Source: a virus
Lineage: Duplodnaviria; Caudoviricetes
DNA: 64,000 bases
Direction: 5' to 3' (one strand)
IMG/VR virus record: IMGVR_UViG_3300033121_002101
Coordinates: 96,001-160,000 of that record
Positions 1 through 64,000 of this stretch are shown here, in pieces. The notes under the pieces were generated by a model. The model searched no databases and had not been told where the DNA came from. It saw only the letters and a list, made by a program, of their open reading frames with translations. Each line of letters begins with the position of its first letter. Positions within the stretch are counted from its first letter, which is position 1. The position numbers and the translations under genes were made by a program.

Positions 1-6672: not shown

Positions 6673-9600
6673 ATGGCTAGCGGAGGAGGATTCGAAGGCG
6701 ATGTAGGTTATGTTTCCACAGAAATGAGGAAAATAGCCAGCTATTCACGTGATATCGCTAGAAATTTAGAAAAATCTTCTACTATGTTCGTTAGTTTTGA
6801 GAAAGCTGCTAATAAAGCAGAACTCAAAATGAATGACATTGCTCGTAGAATGGAAAGATTAAACGAGCTAGGTGACAAAGGCGGATTTGATAAATTAAGA
6901 AAATCGCTTAGAGGTCTTGCTTCAGAACGTGGTGTTTTTCGCATGCTTGATTCTCTTGACAAGGGAATATCAAAAGTAGCAGACGGCATTGCGAAAATGG
7001 GTACTGGTATAATCGCAGAAACATTTGACTTTCTTGTAAGTAGTATTAAGCGAGTATATGAACTACAAGAGCGCTGGACACGCGCTATCGGTGGATTCAA
7101 TATGCGTATTGGCGGTATGACATCTGGGCTCAAGCAAGCGCAGAGAGCTGCTACAGCATGGTCTGGAACAATACGTGGCCTTACTAATGGAGACATTAAT
7201 GAAGGTATACAGATGTTCGAAGAATTCACAATGGCAATGTCAAGAGTGGTGTCACAAGGCGATGCCATGTCAAAATTTGGCTTGCAATTAGCTAGAGGCT
7301 TCAACTTAAGCGGCGACGGAGCTGGTAGACTTGCTTCTACTTTCGAAGATATGGGGGCATCTGCTGACCAAGCTATATCAACAATGTCAGAATTGATTGA
7401 TGCAGCTAACCTTGTGAATGTGCCAGTAAACCAACTAGCATCAGATGTGCTCGAAGCAAATACGTACATGGCAAGATTTGGTAAAGACGGTGCAAAAGGG
7501 TTTGTAACTGCTGCTGGGTATGCAAGACGTTTTGCAATGTCAATGCGTGAATTGCAAGCAGCAACAGAAAAATTCGATTTATTTGACGATGCAGCAGTAA
7601 CTGCAAGCAAACTGAACTCGACATTTGGTACACTCATTAACTCAGTTGACTTGATGTTGATGGATGATCCTGCTCAAAGAATAGAATATTTGAGACAACA
7701 GTTCCTTGCTCAGGGAAAGACATTTGATACTCTTTCTGTTAAAGAGCGCAGATTTGCGTCAGAGACAATGGGTGTCAACGACCAGCAGCTTGCTGCTCTT
7801 CTTAACTTAAAAGATGCAAACGTGTCTTATATGGACATCGTTGCAAAACAAAAAGAAAAAGAAGCAACAGACAGAGAAGCAAAGAAAAGAATGGAAGTGC
7901 AGTTACGCAAGACTGCACAAACAATGTATGCATTTGGTGCTGCATTCGACAGAATAACACTTGCAATAGCGAAAGCAATTAGACCATTGCTTGAAGTACT
8001 TGGACTTGCAAAAGCAGGTGGAAAAGACTTTAAGTCTTTCGGTCAAGTGATGGAATCAATCACTCAGACAATTATTTCTTTCTTTGAAAGTTTAGCTGGC
8101 AATGATAAATGGCAACTGCTCATGCGCAAGCTTGCAATGGGAATGAGAGATGTTGGAAAAGCAGTATCAAGTTTTGTAATGAGTGGTAAAGCTGCAAAAT
8201 GGGCCGGTGAACTTGCTGGCGCTATGGCAGATGTTTATGACTATGGTAAAAAAGCATTAACGTTTATGATTGATGCTGGCCGCAGATTACAGCCAGTAAT
8301 AAGTTTTATTGCTGACCACGTTAAAGAAATTGCAATTGCATGGGCTGCTTGGCAAGGAGCAAAATTAGCTGGCGGTTTTGCACAAAATTTAAGATCTGTT
8401 AATGCTATGATTCCAAAATGGAATACAGGCAAAGTTGGAACAGGAGCAACAATAGCTGAAGTTTCTGCTAGACATGCTGGTGTTTTCTCTGGCGGTGGCG
8501 CAGGTGCAGCTACATCTGGTAATGGAATAAACTGGGCAACAGCAACAGGCAACCCGTTCAATCCAGATGAAATGGAATTGAATAAAATTTCAGTAGGTGG
8601 AAGAAGCGGAAGACTTAGAAGCGGATTGAAATTTGGTGCTGGTGTTGGATTAACAACTGCACTCGCAACAGCTGCATCTGGAGGTTCTGCTGGTGAAAGT
8701 ATTGGATCTGGTTTAGGATCAGGAGCTGGAACTGCACTTGGAATGGCGTTTGGTGGTCCTGTTGGTGCTGCAATAGGTGGTGCAATAGGAGAATTTGCTG
8801 GAAGAAGAATAGGGTCAATGCTTGGCTCTTTAATGCATGGTGGACAATCACCGCTTGAAAAAGCAAGAAAAGAACTTACAACTGCAAGTCAAGCTCTTTC
8901 ACGCAATCAAAAACTGCAAAATGATATTGTTGAAACAATAAATGCACGCCAACTTGCGCAAGATGCAAAGAGAGCTGCAGTAGACTCAACAATAAACACA
9001 TTAGAAAACAAAGCAATAAGAAACAAAGGATCTGTTAACAAACTAACAGCAGATGAAGCAAGAAGAATTAAAGACAGAGCTTCAGAGTTTGTTAGGATGG
9101 GAATAAATGTAAGAGCAAACAACTCTGTAATTCAATCACTTACAAGTGGAACAAAATTAACAGATGCACAGTTAAGACAGTTAAGATCATCAACTGAAAC
9201 GTATAACACAAAACTTGAAGAGTTACGTCAAATAACACAGCGTGAACTTCAAATAAAGATGTCTGAACTTGAAGCAAGTCAACTTGCACAAAAGAAATCT
9301 GTTATTGAAGATCAAGTAAACCAAAAGAAAATAGAATTAGACAGAGAAAAAAATGCAGCGGCTGACATTAAATCAGGAGCTGTGACAAAAAGCTTTTCGA
9401 ACCTTGATGAAGAATTTGTCAAGTTTGTTGAAAAATCAAATCTTGGAATGGTTTCGAAAAGCAACTTGATGTCAAAGTATGGAGCAAGTAAGAAATACTC
9501 AACAGAAGAAGTAATTGCAAACATGAGTGATTCAGCTAGAAAAGCAGCTGAAAAAGATTTTGCAGTGTCAATGCAGAGAGAAAAAATAAACAAGCTTGAA

Positions 9601-10101
9601 CTTGATTTGAACAAAAGACAAAAGGATCTAGTTGACTTGACTGCAAATTTTGAGCACCAAAAGTTCATAATCTTTGCAAGAAGTGCAATCATGTCAGATT
9701 CAAGATACGCCGAATACCGCAATGCAAATGCAGGTAAATCAGAAAAAGATTTATTTAAAACGTTCTTAGAATCAAACACAGACGAGTTTAAGTCACTATA
9801 TGGCTCTGAGAATTTCTCTGAACTTCTTAGTGGAAGAGTTGCAATGGCTTCTGGTGGAATAGTGAGAGGTCCAACTCGTGCTCTTATTGGTGAGTCTGGT
9901 CCAGAAGCAGTAATTCCTCTTAGAGCAGTCGCAAAAAGTAGACTAGGAAAAGCGCTTGGTTTAAGCTCAAGTGGCCGCAGGAATATGGCTGGAAGCTCTG
10001 GAAACACAAGCATACACGTTGTAAGCAGTGATGTTGTTCTTGACGGAACAAAAGTTGGGCGTGCAATCACAAGAGTCGCGCTATCTAGTCCAGGTGCATG
10101 A
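6673..10101 (+). CDS. Tail tape measure protein
   Basis: 1142 aa helical Ala/Gly-rich; GxGxGxAxG glycine zipper; C-terminal MASGGIVRGPTRALIGESGPEAVIPL and LDGTKVG motifs. Confidence 0.85.
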   Translation: MASGGGFEGDVGYVSTEMRKIASYSRDIARNLEKSSTMFVSFEKAANKAELKMNDIARRMERLNELGDKGGFDKLRKSLRGLASERGVFRMLDSLDKGISKVADGIAKMGTGIIAETFDFLVSSIKRVYELQERWTRAIGGFNMRIGGMTSGLKQAQRAATAWSGTIRGLTNGDINEGIQMFEEFTMAMSRVVSQGDAMSKFGLQLARGFNLSGDGAGRLASTFEDMGASADQAISTMSELIDAANLVNVPVNQLASDVLEANTYMARFGKDGAKGFVTAAGYARRFAMSMRELQAATEKFDLFDDAAVTASKLNSTFGTLINSVDLMLMDDPAQRIEYLRQQFLAQGKTFDTLSVKERRFASETMGVNDQQLAALLNLKDANVSYMDIVAKQKEKEATDREAKKRMEVQLRKTAQTMYAFGAAFDRITLAIAKAIRPLLEVLGLAKAGGKDFKSFGQVMESITQTIISFFESLAGNDKWQLLMRKLAMGMRDVGKAVSSFVMSGKAAKWAGELAGAMADVYDYGKKALTFMIDAGRRLQPVISFIADHVKEIAIAWAAWQGAKLAGGFAQNLRSVNAMIPKWNTGKVGTGATIAEVSARHAGVFSGGGAGAATSGNGINWATATGNPFNPDEMELNKISVGGRSGRLRSGLKFGAGVGLTTALATAASGGSAGESIGSGLGSGAGTALGMAFGGPVGAAIGGAIGEFAGRRIGSMLGSLMHGGQSPLEKARKELTTASQALSRNQKLQNDIVETINARQLAQDAKRAAVDSTINTLENKAIRNKGSVNKLTADEARRIKDRASEFVRMGINVRANNSVIQSLTSGTKLTDAQLRQLRSSTETYNTKLEELRQITQRELQIKMSELEASQLAQKKSVIEDQVNQKKIELDREKNAAADIKSGAVTKSFSNLDEEFVKFVEKSNLGMVSKSNLMSKYGASKKYSTEEVIANMSDSARKAAEKDFAVSMQREKINKLELDLNKRQKDLVDLTANFEHQKFIIFARSAIMSDSRYAEYRNANAGKSEKDLFKTFLESNTDEFKSLYGSENFSELLSGRVAMASGGIVRGPTRALIGESGPEAVIPLRAVAKSRLGKALGLSSSGRRNMAGSSGNTSIHVVSSDVVLDGTKVGRAITRVALSSPGA

Positions 10102-12071
10102 TGGAAGATATTAAATTTAACCAACCAACAAGTCATAATCCAGATGGTGTTATAGGAGATACTGTAGATGAAGTTTCATCTCCATTTTCACAACCACCTT
10201 TGTATACACCAACAACCCATGAAAGTGATTTTGTTGAACCAGTAAGACATGATCCAGATCTTGTCGTTGGTGATACACTCAATGAAGTTAACAGCACATT
10301 TGCAGAACCTATACATCACGATCCGTCTCTTGTAATAGGAGATGTAATTTCAGAAGTTGAAATAATTCCTGGAATAACTGCTCCGCCCCCGCCGTTTAAT
10401 CCAAGTGATGTCCAACTTCCAGTACCTCATAATCCAACTGGCGTTATTGGTGATGATATAAGTGAGGTACAGGTATTAACCACGATTACGCCTGTGCATC
10501 CACCGTTCACACCAAGTGACGTACAGGTACCACCACCATATACACCACCTACACAAGTTGAAGTCCCCGTACTCACACCACCGGGACCACGACCAATACA
10601 AGAAATTCCGCAAAATGCTTTAGATCAAGCAAACTCATCTCAGCATATTCCAAAGACAATACAAGAAATACTTGCTGACCTTAAAAGTAAAGATGAAAAG
10701 CTAGAAGCAAGAGTTGCTGGATTAGATAGAGAATCTTTTTTCAACTCTCTGGGTGGACCAATAGGTGCAGCGGGTGGTCATGCACTTGACATAACAGCAA
10801 CAGCAAGATATGTTGAAAATTATGTAAAAGCTGCTGGTCCATCAGGAGTCGCTACATTTGTAGCAATACAAACAGCATTGCACAGAATGAATTCAAAGTA
10901 CGGCAAAGTGTTTAACCCACTTTACATTGCAACACTTGTTGGACCAAGCAGCTTTGCAAAAATAGCTTTAGATGTCGATGATTCAATTCATACAAGAATG
11001 ACATCTATAGAAGATGAACTTGCAGTGACACAAGCTCTTGCTGGTAAAGATGAATTTTCAAAGCAAGAAAATAACAACACATATGGTCCATCAAACAAAT
11101 ATTCAGAAGATTCAGTTCTGCTCAACGGACCATTTGTTGACTTGGCACTAGGTGGAATAAATGATCCACAAGGAGCAGCTATTGTTCAATCTATTTCAGA
11201 AAACGTCGACTATGGAAATGGTCTTAAAAGAAGACAGATAGACATGTCAAAGATGTTTGACAGAAGAACTGGAAAACTATTACCAAAATTCGCCGCCGGT
11301 TCAAACTCTAGAAAAAGTTCAACTGAAAATCAAAAGTTGATTAGATCTGCATTTAACTGGCAGGGATCAAAAGGTGTAATCCCAACAGCTTTTAACGTTG
11401 AAGATGAAGTATATGGAAATGTAAAAGACGAATTGGATGATGACGAAGTTTACATGCCATTCATGCTTCAAGATTTAAGACCAGACCCAAATGGTGATAC
11501 TAGAAAAGTTTATCTGAGAGCATTAAACATTCAAACAAACGAAAGCTTTTCTCCAAACTGGAATGAAGAAGAAGCATTTGGAAGAGTTGACCCGATAATG
11601 GGATATAAGTCTACTGGCAGAAGCATTGACTTGTCTTTTGCGATTAGGGCTTTTTCACCAGAAGATTTAAAAGTTTTATTGATGAAAAAGCACTGGATAA
11701 CATCAATGGTTTATCCATCTATCAGAGACGATTTAACAATGTCATCTGGGCCAATAGTAAGATTAAGATTGGGTGACCTCTACAATAACAATAGAGGTGG
11801 ATTACCAGGAATTATTAAATCGCTAGATTTTGATTACAATGAACAAATCTGGGAATTAAAGAGCGGATATAAAGTTCCGCACGGCTTTAATGTCAATATA
11901 AGCTTTCAAGTATTGCATGAAGCTACTCCAGGAATTAATAATGGAAGCTTTACAGCAGTAAGAGCAAGTATACCGCAAAGATCACAATCAGATCCATCTC
12001 GTTTTGATCCTATTGTAACTGAAATAGACGATGGATTATTTAGTGCTGTTAAGATTCCTAGGAGGAAATGA
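10098..12071 (+). CDS. Tail tube initiator/baseplate protein (gp48/gp54-like C-terminus) with Pro-rich repeat N-terminus
   Basis: C-terminal FSPNWNEEEAFGRVDPIMGYKSTGRSIDLSF...PIVRLRLGDLY; follows tape measure. Confidence 0.65.
   Translation: MMEDIKFNQPTSHNPDGVIGDTVDEVSSPFSQPPLYTPTTHESDFVEPVRHDPDLVVGDTLNEVNSTFAEPIHHDPSLVIGDVISEVEIIPGITAPPPPFNPSDVQLPVPHNPTGVIGDDISEVQVLTTITPVHPPFTPSDVQVPPPYTPPTQVEVPVLTPPGPRPIQEIPQNALDQANSSQHIPKTIQEILADLKSKDEKLEARVAGLDRESFFNSLGGPIGAAGGHALDITATARYVENYVKAAGPSGVATFVAIQTALHRMNSKYGKVFNPLYIATLVGPSSFAKIALDVDDSIHTRMTSIEDELAVTQALAGKDEFSKQENNNTYGPSNKYSEDSVLLNGPFVDLALGGINDPQGAAIVQSISENVDYGNGLKRRQIDMSKMFDRRTGKLLPKFAAGSNSRKSSTENQKLIRSAFNWQGSKGVIPTAFNVEDEVYGNVKDELDDDEVYMPFMLQDLRPDPNGDTRKVYLRALNIQTNESFSPNWNEEEAFGRVDPIMGYKSTGRSIDLSFAIRAFSPEDLKVLLMKKHWITSMVYPSIRDDLTMSSGPIVRLRLGDLYNNNRGGLPGIIKSLDFDYNEQIWELKSGYKVPHGFNVNISFQVLHEATPGINNGSFTAVRASIPQRSQSDPSRFDPIVTEIDDGLFSAVKIPRRK
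10134..10545 (+). repeat. Four H(N/D)PxxV(I/V)GDxxxEV peptide repeats with Pro-rich linkers
   Basis: HNPDGVIGDTVDEV, HDPDLVVGDTLNEV, HDPSLVIGDVISEV, HNPTGVIGDDISEV. Confidence 0.75.
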
Positions 12072-12370
12072 TGGCTAGATCAAGATATTCAAATACAAGA
12101 ATTATTGATGGACATCATTATGCAACATGGAGAAATCCTGTTGCTGAACGAATGGATGGAGATATTTTAGAGGGCGTAAAAACATTTGATTATACATTCT
12201 CCATCGGAGATCGTCTTGACATACTTGCAGCAAAGTACCTTGGTGATGACAGATATTATTGGATCATTGCACTTGTAAACAATATAATTTGGCCGCTTGG
12301 AATAGAACCGGGAACTACTTTAAGAATACCAAAAGACGTTACACAAGTTTTAGAAAAATTACAGAGGTGA
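12068..12370 (+). CDS. Baseplate wedge gp53-like/LysM-like protein
   Basis: GDRLDILAAKYLGDDRYYWIIALVNNI...PGTTLRIP. Confidence 0.85.
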   Translation: MMARSRYSNTRIIDGHHYATWRNPVAERMDGDILEGVKTFDYTFSIGDRLDILAAKYLGDDRYYWIIALVNNIIWPLGIEPGTTLRIPKDVTQVLEKLQR

Positions 12371-12373
12371 TTC

Positions 12374-14146
12374 TTGTCATTCAAAAGAGGTGATTATCGT
12401 CCGTTCGTACGAGCTTCTATTTCAGCTCTTGATCAACTGCAAGCTGCTTCAAACGTTGAAATAGCAGCTTCTATTCCGTTTATTGATATTCGTCAAGTAA
12501 ATCAATTCACTGGTGAAATAATCGGTGAAAACATAATGAAAGAATTACTTTCTCCAGCAGACATTTCTGACGGTGTAAAGCAAACTTTCCAAGAAAGACC
12601 GCTTGTTGCAATGACATCACTTGAAGTCAAAACAGAGCAACAATATGGTTATGCATATAACACAATTGTCAACATGGAATTTACTGTTTATAGACCAGAT
12701 GTAGTTTTTTCTACAGATGAGTACAGTGCGTGGAGAGAATTGTTAGTTGAGGGAAATTGTTTCATATTGAGCTACGGTTGGGCAAGAAATTCTGCTATTT
12801 CAAATGATTTACTGAATGGCATTGGTTTTTATGATAAAGACACTGGTTTGCTTGTGCAAAGTAAAACATCTTTGTTAATAGCTATCGTAAAATATAGTGT
12901 TAGCATGGATCAAGCTGGAAATGTAAGATTCACAATGGAAGCTCGTACAATGGGAAACATTGGACTGAGACAAGTTTCTTTGATGCAAGAGTTAGTTGAA
13001 GAGTTTTTATCTGAAAAAAGAGATTCAACAGCTCTTATAAACGCAATATCAGATAGTCCAATAAGCACAATTAAAAATGTTCTGACTTCAATAACAGATG
13101 ACTTAGATATCAAAGTAATAGAAGCAATTCAGCTTCGTGTTAAATCATTAGATGAAAGATTGGGTTTTGTAAAAGATAGAAGAAGATTTTTAAAGCTTGG
13201 TGACATATTCGATTCTTTGATAGCTCCAATAGTTGAAAGAATGTGTTTGAGAATTGGCTATAAGCGAGCAGATCTTTTTCTTGGAAACTTTAACAAAAGA
13301 GCTGGGAAAACATCTTCTGATCTAGGTTCGATTGAATTGTCTAGCAAATCTATAGCTGAATTTCCTGTTCCTGTAAAATTGTTAAGAGATACACTGTCTA
13401 ATATACACCTAAAAGGCAAATTAATGCGCGTCGAATCTTTAGTTGAAGCTTTGTTGTCTTTAACAAGAGGACAAGCAAGATGGTCATCATCGACAAGATT
13501 TGTTCCCGCACTTTTTCCAATTGCTCATGATGTGATTGAAGGTGATGGAAATGTTTTTAGATATGCAATAGCAGATTCATATGATGGGTCAGATGTATTT
13601 GATGATCCTGATACTGCAATACCAAGTGAGTCAATTACTAAAAGTGAAGTATTTGAAAAGTTAATTGGTCGTGGTGTTCCGATAATAGAACCTGGAAGAA
13701 TAAACTCTATTGTTAAAACACTTTCATTTGAGATAGAACCAGAACCACTGCAAAGATCAATTTTTGCAGAAAGGCAATTAAAAACAAGAAAAGACAGAAT
13801 TCAACTAGTTGAACAACCTGATCCAAATGGTCTTGCTGGCAGAGCAAACAGTAAAACCGTAATACCACTTGGTACACTGCAAGGTAGCATGTCGATGGTT
13901 GGTAATTTTATCTTCAATATGTTTTCTTACGTCTGGGTAGAGTTTTTTGGTGCATATCCGATAAGTGGAATATACAACATAAGAGATAGAACAGATAGAA
14001 TAGAATCTGGCGTTTTTACAACAACTATCGGTGTAATAAGCGAAGGTATAGATCCATTCAACACAAGAAGAAGGCTATCTGCTGTTGAACTTTCAAATGA
14101 AAGAAAAGTTGCCGATGAAAGAAGGCGCTTGGCGAAAAAACGATAA
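12374..14146 (+). CDS. Baseplate hub/tail protein (gp27/late-D-like)
   Basis: LSYGW motif; C-terminal SMVGN...ISGIYNI...RIESGVFTTTI; position in the tail module. Confidence 0.55.
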   Translation: MSFKRGDYRPFVRASISALDQLQAASNVEIAASIPFIDIRQVNQFTGEIIGENIMKELLSPADISDGVKQTFQERPLVAMTSLEVKTEQQYGYAYNTIVNMEFTVYRPDVVFSTDEYSAWRELLVEGNCFILSYGWARNSAISNDLLNGIGFYDKDTGLLVQSKTSLLIAIVKYSVSMDQAGNVRFTMEARTMGNIGLRQVSLMQELVEEFLSEKRDSTALINAISDSPISTIKNVLTSITDDLDIKVIEAIQLRVKSLDERLGFVKDRRRFLKLGDIFDSLIAPIVERMCLRIGYKRADLFLGNFNKRAGKTSSDLGSIELSSKSIAEFPVPVKLLRDTLSNIHLKGKLMRVESLVEALLSLTRGQARWSSSTRFVPALFPIAHDVIEGDGNVFRYAIADSYDGSDVFDDPDTAIPSESITKSEVFEKLIGRGVPIIEPGRINSIVKTLSFEIEPEPLQRSIFAERQLKTRKDRIQLVEQPDPNGLAGRANSKTVIPLGTLQGSMSMVGNFIFNMFSYVWVEFFGAYPISGIYNIRDRTDRIESGVFTTTIGVISEGIDPFNTRRRLSAVELSNERKVADERRRLAKKR

Positions 14147-14178
14147 TTCATTTATGTTATTATTAATTTCTAATAATA

Positions 14179-15282
14179 ATGGATGCCACATGCAGCGGAC
14201 AACTACCACCATCTAATAATAATAACGATATAGATTTAAGATTATTATTTGGTATATCTAAACAAGATTGTATATCTGAAATTTCTAATCTTATAGAAGA
14301 TAAGAAAGAATATATTGATCTCGTTTCACCTTTTTTAAAAGCTATAAAAACTTTAGAATTATCTAAAATAGAATGGAGAGGATTAGATCCTGAATCATTA
14401 ATGCCTAGAAAGTTTGTTTCTATGGTTTATGATGGTTTAAATCTAGCTTTAAGAAATAAAATAAAAGAAAAACAGATTGATGACGATTATAAAATAAATC
14501 AAAAGATATCAAAACTCTTTTCAAAGTCAGAGTGGGAAGGAATAATACTCGACATGAGTAGATTCTCACCTGAGTACAGGCAAGTAGTTGGTAAGCATTG
14601 TTTTGATGGCAAAAGAATACACCCGCAGATAAATGTCATTCCCAAAGAATCTACATCTAGAATGGGAACTAGAGGTGGATTTAATGTTATGGGATGGAAA
14701 AAATCTGAGCGTAATGCTTTGATTGCGCCTCCTGGATTTAAAATCTATTCAATAGACTTTAACGCAATGGATGTGCACAGCTTGGCTTCTCTTTTTCCAG
14801 AATCAAATTTATCATCTGTAATAGAGTTTGATGGAGATACATACAGTCAAATTTCAATTGAATTTGGTTTATCAGAAGACAGAAATTTGGTAAAATCAAC
14901 ATTCCTTCCAATCATTTATGGAGTTTCAAATAGCACACTATCTGAATCAACTGGAATAAAAGATTCAGACATTCAAAAAGTGCGTTTATTGATTAAACCA
15001 ATTCTTTCTAAAATGCCATGCGGAACTGACTTGGCTAGGCTAGTTCAAGAAACAAGTTCAATAGTTTTTAGAAAAACACTTGCAGATATTTCAGATAAGA
15101 TTTCAACATGTTGTACAGCTTTGTTTCCGATACACGATGAAATTATTTTCTTATCTCAGTCTGACAATGATATATTTAATATAGCAAATTGTATAGAACA
15201 AAGTGCAAAAGATATTTCAGGAAGTAGATATAAAACAAGGGTTTCTTCTGGCATTGATTTTGGTAATATGGTTAGATTATAA
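14179..15282 (+). CDS. Miniature family-A DNA polymerase-like protein
   Basis: Motif A SIDFNAMD, motif B RNLVKSTFLPIIYG, motif C FPIHDEI; TSRMG and ERNALIAPPG. Confidence 0.75.
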   Translation: MDATCSGQLPPSNNNNDIDLRLLFGISKQDCISEISNLIEDKKEYIDLVSPFLKAIKTLELSKIEWRGLDPESLMPRKFVSMVYDGLNLALRNKIKEKQIDDDYKINQKISKLFSKSEWEGIILDMSRFSPEYRQVVGKHCFDGKRIHPQINVIPKESTSRMGTRGGFNVMGWKKSERNALIAPPGFKIYSIDFNAMDVHSLASLFPESNLSSVIEFDGDTYSQISIEFGLSEDRNLVKSTFLPIIYGVSNSTLSESTGIKDSDIQKVRLLIKPILSKMPCGTDLARLVQETSSIVFRKTLADISDKISTCCTALFPIHDEIIFLSQSDNDIFNIANCIEQSAKDISGSRYKTRVSSGIDFGNMVRL

Positions 15283-15342
15283 TAAAAGTGTCTAATTTGC
15301 TATCTCTGAGACAACCACATTGACTTACATCATAACTATCAC

Positions 15343-15813
15343 ATGGCGATCCGTCCCTATTTAAGAGTAACAGAAGCTAAAGATGGAAGTGGAAGACAAA
15401 CGTTTAGCATTTCTTCTGCTTTTCTTCAAGAAATTATAAAAGAAGTCCTCGAAGAAGAGGAAAAAGAAGATAAACAGGAACCAGAGAAAAAACAAGCAAA
15501 AAAAACTGTTGATGTAGTTGATTCAGACAGTTCTGAACCAGATGACGAAAACCCAGATGTCCCAGCACCAGAAGATAAAGAAATAGAATCTGATGCATAT
15601 GGTGAAGAAAGCAAACCTGGAGATAAACTTTCTAATGAACTTGTTGGTAAAACAGTTCAAAGTATGACAATGGAACCGAGTTCTAAGCTTTTACCAGGTG
15701 CTCAAGAAATTGTCTTAACGTTCAATGAAATAACAGATCCTCTCAGGATTTTAGTCGGAAAAACTGGCAAGGTAAGTTTTTTCTTTCGTAACTCTTTACA
15801 CAATCTAGTATGA
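15343..15813 (+). CDS. Hypothetical acidic protein, possibly virion-internal
   Basis: 156 aa; EIIKEVLEEEE motif, acidic linker. Confidence 0.6.
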   Translation: MAIRPYLRVTEAKDGSGRQTFSISSAFLQEIIKEVLEEEEKEDKQEPEKKQAKKTVDVVDSDSSEPDDENPDVPAPEDKEIESDAYGEESKPGDKLSNELVGKTVQSMTMEPSSKLLPGAQEIVLTFNEITDPLRILVGKTGKVSFFFRNSLHNLV

Positions 15814-15823
15814 GGTATTTGTT

Positions 15824-16198
15824 ATGAAAGATTTATTCTGGAGCAATATAGATAAGATAGCAGCATTCGCACTAACTGTTATTGGTGCAATGTATGGTAC
15901 TTGGAGAAAATTCAATGCAAGGATTGTTAAACTAGAGTCTGAAGATGGATTGAATAAATCTAAACTGAAAGATTCAAGACATGAAATCTCTGAATTGAAA
16001 ATTAGAATCGGTGTAATAGAAACAGAACATAAAAAATTTGAAACAACATTGCAAAATGCATTATCAAGAATAGACGCAAAGCTTGAAGCAATAAATGAGT
16101 TAAAAATCACAGTTGAAAGAAATGATGCTACACTTGCTGCTCTTCGCGATAATATGAAGGAGTTGAGGGATGACATTAAGACCCTCATACGAGATTGA
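15824..16198 (+). CDS. Single-TM coiled-coil protein (holin/XhlA-like topology)
   Basis: N-terminal hydrophobic helix IAAFALTVIGAMYGTW, then heptad repeats. Confidence 0.55.
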   Translation: MKDLFWSNIDKIAAFALTVIGAMYGTWRKFNARIVKLESEDGLNKSKLKDSRHEISELKIRIGVIETEHKKFETTLQNALSRIDAKLEAINELKITVERNDATLAALRDNMKELRDDIKTLIRD

Positions 16199-18953
16199 TA
16201 GTGTAAATGAAGAAGAAGCTCAGAAACCGTATGCTGAAGTACAGGCTGCTAATACGCAAGCCGTAAAAGATGCGATTTCAGCTAACATCTCTCTTTTACA
16301 AAAACACGGCTTAGTTCCAAAGAAAACACTTGGGAGAGGTCGTAATGGTATTGCTTTTTCTCTAGACGACAATAGAGTAATAAAACTTACAACAGATCAA
16401 GATGAAGCAAAAGCATCTTCTAAGATACAGGGCAAAAAATCAAAAAATGTAGTCAAGATAATTTCTACATTTAAATTTCCGAGCTCAAACGTGTATGGGA
16501 TAGTTCAAGAAAAATTATTCCCTCTTTCTCAAAATGAGAAGAATATGCTTAGTACAGCTCTTAGGATTGTAGATTATTTTGTTAAGCAGATGAAAGAAAA
16601 AGGAACTGGCGGATACAGAGAAGTATACGGCTCAGGATGGCAACATTTCAGTAAAATAATGTTGATGCAAGGTGATGCCAACTTTACAAAAGATGATGTA
16701 AAGAAATCATTGAAAGTTTTATCTGCTTTTAAAATTCCACAAATGATGGATGAATTGCTGTCGCGCGGCATTATGTTTTTTGATTATCATACTGGGAACA
16801 TAATGAAAAATGCTGGCGGCGATTACGTTGTAACAGATCTTGGTGTTTCAACTGTGCATAACGCTTTAGAACCAACACAGATAGAATCTATAAAAAAAGA
16901 AGATGCAAATAACAGTGAGACAGCATTTGAATCTGAACTTCACAAAAATAAAACTCTTCTTATAAAAAACAATATAAGACCAGCAAAATTTATAGCAGCT
17001 GGAACAAGAGGCGAAACTTATCTTTGCGCAGACGGAAAAGTTTTAAAAATTACGATGGATAGATCTGAAGCTGCTGCTAGTTTAAAAGTTCAGGGAAAAG
17101 ATTTGCCAGGTGTTGTAAAAGTATACAAAGTGTTTTGCTTTCCTGGAGACTTAGGGTTTTATGGAATTCTACAAGAAAGACTTTTTCCATTATCAAGTGC
17201 AGATGAAAATAGATTGTCTTGGGCAAACAAAGTAATTGGAAATGTTCTTTCTAATAACGGCGGAATAGCTGTTTATAGGCATGGTTGGCAAGAGATGGTC
17301 AAGAAAATTGGTCAATCACTTGTTAAACTTGGCGTAAAAAAAGGAGATCAGCTTTACAATAACGTAACGTTATGCTTAAGAACATATTCTGAACTTGGTA
17401 TAAAGCAGATGATGGAAAGTCTTGTTGGCATTGGAGTTGCTTTCCATGATTACCATCCAGGAAATGTAATGAGAAGAACAGATGGATCGTTCGTCATAAC
17501 AGATCTTGGAGCTTCAATAGTAAACGGCGAAAATGATATCCCTGTTCTAGAAAAGAATATAAATGAAAGAACAAGTGATACAGTTAGTATTGTAAGATGT
17601 AATATTCTTCCACTGAATAAAGTTCAGTCTGGTTTTATAAGAAATTTAGCAAAAAGCGGAAAAGTCATTATAGTTGATGATTCAGCAGATTTAGATTCAC
17701 TTAAAGAGCTTGTTACAGCTTCATTACCTGATTTAGAAGACTCAATAGAAATATACGGCGGAAAAGGATTGTCTGGTGGAGGCTTGAGCAGAATTTTTAA
17801 AGACTCTCCTGCTCTTAAAAAAGGAATCGCTGTAAATTTGTATTCAACAAATTCAGAACAAGATTATAAAGAACTAGTTTCTATAGGTTCTCCTGTTTTG
17901 AAAAAAGAAATACCTCAAGGAATCTTTAATGCGAAAATTCCAGTGAATAGAGCAGCTGCAAAGAATGAATTAGACCCTCATGTTTTTTCAGATAAAGCGC
18001 GTGAAATAAAAGTGTTTAAAGCGCTTGGAATTGAGTCTTTAAGCAAAACGATTGAAAGTGTTATTATAGAACATTATCTTAAAGATATTGGAGGTGTTGA
18101 AGGAACGAAAAAAATTCTTTCGTATAATCTCCCGTCGATAATGAAAAGGCTTAACAAGAAAAATTTAAATCCACACTTTATAGGTTCTGGAACAAAAGGC
18201 GCTGTTTTTGATATCGGCGATAACAGAGTAATAAAGATTTCAAGCGACGTAAAAGATGTATCATCTGCTGCTAAACTAAAAGGCAAACATTTAAAGCATG
18301 TAACAACAATATACGATGCATTTAAACTTCACAAAGTTCCAGAAGTAAACTATGATGTGTACGGTATAGTTGCAGAAAAGATTGAAATTCTATCAGAAGA
18401 AGAATCAGATCGTTTCAATGAAGCATTTTCGTATGTTCGTGATGCAAGAGATCAAGACAAACTGTTTTCTTTATTAGCTGCAAATAAATTAGAAGAATTT
18501 TTTGATGTATTAAGAAAAGATATAGCAAGTGAAGAAATGGAAAACGCTGTTGGCTCTTCTCTCTCAAAACGCGAAAAAATAATCGCTGGCATACCAAAGC
18601 TTGTTGAAGATAGAGTGCGAATGATATGGGATAGAATGAGAGAGTTCAACATACCAGAAATGATAGAAGAGCTGTCATCAGAAGGCGTTTTATATGCAGA
18701 TTACAAAGGTGACAATATAGGAAAAAGAGCAAGTGGTTCTGGATATGTTTTGCTTGACATAGGCGGTAAGTCACAGGGTGCACCACCCGAAGAACTTGAA
18801 ATGAATGATGAACCAGTAAAGCAAGAAAGCGTTTTTAGTGCAGGTGGTGATATGCATAGAGTTTCACCAACATCATCATTTCAGTCTTCATATTGGAGTA
18901 ATGGAATACGACCCGGAATAACAAACACTGAGGAAAGTGATTTCGATAGTTAA
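16170..18953 (+). CDS. Protein with three tandem protein-kinase-like domains
   Basis: Three Gly loops (GRGRNG, AAGTRG, GSGTKG), V(I/L)K, catalytic loops (DYHTGN, DYHPGN, DYKGDN) and D(L/I)G. Confidence 0.85.
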   Translation: MTLRPSYEIDSVNEEEAQKPYAEVQAANTQAVKDAISANISLLQKHGLVPKKTLGRGRNGIAFSLDDNRVIKLTTDQDEAKASSKIQGKKSKNVVKIISTFKFPSSNVYGIVQEKLFPLSQNEKNMLSTALRIVDYFVKQMKEKGTGGYREVYGSGWQHFSKIMLMQGDANFTKDDVKKSLKVLSAFKIPQMMDELLSRGIMFFDYHTGNIMKNAGGDYVVTDLGVSTVHNALEPTQIESIKKEDANNSETAFESELHKNKTLLIKNNIRPAKFIAAGTRGETYLCADGKVLKITMDRSEAAASLKVQGKDLPGVVKVYKVFCFPGDLGFYGILQERLFPLSSADENRLSWANKVIGNVLSNNGGIAVYRHGWQEMVKKIGQSLVKLGVKKGDQLYNNVTLCLRTYSELGIKQMMESLVGIGVAFHDYHPGNVMRRTDGSFVITDLGASIVNGENDIPVLEKNINERTSDTVSIVRCNILPLNKVQSGFIRNLAKSGKVIIVDDSADLDSLKELVTASLPDLEDSIEIYGGKGLSGGGLSRIFKDSPALKKGIAVNLYSTNSEQDYKELVSIGSPVLKKEIPQGIFNAKIPVNRAAAKNELDPHVFSDKAREIKVFKALGIESLSKTIESVIIEHYLKDIGGVEGTKKILSYNLPSIMKRLNKKNLNPHFIGSGTKGAVFDIGDNRVIKISSDVKDVSSAAKLKGKHLKHVTTIYDAFKLHKVPEVNYDVYGIVAEKIEILSEEESDRFNEAFSYVRDARDQDKLFSLLAANKLEEFFDVLRKDIASEEMENAVGSSLSKREKIIAGIPKLVEDRVRMIWDRMREFNIPEMIEELSSEGVLYADYKGDNIGKRASGSGYVLLDIGGKSQGAPPEELEMNDEPVKQESVFSAGGDMHRVSPTSSFQSSYWSNGIRPGITNTEESDFDS

Positions 18954-19021
18954 ATTTAATTTTACAGATATCGCAAATAATTTATTTGATATATTTGTTT
19001 AATAAGGTCAATTGAGATCTT

Positions 19022-19855
19022 ATGAGGAAGTATTACTTGACAGATGAAAAAACAAAAACATCAGATGAAGAAGTAATTGATCTTGTATTTGACAAGAAAA
19101 AAATTGATTGGAAACAATGGTCTGTTAAAAACAAAACAGAGTTTTCTTCTAACAGAAGAGGAATTGGTTCCGGAGAAGAAAAACTATCAAATGAATTATT
19201 GCTAAATGACATGACAAAAAGTTTTATGTCAGATGGCAATTCAGACTATGATATAATAACAGACATTGGCACATTTGAAGTAAAAGCACCAGACTCTTCA
19301 GGCAGAATACTTACAGCAAGTAAAGGGTATGAAGCTTATAAAGACTTTATGTCTGAATGTTCAAGCATGTTTTTTTCATTTGAACCTTTGCTTTCAAATT
19401 TTAAAGAAGAGTTTGTAGACATGTTTATGTCTAACAAAAATAAATTTGACAAAGGAAATTTTACTGGCAACACGATTCAATTTATAGGCAATGTAATTGA
19501 GATGTTGTCTGAAATAATTGAAGAAGAAAAAAATAAAATGCAAGTAACAGCCATTCATGAATGGTTATCAGATACTTCTGTGTTTTATTCTGATGCTTTA
19601 GTCTTTCCAAGTGAGTGTATATCAGCAGATTATATTGCTCTTGTGTGTGAAGAAGGTTATGCTTTGTTGAGCAGGTTTGATGCTGATAATATATTTAATT
19701 TTCAAGGAGACGTTTGGGGCGGCCGTCCAAAATTCTTCTCTGAACAAGCAACAAAAAAGAATCGAAATAAAGTTTTACAAACAAAAAAACGAAATAAAAA
19801 GCTTGATAAAATAAAAACAATAGAAAACTTACAAAAAAAAGGAAGATGGATATAA
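19022..19855 (+). CDS. Putative PD-(D/E)xK nuclease
   Basis: GSGEE...SDYDIITDIGTFEVKAP pattern; basic C-terminus. Confidence 0.45.
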   Translation: MRKYYLTDEKTKTSDEEVIDLVFDKKKIDWKQWSVKNKTEFSSNRRGIGSGEEKLSNELLLNDMTKSFMSDGNSDYDIITDIGTFEVKAPDSSGRILTASKGYEAYKDFMSECSSMFFSFEPLLSNFKEEFVDMFMSNKNKFDKGNFTGNTIQFIGNVIEMLSEIIEEEKNKMQVTAIHEWLSDTSVFYSDALVFPSECISADYIALVCEEGYALLSRFDADNIFNFQGDVWGGRPKFFSEQATKKNRNKVLQTKKRNKKLDKIKTIENLQKKGRWI

Positions 19856-19858
19856 AAA

Positions 19859-20743
19859 ATGGCAACAATTGAACAAATGAGAGAAAAGCTTCGTAAACTT
19901 AATGAACGTGGTGGTGGGTCGAACAAGAAATGGTTCCCAAAAGACAAACACGTTGTTAGATTATTACCTCTTACTGGTCAAGAAGAACCGTATAAGGTAA
20001 TTTGGTTTCATTACAACTTAGGAAAGTTTCCACTTTATTGTCCAAAGCAGAACAGTGGATCTGATTGTAGTGTATGTGATCTTTCTGCTGCTTTAAAAGA
20101 GTGGGATGATGATAAGTCAGAGGCTGATCGTAAAGCAGATTTCAAGCAAGGTTGCAAGCTTGAAGCAGGTCCAAAGTATTATTTTTCGATGGTTGAGAGA
20201 GTAACTGATGCCGAATCGAAGAAAGTTACAAACAGCCAACCTGCTTGGTGGTCTTTAAATGAAAATGCTTTTAAAGAACTCGGCAACATTATTACAAAAG
20301 ATGACTCGCTAGAAATTCATACTGAGTCAATGGCTGCGTTGAAGTTAGATCCTGTTGATGACGTGTGGCAAGTTTTAGTTAATTCAAAAACTGCTTTTGA
20401 CATTGAAGTTGACCTTAGAAAAGCAAACAACGAAGATGGCAAAGGTAATGCAAAGAAATTTAATCAAACTGTCATTACAGAGAAAAAGAGATGTTCTCCT
20501 CTTTCAAAAGATCAAGCAGAAGAGAAAAAGATACTTGAATCAATTCCAGATTTTTCTGGCGTAGAAAAGTCATTAACATCTGATGAGATTAATAAGCATC
20601 TTGAAACTTTCTTGTCTGCTGGATCGAAAGATGCAAAGTCTGATTCTGATGGTACGGAAAAGTCTGCTGATGTAAATAATGAGAAGCCAGCTGACGGCAA
20701 GAGATCTGTAGAAGATGCACTTGCTGACATAATGAAAGACTGA
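19859..20743 (+). CDS. Single-stranded DNA-binding protein (T4 gp32-like)
   Basis: VVRLLP, FHYN...CP...CSVC zinc ligands, acidic C-tail; upstream of RecA. Confidence 0.8.
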   Translation: MATIEQMREKLRKLNERGGGSNKKWFPKDKHVVRLLPLTGQEEPYKVIWFHYNLGKFPLYCPKQNSGSDCSVCDLSAALKEWDDDKSEADRKADFKQGCKLEAGPKYYFSMVERVTDAESKKVTNSQPAWWSLNENAFKELGNIITKDDSLEIHTESMAALKLDPVDDVWQVLVNSKTAFDIEVDLRKANNEDGKGNAKKFNQTVITEKKRCSPLSKDQAEEKKILESIPDFSGVEKSLTSDEINKHLETFLSAGSKDAKSDSDGTEKSADVNNEKPADGKRSVEDALADIMKD

Positions 20744-20838
20744 TTTTTCTTTACAAAAGAGCAGTAAGCTTGTGTTTTTGCGTCTATGAAACGCAATAAT
20801 ATTTGCTTATTGTTCTTTTGTCATTTAGGAAATAATTT

Positions 20839-21306
20839 ATGAAAACAATAAGCGGAATAATAACAGGATGTCATCCGTTGCTTGACGGATTTAAAGTTGT
20901 TGTACTTGACACAGACACATCACCATCTAAAAACGATGAGCTGATGTATCTTGTTATATCAATAGACGGATACAACTTAACAGAAAATCTCTTTTTAAGT
21001 TTTAAAAATATAGATCAGTTATCTCTTGTAAAAGAAAATGAATTTACCGCTACAAAAGAAAATGGTGTTGGTAAGTTTTTAGCTTCAAATGTCTATGATA
21101 TAGACGGTAATAAATTAACAATAAACAAATTTACTAACAGCACACATGTAAATTTAAGATATGACAGTAAAAAACATGTTGAAGATGCTGTTTTTTGGGG
21201 CGACTTTGATATAGAAAGTTTCTTAGAAAAGTCGTTGCATCAAATGATTTTTGAAATGAGAAAACTAAGATCTACAAAAGAAACGGAGAATAACAGTGGC
21301 GCCTAA
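20839..21306 (+). CDS. Hypothetical protein
   Basis: 155-aa ORF overlapping the recA start. Confidence 0.6.
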   Translation: MKTISGIITGCHPLLDGFKVVVLDTDTSPSKNDELMYLVISIDGYNLTENLFLSFKNIDQLSLVKENEFTATKENGVGKFLASNVYDIDGNKLTINKFTNSTHVNLRYDSKKHVEDAVFWGDFDIESFLEKSLHQMIFEMRKLRSTKETENNSGA

Positions 21307-22504
21307 AAAAAAGGTAACAGAAGAAAAAGATTCATCGCAATCTGATGTAGATCCAGCTAAGATTCTAAAAACACTTAAAGATAGCTTTAACAAAGATAAA
21401 GGCGATGACGACTATGTCGCATGGAATCTTTCAGTAGATGAAAATCCAACTTCTGTCAAAGAATTTATTTCTACTGGTAGTACTTTGCTAGACTATATTG
21501 TTTCTAATAGAAGAAACGGCGGAATTCCAGTAGGAAAGATTACTGAGATTCAGGGTGAAGAAGCTTCTGGAAAGTCTCTTATAGCTGCACACATAATTGC
21601 AAATGTTCAAGCAAAGGGTGGCGTTGCTGTTTACATCGATACTGAAAATGCAATGAACCCTGAGTTTGCAAAACAAGTTGGTGTTGACCTATCAAAAGTT
21701 TTATACCTACAGCCAGGAACGATTGAAGCTTGTTTTGAAGCAATAGAAAAATGCATAACATTTGTTAGAACAAAAAATTCAAATGCGCTGTTCGTGATAA
21801 TTTGGGATTCAATTGCGGCGACACCACCACAAGCAGAAATAGAAGGCGATTACGATCCAAACTCAAGAATTGGATTAATGGCAAAAGCGCTTGCAAAGGG
21901 AATGAGAAAACTTACAAACACGTTTGGAAAAGAGCGTGTAACGATGGTCTTTACAAATCAGCTTAAGATGAGACCTGGCGTGATGTACGGTGACCCATTT
22001 GTAACTCCAGGCGGAAAAGCGATTCCGTATCATGCTTCTGCAAGAATAAGACTTTCAAGTTCTACAAAACTTAAAGATCAAAAGACAAATGAAGTTTTTG
22101 GAATTAAGACAAACGGAAAGATAGTGAAAACAAGATTAGGACCGCCGCACAGATCTTGTACATTTCAGATACACTTCTCAAGCGGAATCGATGATGTAGG
22201 TTCATGGAGAGATTTCTTGCATGAAAGAAAAATCATAGAAAAAAGAGCTGGTTACATGATAATGGAAAATGTACCAGGAGAAGATGTTATTGATCAAAAA
22301 ACTGGTGAGATTAAACCAGGAGAAGATATTGCTGAATTGAAGTTCAGAGAGTCTGAATGGAATACACTTATTGAAACTCGTCCGATGTTTAAAGAATATG
22401 TTCTCTCTCTTTTAGAGAAGTTAATGATAGTCGCATATGACAGTAAAGCTCCTCAGGTAGACTCAGATTCTATAATTGAAGAAGTTTCAGACCACGATGA
22501 ATAA
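21296..22504 (+). CDS. uvsX: RecA/UvsX recombinase
   Basis: ISTGSTLLD, GEEASGKS, YIDTE, IIWDS, FTNQL, TPGGKAIPYHAS. Confidence 0.95.
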   Translation: MAPKKKVTEEKDSSQSDVDPAKILKTLKDSFNKDKGDDDYVAWNLSVDENPTSVKEFISTGSTLLDYIVSNRRNGGIPVGKITEIQGEEASGKSLIAAHIIANVQAKGGVAVYIDTENAMNPEFAKQVGVDLSKVLYLQPGTIEACFEAIEKCITFVRTKNSNALFVIIWDSIAATPPQAEIEGDYDPNSRIGLMAKALAKGMRKLTNTFGKERVTMVFTNQLKMRPGVMYGDPFVTPGGKAIPYHASARIRLSSSTKLKDQKTNEVFGIKTNGKIVKTRLGPPHRSCTFQIHFSSGIDDVGSWRDFLHERKIIEKRAGYMIMENVPGEDVIDQKTGEIKPGEDIAELKFRESEWNTLIETRPMFKEYVLSLLEKLMIVAYDSKAPQVDSDSIIEEVSDHDE

Positions 22505-22552
22505 TAAATGAACTTTATTCGTTGATAAAATTTCATCGATCATATTCAACAG

Positions 22553-22969
22553 ATGCTGTCAGGTTTTATTAAAGCAGGGTCATTTATAAGATTCACTTAT
22601 AGTGGCTTAAAATCAGAAGATAAAAATAAAGAAATTCTTGTTTTGCATCCAAACTGGTTGGGTGAAGTTCACGGATTGGATCTCAAAAGAATTACTCCTG
22701 CTGAAAGAAAAGTATTAGAAGCAATTCTAGATCCTGAAACTAAAAATAAACAGCATCCATATCCTTTAGTGAATGACATTTTAAGAAGAATGGATCCGAT
22801 TGCGGAATTAAAAAATCCGCTTTCTGCATATCACAAACTTATAAAGCCGTTTATTAGAGATAAAAATTGTTATAGAAGATATAAAATATCTTTAATGTCT
22901 GCCACGCAAGTTATTAAAAAGTCTGCGATGGAAGGGCATGTAATAAATCCAAAACCACTTTTTAAGTGA
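22553..22969 (+). CDS. T4 gp2-like DNA end protector (tentative)
   Basis: FTY..K..D...ILVL...HGLDLKRITP...CYRRY resembles gp2-family motifs. Confidence 0.45.
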   Translation: MLSGFIKAGSFIRFTYSGLKSEDKNKEILVLHPNWLGEVHGLDLKRITPAERKVLEAILDPETKNKQHPYPLVNDILRRMDPIAELKNPLSAYHKLIKPFIRDKNCYRRYKISLMSATQVIKKSAMEGHVINPKPLFK

Positions 22970-22976
22970 GAAGTTT

Positions 22977-23981
22977 ATGGCGTTTGTAATAGCGTACAAG
23001 CCAACTTTTGTAATAGTTGATGCTTACAATTTTTTTATTAGACACTATGTTGTCAATCCGACAATGGACTCAAACGGTGAAGCTGCTGGCGGAGTCGTTG
23101 GCACTCTCAAGGGATTGAGAAATCTCGTTGATCGTTTTAAACCTACAGCAATGTTTGTTTGCTGGGATGGTGAAGGAAGTGCTGAAAGAAGAAGATCGAT
23201 AAGATCTGAATACAAAGAAGGAAGAAAAGTCAGACTAAACAGAGAGTATGACTTTGACTCTGATGCAAAAGTTGAGCTTAAGAATATGGATTCTCAGGTA
23301 AAACGTGTATCTGAGTATATTGATATGCTAGGTGTTCACCAGGTGCGTGCTGCGGGCGTTGAAGCCGATGATATTATAGCATACCTATCTACAATTCTTG
23401 GTGACTGTAGATGCATTGTAGTGTCTACGGACAGCGATTTACTTCAAATTGTAAATGACGATGTCCAAGTATACAATCCTGTAAAAGATCAAATAATAAG
23501 AAAAGAAGACGTTTTAAAAGAAAAAGATTGTCTACCTTCGAACTTTGCATGCTTAAAAGCAATATGCGGAGATAAAGGTGACAATGTTTCTGGCGTTCCT
23601 GGCGTTGGACCAAAATCTGTTACAAAACTTGTTCCAGAGTTAGCTACAGAAGAAGACATGGGATTGGGAAAAGTTCTTGATTTGATAGACGAGAGAGTTT
23701 CTGTTGGCAAAAAGAAAGACAAAAAAGCAGAAGCAATATCTGCAATGAGAGATCACATAGAAGAAAACATGAAATTGGTATCTCTAAAAGATCCACTTAT
23801 GTCAGCCGATGCTGCAAGATACGTTAGATCATCGTTAGAAGTCGTCAATGAATTTAAACCAATGAATGTTCGAATTAAATTGATTAATGATGGTATACAA
23901 TTAAGTGAAGATATCGATCGACAATTCACTGCAATGGCAAGCAGAAGTTCATTGTGGGCAAAAAGCAAGAAGGAAAAATGA
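22977..23981 (+). CDS. 5'-3' exonuclease/flap endonuclease (T4 RNase H-like)
   Basis: IVDAYN, CWDG, EYKEGR, EADDIIA, STDSDLLQ, GDKGDNVSGVPGVGPK. Confidence 0.95.
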   Translation: MAFVIAYKPTFVIVDAYNFFIRHYVVNPTMDSNGEAAGGVVGTLKGLRNLVDRFKPTAMFVCWDGEGSAERRRSIRSEYKEGRKVRLNREYDFDSDAKVELKNMDSQVKRVSEYIDMLGVHQVRAAGVEADDIIAYLSTILGDCRCIVVSTDSDLLQIVNDDVQVYNPVKDQIIRKEDVLKEKDCLPSNFACLKAICGDKGDNVSGVPGVGPKSVTKLVPELATEEDMGLGKVLDLIDERVSVGKKKDKKAEAISAMRDHIEENMKLVSLKDPLMSADAARYVRSSLEVVNEFKPMNVRIKLINDGIQLSEDIDRQFTAMASRSSLWAKSKKEK

Positions 23982-25378
23982 GCGAAAATATAGTTGAAAC
24001 ATTTGATAAAATGGGTAGACAGTATCAAGAGAAAGTTCTTGCTGCTGTTCTAACAGATATAAGTTTTGCAGACCAGATGTCAGATGTTCTTAAACCAAGT
24101 TATTTTTCTTTTACTCATTTGGAATCAATAGCAAGAGCATTCTTTAGCTATCATTCTAAGCATGGAAGCTTTCCAACTATTTCTTTGATACCAACACTTT
24201 TAAAACATGATCCAAAGTGGATGACAGATGAATTGACTCAAGAAATTGTTTCAAAGTATTTGGCGTCTGTTATTGATTCTCCGCTCTGTGGAGATAGAAA
24301 CTGGATAGAAGAAAGCAGCTTAGATTTTTGCAGAAGGCAAGCTGTAATAGAAGCAGTTGAAGGAATTCTCACAGACGTAGATAAATCAGATTACTCTCTG
24401 ATGAGAAAGAGAATGCAAGATGCACTTGAAAAAGGATCGAAAAAAGATTTTGGTCATGAAATTAGTGATGAGCTTTCGATTGAAGCAAGAGCGAAAAAAG
24501 CAGTTAGAGAACCGATAAGCACTGGATGGCCACCGCTAGATAAGGTTTTGAATGGTGGCTTGAAAAGAAAGACACTATCTACATTTATTGCAGCAACAGG
24601 CGCAGGAAAAAGCATGTTTCTTGTAAATGTTGGGTGTGCATTGGCGCAACAAGGATATAATGTTGTATACTTTTCACTTGAACTTAGCGAAGAAGATATA
24701 GCATTACGCTGTGATTCATATTTCGGAAACATTCCAATCGATTCAGTACCAGATAATACTGATAAGATTATTGATATAATGAAAAATGTTCCCGGAAGAA
24801 TGATTATCAAAGAGTATCCTACAAAAAGAGCTACGATAGATACTTTAAGAAATCATTTAGAGAGATTAAGATTAACAAAAAACTTTGTAGCAGATGCTGT
24901 AATAGTAGATTACGCTGATTTGCTTAAATCAATCGGCAATCATTCAGAAAGTAGACACGGTTTAACTGAAAATTATCAAGAACTAAGAGCATTTGCTTCA
25001 GATTATAATGTAATATGTGTAACAGCAGATCAAACAAATAGAGTTGGTCTTGAAACAGATCTCGTTACTATCGGTGAGATTGGCGAATGTTATGCAAAAG
25101 CATTAATTTGTGATTTGATTATGACAATTACTAGAAACCAGCAAATGAAATCAGAAGGAAGAGGAAGACTTTACAATGCAAAGTCAAGATTGGGTAAAGA
25201 CGGACAGGTTTTTGACTTTATGATGGACACAGACAAGTCTGTACGAGTAGAAATGTTAGATTTTGGATCTGAACCTATAACAGCAATGGCAAAAGACCCT
25301 GAAAGGAATAGACAGAGGATGAGAGAGATCATGGATGACATTAAAACAAAAGCTATCGCCAAGGAGAGCTATCAATGA
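23978..25378 (+). CDS. DnaB-family replicative helicase (gp41-like)
   Basis: STGWPPLD, ATGAGKS, SLELSE, IKEYPT, IVDYADL, TADQTNR; ATG 23978 overlaps the upstream stop. Confidence 0.93.
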   Translation: MSENIVETFDKMGRQYQEKVLAAVLTDISFADQMSDVLKPSYFSFTHLESIARAFFSYHSKHGSFPTISLIPTLLKHDPKWMTDELTQEIVSKYLASVIDSPLCGDRNWIEESSLDFCRRQAVIEAVEGILTDVDKSDYSLMRKRMQDALEKGSKKDFGHEISDELSIEARAKKAVREPISTGWPPLDKVLNGGLKRKTLSTFIAATGAGKSMFLVNVGCALAQQGYNVVYFSLELSEEDIALRCDSYFGNIPIDSVPDNTDKIIDIMKNVPGRMIIKEYPTKRATIDTLRNHLERLRLTKNFVADAVIVDYADLLKSIGNHSESRHGLTENYQELRAFASDYNVICVTADQTNRVGLETDLVTIGEIGECYAKALICDLIMTITRNQQMKSEGRGRLYNAKSRLGKDGQVFDFMMDTDKSVRVEMLDFGSEPITAMAKDPERNRQRMREIMDDIKTKAIAKESYQ

Positions 25379-27462
25379 GTAAGCTTTTGTTTAGTGATTC
25401 AAATAATCCTCTTATTTTTACACTTCCTGACGTTTTTGTTGAACATTACGTTGGTAGACAACCAAAGTGGGGCCCAGTTGGTTATGTAACGTACAAGAGA
25501 ACTTATGCAAGACCACTCAAGACTGGATCTTTATACGATAGGCATATTAATTTAGCTAAAACAGCGGGTTTACTTGTATCTGAGACAGACGACGGTAAGT
25601 ACGGTACAGAAGAGTACTGGCTTACATGTACAAGAGTTGTTGAAGGAACATTTTCTGTTTTAAGAACGCACTGCAAAAATCTAAATGTACCATGGGATGA
25701 TGCAAAAGGTATTAGAGATGCAGAAGAGATGTTCAGATTGATGTGGGAGTTTAAATTTTTGCCGCCTGGCCGTGGTTTGTTCGTAATGGGATCACCAATT
25801 GTTGAAAAGAAAGGCGCCGGGGCATTAAATAATTGCGCATTTATTTCTACTAAAGACATTGATAAGAATTTCGCTGAGCCATTTTGTTTCTTAATGGACT
25901 TTAGTGCACTTGGCGTTGGCGTTGGTAGTGATGTTCGTGGTGCTGGCAAAATTGAAATCTGTAAGCCAACAGTAGATGAAAACTACACTTTTATCGTTGA
26001 AGATTCGAGAGAAGGTTGGGTTACTCTTTTAAGGACAGTTCTGTCAGCATATGCTGATACAGAGTGTGTGATGCCAGGCAAAATTGACTATTCAAGAATT
26101 AGAAAGCGCGGAACTTTATTAAAGACATTTGGTGGTACAGCATCAGGTCCGTCTGCTCTTATAGAGTTAATTGATGATATTAAAACATTGCTTAACAGAA
26201 GAGCAGGGCATCTTATTCTTTCATCTGACATTGTTGATATCAACAACATGATTGGTCGTTGTATTGTAGCTGGAAACTCAAGGCGCTCTGCTGAAATCAT
26301 GTTTGGTGATACAACTGATGAAGCATTCCTTGAATTAAAAGACCCAACCAAATTTCCAAAAGAATTAAGTTCATATCGCTGGGCATCAAATAATTCAGTA
26401 TTCGCAACTGTAGGACAATCATATGATAAGGTTGGCTCACAAACAGCCAAAAATGGAGAGCCGGGATATTTTTGGCTTGAAAATGCTAAAGCATATGGAA
26501 GAATGGGTCATGGAGAAAAAGACAACAAAGATGCAGAAGCACTTGGCGGTAATCCATGTTTAGAGCAAACACTTCACAATTATGAATTGTGCACACTTGT
26601 TGAAACATTCCCAGAGCTGCATGACGGTCTAAATGACTATCTTCATACGTTAAAGTATGCATACATGTACGCAAAAACAGTTACACTTATACCAACACAC
26701 TACATGCCAACGAATGCAGTTCTTCTTAAGAATAGAAGAATTGGTTGTTCGATGTCAGGTATAGTTCAAGCAATTAAAAAGTTTGGGCGCCATAAATTTT
26801 TTACAATGTGCGATGCTGGATATAATTTCATACAAAGATTAGATGAAGAATATTCTGGATGGATGTGTGTACCAAGAAGTATTAAAACTACGTCTGTTAA
26901 GCCATCTGGAACTACATCTCTATTGCCAGGTCAAACGCCAGGAATTCATAGCCCAGAATCTGAATATTACATGAGAGTAATCAGATTTGCCAAAGACTCA
27001 TGGATGCTTGAAAAACTAAGAAATGCTGGATATCAATGCATTGATATTGATGAGAATAAAGAGCCTAATACATGTGCTGTTTATTTTCCTGTCAAGGTTG
27101 AGTGCTTTGATAGAGCTGAAAGAGATGTTTCGATGTGGGAACAACTTGAATTAGCAGCTGCGATGCAGCATTATTGGGCTGATAATCAAGTAAGTGTTAC
27201 TGTGAAGTTTAATCCAGAAAGAGAAGGTCATGATATTCCAAGAGCACTTGAGTATTATCAGACAAAACTGAAAGGTGTAAGCTTTCTACCAGATGTTGAA
27301 ATGTCATATGAACATATGCCATACCAGACGATAACACGTGAACAGTGGGAAGAAGCTTCATCTAAAATAACTGAACTTGATCTTGGTGAAACTTCTCATG
27401 AGGTTACAGAATCATTCTGTGACGGAACTGCTTGCGAGTGGCGTCCGAATGTAAAACATTGA
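25375..27462 (+). CDS. nrdJ: Class II (adenosylcobalamin) ribonucleotide reductase, monomeric RTPR type
   Basis: PPGRGL, LNNC, GGNPCLEQ, CTLVE, TSVKPSGT, DNQVSVT, C-terminal FCDGTAC. Confidence 0.95.
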   Translation: MSKLLFSDSNNPLIFTLPDVFVEHYVGRQPKWGPVGYVTYKRTYARPLKTGSLYDRHINLAKTAGLLVSETDDGKYGTEEYWLTCTRVVEGTFSVLRTHCKNLNVPWDDAKGIRDAEEMFRLMWEFKFLPPGRGLFVMGSPIVEKKGAGALNNCAFISTKDIDKNFAEPFCFLMDFSALGVGVGSDVRGAGKIEICKPTVDENYTFIVEDSREGWVTLLRTVLSAYADTECVMPGKIDYSRIRKRGTLLKTFGGTASGPSALIELIDDIKTLLNRRAGHLILSSDIVDINNMIGRCIVAGNSRRSAEIMFGDTTDEAFLELKDPTKFPKELSSYRWASNNSVFATVGQSYDKVGSQTAKNGEPGYFWLENAKAYGRMGHGEKDNKDAEALGGNPCLEQTLHNYELCTLVETFPELHDGLNDYLHTLKYAYMYAKTVTLIPTHYMPTNAVLLKNRRIGCSMSGIVQAIKKFGRHKFFTMCDAGYNFIQRLDEEYSGWMCVPRSIKTTSVKPSGTTSLLPGQTPGIHSPESEYYMRVIRFAKDSWMLEKLRNAGYQCIDIDENKEPNTCAVYFPVKVECFDRAERDVSMWEQLELAAAMQHYWADNQVSVTVKFNPEREGHDIPRALEYYQTKLKGVSFLPDVEMSYEHMPYQTITREQWEEASSKITELDLGETSHEVTESFCDGTACEWRPNVKH

Positions 27463-27479
27463 TGAATTAAAATTGTTTA

Positions 27480-27737
27480 ATGGCAATTCTTTGTTTTTTA
27501 AACATTAAAGACTCAACAGGTAAAATCGTTTTTAATAGGAGCATGCGATTTTTAGTAGAGCCTAGAGTTGGTGATTTGATTGACATGAAGTGTTTTGGTA
27601 ATTTGCCTTTTGAAATTAAAAAATTCTTTTGCAAAGTTATAAATACGATTCATGTAGTTGAAGAAACTACTGATTATGATGATGATTATTCTTGCTTAAA
27701 GATTTTCGCAGAAATTTGTGAAAGAGATTATGAGTGA
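27480..27737 (+). CDS. Hypothetical protein
   Basis: 85-aa ORF in operon context. Confidence 0.55.
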   Translation: MAILCFLNIKDSTGKIVFNRSMRFLVEPRVGDLIDMKCFGNLPFEIKKFFCKVINTIHVVEETTDYDDDYSCLKIFAEICERDYE

Positions 27738-28644
27738 ATTACCGTTAAGACTTGTTACGCATAAAAACTGTTTAGATGGCAGCATGTCTGCTATTGTTTT
27801 TGAAGCTTATTTTGGAAAACAAGAAGTATTGTTTGTTAATCCAAATGAAGTTGATGATGTAAAAGACAGAGAGCTTTACAAAACATATTTTGTTGACGTA
27901 TGCCCGTCTACTTCTTTAGAGCATGAAGTTATTTTAGATCATCATTTTTCAAGTGAACAAAAGTTAAAGAATTGCAATTGCAAAGATTTTATTTTAGATT
28001 TTAACAGATGTGGCTGCCGTATTTTGTTTGAACACTTGCATGATGAGCGATGCGAATTTTTTGGACCTGGTCTTGAAAAAAATTATTTATTAAATGAAAT
28101 CGTTTTAACTGTTGACGATTATGACAGATATGTTTTAAATGAAAAAGAATCAAGTGATCTTGCTGCAATACATGAATCATATGAACAGCAAGACTTTATT
28201 GATGCTGTGTTAGATAACTATGCTGTTTTATCGTCTGAAAAAGATTATAAAAATTTTCATTGGAAACATTTGATCAGCAAAGGTGCATGGGATAATCTTT
28301 CAAGCATTAAAAAGAAAGATAGCATTTATGTTGCAAATGCTTTAAAAAGATCGTGGGTGTCAAGTTTTGTTCATGACAACAAAACAGTTGAAGTTGCAAG
28401 TGTGTTTGCAGAAAAATGCACGAACGAGTTGGCAGATGCTTTATTAGCTCACCACAATGTTAGTTTTTGTGCAATTGTTAATTTTGATAAAATGAAAATA
28501 TCATTTAGAAGCAACAGTGAAGAAATTAACTGTGCTGATATTGCAAACAAATTAAGTAATGGTATTGGTGGCGGTCATAAAAGAGCAGCTGCTATGCCAA
28601 TCGATGATGAACTGGTTAAGATGTTTAAATCTGTTTTAGGATAA
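27718..28644 (+). CDS. DHH/DHHA1 phosphoesterase
   Basis: THKNCLDG, FVD, LDHH, SFRS, GGGHKRAA. Confidence 0.9.
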   Translation: MKEIMSELPLRLVTHKNCLDGSMSAIVFEAYFGKQEVLFVNPNEVDDVKDRELYKTYFVDVCPSTSLEHEVILDHHFSSEQKLKNCNCKDFILDFNRCGCRILFEHLHDERCEFFGPGLEKNYLLNEIVLTVDDYDRYVLNEKESSDLAAIHESYEQQDFIDAVLDNYAVLSSEKDYKNFHWKHLISKGAWDNLSSIKKKDSIYVANALKRSWVSSFVHDNKTVEVASVFAEKCTNELADALLAHHNVSFCAIVNFDKMKISFRSNSEEINCADIANKLSNGIGGGHKRAAAMPIDDELVKMFKSVLG

Positions 28645-28647
28645 AGA

Positions 28648-29553
28648 ATGTATATAACAAGCAACAACATGAATCACTTGTATTACGAACTAGTAAAACA
28701 AGTTACTGAGAATCCAGATTTTGTTTCAAACCCTCGCGGAATGAATACAAAAGAGTCGTTAGCATCTACATTCATGCTTACAAATCCAAGAGCAAGATTA
28801 ATTGATTCAAAAGAACGAAAAGTAAATTATTCTTTCGCTGTCGGAGAGTTGATTTGGTATTTGTCTGCAAACAACAGTCTCAGCTTTATTAAACGCTATA
28901 ATTCTAGACTTGAGCAATTTTCAGATGATGGGACTACATTAAATTCTGCTTACGGCCTTAGAATTTTTGGAACAAATAATAATAGAGAAGCTTCTCAGTT
29001 TCAAAATGTTATAAATGAGCTTGTTAAAGATAGATCTTCAAGAAGAGCAGTCATACACATTTTAGATAAAAACGAAGCATTCAATAAGTCAAAAGACATA
29101 CCGTGCACATGTACGTTGCAATTTTTTATTAGAGATAATAAACTTCATTTGCATACGCACATGAGATCGAATGATGTTTTTTGGGGTGTACCGTATGATG
29201 TTTTTTCTTTTACTGTTATTCAAGAGATAATGACCGATTTACTAAATTGTGTTGATGGCTTTAATTTAGGATTAGAACTTGGAAATTATTATCACACAGC
29301 TGGTTCTCTTCATGTGTATGAACGTCATTTCAAAGATGCAGAAAAGATACTTGAAGAGTATAAGTCATTTGACGGTTCATATACTGAAATGCAACCGATA
29401 TCATATGATGATTCATTGTGTCTAGAAAGATTAGAAAAAGATATTTCTATTCATAAATCAATTGAAATTCCATCTGAATTAAAATACAGTGGAGTTAGTT
29501 GGATGATTGACATGCTTTACAAAAAATGGGGACAACCAATTGAATCAGAATAA
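28648..29553 (+). CDS. Thymidylate-synthase-fold enzyme, probably dCMP hydroxymethylase type
   Basis: SAYG.R, SRRA, DIPCT, MRSNDVFWGVPYD (Asp where ThyA has Asn), SLHVYERH. Confidence 0.85.
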   Translation: MYITSNNMNHLYYELVKQVTENPDFVSNPRGMNTKESLASTFMLTNPRARLIDSKERKVNYSFAVGELIWYLSANNSLSFIKRYNSRLEQFSDDGTTLNSAYGLRIFGTNNNREASQFQNVINELVKDRSSRRAVIHILDKNEAFNKSKDIPCTCTLQFFIRDNKLHLHTHMRSNDVFWGVPYDVFSFTVIQEIMTDLLNCVDGFNLGLELGNYYHTAGSLHVYERHFKDAEKILEEYKSFDGSYTEMQPISYDDSLCLERLEKDISIHKSIEIPSELKYSGVSWMIDMLYKKWGQPIESE

Positions 29554-30142
29554 TCATTTCATAGCTACTCTGCTTGACAACAGTAAACAGAGTCTTTGCA
29601 ATGTTAGTGCTATTGATATAGGCACTGTTACAGATGTTGATGTGAACAATTCTTTGTGTGACAAATGCAATGGACTTTTGATAAATCCATTTTTAGATGG
29701 AGTTACACACATAAACGTTTATAGTAAAGCACACACACAACTTGGAAAATTTCTTTCAAACTTTGCATTATCTCCAATAGAAACAGAAGACGGAAATTTT
29801 AAAAGCATCGAAGGGTATTGGTATTGGTTATTGTCAAAAGATGATAGATTGAGAAAACTTTTTGGTTTTTCTGCAAAGAAACTAGGAAGATCTATCACTG
29901 GCGAAATTAATAAAGATGATGACGAAGATTTTAAATTAAAAATAAAGATTGCTTTTGTAAAAAAGATTTCATTAAATGAAAAAATGTGGAATGAACTTAG
30001 AAATACAAAAGTTCCGCTTACACATTACTATGTGATGAATGGTATAGCTGTGTTTCCAAAGCATGGAAATTGGCTCGTAGAGTTCATAGATGATATGAGA
30101 ATCGGAGAATCAAATGAACCAGAATCGTATTTACAGAGATGA
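29507..30142 (+). CDS. NADAR-like protein (T4 gp30.3-like)
   Basis: HINVYSK...LGKFLSNFA...FKSIEGYWYWL...AKKLGR...LTHYY. Confidence 0.65.
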   Translation: MTCFTKNGDNQLNQNNHFIATLLDNSKQSLCNVSAIDIGTVTDVDVNNSLCDKCNGLLINPFLDGVTHINVYSKAHTQLGKFLSNFALSPIETEDGNFKSIEGYWYWLLSKDDRLRKLFGFSAKKLGRSITGEINKDDDEDFKLKIKIAFVKKISLNEKMWNELRNTKVPLTHYYVMNGIAVFPKHGNWLVEFIDDMRIGESNEPESYLQR

Positions 30143-30515
30143 AGTAGTTCTTGGCAAAGAAATATTTGTATTCGGTTCAAATATTCGTGGCCTTCATGGT
30201 GGCGGTGCTGCACTGTTCGCAAAGAAATATTGTGGTGCTATAATGGGTGAAGGTGATGGCCCACAAGGCATGAGTTATGCGCTTCCAACAAAATATTACT
30301 TCGATCGTTCAGTAACAGTTGAAAGACTTGCTGATAATGTTGAAGCATTTAAAAACTATGCGAGAGAAAATAGTGATAAAATGTTTTTTGTAACTCGCGT
30401 AGGATGCGGGCTAGCTGGTTTTAAAGATGCTGATGTCGCACCAATGTTTACAGATGCACCTTTAAACTGCGTATTACCAACAGCGTGGAGATCAATTGTA
30501 GAGGAAGCACCATAA
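30114..30515 (+). CDS. Macrodomain-like phage protein (A1S_2505-type)
   Basis: IFVFGSN..G.HGGGAA, SYALPT, FFVTRVGCGLAG. Confidence 0.75.
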   Translation: MNQNRIYRDEVVLGKEIFVFGSNIRGLHGGGAALFAKKYCGAIMGEGDGPQGMSYALPTKYYFDRSVTVERLADNVEAFKNYARENSDKMFFVTRVGCGLAGFKDADVAPMFTDAPLNCVLPTAWRSIVEEAP

Positions 30516-30976
30516 TGGAATTAAGAGAATTTGTTCAAGAAAATGAATTAATAGATCCAAGAAGCACAGATCTTGTAGAAAACTATTATAAAGAGTATTC
30601 AGCAAGATCTGAAAAAGATATGCTTTCTCACTGCTTCTCTTTACAAGCTTCTTTTATGGAGATGCTTAGAGCAGATGGCCGGTTTCCGAAATGGCCACTT
30701 GACTTATCTTCAAAAGAAGAACAAAGACAGCTACAAACTTATCTGTGGGATACTGTCAGAGAGATATCAGAAGCCTCAGCAGCTCTTAAGAATAGAATAC
30801 ATAGAGTTAAAGAAGAGCCATTCATGAGGCAAGATTTTCTTGAAGAAATGGGTGATGCTTTTGCTTTCTTTATGGAAAGTCTTTTACTCGCTGGTTTCAC
30901 AGCAGAAGACTTATACAAAGAATATAAAAGAAAGAATTTTCACGTTACATGCGCTCTACTTACAAAAGAGAGATAA
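30515..30976 (+). CDS. All-alpha (MazG/dimeric dUTPase-like) NTP pyrophosphatase, candidate dCTPase
   Basis: REISEA...FLEEMGDAFAF...EDLYKEYKRKN. Confidence 0.75.
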   Translation: MELREFVQENELIDPRSTDLVENYYKEYSARSEKDMLSHCFSLQASFMEMLRADGRFPKWPLDLSSKEEQRQLQTYLWDTVREISEASAALKNRIHRVKEEPFMRQDFLEEMGDAFAFFMESLLLAGFTAEDLYKEYKRKNFHVTCALLTKER

Positions 30977-31031
30977 CAAGCGCTTATCATGAGTAATGAT
31001 ACTTTGAATAGCGACTTGTTTTAGAAAAGGA

Positions 31032-31622
31032 GTGTATATGATTGCAAGTGGTAATATTGAGTCGACTGATAAATTTGATTTTTCTAAATACAAAAAGACA
31101 AGTTTAGAGTGGTGGGAAAAAACAAAGTCTTCAAATGAAAATTTGAATAAGTGGCTTTCACGACAATATGTTGGAGAGATTGCAGCTGTAAACATGATGT
31201 CAGAAATGCTCTTAAGGTTTGGTTCTGAACTTTCAAAACAAGATTGGAAAGACCTTTGGAATATTATGCGCCAAGAAGCAACACATGCTTTATGGATTAA
31301 AGAATTGTTAGACGCAAGAGGCATTAGTCCAGAGCATGATCCTGTTCACGATAAAAGATACTGGGCTGAAGTTTTACCGAATATTAAGAATTCAACTGAT
31401 GCATTTGAAGCAGCTTTTCACGCTGAAAATATGCGCCTAGATAGAATAGCTGTTATTGCTTTCGATGATTCAGCACCAGTTGACATTGTAAATGTTTTTA
31501 AAAAAATTCTTGTTCATGAATCATGGCATGAAACATTTTTTAATAAAATGAGGAACAACAGCGAAAAAATGTCAAAGTATCATGAGCGCGGCTTAGATGC
31601 TTTGAATTTGATTTTAACATGA
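31032..31622 (+). CDS. Ferritin-like diiron protein
   Basis: E (GEIAA), ExxH (QEATH), E (HAENM), ExxH (HESWH). Confidence 0.75.
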   Translation: MYMIASGNIESTDKFDFSKYKKTSLEWWEKTKSSNENLNKWLSRQYVGEIAAVNMMSEMLLRFGSELSKQDWKDLWNIMRQEATHALWIKELLDARGISPEHDPVHDKRYWAEVLPNIKNSTDAFEAAFHAENMRLDRIAVIAFDDSAPVDIVNVFKKILVHESWHETFFNKMRNNSEKMSKYHERGLDALNLILT

Positions 31623-31858
31623 ACAATGAACAACTTGTCAGAATAGTTGGACAAGTTGTGTGCCGGCAAGTAGGAACAGTCAATACTGTTTGCTATTTTG
31701 CCGGCACGCATTTGTTTCAGATGGAATTACAGTTTGAAAAAGATATGACACTCGAAGAAGTGGAAAAGTGGCCGTTTGTTCATCACACATTAAAAACTAA
31801 ATTATTTTTAATGTCACAATCAAATGATCGCGAATTTGTTCTCGACAGGGTATTATAA
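31619..31858 (+). CDS. Hypothetical protein
   Basis: 79-aa ORF overlapping the upstream stop. Confidence 0.45.
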   Translation: MNNEQLVRIVGQVVCRQVGTVNTVCYFAGTHLFQMELQFEKDMTLEEVEKWPFVHHTLKTKLFLMSQSNDREFVLDRVL

Positions 31859-31865
31859 TACATAA

Positions 31866-34800
31866 GTGCCATCAATGATAAAAGATTTCGTAGGACTACA
31901 CAACCATAGTGCATTTTCATTTCAAGATGGTATAGCAACTCCAGAGGAATTGGTTGTTGCTGCAAAAGATAGGGGTTTAAATGCACTTGCGATAACTGAG
32001 CATGGCCATTGTCATTCACATGCTCAGTTTCATTTTGCGTGCAAGAAGCATTCTTTCAAAGGAATATTTGGTGTAGAAGCTTACGTTATAAATTCTATAT
32101 CTGAATGGTCTACGCTACGTGATAAGTTACGTAGTGAGCGTGCTGCGAGAAAAAATAAAGTAGAAACAGACGATTCTGATATAGACATAGAGTCTGCTTC
32201 TGAGCAAGATAAAAATGCTCGTCGTATTCTTAATCGCAAAGGCCACCTTGTTTTGCTGGCCAAGAATGACAAAGGCTTATCAAACATATACCAGATTGTC
32301 CACCGTGCTCATAGAGATGGCTTTTATCAAAAGCCTAGGGCCGATAAGGACATATTACGTGAGTTATCTGGTGACATCGTGGCATCATCTGCATGTATGG
32401 GTGGTGTCATATCAAATAAGTGTTGGCAGTTGCAGAGGAATGAATGTGATTGGGCTGAAGTTGTAAAGGAAGCTGAAGAGTTTGATGACATATTCAAGCG
32501 CGGCAATTTCTTTTTAGAGCTTCAATTTAATGAGCATGAAAATCAAAAGTTCATTAATGAGTGTATGATTCGTCTGCATAAAGAGACTGGCATACCACTT
32601 TCTGTTACAACTGATGCTCATTACGTAAAAGATGATGATTGGCAAACGCAACAGTTGCTTCACATGCTTTTGTCACATAGAGGCAAGCGTCCAATAACAA
32701 TGAATTCTCTTCCCGAGAATTATGATTTCAAAGTGAAGTCACTTTATGTAAAGTCTGCCGAGCAGATGTATGAAGCTTATCTTCGTTGGAATCCAGAATT
32801 ACCACGTGAATTAGTCGATCAAGCATTTGCAAATGTTCTTGATATTAATTCAATGATAAGTGACTATAACCCAAACACATCACCTCGTTTGCCAACTTTG
32901 AAATACGAGAGCCCATTAAAAGAAGTTGCTGAAAGAGCAATTGAATCTCTTAAACTAAGAGGTTTGGCAGATGATGAAAGATACACACAAAGACTTCTCT
33001 ATGAAGTAAAAGTTATTAAAGATAAGGGTATTGCACCGTACTTTCTTGTCGTAAAGCAAATCGTTGAACGCGCAAAGAAAGAAATGTTAATTGGCCCAGG
33101 CAGAGGGTCGGCTGCTGGAAGTCTTTTGTGTTACCTTCTTGGAATCACAAACATTGATCCGATTGAACATAAATTGATGTTTGAAAGGTTCATCAATGTT
33201 GACCGAATGGAATTGCCAGACATCGATCTCGACTTCGAAGATGTTGATAGAGTAAAAGATGTTTTGCGTGAAATGTTTGGTAGTGACAATGTCGCTTGTA
33301 TTTCTGCTTATGGAACAAATCAGATCAAAGGTTTGTTAAAAGATGTTTGCAGAGTGTATGACATTGATCACACTGAAGTCAATAAAGCAAATGCTTTAAT
33401 TGAACGTGAACTAAAAGCACTCTACAACGAAGGTGAAACAAGGTCTACTGTAACAATCAAAATGGAAGATGTATACAGGCTTAGCCCTACTTTTCGTGGG
33501 TTACTAGAAAAATATCCACAGATAGAGCAACCAGTTAACAGATTGTACGGAAGACCGCATCATGTAAGCAGACATGCTTCAGGTGTTGTTATCGGTGATA
33601 ATTTACCAGCAGAAACAGCTGTGTTTTATTCTGGTGCTGCTGGACAAAAGACATTACAAACATCATTCACTGATGGTATTGTCAATAAAGACTTGTCAAA
33701 CATGGGACTTGTTAAGTTTGATATTCTTTCATTGGCTACTCTTTCTGTTATTAGAAAAACATGTGAAATTGTTTCTAAGAATACCGGAAGAGATATAAAC
33801 GACGTAATGGATGAAATTGACCCGAAGAAGATTGATTTTAATGACCAACATGTCATGAAGACTGTTTTCTGGGAAGGTAACTTAACTGGAATATTTCAAT
33901 CATCTCAGCAAGGAATGAGACGACTTTTACAGCAAGTTAAGCCTGAAACTTTTGAAGATGTTGCTGCTACATGTGCTCTTTACAGACCAGGTCCGCTTGG
34001 ATCTGGAATGGATCAAATGTATGCAAGAAGAAAAAATGGATTGGAAGATGTTTCATATGACCATCCAATTCTTGAAAGCATTTTAAAAGATACGTACGGC
34101 TGCTTGATTTATCAAGAGCAAATGCTTGAAATAGGCAGGCAGCTTGGTAACATGTCTTGGAAAGATGTTAACAGACTTAGAAAGCTTTTCTTAAAGAAAG
34201 ATAAGTCTAAGCAAGATGATTTCGTAAAGAAAGAAGAAGTTGAACTAAAAGAAAAACTTGTAGCTGGTGTCATGTCGCATGGCATGACAGAGAAACAAGG
34301 AAATGATTTGTGGGATATGTGCGGTAAGTTTGGTGGCTATGGGTTTAACGTAGCACACGCAAAGTCATACGGCATGGTAACAATGCAAACCGCATATCTT
34401 AGAACATATTATCCTGTTGAGTTTTTAGCTGCTGTTTTAGCAGTTGGACAAACAGGTGAAGTACAAGAAGACATTGATGACATTAGACGTCAAGGGTTTA
34501 ATGTACTTCCGGTAGATATAAATCTTTCAATGGATGACTATAGAGTTGAGGGAAATGCAATAAGACTTTCTCTTTCTGTTGTCAAAGGCATTGGTAAGTC
34601 AGCTGTTGAAAAGATTATGTCTAATCGACCATACACATCATTCAGTGATTTTCTTTATCGCTCTGGTGCAACAAAAACTTCAATAATGCCATTGATAAAA
34701 GTTGGAGCTTTTTATTCACTCGTAAATGAGTTTGGTGATAATATAGATGATGGAGTCCATCGCCAAGCATTGCTTGACACATATGATGTATTTACAGAAG

Positions 34801-35336
34801 CAAAAGGAAATACAAAAAGAGGTAGGCAAGATTTTGAATTGATTAGAGATGAACTCATATCAAAAATCGATAAAGTCAAGCCAATCTCCCCAATAGAAAT
34901 GAGTGCTTGGGAATCTGAATTCTTATCATTCAATGTTCTTTATAGTCCATTTTCAATGAATGGAAGATCAGAAAAAGTTAAAATGTTTGCAGATGCTGGC
35001 GCAATTTCAACATACGATGAGTTTGTTGAATCAGATGAGCTTGTTACAAGAATGCCAGTCATTATAAAAGAGTGGCGTGAGAAGATCCAAAAAAATGGAC
35101 AGATGATGGGCTTCTTAAAATTTGGAATGAAAGACGGAAGAGAATTTGAAGCTCCAGCATTTTCAGGTATATGGAAATTTGCTTCAAAGATTTTAAGCAA
35201 AGGTGATCTTTATATTGTTACATTTAACAAAAAAGAAGAAGATCCGCAAAGGATGATAATAGGTAAGCCCGGGTGGTTTCACTCAAGAGAAGATTGTATA
35301 AAATACTTTATAAGAATAGACGATTTGGAGATATAA
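31866..35336 (+). CDS. dnaE: DNA polymerase III alpha subunit (family C)
   Basis: PHP domain LHNHS..S..DG; GPGRGSAAGSL; FERF; PDIDLDF; HASGVVI; KFDILSL; GYGFNVAHA. Confidence 0.97.
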   Translation: MPSMIKDFVGLHNHSAFSFQDGIATPEELVVAAKDRGLNALAITEHGHCHSHAQFHFACKKHSFKGIFGVEAYVINSISEWSTLRDKLRSERAARKNKVETDDSDIDIESASEQDKNARRILNRKGHLVLLAKNDKGLSNIYQIVHRAHRDGFYQKPRADKDILRELSGDIVASSACMGGVISNKCWQLQRNECDWAEVVKEAEEFDDIFKRGNFFLELQFNEHENQKFINECMIRLHKETGIPLSVTTDAHYVKDDDWQTQQLLHMLLSHRGKRPITMNSLPENYDFKVKSLYVKSAEQMYEAYLRWNPELPRELVDQAFANVLDINSMISDYNPNTSPRLPTLKYESPLKEVAERAIESLKLRGLADDERYTQRLLYEVKVIKDKGIAPYFLVVKQIVERAKKEMLIGPGRGSAAGSLLCYLLGITNIDPIEHKLMFERFINVDRMELPDIDLDFEDVDRVKDVLREMFGSDNVACISAYGTNQIKGLLKDVCRVYDIDHTEVNKANALIERELKALYNEGETRSTVTIKMEDVYRLSPTFRGLLEKYPQIEQPVNRLYGRPHHVSRHASGVVIGDNLPAETAVFYSGAAGQKTLQTSFTDGIVNKDLSNMGLVKFDILSLATLSVIRKTCEIVSKNTGRDINDVMDEIDPKKIDFNDQHVMKTVFWEGNLTGIFQSSQQGMRRLLQQVKPETFEDVAATCALYRPGPLGSGMDQMYARRKNGLEDVSYDHPILESILKDTYGCLIYQEQMLEIGRQLGNMSWKDVNRLRKLFLKKDKSKQDDFVKKEEVELKEKLVAGVMSHGMTEKQGNDLWDMCGKFGGYGFNVAHAKSYGMVTMQTAYLRTYYPVEFLAAVLAVGQTGEVQEDIDDIRRQGFNVLPVDINLSMDDYRVEGNAIRLSLSVVKGIGKSAVEKIMSNRPYTSFSDFLYRSGATKTSIMPLIKVGAFYSLVNEFGDNIDDGVHRQALLDTYDVFTEAKGNTKRGRQDFELIRDELISKIDKVKPISPIEMSAWESEFLSFNVLYSPFSMNGRSEKVKMFADAGAISTYDEFVESDELVTRMPVIIKEWREKIQKNGQMMGFLKFGMKDGREFEAPAFSGIWKFASKILSKGDLYIVTFNKKEEDPQRMIIGKPGWFHSREDCIKYFIRIDDLEI

Positions 35337-36479
35337 ATGTCATTAAAAGATAAGCAAGTGGTTGTTATACCAACAATAAGAGAGAGTAGTTTTTATCGTT
35401 TTATTGATGAGTGGCTAAATTACACTGATGATGGAGATGATCAGTTTCCAAATAATTTAATAGTTGTTCAAGACAATCCATGTAAGATAATATCATCACT
35501 GCCATATGTTAAAAGAGACATTAATGTAAAATACTTTACATGGAAAGATATTGATGATTCTTCTATGTCTCAAAAGTGGATTATTCCAAGAAGATCAGAT
35601 ACAGTAAGAAGCTTTGGATATTGGTACGCATTTATTAATAGCACAAACTATGAATGCATAATGACATTAGATGACGATTGCTATCCATCAAAAAATGTAG
35701 CAGACGAATATAATTGGAATGAAAAGCACCATGAGGCTCTAACAAATAATTCAAAGTGGTTCAATACTCTAAATTCAGTTAAACCAAGAGGTATTCCGTT
35801 TAAAAACATTGGTGCAAAAAAAGTATACTTGAACCATGGAATTTGGAGAAATGTTCTTGATTATGATGCACCAACACAGCTTGTCGCGCCAATAGCAGAA
35901 GCATATTCTTTAAACAATGCAATTGTTCCAAGCGGTATGTATTTTCCGTTTTGCGGTATGAATGTCGCATGGCTCAGAGAACTAACTCCGTTGATGTACC
36001 ACATGCTTATGGGATGTGTTTGTGTTGATGATATGCCTGATAAGCATGTTAAGAATGTTAGTAGATACTGCATTAGAACTGGTGATCAAACAAATAAAGG
36101 CTCGCCACTTTTTAAACTACCGTTTGATAGATTTGGCGATATTTGGTGTGGCATTTTAATGAAAAAGATTGTAGACCACATGGGGCTATCTGTATCAACA
36201 GGTACTCCATACATTCACCATGATAGAGCATCAGATCCATTCGTTAATCTTTGCAAAGAAGCAAATGGAATCAAAGTAAATGAAATATTTTGGGAACGTA
36301 TAGATTCTATTGAGTTACCAAAGTTACTTGATTCAAATGATATAACGCAAGTGAGTGCTCAGCATTATGCATTTATTGGAAGCAAGATGGAAGAGCTTTT
36401 TAAAGATGTTGAGCATAGCTGGTATTTTTCTATGCTTGGAGATGCAATGGTTGAGTGGGCAAAGCTTTTTATCAAGTGA
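35337..36479 (+). CDS. Reversibly glycosylated polypeptide / UDP-arabinopyranose mutase family (GT75-like)
   Basis: IPTIR, IVVQD, RSFGY, TLDDDCYP, RGIPF, NHGIW..VLDYDAPTQL, FPFCGMNVAW.REL.P.MY, RFGDIWCG, TGTPYIHHDRAS.PFVNL.KE..GI. Confidence 0.9.
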   Translation: MSLKDKQVVVIPTIRESSFYRFIDEWLNYTDDGDDQFPNNLIVVQDNPCKIISSLPYVKRDINVKYFTWKDIDDSSMSQKWIIPRRSDTVRSFGYWYAFINSTNYECIMTLDDDCYPSKNVADEYNWNEKHHEALTNNSKWFNTLNSVKPRGIPFKNIGAKKVYLNHGIWRNVLDYDAPTQLVAPIAEAYSLNNAIVPSGMYFPFCGMNVAWLRELTPLMYHMLMGCVCVDDMPDKHVKNVSRYCIRTGDQTNKGSPLFKLPFDRFGDIWCGILMKKIVDHMGLSVSTGTPYIHHDRASDPFVNLCKEANGIKVNEIFWERIDSIELPKLLDSNDITQVSAQHYAFIGSKMEELFKDVEHSWYFSMLGDAMVEWAKLFIK

Positions 36480-36877
36480 GTTATAAAGGAACATATAAAG
36501 GAAACAAGTTTAGATCGCTGATGGAATTGTCTTTCATGCTTTTAAAAGAATCTGAAGGGCATATCATTGGTGAGACTTTGCTGTATGAAAAGCTTTCAGT
36601 CTATTATAAGATTGGTAAGAACGGCAGAGATAGAAAATACATCATAGATTTTTATGATGAAAAAAATAAAACAGCTTATGAAGTTAAACCAGCTTCAAGG
36701 GTCAACAACAGAATCAATGTTGCAAAAGCAAAAGCAGCACGAGAACATTTAAAAAAATGTGATATAATATACAAAATAGTTTGTGAAGCTGATATTAAAA
36801 AGTTAATAACTTATAAAGAAGCTAAGCTAATAAAAGATGTCTCTTTTAAGATGAAAAGGAAAAAGCGTGCAAAATAG
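36455..36877 (+). CDS. TnsA-N/T4 gp4-like PD-(D/E)xK endonuclease
   Basis: FRSLMEL...YE...Y...RKYIIDF...YEVKP...K..AA. Confidence 0.75.
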   Translation: MGKAFYQVSYKGTYKGNKFRSLMELSFMLLKESEGHIIGETLLYEKLSVYYKIGKNGRDRKYIIDFYDEKNKTAYEVKPASRVNNRINVAKAKAAREHLKKCDIIYKIVCEADIKKLITYKEAKLIKDVSFKMKRKKRAK

Positions 36878-37433
36878 ATTAGCACTTTTTGTTGTTGGCG
36901 CTGACGGTTCTGGCAAAACAGAAATAAGTACACGTCTGTCTCAAATTACGGGTATAGAAAGATTTAAGTGTCCATCTGAGAAAGAATGGTTTAAGACTAA
37001 TTCATTTCATAAGAATTTAGCATTTGATGCTTTGCTTCCGTCATTTTGTAAGCAAACAAATACAAGTTTTATAAGTGATAGAGGATACCCATGCGAATGG
37101 GTTTATTCTACTTTTTACAAAAGAGAAACTGATTATGTTTTGCTGAAAAACTTAGATAAAATGTGGTCAGTAAATGGCGGTGCAATCTTGCATATGACAA
37201 GATCAGATTATTCAAAAGTTGAAGACGATCTTGTTGATACTAAAGATTTAAAGTCTATTGATAATCTTTACAGAGATTTTTTAAAGCAATCGCTGTTGCC
37301 TTCTATGACAGTGTGCACAGATGATTTTGTAGATGATACATCAATAAACTCATGGATAAAAGGATCAACAAATAAAGTTTTAGACTGGCTTATAAAATTA
37401 GACACATACCACGGAATGCTGTTTGCACATTGA
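36867..37433 (+). CDS. dNMP kinase (thymidylate-kinase-like P-loop)
   Basis: VGADGSGKT; ISDRGYPCEWVY. Confidence 0.85.
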   Translation: MQNRLALFVVGADGSGKTEISTRLSQITGIERFKCPSEKEWFKTNSFHKNLAFDALLPSFCKQTNTSFISDRGYPCEWVYSTFYKRETDYVLLKNLDKMWSVNGGAILHMTRSDYSKVEDDLVDTKDLKSIDNLYRDFLKQSLLPSMTVCTDDFVDDTSINSWIKGSTNKVLDWLIKLDTYHGMLFAH

Positions 37434-37438
37434 GTTTT

Positions 37439-38767
37439 ATGTCTGACGATAAAAATCTAAAAAAAGATCCAGGTGAAAAATATCAAGAAGATTTTTTATC
37501 TGCTGATGGGTCTGTCATTAACAGACGTTACGTTGACAGCAATCTGTTGTCACATGATTTAAGAAAAAGAGTAGATGCTGCAATAAGAACAAAAGTAAGG
37601 CATATGACAGGATTCAACAAGAAAATAAAATTGCAGCAAAGCGGATTGAGAATAGGATATTCTTTTTGGGGTTTTCTTGGTGATCACAAAATGAGTGATG
37701 AAGGTGATAGACTTTCAACACCAGACGGTAATGCAACATATTCATGGTCTTTTATTCTAGAGGCTGTTAGAAGAGGCCACAGAGTAATACCGATGATGCC
37801 AGATAGAGATAAGCCGGCATGTGATGAATACGGTGTCGCAAACTTTGAATCAATAGCGCAGGCACATAGAGTTACTGTTTACACACACTTGGTTGAATCT
37901 ACAGATGTATTTCATGGAAACGGTAACAGTGAAAATGATAAGTTTCCAGAATTAGATGTGCTTGTACTTGAGTGGAGATTTCCAATAAAGGGAAGAAATT
38001 TTGGTTTGTTGCCAGTAGATCCTGGTTACCAACCAGATTTTGACAGACAGACTGCGTTACTAAAGCATTACAGTGACAAGAAAACTAAAATAATAATTTG
38101 GGATTTAGACTTAAAATTAACAGAAGAAGATGAAAAAACTTGGCCGATTTCTTCAATCATTGAAACAAGTGTACATCCAATTCAGCAAGTACACAAGCGC
38201 GTGCAAGTTGAACCACCTGTTTATATTGATTCATTGATGGAATGGCCGACAGTTTTGGCAACAAATATGTTGTCATATATTGGTTCGAGGTATGAACGTG
38301 ATGATGTAATTGATCACTGGATTAGACCAATTGCAAATAGAGAAGGGTGTAGAGGTAAAATACACTTTTACGGAAATTGGATGAAAGATCTATCTGAGTT
38401 AACATTGCGTTGGCCTGGAGTATGTTTTAATGATAGAGTAACTTTATCTGAGTTTAAAGAGATATTAAGATGTGCAGCAGGAGTTCCTCTGCTTGCAAAA
38501 GAAGAATATAGAAAAAGAGGTTTTATAACGCCAAGAGTATGGGAAGCTCTTGCATTCGGTTCAATTCCTGTTGGACTACACGGTCATGCTGCAATATCAA
38601 AATATACTGATTTTGTTGCAAAAGATCCAGACAATTTAAAAGAAATTTCACTTGAATTACTTTCAATGAGTCTTGAAGACCGTGATAAAGAAAGAAAAAA
38701 AGCAATTGACAAGATTAAATTTATGGATGTAAAATATTTTATGAATACGTTAGAAGGACTTTTCTGA
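37439..38767 (+). CDS. GT-B glycosyltransferase, T4 beta-glucosyltransferase-like (candidate DNA glycosyltransferase)
   Basis: YIGSRYER, FYGNW, GFITPRVWEALAFG (compare T4 BGT FITLRVWE). Confidence 0.75.
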   Translation: MSDDKNLKKDPGEKYQEDFLSADGSVINRRYVDSNLLSHDLRKRVDAAIRTKVRHMTGFNKKIKLQQSGLRIGYSFWGFLGDHKMSDEGDRLSTPDGNATYSWSFILEAVRRGHRVIPMMPDRDKPACDEYGVANFESIAQAHRVTVYTHLVESTDVFHGNGNSENDKFPELDVLVLEWRFPIKGRNFGLLPVDPGYQPDFDRQTALLKHYSDKKTKIIIWDLDLKLTEEDEKTWPISSIIETSVHPIQQVHKRVQVEPPVYIDSLMEWPTVLATNMLSYIGSRYERDDVIDHWIRPIANREGCRGKIHFYGNWMKDLSELTLRWPGVCFNDRVTLSEFKEILRCAAGVPLLAKEEYRKRGFITPRVWEALAFGSIPVGLHGHAAISKYTDFVAKDPDNLKEISLELLSMSLEDRDKERKKAIDKIKFMDVKYFMNTLEGLF

Positions 38768-39189
38768 TGTGGTTAAAAAGATTTTTTATTAAAGATATTG
38801 AGGAAGAAAGTAATATGGCAAAAAAAGTTTTTACGTATAAAGTTCATGGTGACGGTGTAAAGCCGGGAGTTGCTCCACACGGTTTAGTTTTAAGGTCTCC
38901 AATAGACTTATCACTTAAGCCAGGACAAAGCACATCTCTTGACTTACTTGTTTCAGTTGATGCATCATGCTTAGCATTTGTACGTAATCCGATCGCTAAT
39001 GAAATGATAAATGACGGCGATTTAGTCGTCTACGTTTCTAATGCTGCAAGCGGTGTTCTTCTGAACGCAGACGAGCGTCCAGTTTTATTTCTTGCGAATA
39101 AGTCGCAGTCAAAAACATTTGATGTATCAGCAAAAGATGCACTAATTGAGTTAGTGCCTCAGCAAGATGTTACAGTAAAAGGAAGCTGA
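38767..39189 (+). CDS. Degenerate trimeric dUTPase-fold protein (likely start 38815)
   Basis: GLVLRSPIDLSLKPGQ..., GVLLN..., LFLANKS...FDV...IELV follows dUTPase topology without the catalytic motifs. Confidence 0.4.
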   Translation: MWLKRFFIKDIEEESNMAKKVFTYKVHGDGVKPGVAPHGLVLRSPIDLSLKPGQSTSLDLLVSVDASCLAFVRNPIANEMINDGDLVVYVSNAASGVLLNADERPVLFLANKSQSKTFDVSAKDALIELVPQQDVTVKGS

Positions 39190-39190
39190 T

Positions 39191-39493
39191 ATGCCAAAAG
39201 GCCGCCCAAGCTCAGGACCTGCTTCTTTCGGAAGACACGCAATGAAACAAATAATTGCGCGTGTTGATAGAAAGCAGGTAGATGAACTTTATGGCATGCT
39301 TAGAGAAGAAGGCATAAGCTTACAAGCTTTTATAGCTTTGTGCGTTAAGATGTACATAGAATCAAATCCAAGTATGAGAGCTATGATTGAATCATACAGG
39401 AGAGATTTGTATGTTACTAAAAATGAAAAAGATAGTGGTGAAGTGTTTTCTGATGATGAGCGTGCTGCAATCCTTCGTGATATCGAAAGGTGA
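39191..39493 (+). CDS. Hypothetical protein, possible ribbon-helix-helix DNA binder
   Basis: KQIIARVD...LREEGISLQAFI. Confidence 0.5.
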   Translation: MPKGRPSSGPASFGRHAMKQIIARVDRKQVDELYGMLREEGISLQAFIALCVKMYIESNPSMRAMIESYRRDLYVTKNEKDSGEVFSDDERAAILRDIER

Positions 39494-39508
39494 TATAATA
39501 AATTAATC

Positions 39509-39907
39509 ATGGGAATGAATAGAAAAATAAAAAGAGCGTCTATGAGATTTGCTTATGATGTTTTATCCAAAAAGTGGAAAGAGCAGTTGTTTAAGCAAAA
39601 TTTTTATGCTAGACTTATGGGTAACGATAAGATACCTGACAGTATAAAAAATGAGATGGTTGGTCGTAAGCCACCTTTTTCTGTTTTCATGAAAGTTATG
39701 AATGGTGTGAGTAATCCTGTTAAAGTTATAAGTGAATCTACGCCAGTAGAATTTATAACATTCGTAGATGAAAACTTAGAAAGCATGGGCAATAAAATTT
39801 TTGTGGCGTGGAATTGTTCCAAACATTCAAAGAGAGCAAACTACAGATGGCGAAAACACCCCGTTCGTCCCAACAGCAACAGAATGACCAAAGCAAGAAG
39901 AAGATAA
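39509..39907 (+). CDS. Hypothetical protein
   Basis: 132-aa ORF; overlaps a second short ORF 39808-40005 with an IKPGDRV motif. Confidence 0.5.
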   Translation: MGMNRKIKRASMRFAYDVLSKKWKEQLFKQNFYARLMGNDKIPDSIKNEMVGRKPPFSVFMKVMNGVSNPVKVISESTPVEFITFVDENLESMGNKIFVAWNCSKHSKRANYRWRKHPVRPNSNRMTKARRR

Positions 39908-40004
39908 AGCCAGGAGATAGAGTACGCTTTAAATTGAAACATTTGATGAATGGAAGCTTTGGAATTGTAATTGAAGTTATTGAAGATAAAAAGAAAAAAG
40001 AATA

Positions 40005-40886
40005 ATGACTATATCTGCAAGAATAGACACAGATTCAATAAATGAATCTGGTGATAGAATAACAACATGGATTTTAAGATATCCACGTTTTATTCATGCT
40101 GACTTTATGACTCACAGAGTGTTTAGTAGGAATGGATCGTCTTCAAGAGCTAGGCGTGCTACTAACATTCTAAAAGAAGTTGTTTTAGATCCCGTTGTCC
40201 CAATAGAGTGGGGCAAAAATGGAAAAGGCATGTCAGCAGATAAGACATTAAGCAGTTTTAAATCTTGGCTTTGCAAGAAAATTTGGTTGTCTACAAGATT
40301 GCCTGTCGTAGCGTCTGTTTGGCTTTTAAACAAGATTGGTTTGCACAAGCAGTGGACGAATAGATTACTTGAGCCGTGGGCTCACATCACTGTTATAATG
40401 ACTGCAACTGAAATGGATAATTTCTTTGCATTACGCGATAGCGATAAAGCACAACCAGAAATTCATAAATTAGCCTCTCAAATGAAGAGAGAATACAACA
40501 ACTCTATTCCTGTACTTTGCATGAAAGGTGAATGGCACATTCCTTTGTTAACACAAGCAGAAAGAGATAGACTTACATCTGTGAATTTACGTTCTAGAGG
40601 ATTTTTTCTTCCAGATAATACAGGTGAAGATCTGAAATGGCTTTCTGAAACAATACGTGTATCAACAGCAAGAGCTGCGCGTGTATCGTACAACAGAACA
40701 GAAATGATTAAATCTAAAGAAGAAGATTTAGATTTGCATGACAAGTTAAAAAGTGATGGTCATTGGTCACCATTTGAACACTGTGCATCAGCTGAACCTG
40801 GTGTAGAATGGGTTGGCAATTTTTATGGTTGGGCTCAATATAGAAAATCATTTATGAACGAATCAGGTTCAGATAGGAATTCATGA
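40005..40886 (+). CDS. thyX: FAD-dependent thymidylate synthase
   Basis: RFIHADFMTHRVFSRNGSSSRA, NRLLEPW, FFALR...AQPEI, ARVSY, HWSPFEH. Confidence 0.93.
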   Translation: MTISARIDTDSINESGDRITTWILRYPRFIHADFMTHRVFSRNGSSSRARRATNILKEVVLDPVVPIEWGKNGKGMSADKTLSSFKSWLCKKIWLSTRLPVVASVWLLNKIGLHKQWTNRLLEPWAHITVIMTATEMDNFFALRDSDKAQPEIHKLASQMKREYNNSIPVLCMKGEWHIPLLTQAERDRLTSVNLRSRGFFLPDNTGEDLKWLSETIRVSTARAARVSYNRTEMIKSKEEDLDLHDKLKSDGHWSPFEHCASAEPGVEWVGNFYGWAQYRKSFMNESGSDRNS

Positions 40887-41329
40887 TGAACAATAAGTGC
40901 AGATGCAAAGAATTTGAAGAATGTAGACACTGTACTCATAAAGTTACTAAAAAAATATCATCTATGACAATGGCTGGTTTTTTGAAAACAGAAGAGCTAA
41001 CAGATAATCTGATCGTTGATATCGACGATGAAGATATTAAAAGCATTCTCAGAGAATGCTTTGAAACTCTGTCTGACAAAGGAACAGATTACTCAGCAGG
41101 TACAAAAGATCGCCTTTATAATTTCAGACGAGCATCTGAAGAGATTGGTCTTCCAATGAGAAAGATTTTGTACATCTACCTGTGGAAACATTTAAGTGCA
41201 GTTACAAAATACTGCAACGATGGAGAACTAAAGTCTGAATCATTAAAAGGAAGAATAGTCGATGCAATCAACTACTTGCTTCTTCTTTATAAAATTGACT
41301 GTGAAGAAACTTTAGCAAGTAAAATTTAA
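40883..41329 (+). CDS. DUF1599-like all-alpha nucleotide-modification-associated protein
   Basis: K..DYS....LYNF...KH...ES...RIVDAINYLLL. Confidence 0.7.
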   Translation: MMNNKCRCKEFEECRHCTHKVTKKISSMTMAGFLKTEELTDNLIVDIDDEDIKSILRECFETLSDKGTDYSAGTKDRLYNFRRASEEIGLPMRKILYIYLWKHLSAVTKYCNDGELKSESLKGRIVDAINYLLLLYKIDCEETLASKI

Positions 41330-41338
41330 GGAATTATA

Positions 41339-41446
41339 ATGTTTGCAAATGTAAAAAATTCAACGTGGATTTTTCTTGGAATTGTTCTTTTTCCTTTTTT
41401 GCTGTTTTACATTGCTATGAAAGCTATACAAAGATTTTTTGAATGA
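41339..41446 (+). CDS. Small membrane protein (35 aa)
   Basis: AAGGA RBS, hydrophobic core, ATGA overlap with the next gene. Confidence 0.45.
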   Translation: MFANVKNSTWIFLGIVLFPFLLFYIAMKAIQRFFE

Positions 41447-41922
41447 ATATATTTGTTTTGGATAGAGATCCAGAATTAGCAGCAGCTTATCTTTGTGATA
41501 AGCATTGTGTCAAAATGCCGCTTGAATCTGCTCAAATGCTTTCTACAGTTGTAAACAGTTTTGGCATTGAAACAGAATATAAACCAACCCACACAAAGCA
41601 TCCGTGTACAATCTGGACAGCTGAGTCATTGGAAAATTTTCTTTGGCATTCTTTATTAGCAATCTCTCTTTGTAGAGAGTATACTTTTAGATACGGCAAA
41701 AAACACAAGTCACAAAGTGTTATCGAAAAGTGTACAGATATTTGTTTAGATGGTAATATTAAATTTGAACGAAAAGAAATGACAGATTTCGCTCAAGCGA
41801 TGCCAGAAGAATGTAAAGACAAAGATGCTGTCGTTGCATATAGAAAATACTATATGATGAAAAAAAATGATATTGCAAAATGGAATAAATGTAGAAGTGC
41901 ACCAGAATGGTGGGTGATATGA
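41443..41922 (+). CDS. Pyrimidine-dimer DNA glycosylase (DenV-like family)
   Basis: MNIFVLD...DKHCVKMPLESAQMLST...THTKHPCTIW...EYTFRYGKKH...AYRKYY. Confidence 0.85.
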   Translation: MNIFVLDRDPELAAAYLCDKHCVKMPLESAQMLSTVVNSFGIETEYKPTHTKHPCTIWTAESLENFLWHSLLAISLCREYTFRYGKKHKSQSVIEKCTDICLDGNIKFERKEMTDFAQAMPEECKDKDAVVAYRKYYMMKKNDIAKWNKCRSAPEWWVI

Positions 41923-43418
41923 AAGTTTGTCTTATTATTCCGCCATCACCGTTTCTTATGGATGAAAGAGTATTCCCTTCGCTGGGAATACTTCGCGTTG
42001 CTTCATCATTAGAAAATCAAAATGTAAAAGTAGATCTGATAGATCTTTCAGGTGTACAAAATTATCTTGATGTCGTATCGAAATATGTATCTGAGAATGA
42101 TACTCTGCTGTATGGAATAACATCTACAACTCCGCAATTTCCTGCTGTTTGCAAAATTGCTTGTTTAATAAAGCAAAAAGAAAACGTTTCTATAACACTC
42201 GGCGGGCCGCATGCAACTCTTGTTGCTGCTGCTGTTAAGGGTGAAGATAAAAGAAATGTTGTCGGAAGAGCACATCATGCTATGAATGACATGACTGGTC
42301 GATTCGACACTATAATTGCTGGCGATGGAGAGATGATACCTCACAACGTAATGTTTGGTGGTGGTATCGTTGATGCAGATGATCCAAATGGAAAGTATTT
42401 CATGACAGATTATCAGTACTCAAGTGCTCCAAAAGAAGCCAGATCTCTCATAGATTTAAGTTCTTATCATTACAAGATAGAAGGACATGAAGCAACAACT
42501 CTGATCGCTCAGTTGGGTTGTCCATTCTCATGCGGCTTTTGTGGTGGACGTAAATCACCAATGTTGAGAAGAATTCGTTCACGCCCAACATCAACAATCA
42601 TAAGTGAAATTAGAGACCTCCACACAACGTATGGATACACTGGTTTCATGTTTTATGATGATGAGCTCAATGTTTCAAATTCAATGATAGAATTGATGGA
42701 CTCTATCTATCTTTTACAAAAAGAATTGAATACAGAATTTAGACTTAGAGGCTTTGTAAAAGCAGAACTGTTTACAGATGAACAAGCAGAATCAATGTAT
42801 AAAGCTGGGTTCAGATGGCTGCTAACTGGATTTGAATCTGGTAGTCCTCGTATTCTAAAAAACATCCAGAAAAAAGCTTCTCTTGAAGACAACACTCGTG
42901 CAGTTGAAATTGCAAGAAGACATGGACTCAAAGTGAAAGCGCTGATGTCAATTGGACATCCAGGTGAATCAGAATACACAATAAATGAAACTAAAAATTG
43001 GCTGCTAGATGTAAGGCCAGATGATTTTGATTGCACGATAATAACGACGTATCCAGGAACTCCATACTATGATGATGCTGTTTTGACAGCTCCGGGCATT
43101 TGGACGTATACTGCAAAAAACGGTGACAAACTTCATGCAGATGAAGTTGATTATACAATCACCGCTGATTACTACAAGGGCGCGCCTGGGGGTGGTTATA
43201 AAGCTTATGTACATACCGACCACCTAACATCAAGTGAGCTAGTCACACTACGTGACACGCTAGAGGATTCCGTTAGGCATACGCTTAATATACCATTTAA
43301 CCAATCAGCTGCTGCAATAAATTATGAGCACTCGATGGGCCAAAACATTCCTCAGAATATTTTGAGGAGTTCAAAAAATGATTCTAAAAAACGAGTTTAC
43401 TTGAATCTTGTGAAGTAA
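41919..43418 (+). CDS. Cobalamin-binding radical SAM enzyme
   Basis: PSLGILRVAS, LGGPHAT, GDGE, GCPFSCGFC, YDDE, GFESGS, GHPGES, YPGTP. Confidence 0.92.
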   Translation: MKVCLIIPPSPFLMDERVFPSLGILRVASSLENQNVKVDLIDLSGVQNYLDVVSKYVSENDTLLYGITSTTPQFPAVCKIACLIKQKENVSITLGGPHATLVAAAVKGEDKRNVVGRAHHAMNDMTGRFDTIIAGDGEMIPHNVMFGGGIVDADDPNGKYFMTDYQYSSAPKEARSLIDLSSYHYKIEGHEATTLIAQLGCPFSCGFCGGRKSPMLRRIRSRPTSTIISEIRDLHTTYGYTGFMFYDDELNVSNSMIELMDSIYLLQKELNTEFRLRGFVKAELFTDEQAESMYKAGFRWLLTGFESGSPRILKNIQKKASLEDNTRAVEIARRHGLKVKALMSIGHPGESEYTINETKNWLLDVRPDDFDCTIITTYPGTPYYDDAVLTAPGIWTYTAKNGDKLHADEVDYTITADYYKGAPGGGYKAYVHTDHLTSSELVTLRDTLEDSVRHTLNIPFNQSAAAINYEHSMGQNIPQNILRSSKNDSKKRVYLNLVK

Positions 43419-43422
43419 TATT

Positions 43423-43737
43423 ATGGAAGAAATATCAGAAGAAGATAAAAAGAAAAGAAAAATATCTCTCGGGCCAGCAGAGTTAAGACCTTTTGAAGAA
43501 GAAAAAGGTGCATATGCTTTGTATAGACCTGTATATGTTGACGGGTGGGATGACTCAATAAGAAAGTTTGTCAGGATATCTACAAATGAACCTATTGGGC
43601 CTCTAGCTGTTTTTAGACCAGCATCTAAAAATGAAAGCGTCGACATGAGAACGTTTGATCCGATTTCTAAGAAAGAAATACAATTACATTGTATTTGGGA
43701 TCCAAGCGGAACATTTTTAAGAAAACACGAACAATGA
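43423..43737 (+). CDS. Hypothetical protein
   Basis: 104-aa ORF. Confidence 0.55.
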   Translation: MEEISEEDKKKRKISLGPAELRPFEEEKGAYALYRPVYVDGWDDSIRKFVRISTNEPIGPLAVFRPASKNESVDMRTFDPISKKEIQLHCIWDPSGTFLRKHEQ

Positions 43738-44030
43738 AACGCAGCTTAAAATTTTTTGATGATATAATGTCGAAAGCAGATGGAGAGTGCCCGTCATGTG
43801 TTATAGACGGTTGGGTGTGGGTAGATAAAAATGAATTTGGAAGCAATTACTTCTATGAAGTAAAAACAGGTAAGTTTTATGATGTTAATCATGATGTTGC
43901 ACAAGTGTATCCAAGCATAGTAAAAGAAGTTAATTGGTCACATTTGTCTAAGTTCAAAAGTGATATTGGTGTAAATGATATTATGGATGCTCTTGGCTTT
44001 GTAGCATTTTCTGATGAAGAGTTAAAATAG
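43734..44030 (+). CDS. Hypothetical protein
   Basis: ATGA overlap with the upstream ORF; TAG stop. Confidence 0.55.
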   Translation: MKRSLKFFDDIMSKADGECPSCVIDGWVWVDKNEFGSNYFYEVKTGKFYDVNHDVAQVYPSIVKEVNWSHLSKFKSDIGVNDIMDALGFVAFSDEELK

Positions 44031-44070
44031 ACATGAAAAAAGTTTTCATTTTTGGTGGGAGAGCATTTAA

Positions 44071-44613
44071 ATGATTTCTATTATGACAGACAAAGGCACA
44101 ATTGTCGGCGAATTGAAAATGATAAAAGACAATGTTGCATATGTCCAGAATGTAATTTCTGGTAGCACTGTTTGTGGCCCTGCATCTACAATAAAGCCAG
44201 TTTCTGAAGAGCAGTTAGAAAAAATTGAATGGTCTATAGAAATGGCAACTACTTTAATAAAATCACAAGAAAGAGTTGCTGGTGAACAAGCTGCAAGTCC
44301 ACGAAGAAAGCTTATAGACAGATTGTCTGAATATGCAATATCAAGTGGTATGCAATTGGCTGAAGCAGGTGCATTTTTTAAATTCACAATCAGCAATTCA
44401 GACAACGTAATCTATCTTTCAAAAAGGCTCGGTAGAATAGACATAGCTGGTTTTGAAGTTAAATCAAATTTGTTTAGACAAATTGATAGAGATGAAGCAA
44501 AGAAAAGAAAACTTGGAAGAATATCATCACAAGCGATTGATATAGATAATGGCTCGATAGAAGATCTGTGGAAAATGTGTGTTGATAGCGCGCTTGTAAA
44601 AGATCGTATTTGA
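44071..44613 (+). CDS. Hypothetical protein; C-terminal domain related to 54071-54607
   Basis: IYLSKRLGRIDIAGF...KRKLGRI. Confidence 0.6.
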   Translation: MISIMTDKGTIVGELKMIKDNVAYVQNVISGSTVCGPASTIKPVSEEQLEKIEWSIEMATTLIKSQERVAGEQAASPRRKLIDRLSEYAISSGMQLAEAGAFFKFTISNSDNVIYLSKRLGRIDIAGFEVKSNLFRQIDRDEAKKRKLGRISSQAIDIDNGSIEDLWKMCVDSALVKDRI

Positions 44614-44670
44614 TGCTTTTGTTCAAATGCAAACGTTCCGCGTATTTTATAAAGTGTTATAAATTCTAAT

Positions 44671-44886
44671 ATGCATATTTACAAAAATTGTGAAATGCAC
44701 ACTTGGCCACTTGGACGACCAAGTGGTATTTATCGTTCTATAGGTTCTGTTGAACATACGCAATGCAACAATTGTCTTGCTATGCGTATTAGATTTTTGA
44801 CAGACGTAAATGTTGATGGCAAGTGGCTAACTGTAGAGCAAGAACAGATTATTGAACCTGTTTTTGATATAAGTCAAGCTAAGTGA
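44671..44886 (+). CDS. Hypothetical protein
   Basis: 71-aa ORF with C..H and CxxC. Confidence 0.45.
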   Translation: MHIYKNCEMHTWPLGRPSGIYRSIGSVEHTQCNNCLAMRIRFLTDVNVDGKWLTVEQEQIIEPVFDISQAK

Positions 44887-44940
44887 ATTGCTGAAATTTA
44901 TGTGTAGGAAACAACAAACAGCACGGAGCAAACTCATCAA

Positions 44941-45921
44941 ATGAGCCATTTCGCAGGCAAAGCAAGAGTACAAAAAGTATCAGATATTGTCGTACCAGAA
45001 AGTTTTTATAAGAGGATTTCTACAGGCATTGAGACTTTAGATTTGATTCTTGGTGGTGAAGAGCTACCAGGCATTATGCCTGATACAAGTATTCTTGTTT
45101 CTGGTAAGCCGGGTTCATGCAAGTCTACGCTTCTTTTGCAGGTAATGCATAACATTTCAAAGAGCGGAAAAAATTGTCTTATAAATTCTGGTGAAGAAGT
45201 ACCAGAAAGAATTGCATTGAGAGCTGAGCGTCTTGGGCTTAAAGACGTAGACTTTTCTGTTTCTACTTTTTCTCATAGAGAAGATTTAGAACTGTATGTT
45301 CGTAATGAAGGAATCAATGTACTTGTTGTTGATTCTGCGCAAGCGCTTGCAAGCTCTGATGAGAAAGAGCGCGTGCATAAAATTGTTAAGTCATTAACGC
45401 AACTTGCGCATGAAGCTAATGTCACAGTTATTATCGTTGGCCATGTGACAAAAGCAGATATTTTTGCTGGCAAGAACTCAATTGAGCATGATGTTGATGT
45501 TCATTTTAGAATTGCTCTTGACAAAGATTCTGGCGAAAGAAAAGCGCTAACAACGAAAAACAGATTTGGCCCCGCGCATATTGAATATGATATGCTTGTA
45601 GGAAAAAATGGACTAATTGAGTTCATGAAAACAGCAGAAGAAGGAGCTTCAGCAAAGGCTCAAGATAAATTTGTCGGAGAAGTCATTAGACTTCTGACAG
45701 ATGGAGAAAAGCTTAGCGGGTATTCTCATGATGAATATGAATCACTAAGACAATTCGGGAGGTCTGGTGGTTTTATGAGAGCAATGCTTTCGCGTGCAGC
45801 TGCAGAACTTGAGTCAAAAGGTTATATTGTTTGTAGACAAGTTATTAATAGACGAGAACACATCTACTTGGATGTACCAAGTGATAAGTATGATGAGCAA
45901 GAAGAAGGATTAATTCAATGA
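44941..45921 (+). CDS. RadA/Sms-like RecA-fold ATPase
   Basis: STGIETLD, GKPGSCKSTL, SGEE, VVDSAQ, VGHVTK, EHDVD, KNRFG. Confidence 0.88.
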   Translation: MSHFAGKARVQKVSDIVVPESFYKRISTGIETLDLILGGEELPGIMPDTSILVSGKPGSCKSTLLLQVMHNISKSGKNCLINSGEEVPERIALRAERLGLKDVDFSVSTFSHREDLELYVRNEGINVLVVDSAQALASSDEKERVHKIVKSLTQLAHEANVTVIIVGHVTKADIFAGKNSIEHDVDVHFRIALDKDSGERKALTTKNRFGPAHIEYDMLVGKNGLIEFMKTAEEGASAKAQDKFVGEVIRLLTDGEKLSGYSHDEYESLRQFGRSGGFMRAMLSRAAAELESKGYIVCRQVINRREHIYLDVPSDKYDEQEEGLIQ

Positions 45922-46232
45922 TTTTAGATAAATTTGACAATTACGAAGCAGCTGGCAATCAACTTTTCTCAGATTATTTTTCTGTTGCTGATGAAGAGAC
46001 ATTTGGAGTATCGCTGATACTATGCTCAGACGGTAAGCATACGATGAATTTCACAGTAGATGAAAATGACAATACTGTTGGAATTTTGTCTGTTAGAGAT
46101 TCAAACGGTAGTCTTGTAGCTTTTTCGAAGACATCTGTTGGTGAAGATATTGGTAGGGATTTTGAAGAGTTCATTACAGATTTCTTTTCTTTAAGAAGTA
46201 ATGATGAACATGGCGATGTCGATTTACATTGA
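45918..46232 (+). CDS. Hypothetical protein
   Basis: 104-aa acidic ORF. Confidence 0.55.
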   Translation: MILDKFDNYEAAGNQLFSDYFSVADEETFGVSLILCSDGKHTMNFTVDENDNTVGILSVRDSNGSLVAFSKTSVGEDIGRDFEEFITDFFSLRSNDEHGDVDLH

Positions 46233-46654
46233 GTAATTTTTTACCAAAAACAGAAAACGGTGGAGTATACTGCTGCACTAAATGCGGCAGTCTTCAAGTT
46301 TCTGAATACGTTATATTAGATTCATTTTGTAGTGAATGTCATGCATCTAGAGATTCACAGGAACTTGTGACATGCGCAGGTTGTTCTATGCCTGTCGTTT
46401 TTGATTTTGACAATGACTATCTAAGATGCAGAAACATGCATGCTTTTTCAGGCGTTCAACCAGTAATGGGAATGTTTGCAAGAGAGCACCCAAGCGGCAA
46501 AGTAGGAAGAGTAGTTGCATTTAGTGAAAATGCATGTACTATTGAAATGTTAGAAGATAAAAAAAGAAGAACGTTTAAATATAGCGAAAAAGAATTTGCA
46601 GCTGTTTTATACAGATCAGATTCTATATTACATTTTTTTGGAAAAATAGTTTAA
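46229..46654 (+). CDS. Hypothetical Cys-rich (Zn-ribbon) protein
   Basis: CTKC, CSEC, CAGC, C..H. Confidence 0.55.
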   Translation: MSNFLPKTENGGVYCCTKCGSLQVSEYVILDSFCSECHASRDSQELVTCAGCSMPVVFDFDNDYLRCRNMHAFSGVQPVMGMFAREHPSGKVGRVVAFSENACTIEMLEDKKRRTFKYSEKEFAAVLYRSDSILHFFGKIV

Positions 46655-46663
46655 GGAATTTAT

Positions 46664-46921
46664 ATGGATATATACAACGAGACAGATTACAAGAAAGTCA
46701 TCAAATCTTTAGAGGCTCTATCTAACAAAGTATCTGATGTCACGAGATTAATAGATCGTCCAGATGTAGTTGAGCTATTGGAAGAAACGTGCGATATTTT
46801 TAGAGAAGCTATAGAGATATTAAAAGACGATGTAGAGCCAGAAGAAGAGTATGATGATGTTGAGCCAGAGGAAGACTTGGCTGATTCTGTAGATATTGAT
46901 GATGAAGAAGACGACGAATAG
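46664..46921 (+). CDS. Hypothetical acidic protein
   Basis: AAGGA RBS; DDVEPEE duplicated in the acidic tail. Confidence 0.6.
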   Translation: MDIYNETDYKKVIKSLEALSNKVSDVTRLIDRPDVVELLEETCDIFREAIEILKDDVEPEEEYDDVEPEEDLADSVDIDDEEDDE

Positions 46922-46951
46922 CGATAATTGCAACGACTGCATCATATTTAT

Positions 46952-49129
46952 ATGATGACCGATCGTTACATTTTAGAAGCAGAAGGCGATGATTTAGATA
47001 ATGATGTTCCAGAGTTGCCAAAACCGCAACTAGCTGCCCATCCAGGGCACGATTTTAAGAAAATTACAAACGTAGGAAGAGGAGGTTCAGAGCTTACAAA
47101 TGTTGTAGGCGATGGGCCTGTTTCTGTTAGAGGCCCAGACAAGAGACAGATCGGTAAAGACAGACAAAACGTAGTTGCTGTTTTTAACTTTAGAGATAAA
47201 GCTAAAGCGATGACAGTACGCCAAGAGTTACTTGATGGCAAGCTTGGCTTAGAAGTTCCAAAAGTTGACGGCCCAAGGCCTGCAAGAATAGATAAAGAAA
47301 AGAAATATTCAGATCCTGGAAATCTTTACTATCAACTGTCAGCGACTGTATTTGTTCCAGAAGATTCTTCTTCTAATGAACTGATCAGAAAACTTAAATC
47401 TAGAAAAGCTTCTGATGTACTTGGTCCGTTTAAAGAGCCAGGAGCTGCAAGATTTGAACTTACTGTTCAAAAAAGATCTGGTGCAACAGAAACGATGATG
47501 TTTAAATCAGAAGAAGAAGCAAACAAAGCGAAAGAAGATATAGAAAAAGGAATTAGAGACAACCCAATAAAAGGTGTAACAGCAAGAAGAGTTGCTCCAG
47601 GTGTAAGCACAATTGCAAATCAAGGCCTCTCTAGAAACAGATTCTTTTCAGACACAGCTGTTCTTTCTAGAAAACATTATGATATGTTAAAGAAAGATCC
47701 AGAAAGAGGCCGTTATGAAATTGCCCGTGACATTGGGTTGACACTTGCTCTGACTGGTGTACCAGGTACAATCGGTGACGAAGCAAGATTAGAAAGAAAC
47801 ATGCTTGTTAAGAAAATTGGCCAAGAGAAAGCCAATTTGCAGATTAAAAACGCAGAAAGCCAATTAGACGATTACATTAAAAGAGTCAAACAATCTCCAA
47901 CCACTAGAAGTGGTGCTGATATGGAGAAATTAAAGCCTCAATTCAAAGGGTCTTTCGAAGGCCAGAGGCATACTGTTAAAGGTCGCTTGCAACATTCAAT
48001 GCATCGTTATGTTGACCCAAAAACTGGCGAATTGAAAAAAGCTAGCCGTTCACGTGAATCAAGATCTCCATACGAATTTATTTGGAGTAATAAGTTTGAA
48101 GATTGGTTCACGCCGCTTGAGTATGCTGCGAAAAGAAGAGGTGATGAGCTTCCTACAAAAAAGAGAGCAGAAGCTGAGCCTGTTAGCTTTGACCCAAGCA
48201 AAAATGATAGAAAAAAGGGAATGCCAGGAAAAGAAACTGGTGTGGGTCCCCGCAGACAAGTTGTTCCGCCAGAAGCAAAAGCATATGTTGAACAGTATTT
48301 GAAAGTATTCAATGCCGTTGCAAAGTACTATTCAGACAGTCCGCTAACAAATGATTTTGCAGAAGCACTCCAAGGTATTATACGTACAGTTAAAACAAAA
48401 GGTTCTCCAACGCGTCAATCTTTAGATAAGTTAGAAAAAGAAGTTGAGAACATGCGCTCGAAATATGAAAAGAGCGGTGAATCGCTTACCATTACAGGAA
48501 AAGAAAAACTGCAGCATGCTATTGCAGTTGGCAAAAAACTTGTTGCGCAACCACCGCCAGAGTACGATGAATATGATTATGGTGCTCAAGGAGAAGAAGA
48601 GCCAGATCAAGATTTCGCAAAAGCAGCATCTAAAGCTGCAAGACTTGGCATTGCAAAAGGTGGCAATGAACCAAAGTCTAAAGGTCATGATTTTAAAGAA
48701 CCAAGAATGCCAGGAAGACAACAGGTATTGACAGCTCCAGGTTTACCAACAAAAATGGTAGAGCCAGGAAAAGCTCCGCCAGAATATCGCAGTCACAGTA
48801 AAGACTGGGCAGATCTTGACAATTTGCTTAGAGGTGCAGATGATTCAGAGTTCTCTGGAGCAAAAGATTCAGATGCAATGAATGCTCTTAGAAGCAAGAT
48901 AAATGCTCGCAATACTTCTTCAGATGACCCGAATGTTGTTGTCAAAAAGCCAGTAAGAAAAGCACCACCTGCTTCCAAGTCATTTACAGTTCACCCTGGG
49001 CCAACGCGTAAATCACCCAATGGCAACCATGACAAAATTAAAAACGTGTCTCCTGACACTCCGTGGAGGGCGTTAGCAAAATTACAAGGTGATGACCAAC
49101 TGGACGATCAAGAAGATGATAATCAATAA
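46952..49129 (+). CDS. Large charged low-complexity protein, possibly virion-internal
   Basis: Starts MMTDRYILEAE; K/E/P-rich; followed by a terminator. Confidence 0.65.
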   Translation: MMTDRYILEAEGDDLDNDVPELPKPQLAAHPGHDFKKITNVGRGGSELTNVVGDGPVSVRGPDKRQIGKDRQNVVAVFNFRDKAKAMTVRQELLDGKLGLEVPKVDGPRPARIDKEKKYSDPGNLYYQLSATVFVPEDSSSNELIRKLKSRKASDVLGPFKEPGAARFELTVQKRSGATETMMFKSEEEANKAKEDIEKGIRDNPIKGVTARRVAPGVSTIANQGLSRNRFFSDTAVLSRKHYDMLKKDPERGRYEIARDIGLTLALTGVPGTIGDEARLERNMLVKKIGQEKANLQIKNAESQLDDYIKRVKQSPTTRSGADMEKLKPQFKGSFEGQRHTVKGRLQHSMHRYVDPKTGELKKASRSRESRSPYEFIWSNKFEDWFTPLEYAAKRRGDELPTKKRAEAEPVSFDPSKNDRKKGMPGKETGVGPRRQVVPPEAKAYVEQYLKVFNAVAKYYSDSPLTNDFAEALQGIIRTVKTKGSPTRQSLDKLEKEVENMRSKYEKSGESLTITGKEKLQHAIAVGKKLVAQPPPEYDEYDYGAQGEEEPDQDFAKAASKAARLGIAKGGNEPKSKGHDFKEPRMPGRQQVLTAPGLPTKMVEPGKAPPEYRSHSKDWADLDNLLRGADDSEFSGAKDSDAMNALRSKINARNTSSDDPNVVVKKPVRKAPPASKSFTVHPGPTRKSPNGNHDKIKNVSPDTPWRALAKLQGDDQLDDQEDDNQ

Positions 49130-49174
49130 TGTTATAAAATAAAACAATGATGATAAATTGTCATTATTGAATTT

Positions 49175-49210
49175 AGAGTGCAACGAATTGATCGTTGCAC
49201 TTTTCATTTT
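49175..49210 (+). terminator. Rho-independent terminator
   Basis: AGAGTGCAACGA-ATTGA-TCGTTGCACTTT followed by a T-rich tail. Confidence 0.8.
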
Positions 49211-49291
49211 ATGGATATAAAATTGTCTTTGGTTGTATTGCTTATAGCAATAATTGCTGTATTAATTGATCTTTATACAAAGGAATAAGCA

Positions 49292-50335
49292 GTGAGTGAT
49301 TATCATCCAATCGTTGTTAAACTTAAAAATGTAAGTCCACATCCAAATGCAGATAGCTTGTTTACAGCAGACGCTGGCGGCTATCCTGTCGTTTTTAAAT
49401 CTGGTCAGTATGCAGAAGGTGATTTAGTTGCATACATTCCAATTGATTCTATCGTACCAGACACAGAAGAGTGGTCTTGGCTTGGCGGGCACAGGAGAAT
49501 CAAAGCTAAGAAATTGCGCGGAATTTATTCAATGGGACTTGTTGTCCCTGTACCAAATGGGCTTTCTGAAGGTGATTCTGTTATGGAAGCGTTAGGCCTT
49601 CAGAAGTATGAAGCCGATATAGATGTACGCGCATTCATGAATACAGATAATGAAAAAGATCCTGGATTCATGCCATGTTATACAGATATTGAAAGTCTCA
49701 GAAGGTATAAAAGTGTTCTTTTGCCTTCGGGTTTTGTACGTGAAGAAATTCAAACAGAATTTGGATATACTAAAAAAGTTTTAATGGCTGAGCTTGGTGC
49801 TGTTGGTGAAGAAGTTGTTATAACTGAAAAGATCCACGGTGCAAATGCACGTTATTGCTGGAAAGACGGAAGGATGTGGGCTGGTTCAAGATCTTGCATT
49901 AAAGCAGAAGCAGAAAACAACATGTGGTGGAGTGCTGCTGAGAACATCTGTTTGAAAGAAAAGCTTGCAACTGTACCAGATGTAGTTCTTTACGGTGAAG
50001 TATTTGGTCAAGTACAGGATTTAAAGTATGGAAAGAAAGGCTTTCATTTAGCTTTCTTTGATGCGTTCGACATTAAGACCGGTAGATATTTTGATTATGA
50101 TGATTTTGATAAACTTATCACAGATCTTAAACTAACGAAAGCCCCTGTTCTTTATAGAGGACCGTGGAGCATGTCTCTTACAGATCTTGCTGAAGGCACT
50201 ACTGTGATTGGTGATGGAGCCAATGTGATTGAAGGTTTTGTTGTAAAGCCTGTCAAAGAAAGATATGATGACGCGCTTGGCAGAGTAATCTTAAAGATGG
50301 TTGGGCAAGGTTATACGCTTAGAAAAGGTGGATGA
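49292..50335 (+). CDS. RNA ligase, DRB0094/Rnl2-like family
   Basis: HPNAD N-domain, KLRGIYSMG, TEKIHGAN, YGEVFG, FFD, EGFVVKP, ILK. Confidence 0.9.
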   Translation: MSDYHPIVVKLKNVSPHPNADSLFTADAGGYPVVFKSGQYAEGDLVAYIPIDSIVPDTEEWSWLGGHRRIKAKKLRGIYSMGLVVPVPNGLSEGDSVMEALGLQKYEADIDVRAFMNTDNEKDPGFMPCYTDIESLRRYKSVLLPSGFVREEIQTEFGYTKKVLMAELGAVGEEVVITEKIHGANARYCWKDGRMWAGSRSCIKAEAENNMWWSAAENICLKEKLATVPDVVLYGEVFGQVQDLKYGKKGFHLAFFDAFDIKTGRYFDYDDFDKLITDLKLTKAPVLYRGPWSMSLTDLAEGTTVIGDGANVIEGFVVKPVKERYDDALGRVILKMVGQGYTLRKGG

Positions 50336-50748
50336 AAATGGTAGACGATGTTAGTGATTTTGTTTCAAATGTTTTGTTTTTAGATGATTCTGAAGACAGA
50401 CATGTAATTTTTAGGAACTTGGTAGACAGTAAAACCAAACTGCATGCTGTATACACAGCAGATGAAGCAATCAGTTGTCTGGACAAAATTCGCTTCTACC
50501 AAGTATTTTTAGATCATGACTTGTGTGAAGAAGATATAATGTGTGTTGTTGGCAAACAGACAAAATACAAAACTGGCATGGCAGTCGTTGACCATCTTCT
50601 AACGATGCCAAAAGATAAACTACCGTCGCAAGTTGTAATTCACTCAATGAATACTCCAGCTGTCATGGAAATGTCTAAGAGATTGGATTCAGCTGGAATT
50701 AAAAATGTTAGAATCCCGTTCAGTAGGATGTTAACGTCAGTGCTGTGA
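50332..50748 (+). CDS. Cyclic-phosphate-processing receiver-domain protein
   Basis: LFLDD, VFLDHDL, TG..V, IHSMN; adjacent to an RNA ligase. Confidence 0.8.
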   Translation: MKMVDDVSDFVSNVLFLDDSEDRHVIFRNLVDSKTKLHAVYTADEAISCLDKIRFYQVFLDHDLCEEDIMCVVGKQTKYKTGMAVVDHLLTMPKDKLPSQVVIHSMNTPAVMEMSKRLDSAGIKNVRIPFSRMLTSVL

Positions 50749-50786
50749 TCTATAATGTATCCAGTATCACAAAATAATTTTGTGAT

Positions 50787-50984
50787 ATGATATACAATAT
50801 AATGAAGGATGTAATACAATTTGGAAATATATTAATCCCACCGAATCCATGGCCAGATAGTGTAATGGATTTACTTGTTGAATGTATAGATAACCAAGCA
50901 GAAGGTAATCCGCCAGCTTGGCATATGCTAGAAATTGCTATGAAAAGTGCAATACAAATGTTCCCAAGGAGTGAATTGTCGTAA
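50787..50984 (+). CDS. Hypothetical protein
   Basis: 65-aa ORF. Confidence 0.45.
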   Translation: MIYNIMKDVIQFGNILIPPNPWPDSVMDLLVECIDNQAEGNPPAWHMLEIAMKSAIQMFPRSELS

Positions 50985-51310
50985 TGCCAAATAATTTTCG
51001 TTTTTTATGGCCGCCCAAAAAAATACCAAGAGAAGGCACAATAAAAAGACGTGTTGTTGATAGCTTAATAAAAGCAGCAATTAACAAAAAACCGCTAAAA
51101 TTCTCAGAACTGAGAATGGTATATCAAAATGTATTTTCTGAGCGTGCTAAAAAATATAAAGGGCATGATTTTAACATCGGCATATATACAAAAACATTCG
51201 GTGTGAAAAAAGGAAAAGAAGGGTGGGTTGCTTCTTCTTTAACACTTTTCCTCGCAGGCTACGATGATCTTATTGAGGATCGAATCAAACGTGAATTAAA
51301 TGGTGTATAA
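50984..51310 (+). CDS. Hypothetical basic protein (possible winged helix)
   Basis: 108-aa ORF. Confidence 0.5.
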   Translation: MPNNFRFLWPPKKIPREGTIKRRVVDSLIKAAINKKPLKFSELRMVYQNVFSERAKKYKGHDFNIGIYTKTFGVKKGKEGWVASSLTLFLAGYDDLIEDRIKRELNGV

Positions 51311-51611
51311 TATAAATACGTTGAATTCAATAAGCAAAAAAATTGAATCAATAAGAAAACAATTAAATGGCAAAAGAATAATTGATGACTGGCTTTCAAT
51401 TGAAGATGGAACTTTAATACTTTTTTTAAAAGTTCATATTGATAAACTTGAAGATGCCAGCTGTATAAGAGAAATTATAAAAACAGATTTTATGGGATTT
51501 TTTACCAGTTACTATGTCACAGAGTCAAAAGGTCGTGGGAGAAAAAAAGCAGATGGTAAATCTCCAGTTACTTCAATGACGATAAGAATTTGTCTCTCAA
51601 AGGACTATTGA
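51300..51611 (+). CDS. Hypothetical protein
   Basis: 103-aa ORF. Confidence 0.5.
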   Translation: MVYNINTLNSISKKIESIRKQLNGKRIIDDWLSIEDGTLILFLKVHIDKLEDASCIREIIKTDFMGFFTSYYVTESKGRGRKKADGKSPVTSMTIRICLSKDY

Positions 51612-51910
51612 TGCAATCTTCTAATTTTAAGATAAATGTAAGAGATAATGGGCTTGTAGAATTTTTGTTAGTAAACCCGATTGCTGCAAATCCAAATATG
51701 TCTGTTGACGTATCTGAACTAGCAAGAATAACTTGCCTTGTTGAGAAGCAGTTGACTGACTTAGAGATACAAACAAACGCAGCATTGACAAAATCTTTTC
51801 GTAAAAAGAGTGACGGCACATTTGAACTCTATATGTTAACAGCTGCTGTCCCAGGAACTGTACAGATGAGGCATGGTAAGAAAGGTTGGCCTCCAAGAAA
51901 AAAGAAGTAA
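51611..51910 (+). CDS. Hypothetical protein
   Basis: TGATG overlap with the upstream ORF. Confidence 0.5.
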   Translation: MQSSNFKINVRDNGLVEFLLVNPIAANPNMSVDVSELARITCLVEKQLTDLEIQTNAALTKSFRKKSDGTFELYMLTAAVPGTVQMRHGKKGWPPRKKK

Positions 51911-51913
51911 TAA

Positions 51914-51986
51914 GCCCGTGTAGCTCAGCTGGTAGAGCACTTGATTTGTAATCATGTGGTCGGGGGTTCAAATCCCTTCACGGGCT
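51914..51986 (+). tRNA. tRNA-Thr(UGU)
   Basis: GCCCGTG/CACGGGC; anticodon loop TTTGTAA; TTCAAAT T loop. Confidence 0.92.
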
Positions 51987-51993
51987 CGAAAAT

Positions 51994-52080
51994 GGAGAGG
52001 TGGCCGAGTGGTTTAAGGCGCTTGTCTTGAAAACAAGAGGGGTTTAAAAGCCCCCGTGGGTTCGAATCCCACCTTCTCCG
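51994..52080 (+). tRNA. tRNA-Ser(UGA)
   Basis: GGAGAGG/CTTCTCC; loop CTTGAAA; long variable arm; G73. Confidence 0.95.
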
Positions 52081-52083
52081 CTA

Positions 52084-52156
52084 GTATGTGGTAGCCCAAG
52101 TAGAGGCATAAGCCTAAAGCTGAAAAAGTGAAGGTAGTTAGTCCTTCTCACATACA
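52084..52156 (+). ncRNA. tRNA-like RNA 6 (5-nt loop CTAAA, 8-nt T loop)
   Basis: GTATGTGG/TCACATAC; GCC/GGC D stem; AGC-CTAAA-GCT; GAAGG-TAGTTAGT-CCTTC. Confidence 0.6.
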
Positions 52157-52172
52157 GTTTTTTAAATGTTAA

Positions 52173-52264
52173 GGCCCTGTAGTTTAATGCAAAACCGATA
52201 GGCTTATACCCTATAACAGCGCCAGATTAGCGCCAGACTGTTGGTTCAAGTCCAACCGGGGTCA
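52173..52264 (+). tRNA. tRNA-Ile(UAU) with long variable region
   Basis: GGCCCTG/CGGGGTC; ATAGG-CTTATAC-CCTAT; ~25-nt variable region; TTCAAGT; A73. Confidence 0.8.
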
Positions 52265-52266
52265 CT

Positions 52267-52446
52267 ATGAATATTATTGAAAATATGATTCAAAATGCTT
52301 TGAAAGGCAATAAAAGAACGTATTACAAGTTATTAAAGCTTGCAAGTGCGTTTGAAAATATGGGAGACGGTGAATCAATCACTGGAACTTATATTAGAAA
52401 TGTGCTGTCTGGAAGTAATAATCTGAAAGTAGACAATGTCAATTAG
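52267..52446 (+). CDS. Hypothetical protein (59 aa)
   Basis: ORF filling the gap between the tRNA and the nucleotidyltransferase. Confidence 0.45.
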   Translation: MNIIENMIQNALKGNKRTYYKLLKLASAFENMGDGESITGTYIRNVLSGSNNLKVDNVN

Positions 52447-53308
52447 AAAAATTTTAAATGCTGGCATTCATGTCGATATGCCAAAATGGCTTCCAGATAA
52501 TCTTTGTTATGAAACAATGATGGGATCTGAAGCGTATGGCGTTGCATCAAATAATTCAGATATGGATGTCTATGGTGCAGTATTCCCGCCGAAAGAATTA
52601 GTTTTTCCACATCTTGCCGGAGAAATTCCGGGATTTGGAAATCAAATTGAAAGATTCAATCAGTGGCAAAAACCTCACATTGAAGCATTTGGAAAGCAGT
52701 GGGATTTTAGCATTTATTCTATTGTAAGATTCTTTCAACTTGCAATGGAAAACAATCCAAACATGCTTGATGCTTTGTTTACGCCATCAAGATGCGTGCT
52801 TTCAACGACACATGCGTGGCAAAACGTTAGAGACAATAGAAAGATATTTCTTCATAAAGGAAGTTGGCATAAACTAAAGGGTTATGCATATAGTCAACTT
52901 GCAAAAATTAAGACTAAAAATGCTGTTGGAAAGCGTTTAGAATTAATTGAGAAATTTGGCTATGACGTAAAGTTTGCTTATCATGTTGTTAGACTGCTTG
53001 ATGAAGCAGAACAGATTCTTATTACTCATGATTTAGATATTGAAAGAAATAGAGAACAGCTTAAAGCAATTAGAGCTGGTGAATGGACATTGGAGCAAGT
53101 TGAGAATTGGTTCTCTTCAAAAGAGAGAGAGTTGGAAACAGCTTACACTAATTCAACATTGAGGCATTCTGCTGATGAACCAGCAATTAGAAAGCTTCTT
53201 ATTGATTGTTTAGAGCATCATTATGGAAGCCTATCTACGATAGTAAACACAGTGAGTGATGAAAGAAGATTGCTATCATCGATAGCAAATATGGTAAAAG
53301 GATATTAA
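52436..53308 (+). CDS. Pol-beta superfamily nucleotidyltransferase (RlaP/YcgL-like, RNA-repair associated)
   Basis: GSEAYG...SDMDVYG, NNPNMLD, GYAYSQL, YDVKFAYHVVRLL, IRAGEW. Confidence 0.85.
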   Translation: MSIRKILNAGIHVDMPKWLPDNLCYETMMGSEAYGVASNNSDMDVYGAVFPPKELVFPHLAGEIPGFGNQIERFNQWQKPHIEAFGKQWDFSIYSIVRFFQLAMENNPNMLDALFTPSRCVLSTTHAWQNVRDNRKIFLHKGSWHKLKGYAYSQLAKIKTKNAVGKRLELIEKFGYDVKFAYHVVRLLDEAEQILITHDLDIERNREQLKAIRAGEWTLEQVENWFSSKERELETAYTNSTLRHSADEPAIRKLLIDCLEHHYGSLSTIVNTVSDERRLLSSIANMVKGY

Positions 53309-53309
53309 A

Positions 53310-53588
53310 ATGGCAAAAAGAGAACGAGAGTCAATTTTTCAATTGACTGATTGGAGAGGCAACACAATTGAAAGAGGCACGATTGTGTTATACACAAAGT
53401 TGAGTGGGCGCAGTGCTGTAATTGCTGAAGGCGAAGTTGTAGATATCTTTCAGACAAGATCATCAGAATATTCTAGTTTTGAAAAAAGAATAACAATTAA
53501 GCCAATTAGAACACCATATCACAGTGCTCCAAAATATACTGCAAATTCTATTATTTCAAATATAGAAAATGTGACAGCTGTAAAGTAA
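53310..53588 (+). CDS. Hypothetical protein
   Basis: DWRGNTIERG..V.Y motif. Confidence 0.6.
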   Translation: MAKRERESIFQLTDWRGNTIERGTIVLYTKLSGRSAVIAEGEVVDIFQTRSSEYSSFEKRITIKPIRTPYHSAPKYTANSIISNIENVTAVK

Positions 53589-53591
53589 TTT

Positions 53592-53873
53592 ATGCAAAGT
53601 ACGTTCTGTAAAGATTGCGGATCACCAATGGTAGAGATGATTCTATCTTGGTATTGTCCAAACGATTGCGATAGAAAAACTGTTGAAAAAGATCTTGTTT
53701 TTGGTCATATTGATGCATTTGACGCATTATATAATAGATCATACAGTGATGAGTTTGCTGCGAATTTTATTTTGCACACGCATAGTATTGTAAATGATTC
53801 TGAACAATATTTTATTGGAACATATAAAGGGCTTTCTATGTCTATTTATGTGAAATATGAAAGCAAGCATTAA
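53592..53873 (+). CDS. Hypothetical protein with N-terminal Zn ribbon
   Basis: CKDCGSPM...WYCPNDC. Confidence 0.55.
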   Translation: MQSTFCKDCGSPMVEMILSWYCPNDCDRKTVEKDLVFGHIDAFDALYNRSYSDEFAANFILHTHSIVNDSEQYFIGTYKGLSMSIYVKYESKH

Positions 53874-54070
53874 AATGCAAAGTGCATTCTGTAAATAATT
53901 GTTAAGAATATCTTGTTGAGTTAAAGTTGAAATCAAAGTAATCAACGAAAAAATCAACGATGTTTATTACGAACAAAATTATGTGATATTATCATTTCAT
54001 AACGTTGAGCAGGTTTGCTCAAAAAATAAAACGGTTCTTAAAAACAAAGAAAGAAAACAGGAGAAAGAAA

Positions 54071-54607
54071 ATGAGTGAGACGAAGAGTAAGGGTCCTGCA
54101 CTAGATCACACCAAGGTTGCTGAGGTTCTTTTGCGTGTTGTTGAAACGCATCCAGATGCACTGAAGACAGAAGAGAAGTCTGGCTTTACTAAGGTTGAGA
54201 GTGTAGCGACTGGAAACAAGGTATACGTTCAGCGTAGGGATGATGTTCGTGAAGTTCATCTTAGCGGCTTTGGCGCTGGTCGCGTCGGTACAGTTGAGCC
54301 ACCACGCAAGAACGGAAAGGTTCAGGCTTGGCTTGATGTTAACTCGGCAGATCCGTATGCTGTTCTTGAGGAGGTTCTTGTTGAGCTTGCAACTCAGCAA
54401 GCTGCTGACAAGCCTGCTGCTGCTCCAAAGGCTCCTCGTGAGCCGAAGGCTGATAAGCCAAAGGTTGCTAAGGCAGATGCGACTTCTGATGCAGATCGTG
54501 TAAGTCGTATTAAGGCGCGCGTTGCAGCATTGAATCTTGATGGTGATGCTGCTACAGTTCCTGCTGTTGATGCACCGGCAGATGACGCTGTTGTAGCTGA
54601 TGCTTGA
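54071..54607 (+). CDS. Hypothetical, probably highly expressed protein with Ala/Lys/Pro-rich tail
   Basis: AGGAG RBS; AAG/CGT/GCT-biased codons; own terminator. Confidence 0.75.
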   Translation: MSETKSKGPALDHTKVAEVLLRVVETHPDALKTEEKSGFTKVESVATGNKVYVQRRDDVREVHLSGFGAGRVGTVEPPRKNGKVQAWLDVNSADPYAVLEEVLVELATQQAADKPAAAPKAPREPKADKPKVAKADATSDADRVSRIKARVAALNLDGDAATVPAVDAPADDAVVADA

Positions 54608-54640
54608 TTAAGTTGAGGTAAAAAACTTAATTGTCCCTAT

Positions 54641-54682
54641 AAAAAGGGAGAGGGAATTGTTTATGTCCCTCTCCCTTTTTTT
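54641..54682 (+). terminator. Rho-independent terminator
   Basis: AAAAAGGGAGAGGGA...TCCCTCTCCCTTTTTTT. Confidence 0.9.
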
Positions 54683-54703
54683 GATTTAAGGAGCTTAGAA
54701 GAG

Positions 54704-55435
54704 ATGCCTAGATTAGGATTTTTTGGAGATACACATGGATATATTGAAGATGCTGAGATAGTTTTAGATTTTTTTAAAGGCTATTATGTAGATGAAGTTA
54801 TTTCTGTTGGTGATTGGGGTTTTAATCTTGGCACACAATATAATCTTGTATATGAACTCGATCTGATGTTGTCAGAAAGAGACATGAAAATGAGATTTAT
54901 TGATGGAAACCATGATAACCATATAGCTTTAAGAGCATTTGATAAGTGCGAATCGAATGTAGCTGAAAATATTACATACATGCATAGAGGTTCTGTTTTC
55001 ACTTATGATGATGGAACAACTATTGGTTTTCTTGGTGGTGCACCATCAATTGATAAAAAATATAGATTGGAAAATAATCTTCACTGGTTCAAAGAAGAAG
55101 AAATAACAGATAGTGATGTTAATGAATTTATCAGAAATGCAACTGATAAAAAAATTGACATTCTTGTTACTCATGATGCTCCTAGACTTCCACCAACAAT
55201 CTATCAGATAAAAGACGATGTTACATTTTTCAATTCATCACAAGCTTCATTGAGTAAAATAAAGCAAATTGTTGATTATGCAAAACCTAAACTTTTAATT
55301 CATGGGCATTATCATAGATACTATATTGACAAAATTAATGATACAATGATTGTTGGGCTTGATCATTGCGGTAAACAAGTTGGCGTTTGTACTTTCATTT
55401 ACCCACAACATTTTATGGCAGATTTATCAAAATGA
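54704..55435 (+). CDS. Calcineurin-like metallophosphoesterase
   Basis: GDTHG, VGDWG, DGNHD, THDAP, HGHYH. Confidence 0.92.
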   Translation: MPRLGFFGDTHGYIEDAEIVLDFFKGYYVDEVISVGDWGFNLGTQYNLVYELDLMLSERDMKMRFIDGNHDNHIALRAFDKCESNVAENITYMHRGSVFTYDDGTTIGFLGGAPSIDKKYRLENNLHWFKEEEITDSDVNEFIRNATDKKIDILVTHDAPRLPPTIYQIKDDVTFFNSSQASLSKIKQIVDYAKPKLLIHGHYHRYYIDKINDTMIVGLDHCGKQVGVCTFIYPQHFMADLSK

Positions 55436-55590
55436 GCGACACAGTTTACATCATTTATGTAATTCTCAGTGGATTATTTTTCAATATTCTTGATGGCTAT
55501 CAAAATCGAAAAGCGCATAACGAATACATCAAATCAAGATTTGATGAATGATCAAATTAATGTAATTCAGTGATGAATTATTATTATTAA

Positions 55591-56307
55591 ATGGATCAAC
55601 TTACATACGCAAAGTTGTATGCAACTCAAAAGCATGGCAATCAGATGTATGGTGTTTTGCACTATACACATCATCTTGCTGATGTAGAGAGTGTTTTAAA
55701 GAAAGCTAGTCCAATACCGCTTAAAGCATTTCCATCTAATTGCTTGCTTATAGACAAGCAGTCTAAAATTATTTCTAGATATTCTGAAAAAGAATTCAGC
55801 ATTCTTGAAATAAATGATGGTAATTGTCTTCATTCAGATGATTTGTTTTTTATTAAAGCTCTCGATCATTCACAAGAATATGTAAAATACATTTATCAAG
55901 GAGATGCAGATCTCTATTACATTAGAGACAGAGATGAAAATCTATCTGCTACAGATATGTTTGTGGCTGCATGGCTGCATGATGTTATTGAAGATACTGA
56001 CACAAAGTATAGAGATGTTGAAGAGCTGTTTGGACATAATGTTGCTCAGCTTGTAGACGCAGTTACTTCAGTTGAAGGCCCGAATAGAAAGCTTCGTAAT
56101 GCAGCAACTTATCCAAAGATTAGGAATGCTGGTATTTGGGCTGTTAGACTTAAACTTGCAGATAGGATTGCAAATGTTTCAAATGGTGGCGGATCTGTAA
56201 AAATGTATAGAGATGAGTATAAAGATTTTAGACATGCTCTTTATACAGCTGGTGAGAATGAAGATTTGTGGTTTAGATTAGATAATCTAATAAATGGATG
56301 TGAATAA
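55591..56307 (+). CDS. HD-domain hydrolase, Mesh1/SpoT (p)ppGpp-hydrolase-like, with ~80-aa insertion
   Basis: A...H..Q.Y...Y..HL..V; AAWLHDVIEDT; LFG..VA.LV..VT; LKLADRIAN. Confidence 0.8.
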   Translation: MDQLTYAKLYATQKHGNQMYGVLHYTHHLADVESVLKKASPIPLKAFPSNCLLIDKQSKIISRYSEKEFSILEINDGNCLHSDDLFFIKALDHSQEYVKYIYQGDADLYYIRDRDENLSATDMFVAAWLHDVIEDTDTKYRDVEELFGHNVAQLVDAVTSVEGPNRKLRNAATYPKIRNAGIWAVRLKLADRIANVSNGGGSVKMYRDEYKDFRHALYTAGENEDLWFRLDNLINGCE

Positions 56308-56689
56308 AATGACAAGACCAGAAGAAATTTTCAATTCAAAAAAAGAATTGATTGGTTATGCATGCGGTAGTTGCATGCGTATTTCAAGCATAGGTGTAAG
56401 ATTAAAATTTGATAGTTATGATAATATTGATGCACTGCAGCTTAGTCTTGATTCTATAAAAGACTGCTGTATATGCAGTGTTTGCGAGCTAAATGAAATA
56501 GAATCACAAAATACTACAGTTTGTGCTAAGTGCAAAGTCAATGAGTTCTTTTCTAATTTAATTGATTTTTTAAATGATTTGAAAGAATCAATTGAACTGA
56601 ATATAACAAATGAAGTTGTATGGGAAGCTTGGACAAAATTTAGACGATACTACCAATATCGTAGTACAGGAGATTATTTAAATGGCTAA
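56294..56689 (+). CDS. Cys-rich protein, paralog of 56682-57065
   Basis: PEEIF...GYACGSC...CCICSVC...CAKC...W.AW. Confidence 0.6.
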   Translation: MDVNKMTRPEEIFNSKKELIGYACGSCMRISSIGVRLKFDSYDNIDALQLSLDSIKDCCICSVCELNEIESQNTTVCAKCKVNEFFSNLIDFLNDLKESIELNITNEVVWEAWTKFRRYYQYRSTGDYLNG

Positions 56690-57065
56690 TCCACAAGAAG
56701 TTTTTGATAAAAATCATAATGTTGTAGCATATGCATGCAACGTGTGTGGTGACATAAGAAAAAAATATTATGGTGATGATGATTATGATTCTTTAAAAGA
56801 ATCATTTGACTCTGCAAATATGTGTTGCACATGTTGTAAGTGTAATAGTGTATGTGAAAAAAAATTCTCATATTGTAATAGTTGCGAGTTTAATTTCAAA
56901 TTAAGATATTTTGGAGAGTTTTTTAGTGATATTTCTGAAGCTTACATGTTTGAAATTAAAAATATTGAGCTTTGGAATGCATGGAAGAATTCGCAAGAGA
57001 GATATAATTTTATCAATGAAAAGTATTGGAAAAGTTTGAATGATGAGAACGATAGTAATCGGTGA
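56682..57065 (+). CDS. Cys-rich protein, paralog of 56294-56689
   Basis: PQEVF...AYACNVC...CCTCCKC...CNSC...W.AW. Confidence 0.6.
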   Translation: MANPQEVFDKNHNVVAYACNVCGDIRKKYYGDDDYDSLKESFDSANMCCTCCKCNSVCEKKFSYCNSCEFNFKLRYFGEFFSDISEAYMFEIKNIELWNAWKNSQERYNFINEKYWKSLNDENDSNR

Positions 57066-57813
57066 TGTACATGGCTGCATTGATGAATTGAAACTTCTTC
57101 TAAAAGAAGTAGATTTCAAAAAAGGAAATGACAGGTGTATAATTGTTGGTGACCTTGTTGATAGAGGCCCAGATTCTGCTGGTGTTGTTTCATTTTGTGT
57201 AGAAAATAGCATTGAATCTGTGATGGGAAATCACGATGAAAAGCATATTAGAAATGCTAGAAATTTAGAGAGGCATCCAGATTCAAGAGTTAAACTAACT
57301 GATTCTGAGAAAGATATGTGGAAAAAACTTTCTCAGAATCAGCAACAGTGGCTTTCATCTTTGCCAAATTTAATTTGGATAAATGAAACAACTGTTTGCG
57401 TTCATGCTGGTCTTATGACAGACATTGAACCTAAAGACACTCATCAAAGAATACTTCACAGAATAAGATACGTTGAGCAAAGAAAATCAAAAAGTGGTTC
57501 TTTGAATTGGGAAATGTCAAGAATGAAAATAACTGATGATGGTGGATTTTTAAGGCCACGAGGATCAGTTCCGTGGACTGATGTGTACGGCGGAAAGTAT
57601 AATGTCGTTTATGGTCATTGGGCCAGAGAAGATGTCAAGATAGACAAATATGAAAATTCATTTGCACTTGGCATAGATACTTCTTCTTGTTTTGGTGGAA
57701 AATTAACAGCTGCTATATTTGATAATAGTACAACAGAATACAAATTAGTTTCTGTTAATTCTAGTGTTAATACTGACAATGATAGGTTTTATGAAGGAGA
57801 ATACGATCCGTGA
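57040..57813 (+). CDS. PPP-family metallophosphoesterase (Ser/Thr phosphatase / ApaH-PrpE-like)
   Basis: IGDVHGC, VGDLVDRGPDS, MGNHD, VHAG, YGH, IDT...GGKLTA. Confidence 0.92.
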   Translation: MMRTIVIGDVHGCIDELKLLLKEVDFKKGNDRCIIVGDLVDRGPDSAGVVSFCVENSIESVMGNHDEKHIRNARNLERHPDSRVKLTDSEKDMWKKLSQNQQQWLSSLPNLIWINETTVCVHAGLMTDIEPKDTHQRILHRIRYVEQRKSKSGSLNWEMSRMKITDDGGFLRPRGSVPWTDVYGGKYNVVYGHWAREDVKIDKYENSFALGIDTSSCFGGKLTAAIFDNSTTEYKLVSVNSSVNTDNDRFYEGEYDP

Positions 57814-57977
57814 TTTCTGATTTTAAGGTTGGCGCAAAGGTTGTAATTGCTGTCGCTGGTTGTGAAATGAATGGAACGATTGTAAATTCTGTTTTCAAAT
57901 CAAAACAATGGTTTCATACTGTGCTTGTGAATGACAAGCATTTCATATGCCAAGAATTAAATCTTAGATATCAATAA
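57810..57977 (+). CDS. Small hypothetical protein (55 aa)
   Basis: GTGA overlap; FKVGAKV motif. Confidence 0.4.
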   Translation: MISDFKVGAKVVIAVAGCEMNGTIVNSVFKSKQWFHTVLVNDKHFICQELNLRYQ

Positions 57978-58016
57978 TCATACTTGAAAAATATTCTAGA
58001 CTCATAAATAATCATT

Positions 58017-59483
58017 ATGAGTCTAGAAGATATTCCTTCGCATTATTTGATAATGCATCAATTTATTTATCAGGCCGAAGCTCAGCTTAAGTCGCATACA
58101 GATATTGGTGCAATTGGTTATACTGGAAAAACAAAGCAAGTAGCAAACAAGTTAAGAGAACTTGGTTGGAGACGTGCTGATTACAATAGAGAATCGCTCG
58201 ATGATGATGGAAATACAATCATCAGAAAGCAAATCAATAGAGATTCGTTTTGGTATAAGCCAGAACACTGGAAAAAAGATTCAGATATATGGCCGCCAGT
58301 TCAACCAATATCTGATGATGCAGAAACATTTGAACACGTTATCAGACGTGGTAGACGATTGATGTTTCCGCAAGATGTAAAAGAAACAATAATGGATGAA
58401 CTTGTTGTCTTTATATCAAGCGGCAAAGTATCTCAATGGTATGGCGGCGCGGGCGGGCATGAAAGAATGAAAAAAAATGTCAAGGGAAGACTTGACAAAC
58501 CACGTGATGTTGCAACTGCTTTGCCAGCAGATATCGATCCAGTTATAATTGTTCCGCATCACCTTTTGCTTATAACGGCAAGAAGAACAGATCCACAAAA
58601 TGCTGACTCAGTTGAACGTGGAATGCAACTGTTTGGATGGGATCGAGCAAATAGAGGTAATAGAGAAAAAGAAATTTGGTTTAATCCAAAGCAATGGGAA
58701 TTAGCTGTTGGCGGAGCATTGGGTTTGCTTCCTTTAACGAGTGAAGCAGAACAATATCTTTCAAAACTCGATCCAGAATCGACAAGCCTTACAAAGAGAT
58801 TTATACCTGATGCATCTTATTTGCCAGATGTAGAAGTAATGGCATCAGCTGCTATGGAAGTTGCTGCAAATGCAACGAAACGCGGAACATTTACGCCGCC
58901 CGCAGCAAGCATTAGGCCTGATCCTAGTGCCCCAGATAGAAGTAAACCAGGATCACCAACGATTAAAGATATTGACGCAGCGACAAAAGCAAGGGCTGCT
59001 GGTAGAGATCCAGAGTCTGGAAGAAAAGTTGATGATGATTCTTTCCTCGGACCAATGCCAGCGAAAAGAGCTGGAAATATGGCACCGAAAGGATCTCGTG
59101 CTGAAGCTCCACCACTTGGTAAAACAGCTTTAGGACACCACAAGGCAGTTGGTAAAGATGTTTCAAACATAAACAATCCAAAACCAACTATCAGCAAAGA
59201 TGAAGAAGACGATGAAGAAGATATTGACATCGAGCCAGATGAGCCAGAGCCAGATGAGTTTGATGATGAAATAGATGACAATGACGAAGAAGATATAGAT
59301 GAGCCAGAGATTCCAAAAGGAAGACAATCTGTGGCTGATTTAGACGCGGCATATAAAGCGCGTGTGGAAAAAGAAAGACAGAGAGCAGCTGCAAAGCGTT
59401 CAATGTCTGGATCTAAAAACCCGCCAAAAGAACAAAAGCCAGTTTCAAATAAATCAATTCTTTTTGCAGATGATGATGAATGA
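58017..59483 (+). CDS. Hypothetical protein with Pro-rich and very acidic C-terminal region
   Basis: 488 aa; internal repeat LGWRRA..W/FGWDRA..W. Confidence 0.65.
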   Translation: MSLEDIPSHYLIMHQFIYQAEAQLKSHTDIGAIGYTGKTKQVANKLRELGWRRADYNRESLDDDGNTIIRKQINRDSFWYKPEHWKKDSDIWPPVQPISDDAETFEHVIRRGRRLMFPQDVKETIMDELVVFISSGKVSQWYGGAGGHERMKKNVKGRLDKPRDVATALPADIDPVIIVPHHLLLITARRTDPQNADSVERGMQLFGWDRANRGNREKEIWFNPKQWELAVGGALGLLPLTSEAEQYLSKLDPESTSLTKRFIPDASYLPDVEVMASAAMEVAANATKRGTFTPPAASIRPDPSAPDRSKPGSPTIKDIDAATKARAAGRDPESGRKVDDDSFLGPMPAKRAGNMAPKGSRAEAPPLGKTALGHHKAVGKDVSNINNPKPTISKDEEDDEEDIDIEPDEPEPDEFDDEIDDNDEEDIDEPEIPKGRQSVADLDAAYKARVEKERQRAAAKRSMSGSKNPPKEQKPVSNKSILFADDDE

Positions 59484-59534
59484 TATACATTAACGTTGTT
59501 TGATTTTGTTGTTAACAACGTATTATAAATATAC

Positions 59535-59864
59535 ATGTTGTTAACACAACCAGAGAATTTTGTCGTATTTACAACTGTTGAAGATGAATGCGACTCACCT
59601 CGTGTTGTCGGTATGTTATTGTCAGATGAGCCTTATAATCTGTATAATGCTTACGTTGACAAACATGTCGGCGAATTTCTTGAAAAATCTAATGATATAG
59701 ATTTTGCAATTTTTTTGCCTGTTAATTCTTTTGAAGAATTTAACTGCATTATTGAAGAGTATAAAGAGAATAAGGGTACAATGGCCGTCGCGGGCTTTGG
59801 ACCTTTTTCTAAAGAAGACCTAGGGATCAGTAATTGGAGTTCGATTGTTAATTTTCAAAACTGA
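59535..59864 (+). CDS. Hypothetical protein
   Basis: 109-aa ORF. Confidence 0.55.
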   Translation: MLLTQPENFVVFTTVEDECDSPRVVGMLLSDEPYNLYNAYVDKHVGEFLEKSNDIDFAIFLPVNSFEEFNCIIEEYKENKGTMAVAGFGPFSKEDLGISNWSSIVNFQN

Positions 59865-59875
59865 AAGGGATACAA

Positions 59876-60742
59876 ATGACTGACACCAAGGATCTTGTTT
59901 CTGCTAATTCTAACGGCTACGGCATCAGTTCTAAGAATACTTACACTCGTATTAATGGGCAGACTGACAAGTTGCCTGCTGGTCAGTATTCATTCTTTAT
60001 GGATATGAACGGCAATGTTCATTATGAGCTGAGTGCGTATTCTTCTGATAAGTTGTTTTTTGAAGATGAAGCTCTTCCAAATCGTATTATGGATGAGATT
60101 AAGTCTTGGCTTGATAAACGCGAGCAGTATGAGAAGTTTGGGTTTATGTATAAGCGCGCGTTCATGCTTCACGGTCCTCCTGGCAACGGCAAGACTTCTT
60201 TGATCATTGAAATTTCAAGGTTGTTTGCTGCAATGTATGATGGCATCACTCTTCGTTTGAAGGGTAATCCGCAGAATCTTATTAATGCAATTAAGGGAAT
60301 TCGTGAGACACATCCAAATAGACCTGTTTTGGTCGTCATTGAAGAGATTGATGATGTCTATTTAAACTGGGGTGGAACTCTACTTGATGTTCTGGATGGT
60401 GGATTTGATATGTCTGGCGTTTGCTTTGTAGCAACGACCAATTTTCTTGACAAGCTTGATGCACGTATTCGTTCTCGCCCAAGCAGGTTTGATACCATTG
60501 TCGAAGTTGTTGGTCCGTCGAAGAATACTCGCAAGAAGTATTTGAAGTCTTTGGGTGTTGATACGGAGAAGTCTGAAGAGATTGCAAAGGCAAGCGACGG
60601 CATGTCGTTTGCTCACCTCAAGGAATTTGTTATTGCAAGTGTAATTCTTGGCCAGAGCGTTTCTTCTGTCAGAGACCGCCTGCAGAGCATGATTGATAAT
60701 CCTGATAGTTATGAAGATGATGATAACTGTGTGATTGAATAG
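59876..60742 (+). CDS. AAA+ ATPase
   Basis: GPPGNGKTS, VIEEID, ATTN..LD...RPSRFD. Confidence 0.93.
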   Translation: MTDTKDLVSANSNGYGISSKNTYTRINGQTDKLPAGQYSFFMDMNGNVHYELSAYSSDKLFFEDEALPNRIMDEIKSWLDKREQYEKFGFMYKRAFMLHGPPGNGKTSLIIEISRLFAAMYDGITLRLKGNPQNLINAIKGIRETHPNRPVLVVIEEIDDVYLNWGGTLLDVLDGGFDMSGVCFVATTNFLDKLDARIRSRPSRFDTIVEVVGPSKNTRKKYLKSLGVDTEKSEEIAKASDGMSFAHLKEFVIASVILGQSVSSVRDRLQSMIDNPDSYEDDDNCVIE

Positions 60743-61919
60743 ACGTATGGATACCAAAATAAATCTAAAAATTCTTAGACTGCATGCGCCGAAAGCTTGC
60801 AAAGAAATTGCAAGGTTCGGCATTTTGCCGTTTTGCGAGCGCAATCTAATCGACTTGAAAGAAGATAAAGATTCAGGTTTGATTTCGCTCCAATATTCTA
60901 TAACATCTGACATGACAAACGAAGCAGTTAAAGACTGCAGAGGTTTAGTTCTGTATACTGATGACCCGACATATCCAGTTGCAATGTCATTTAGAAAGTT
61001 CTTTAATATTGAAGAACTTGTAGCTGATTGTGTTGATTTTAAAGATGCAGACATTCTACACAAGATGGATGGCTCTCTTTTGACACTCTATTTTGATCAT
61101 AGAGCAAACATGTGGAGAGTATCTACAACTGGCAATCCAGTTGCTGGTGGCCCTTATGGAAATGAAAGAGACAAAACGTTTGCCAAGATGTTTTGGCAAA
61201 TCTTTAATGAAAGCAAATACTCTCTTCCTGATATACCAAAGTGTGAAATGGATGACATCTGGTATTCATTTGAGCTTTGTGATCTGTCTAATAGAATAGT
61301 TGTACGTTATGACAGTCCATCTCTTGTGCTGATTGGTGCAAGAAGGAGAGTTGCTCTACAAGAACTTTCGCATGATGAATATTCTACACATGCGAAATAT
61401 TATGGGTGGATTGCTGTAAGAAAAATTAACAGTAAAGATATAAACAGCATGTCGATTAAGAAAATCGCTGCTGAAACAAATCCTCTTGAGCTTGAGGGAT
61501 TTGTTGCTGTTGACACAAACTTCAATAGAGTTAAGATTAAAAACCCAAGGTATGTGTTGATACACAGACTCAAAGGAGAGAGAACTCCACGTGCAATTAT
61601 AGATCTCTGGAAAGTAGATGGGACAAGCGAAATACTTTCTTATTTCCCAGAGTTCTCAGATGACTTCAATAAAATTGAAAGCAAAATTAATCTTCTTATA
61701 GAAGAATGCTGCAATGTTTGGAGTGAAACAAAAAACATTGCAGTTAGAAAAGATTTTGCTGAAAAAGTAAAACATCTTCCTTATTCTGGTATATTGTTTG
61801 ATTTGTTTACAGTACAACAGACATTCGAAAAATATACAGATCTTTTGAATTTCGTTGAAGCAAAGCTAAGAAATATAAACTCAAATACTATTTTGAGAAT
61901 GATCGGAGTAAAAGACTAG
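60735..61919 (+). CDS. RNA ligase, T4 Rnl1-like
   Basis: CRGLV, FRKFFN, KMDGSL, FEL...NRIVV.Y, EGFV, RVKIKNPRY. Confidence 0.9.
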   Translation: MNRRMDTKINLKILRLHAPKACKEIARFGILPFCERNLIDLKEDKDSGLISLQYSITSDMTNEAVKDCRGLVLYTDDPTYPVAMSFRKFFNIEELVADCVDFKDADILHKMDGSLLTLYFDHRANMWRVSTTGNPVAGGPYGNERDKTFAKMFWQIFNESKYSLPDIPKCEMDDIWYSFELCDLSNRIVVRYDSPSLVLIGARRRVALQELSHDEYSTHAKYYGWIAVRKINSKDINSMSIKKIAAETNPLELEGFVAVDTNFNRVKIKNPRYVLIHRLKGERTPRAIIDLWKVDGTSEILSYFPEFSDDFNKIESKINLLIEECCNVWSETKNIAVRKDFAEKVKHLPYSGILFDLFTVQQTFEKYTDLLNFVEAKLRNINSNTILRMIGVKD

Positions 61920-61952
61920 AAGTAGTCTAGAAGTAGTCTGGCTTAAAAAATC

Positions 61953-62006
61953 AAAAATAAAAACGGCAAGCTGATCTATTTGATTCAGCTTGCCGTTTTT
62001 ATTTTT
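61953..62006. terminator. Bidirectional terminator at the convergent strand switch
   Basis: AAAAATAAAAACGGCAAGCTGA...TCAGCTTGCCGTTTTTATTTTT. Confidence 0.9.
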
Positions 62007-62169
62007 CTTCGTAAGACAGAACAGTTGGCTTGAATTCTGTTATTAGCTTTGCTAGTTTTTGATGACTGAATTTTTTGTTTCTGTAATGAGCTACTTGTAA
62101 AATCATTGCAAGAAACATCTCGTCTTTTGGAATGTTTTCGTTTGCAAGTTCTATTTTTCTTTTGCTCAT
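61999..62169 (-). CDS. Short paralog sharing the MSKxKxxxANENIPxDEMFLAxILQ N-terminus
   Basis: First ~25 aa near-identical to 62174-62521 and 63085-63432. Confidence 0.6.
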   Translation of the reverse strand: MSKRKIELANENIPKDEMFLAMILQVAHYRNKKFSHQKLAKLITEFKPTVLSYEEK

Positions 62170-62173
62170 TTTG

Positions 62174-62521
62174 CTACTCATCAATTGTCATGGCTTGACG
62201 ATATGCCCAGCCTACAGTTTCTCCATCAAGATTGTCAGTTTCTAAACAAACAGTCCAATTTATTGGTTCATCATTACCAAACATGATGTGTACAAAACTG
62301 TCTCGCAATACAGTTGTATCATTCTCTAAACGAGCAGCACCAACTGCACATGCATACATTGCTTCTTCTGCTGAACAATGACTGATATAGTTCAGATCTC
62401 TATACATTGCGTTTTCGCAGAATCCAATATCTCTGGCTTTTACGTTCTGCAAAATCATTGCGAGAAACATTTCGTCTTCTGGAATGTTTTCATTCGCTGT
62501 TTCTAGTTTTTTCTTGCTCAT
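62174..62521 (-). CDS. Hypothetical protein (115 aa), paralog family
   Basis: AAGGA RBS; YACAVGAA...GND...DGETVGWAYRQAMT. Confidence 0.75.
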   Translation of the reverse strand: MSKKKLETANENIPEDEMFLAMILQNVKARDIGFCENAMYRDLNYISHCSAEEAMYACAVGAARLENDTTVLRDSFVHIMFGNDEPINWTVCLETDNLDGETVGWAYRQAMTIDE

Positions 62522-62598
62522 TTTTGTTTCCTTTGTTATTACTGGTTTATCACTGGTTGTCATCTGATTTAATTAATGGTTGTATATTAACACATTAT

Positions 62599-62639
62599 AA
62601 AGATTAAACCAGATAAAAACCAGATGATCTCAGATGACT
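62599..62639 (-). promoter_or_regulatory. 41-bp repeated promoter-like element, copy 1
   Basis: Identical to 63511-63551; AGAT phased at 10/11/10 bp; abuts TATAAT on the minus strand. Confidence 0.7.
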
Positions 62640-62684
62640 TCAAATTAAATTTGGTTTGTATTTTTTAATTTATCAATTTTCAAT

Positions 62685-63083
62685 TCAAGGTTTCGAAAGG
62701 ATGAAACAGATATTGCTGTCTGTATATTCATCATCTTTGCAAAAATGAATTCCATCACCATCACAATAAATCAAATCCTGAGATATATCAAATTCATTAT
62801 CTCTAGTTACATAATCAGCTTTTAGTTTGTTTTCTAGCTCTTCTGGTGAAGATATAACAAAGATTTCAATACTCTTTTTATCTGTATCTTTGTTTTGTTT
62901 GATGACAGTGAGATTTCGTGGCCATGTCATTTTGCGGCCAGCAACATTCTTCAATGCAAGAATGTAATCTCTTGAATTACATTTGTTATCGATTAAAATG
63001 TTACCGATTTCAACAATAACTTCTGCGTTATTGTTTTCAGATGTTTTAATCAAGTCAAAGATTTTTTTGTCTGCTTCTGACAT
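62685..63083 (-). CDS. Hypothetical protein
   Basis: GAGGA RBS before MSEAD. Confidence 0.6.
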   Translation of the reverse strand: MSEADKKIFDLIKTSENNNAEVIVEIGNILIDNKCNSRDYILALKNVAGRKMTWPRNLTVIKQNKDTDKKSIEIFVISSPEELENKLKADYVTRDNEFDISQDLIYCDGDGIHFCKDDEYTDSNICFILSKP

Positions 63084-63084
63084 T

Positions 63085-63432
63085 TTATTCCTCAACAGTC
63101 ATTGCTTGACGATATGCCCAACCAATCGTTTCTCCATCAATCGTTTCTCCATCTTTTAAATCTGTATTATTGTTCCAGTAATCATCACAATCATTTCCAT
63201 TTGTAATATAATGAAAGCCAGTACATTTCGTGTCTTCTTCTAACAAAGCTGCACCAACTGCGCATGCATATATTGCTTCTTGTGGAAAGCAGACGTCTCC
63301 ATCACTGTTCTTGTAATACGTACCTTTTAAAAAACTAAGATCTCTAGCTTTTGCATTCTGCAGAATCTTTGCAAGAAACATCTCATCTTCTGGAATATTT
63401 TCGTTTGCAAGTTTTAGCTTCTTTTTACTCAT
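63085..63432 (-). CDS. Hypothetical protein (115 aa), paralog family
   Basis: YACAVGAA...GND...DGETIGWAYRQAMT. Confidence 0.75.
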   Translation of the reverse strand: MSKKKLKLANENIPEDEMFLAKILQNAKARDLSFLKGTYYKNSDGDVCFPQEAIYACAVGAALLEEDTKCTGFHYITNGNDCDDYWNNNTDLKDGETIDGETIGWAYRQAMTVEE

Positions 63433-63510
63433 TTTAATTTCCCTTGTGTGTTTCTGGTTTGTCACTAGATGACTTCTGTTTTTTACCAATGGCAACCATT
63501 ATAAATTATA

Positions 63511-64000: not shown

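Follow-up and report, generated by a model that had tools for sequence, protein, structure and literature searches.

The window analysed here is a 64,000-nucleotide stretch of a 197-kb record from an uncultured phage, in which a T4-like set of 5-hydroxymethylcytosine (hmC) genes flanks a DnaE polymerase gene (Table 1). The coordinates and family assignments of the five genes singled out by an earlier note on this sequence were all confirmed. The stop codon of DnaE directly abuts the start codon of the RGP gene, and the reading frames from DnaE through RGP and an endonuclease gene to the kinase and the glycosyltransferase (GT) touch or overlap. The TnsA-like endonuclease gene occupies the gap between RGP and kinase in only three related contigs, and for this reason we regard it as probably a mobile insertion that lies outside the pathway.

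Table 1. Genes around the DnaE polymerase gene, with their positions in the window.
Feature	Position	Strand	Remarks
TS-fold enzyme, predicted dCMP 5-hydroxymethylase (gp42 analogue)	28648..29553	+	~60-aa C-terminal extension
MazG-type all-alpha NTP pyrophosphohydrolase, predicted dCTPase	30485..30976	+	T4 gp56 homologue
DnaE-type replicative polymerase	31866..35336	+	PHP/DNA_pol3_alpha proteins in related contigs are 45-56% identical
GT75/RGP-family Mn-dependent NDP-pyranose -> NDP-furanose mutase (predicted)	35337..36479	+	Pfam RGP
TnsA-like endonuclease	36455..36877	+	Pfam Tn7_TnsA-like_N 1.7e-6
P-loop dNK/TMPK-fold deoxynucleoside/dNMP kinase, predicted hm-dCMP kinase	36867..37433	+	profile + fold
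GT-B glycosyltransferase, predicted hmC-DNA glycosyltransferase	37430..38767	+	~70-aa N-terminal extension
ThyX dTMP synthase	40005..40886	+	Pfam Thy1 2.4e-14

The thymidylate synthase (TS) homologue matches Pfam PF00303 (2.3e-30) and, in the PDB, MilA (1.5e-39) and T4 dCH (6e-16). The catalytic Cys of ThyA (C146) is present and invariant across the alignment. An Asp replaces ThyA N177, within a VPYD motif that aligns with gp42 D179, whereas canonical ThyA has Asn. At the positions aligned with MilA K133 and A176, the residues are Arg and Ser. The dCMP-type Asp proposed earlier is thus present and is accompanied by other gp42-like features: the position of ThyA L143 is Asp in both the window protein and gp42 (Leu in ThyA), and D169 is kept in an RSND motif like that of gp42. 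An acidic residue at L143 allows water access and leads to a hydroxymethyl rather than a methyl product, while D169N is diagnostic of a 5-hydroxy-dCMP synthase of the RB69 gp48 type (PMC13326640). The gp42 signature was found in 33/33 full-length distinct TS sequences located beside kinase or GT homologues, a count that leaves out one N-terminally truncated, unscorable copy (L014); their L143 position is Asp, except for Glu in one. D169 is retained in the window protein and in 33/33 full-length related homologues. We reject the 5-hydroxycytosine route, as the protein does not carry the D169N signature, and the retention of D169 leads us to predict hmC. Judged from its sequence, the TS homologue is a predicted dCMP hydroxymethylase of the T4 gp42 type. 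The separate ThyX, as the earlier note had it, covers dTMP synthesis and so leaves the TS homologue free for another role; the same place in relatives holds ThyX or a canonical Asn-type ThyA.

Single-sequence PDB searches were uninformative for the kinase, the MazG-type protein and the GT, and profiles or folds were required. The MazG-type protein matches phrog_12184 (5e-12) and, by hhalign, T4 gp56 (Prob 89.7%, E 1.9e-6), and the metal motif of the family, E..E / EE..D, is invariant (E93, E96, E120, E121 and D124). These results bear out its reading as an all-alpha NTP pyrophosphatase, and we predict it to be a dCTPase homologous to gp56. The kinase profile identified YorR in the PDB (7e-8), and Foldseek searches with an AF2 model returned YorR, dAK/dGK and TMPK; the kinase adjoins Asp-type TS homologues in ~30 distinct loci. 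The proposed dNMP kinase therefore stands as a kinase of the dNK/TMPK fold, whereas homology to T4 gp1 was ruled out (hhalign Prob 2.3%). It is predicted to act as an hm-dCMP kinase, as a functional analogue rather than a homologue of gp1.

The RGP protein matches the Pfam RGP family at 2.3e-35 (122.8 bits, cut-off 23.8) and, in the PDB, 8cid (1.7e-25, nearly full length) and MtdL (2.3e-19). The roles of the MtdL catalytic residues have been described (PMC9937993), and their equivalents are invariant over 32 RGP homologues. D112-D114 and H295 correspond to the DDD/DxD Mn motif (MtdL D109-111) and the ligand H287; R151 corresponds to the nucleophilic, autoglycosylated Arg (MtdL R159, OsUAM1 R158); and D88, D175, R265 and D268 correspond to MtdL D87, D195, R257 and D260. 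The equivalent of MtdL R289 is likewise invariant. Assignment to the RGP/UAM mutase family is thus upheld, with every MtdL catalytic residue kept. The DDD motif, the nucleophilic Arg and the Asp/Arg/His catalytic or Mn-binding residues are common to known GT75 mutases (plant UAM/RGP, MtdL/Hyg20) and the window protein, whose setting in a phage DNA-replication operon is new. Known GT75 substrates are UDP-L-Arap along with UDP-D-Galp for plant UAM/RGP, and GDP-L-Fucp as well as GDP-L-Galp for actinomycete MtdL/Hyg20 (PMC9937993). In the window protein, Ser-Asp at 86/87 is MtdL-like and Gly at 228 is plant RGP-like. Because these specificity positions are mixed, nucleotide and sugar cannot be read from the sequence, and a UDP/GDP and pentose/hexose assignment from MtdL positions 86, 87, 228 and 229 was dropped; the N-terminal base-binding positions are also unaligned. 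We predict an NDP-pyranose/furanose mutase with Galf, L-Araf or L-Fucf as candidate products.

RGP homologues in viral contigs were found by an alignment-based rather than a single-protein scan. Metagenomes contain 1248 homologues at E 0.001, and the clade is abundant; among the 120 matches listed, identity to the window RGP is at least 46%. By tblastn against 50,697 phage records, RGP matched only the huge phage LR756511.1, in which it sits among sulfotransferases.

The GT has a GT-B fold, with T4 BGT/AGT among the top Foldseek matches, although Foldseek scores did not separate BGT/AGT from PimA, TarM and BshA. Aligned to T4 BGT with hhalign, the family profile gave Prob 61% and E 8.2e-5 over 233 columns; two further GT-B proteins from this genome, taken as controls, scored E 0.67 and 0.18. 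The nucleotide-binding motifs of BGT align with the family, and a FIT-R-WE motif is common to both. BGT D100, taken as the catalytic base (PDB 1nzd is titled BGT-D100A), aligns with the family-invariant Glu178 (EWR-PI motif; TDIRLPF in BGT). This conservative change and the N-terminal extension distinguish the GT from BGT. None of 40 family members matched Pfam PF09198, and the Pfam matches obtained, to Glyco_trans_1_2, were weak. Foldseek and hhalign together agree with the suggestion of a T4-BGT-like GT-B enzyme, and we consider the GT probably a remote relative of T4 beta-glucosyltransferase and a predicted hmC-DNA glycosyltransferase. This GT is absent from cultured relatives, since neither tblastn of the protein nor megablast of the 10-kb region returned anything from the 50,697 phage records.

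The gene order DnaE-RGP-kinase-GT, with the TS homologue and MazG upstream, is found in at least 11 distinct related contigs that share only 41-56% protein identity. An unrelated phage contig of the PolA/DnaB/RecA type (L096) carries an operon with the order dCMP deaminase-TS-MazG-kinase-RGP-UDG-GT-PolA, in which the part from TS to GT spans 4.6 kb. RGP, Asp-type TS and BGT-like GT thus occur together in both the clade and L096, the co-occurrence that the earlier note had proposed to look for. Across lineages, the GT family adjoins the kinase and Asp-type TS in at least four gene orders and backbones, and some lineages have kinase-GT-TS clusters without RGP. These RGP-less clusters provide an independent link between the GT family and hmC synthesis, and because of them RGP looks like an add-on that alters the sugar donor.

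From the observed protein families, diagnostic residues and gene clustering, we infer the activities, the DNA acceptor, the link between mutase and GT, and the sugar. We propose, at about even confidence, that hmC takes the place of cytosine and subsequently receives a furanose that the mutase provides. The gp56-like MazG enzyme would convert dCTP to dCMP, and the Asp-type TS homologue would use methylene-tetrahydrofolate and water to turn dCMP into 5-hydroxymethyl-dCMP. The dNK/TMPK-fold kinase would yield the diphosphate and host NDP kinase hm-dCTP, for incorporation by DnaE. The GT75/RGP enzyme would turn a host NDP-pyranose (UDP-Galp, UDP-L-Arap or GDP-L-Fuc/Gal) into the NDP-furanose, which the BGT-like GT-B enzyme would use to place the furanose on the hydroxymethyl group of hmC in DNA. 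Modification would be both pre- and post-replicative, and the furanosyl-hmC product may shield the genome against restriction and CRISPR nucleases. The computational tests named beforehand for this prediction (TS signature, GT and co-occurrence) all support it.

The main rival is that hmC receives a host pyranose, for example from UDP-glucose as in T4, while RGP feeds a separate glycan or virion-glycosylation island and adjoins dnaE for historical reasons. Such an island lies at 20-40 kb of the genome, with GT4, GT9 and Glyco_trans_1_2 enzymes, a 1055-aa multi-GT protein, a GalE-like epimerase, a UGDH-like dehydrogenase and heptose-activation genes. RGP homologues of ~36% identity in L021 and LR756511.1 sit in clusters of glycan rather than DNA-modification type, and relatives of the GT occur without RGP in other lineages. 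An attempt to exclude this reading by missing sugar-nucleotide genes in clade relatives failed, as the relatives carry epimerases. Yet RGP lies 90 kb from the island and frame-to-frame with DnaE, kinase and GT, an adjacency kept in all clade members seen. In L096, moreover, RGP forms part of the TS-MazG-kinase-GT operon, and in the rest of the 52.8-kb record neither an SDR epimerase nor a GT2 or GT1 family was detected. We therefore consider this rival unlikely.

We judge it rather improbable that the GT-B enzyme acts on protein, lipid or a small molecule, with the DNA carrying bare hmC or a non-glycosylated derivative, and RGP and GT forming a separate sugar pathway in the early/replication region. 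The shared fold scores, weak Pfam matches and moderate hhalign probability described above would suit such an enzyme, but the aligned catalytic and nucleotide-binding motifs of BGT and the recurrent placement beside kinase and Asp-type TS argue for a DNA acceptor. It is highly improbable that RGP is a GT-A glycosyltransferase, self-glycosylated on Arg, which adds a second sugar or primes a chain to give di-glycosylated hmC like the gentiobiosyl-hmC of T2/T6: GT75 proteins are active as autoglycosyltransferases and contain a GT-A core with DxD (PMC9937993) and polyglycosylated phage cytosines are known (PMC13326640), but sugar transfer by a GT75 member to any other acceptor is not known, and RGP keeps every residue needed for mutase activity.

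The proposed furanosyl-hmC pathway follows the logic of the T4 glucosyl-hmC pathway (gp56, gp42, gp1 and alpha/beta-glucosyltransferases), and three of four T4 proteins (gp42, gp56 and, probably, BGT) are detectably homologous to those of the window. In contrast to T4, the window has a kinase that is not gp1-like, a DnaE polymerase, a ThyX and an embedded NDP-sugar mutase gene. Rhizobium phage RL38J1 (Pootjesviridae) has hexosylated 5-hydroxycytosine and a phage UDP-galactopyranose mutase (PMC13326640). As in the window, the proposal there has a phage NDP-pyranose/furanose mutase supplying a DNA glycosyltransferase, the cytosine derives from a TS homologue, and the cluster includes a TMPK-like kinase (PMC13326640). 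However, the RL38J1 mutase is of the FAD-dependent Glf/UGM type, unrelated to GT75, and its base is 5-hydroxycytosine (TS D169N), whereas the window keeps D169. RB69 and DLP3, whose DNA has poly-arabinofuranosyl-5-hydroxycytosine, resemble the prediction in carrying a furanose on a C5-derivatised cytosine, but their D-Araf comes from an arabinose-5-phosphate/NDP-arabinose route without a mutase, and their 5-hydroxycytosine from a flavin/O2-dependent TS homologue (PMC13326640; PMC6024577).

We found no paper that connects GT75 with phages. The novelty of the pathway is reduced because the Glf-type mutase was proposed to feed RL38J1 DNA glycosylation in a 2026 paper, and arabinofuranosyl-5-hydroxycytosine is also published (PMC13326640). 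The GT75 donor route differs from both published ones, the arabinose-5-phosphate route and the Glf mutase, and the predicted base, a furanose on hmC, has not been seen before. Somewhat short of even confidence, we suggest that undescribed furanosyl-hmC takes the place of cytosine in a widespread, wholly uncultured clade of DnaE phages of ~200 kb, and in one or more unrelated phages of the PolA type, with the first viral GT75 mutases, recruited as a plug-in, re-specifying a BGT-like GT from pyranose donors.

Cytosine glycosylation governs genome cutting by restriction enzymes, type IV systems, DNA glycosylase defences and Cas nucleases. To our knowledge, every new cytosine sugar so far has revealed new pairs of defence and counter-defence. 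The GT would represent a new DNA glycosyltransferase family with a distant link to T4 BGT, and GT75 mutases of bacterial viruses may become tools for NDP-furanose synthesis. The compact five-gene operon of L096 is suited to heterologous testing.

The five genes proposed for cytosine hypermodification lie inside a replication and nucleotide-metabolism module of a 196,531-bp IMG/VR record with an estimated completeness of 96%. This module also encodes a 5'-3' exonuclease, DnaB helicase, class II ribonucleotide reductase, DHH phosphoesterase, DnaE, ThyX, a DenV-like glycosylase and a B12/radical-SAM protein, all genes being tightly packed on the + strand. The RGP start directly abuts the DnaE stop codon, and the reading frames of RGP, a TnsA-like endonuclease, the kinase and the glycosyltransferase (GT) overlap by a few base pairs. 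Homologues of the TnsA-like ORF occupy the same position in only three relatives (loci L007, L019 and L020) and are missing from the others, a patchy presence that would fit a mobile (homing-type) element inserted there. All five gene-family assignments of the earlier note hold in Pfam, PHROG, profile and structure-model comparisons.

Features of the predicted modification module and its surroundings
Feature	Position in window	Strand	Remarks
TS homologue	28648-29553	+	Pfam Thymidylat_synt match
MazG-type pyrophosphohydrolase	30485-30976	+	match to PHROG of nucleotide pyrophosphohydrolases
RGP mutase	35337-36479	+	Pfam RGP 2.3e-35
TnsA-like endonuclease ORF	36455-36877	+	between RGP and kinase, overlapping each
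P-loop kinase	36867-37433	+	AF2 model pLDDT 84.5
ThyX	40005-40886	+	separate gene covering dTMP
DenV-like pyrimidine-dimer glycosylase (Pyr_excise), then 503-aa B12-binding radical-SAM protein	41443-43418	+	just downstream of ThyX

Among solved structures, the CMP hydroxymethylase MilA matches the TS homologue best (1.5e-39); true thymidylate synthases follow at ~1e-22 and T4 dCMP hydroxymethylase, gp42, at 6e-16. At the positions of MilA Lys133 and Ala176, which we take to favour ribonucleotides, the window protein aligns with Arg and Ser. Active-site diagnostics for TS homologues, published in 2026 in E. coli ThyA numbering, associate Asp at N177 with dCMP as the substrate, Asp or Glu at L143 with admission of water and a hydroxymethyl product, and Asn at D169 with the flavin/O2-dependent 5-hydroxy-dCMP synthases of RB69, DLP3 and RL38J1 (PMC13326640). 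By alignment, the window TS homologue carries Asp143, Asp169 and Asp177, the same three residues as T4 gp42, which bears out the dCMP-type Asp reported earlier; in a relative's canonical ThyA they are Leu143, Asp169 and Asn177. From the gp42-identical residues and the Arg/Ser pair, we predict that the product is 5-hydroxymethyl-dCMP. The alternatives 5-hydroxy-dCMP and 5-methyl-dCMP are predicted against, the former because Asp is kept at 169 and the D169N signature is missing, the latter because 143 is Asp and not the Leu of ThyA. The separate ThyX invoked for dTMP synthesis is present; in relatives its place is occupied by a ThyX or by a ThyA of the Asn type.

The acidic motif of the MazG-type protein is conserved across its family, which aligns to the T4 dCTPase gp56 with a probability of 90%. 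At its C-terminus (30900-30976), the window protein deviates from the family consensus: a few residues are inserted, and the Gly-Tyr with which both the relatives and gp56 end is missing. The nearest structures to the kinase model are those of SPbeta YorR, of deoxynucleoside kinases and of thymidylate kinases; comparison with T4 gp1 ruled out a relationship. Overall the scheme is that of T4: three of its parts are homologues, the GT probably a remote one, and the kinase is an analogue.

The GT family comprises at least 451 metagenomic members, with none found in cultured phages. Its profile matches T4 BGT with an E-value of 8.2e-5 across 233 columns, whereas two further GT-B proteins of this genome, serving as controls, give 0.67 and 0.18. 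In the profile alignment, BGT Asp100 (TDIRLPF) pairs with a Glu that is invariant in the family (EWR-PI motif), a GS-R..R stretch is matched, and FITLRVWE of BGT aligns to FITPRPWE. The Pfam BGT model has no HMMER match in 40 members of the family. The BGT likeness described earlier thus appears specific, with GT63 membership itself only a candidate assignment. Residues 1–69 of the window GT (37430-37640) form an N-terminal extension of about 70 residues, a beta-hairpin and helix of lower pLDDT, which is shared with the closest relatives (P0002-P0010) and is absent from the ~375-aa family majority.

Among solved proteins, a mutase profile built from 32 homologues hits 8cid, a UDP-arabinopyranose mutase, at 1.7e-25 and MtdL, which acts on GDP-L-fucose/galactose, at 2.3e-19. 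Invariant in the phage RGP family are, in MtdL numbering, D87, D109-D111, R159, D195, R257, D260, H287 and R289, all required for mutase activity, with R159 as the nucleophile and H287 as a Mn ligand (PMC9937993). The specificity residues are mixed, with an MtdL-type Ser-Asp at 86/87 and a plant-type Gly at 228, and so point to no single substrate. Of the candidate substrates, we consider UDP-galactose the one most widely available to bacteria.

Gene context is the main evidence for the pathway. Within the window's clade, RGP and GT homologues lie on the same contigs, and the order DnaE-RGP-kinase-GT is conserved in 14 loci, drawn from ~11 distinct contigs with protein identities of no more than 41-56%, preceded by MazG and the TS homologue wherever the flank extends far enough. 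Exactly one TS-family match per record was found in all four relatives searched over whole records, in two of them beyond the first 10-kb flank. NADAR and DUF4326 genes separate kinase and GT in relatives (L005:11744-12208, L007:12997-13293); the window has neither.

Profile scans with the kinase and GT revealed compact kinase-GT-TS or GT-kinase-TS clusters lacking RGP in other lineages, including on 300-kb and 416-kb contigs, and no RGP was found anywhere in ten such records, one of them 98% complete. The gp42 signature is present in every full-length distinct TS homologue of the kinase/GT loci (33/33), with Glu at 143 in one. These RGP-less clusters independently link the GT family to predicted hmC synthesis outside the window's clade and suggest that RGP would be an optional addition to the kinase-GT-TS set. 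On the IMG/VR jumbo-phage contigs L095 (300 kb) and L097 (416 kb), distant GT members lie beside gp42-signature TS homologues, accompanied in L095 by a weak kinase-family match (35 bits); RGP was found in neither record, and these phages are candidates for further glycosyl-hmC phages.

A different backbone is represented by L096, a 52.8-kb contig with DnaB, primase, RNase H, PolA and RecA. Just before PolA, an overlapping operon encodes dCMP deaminase, TS homologue, MazG, kinase, RGP, a UDG-superfamily protein and GT. No SDR epimerase, GT2 or GT1-group genes were found in this record, and nothing but the BGT-like GT is apparent there as a user of what the mutase makes. Co-occurrence of RGP, BGT-like GT and Asp-type TS, the check proposed in the earlier note, therefore holds both in the window's clade and in L096. 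On the GT tree, the RGP label requires two changes, one for the window's clade and one for L096; this support for the link is only suggestive, because kinship inflates such clustering. The UDG-superfamily protein (L096:9276-10028), encoded between RGP and GT, may have to do with the modified base, as a glycosylase or as a protein that binds it.

Some evidence speaks against the mutase-to-DNA link, and the RGP product may be shared with glycan pathways, as a common furanose donor pool in the window phage. Its whole genome (G000) carries, beyond the window at 20-40 kb (L003:895-19211), a large glycan island encoding GT4, GT9, Glyco_trans_1_2, a 1055-aa multi-GT protein (GT1, GT9 and GT2 domains), methyltransferases, GalE-like and heptose-6-epimerase-like SDRs, a truncated-looking UGDH-like protein, split RfaE (kinase and adenylyltransferase), a cupin and NT5C, and related complete genomes encode epimerases too. 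RGP homologues of ~36% identity in L021 and the huge phage LR756511.1 have GT2, methyltransferase and sulfotransferase genes as neighbours, and neither the TS and kinase nor the BGT-like GT is found beside them, whereas the window RGP sits in a predicted DNA-modification operon. Phage GT75 mutases thus appear to be general furanose suppliers whose target would be set by context. The mutase-to-DNA link is predicted from gene context, and L096 is the one case that is clearly independent. In L021 and L029 (LR756511.1 193984-218910, from a 595-kb genome), sulfotransferases, methyltransferases, GT2/GT4 and a galactose-binding-domain protein flank RGP, which hints that phages encode furanose-containing glycans bearing sulfate or methyl groups.

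The reading of hmC plus a furanose is supported by every available computational test, and we regard the complete predicted furanosyl-hmC pathway as an evenly balanced prospect. Its claimed novelty narrows: a full-text search found no literature tying GT75, RGP or UDP-arabinopyranose mutase to phages, but an NDP-sugar mutase proposed to feed the glycosylation of phage DNA, the Glf-type enzyme of RL38J1, is already published, as are furanosyl cytosine adducts, namely Araf on 5hoC in RB69 and DLP3 (PMC13326640). What would be new here is the combination of a different mutase family, hmC rather than 5hoC as the predicted acceptor, and a new family of GTs related to BGT, carried by an uncultured yet abundant phage clade.
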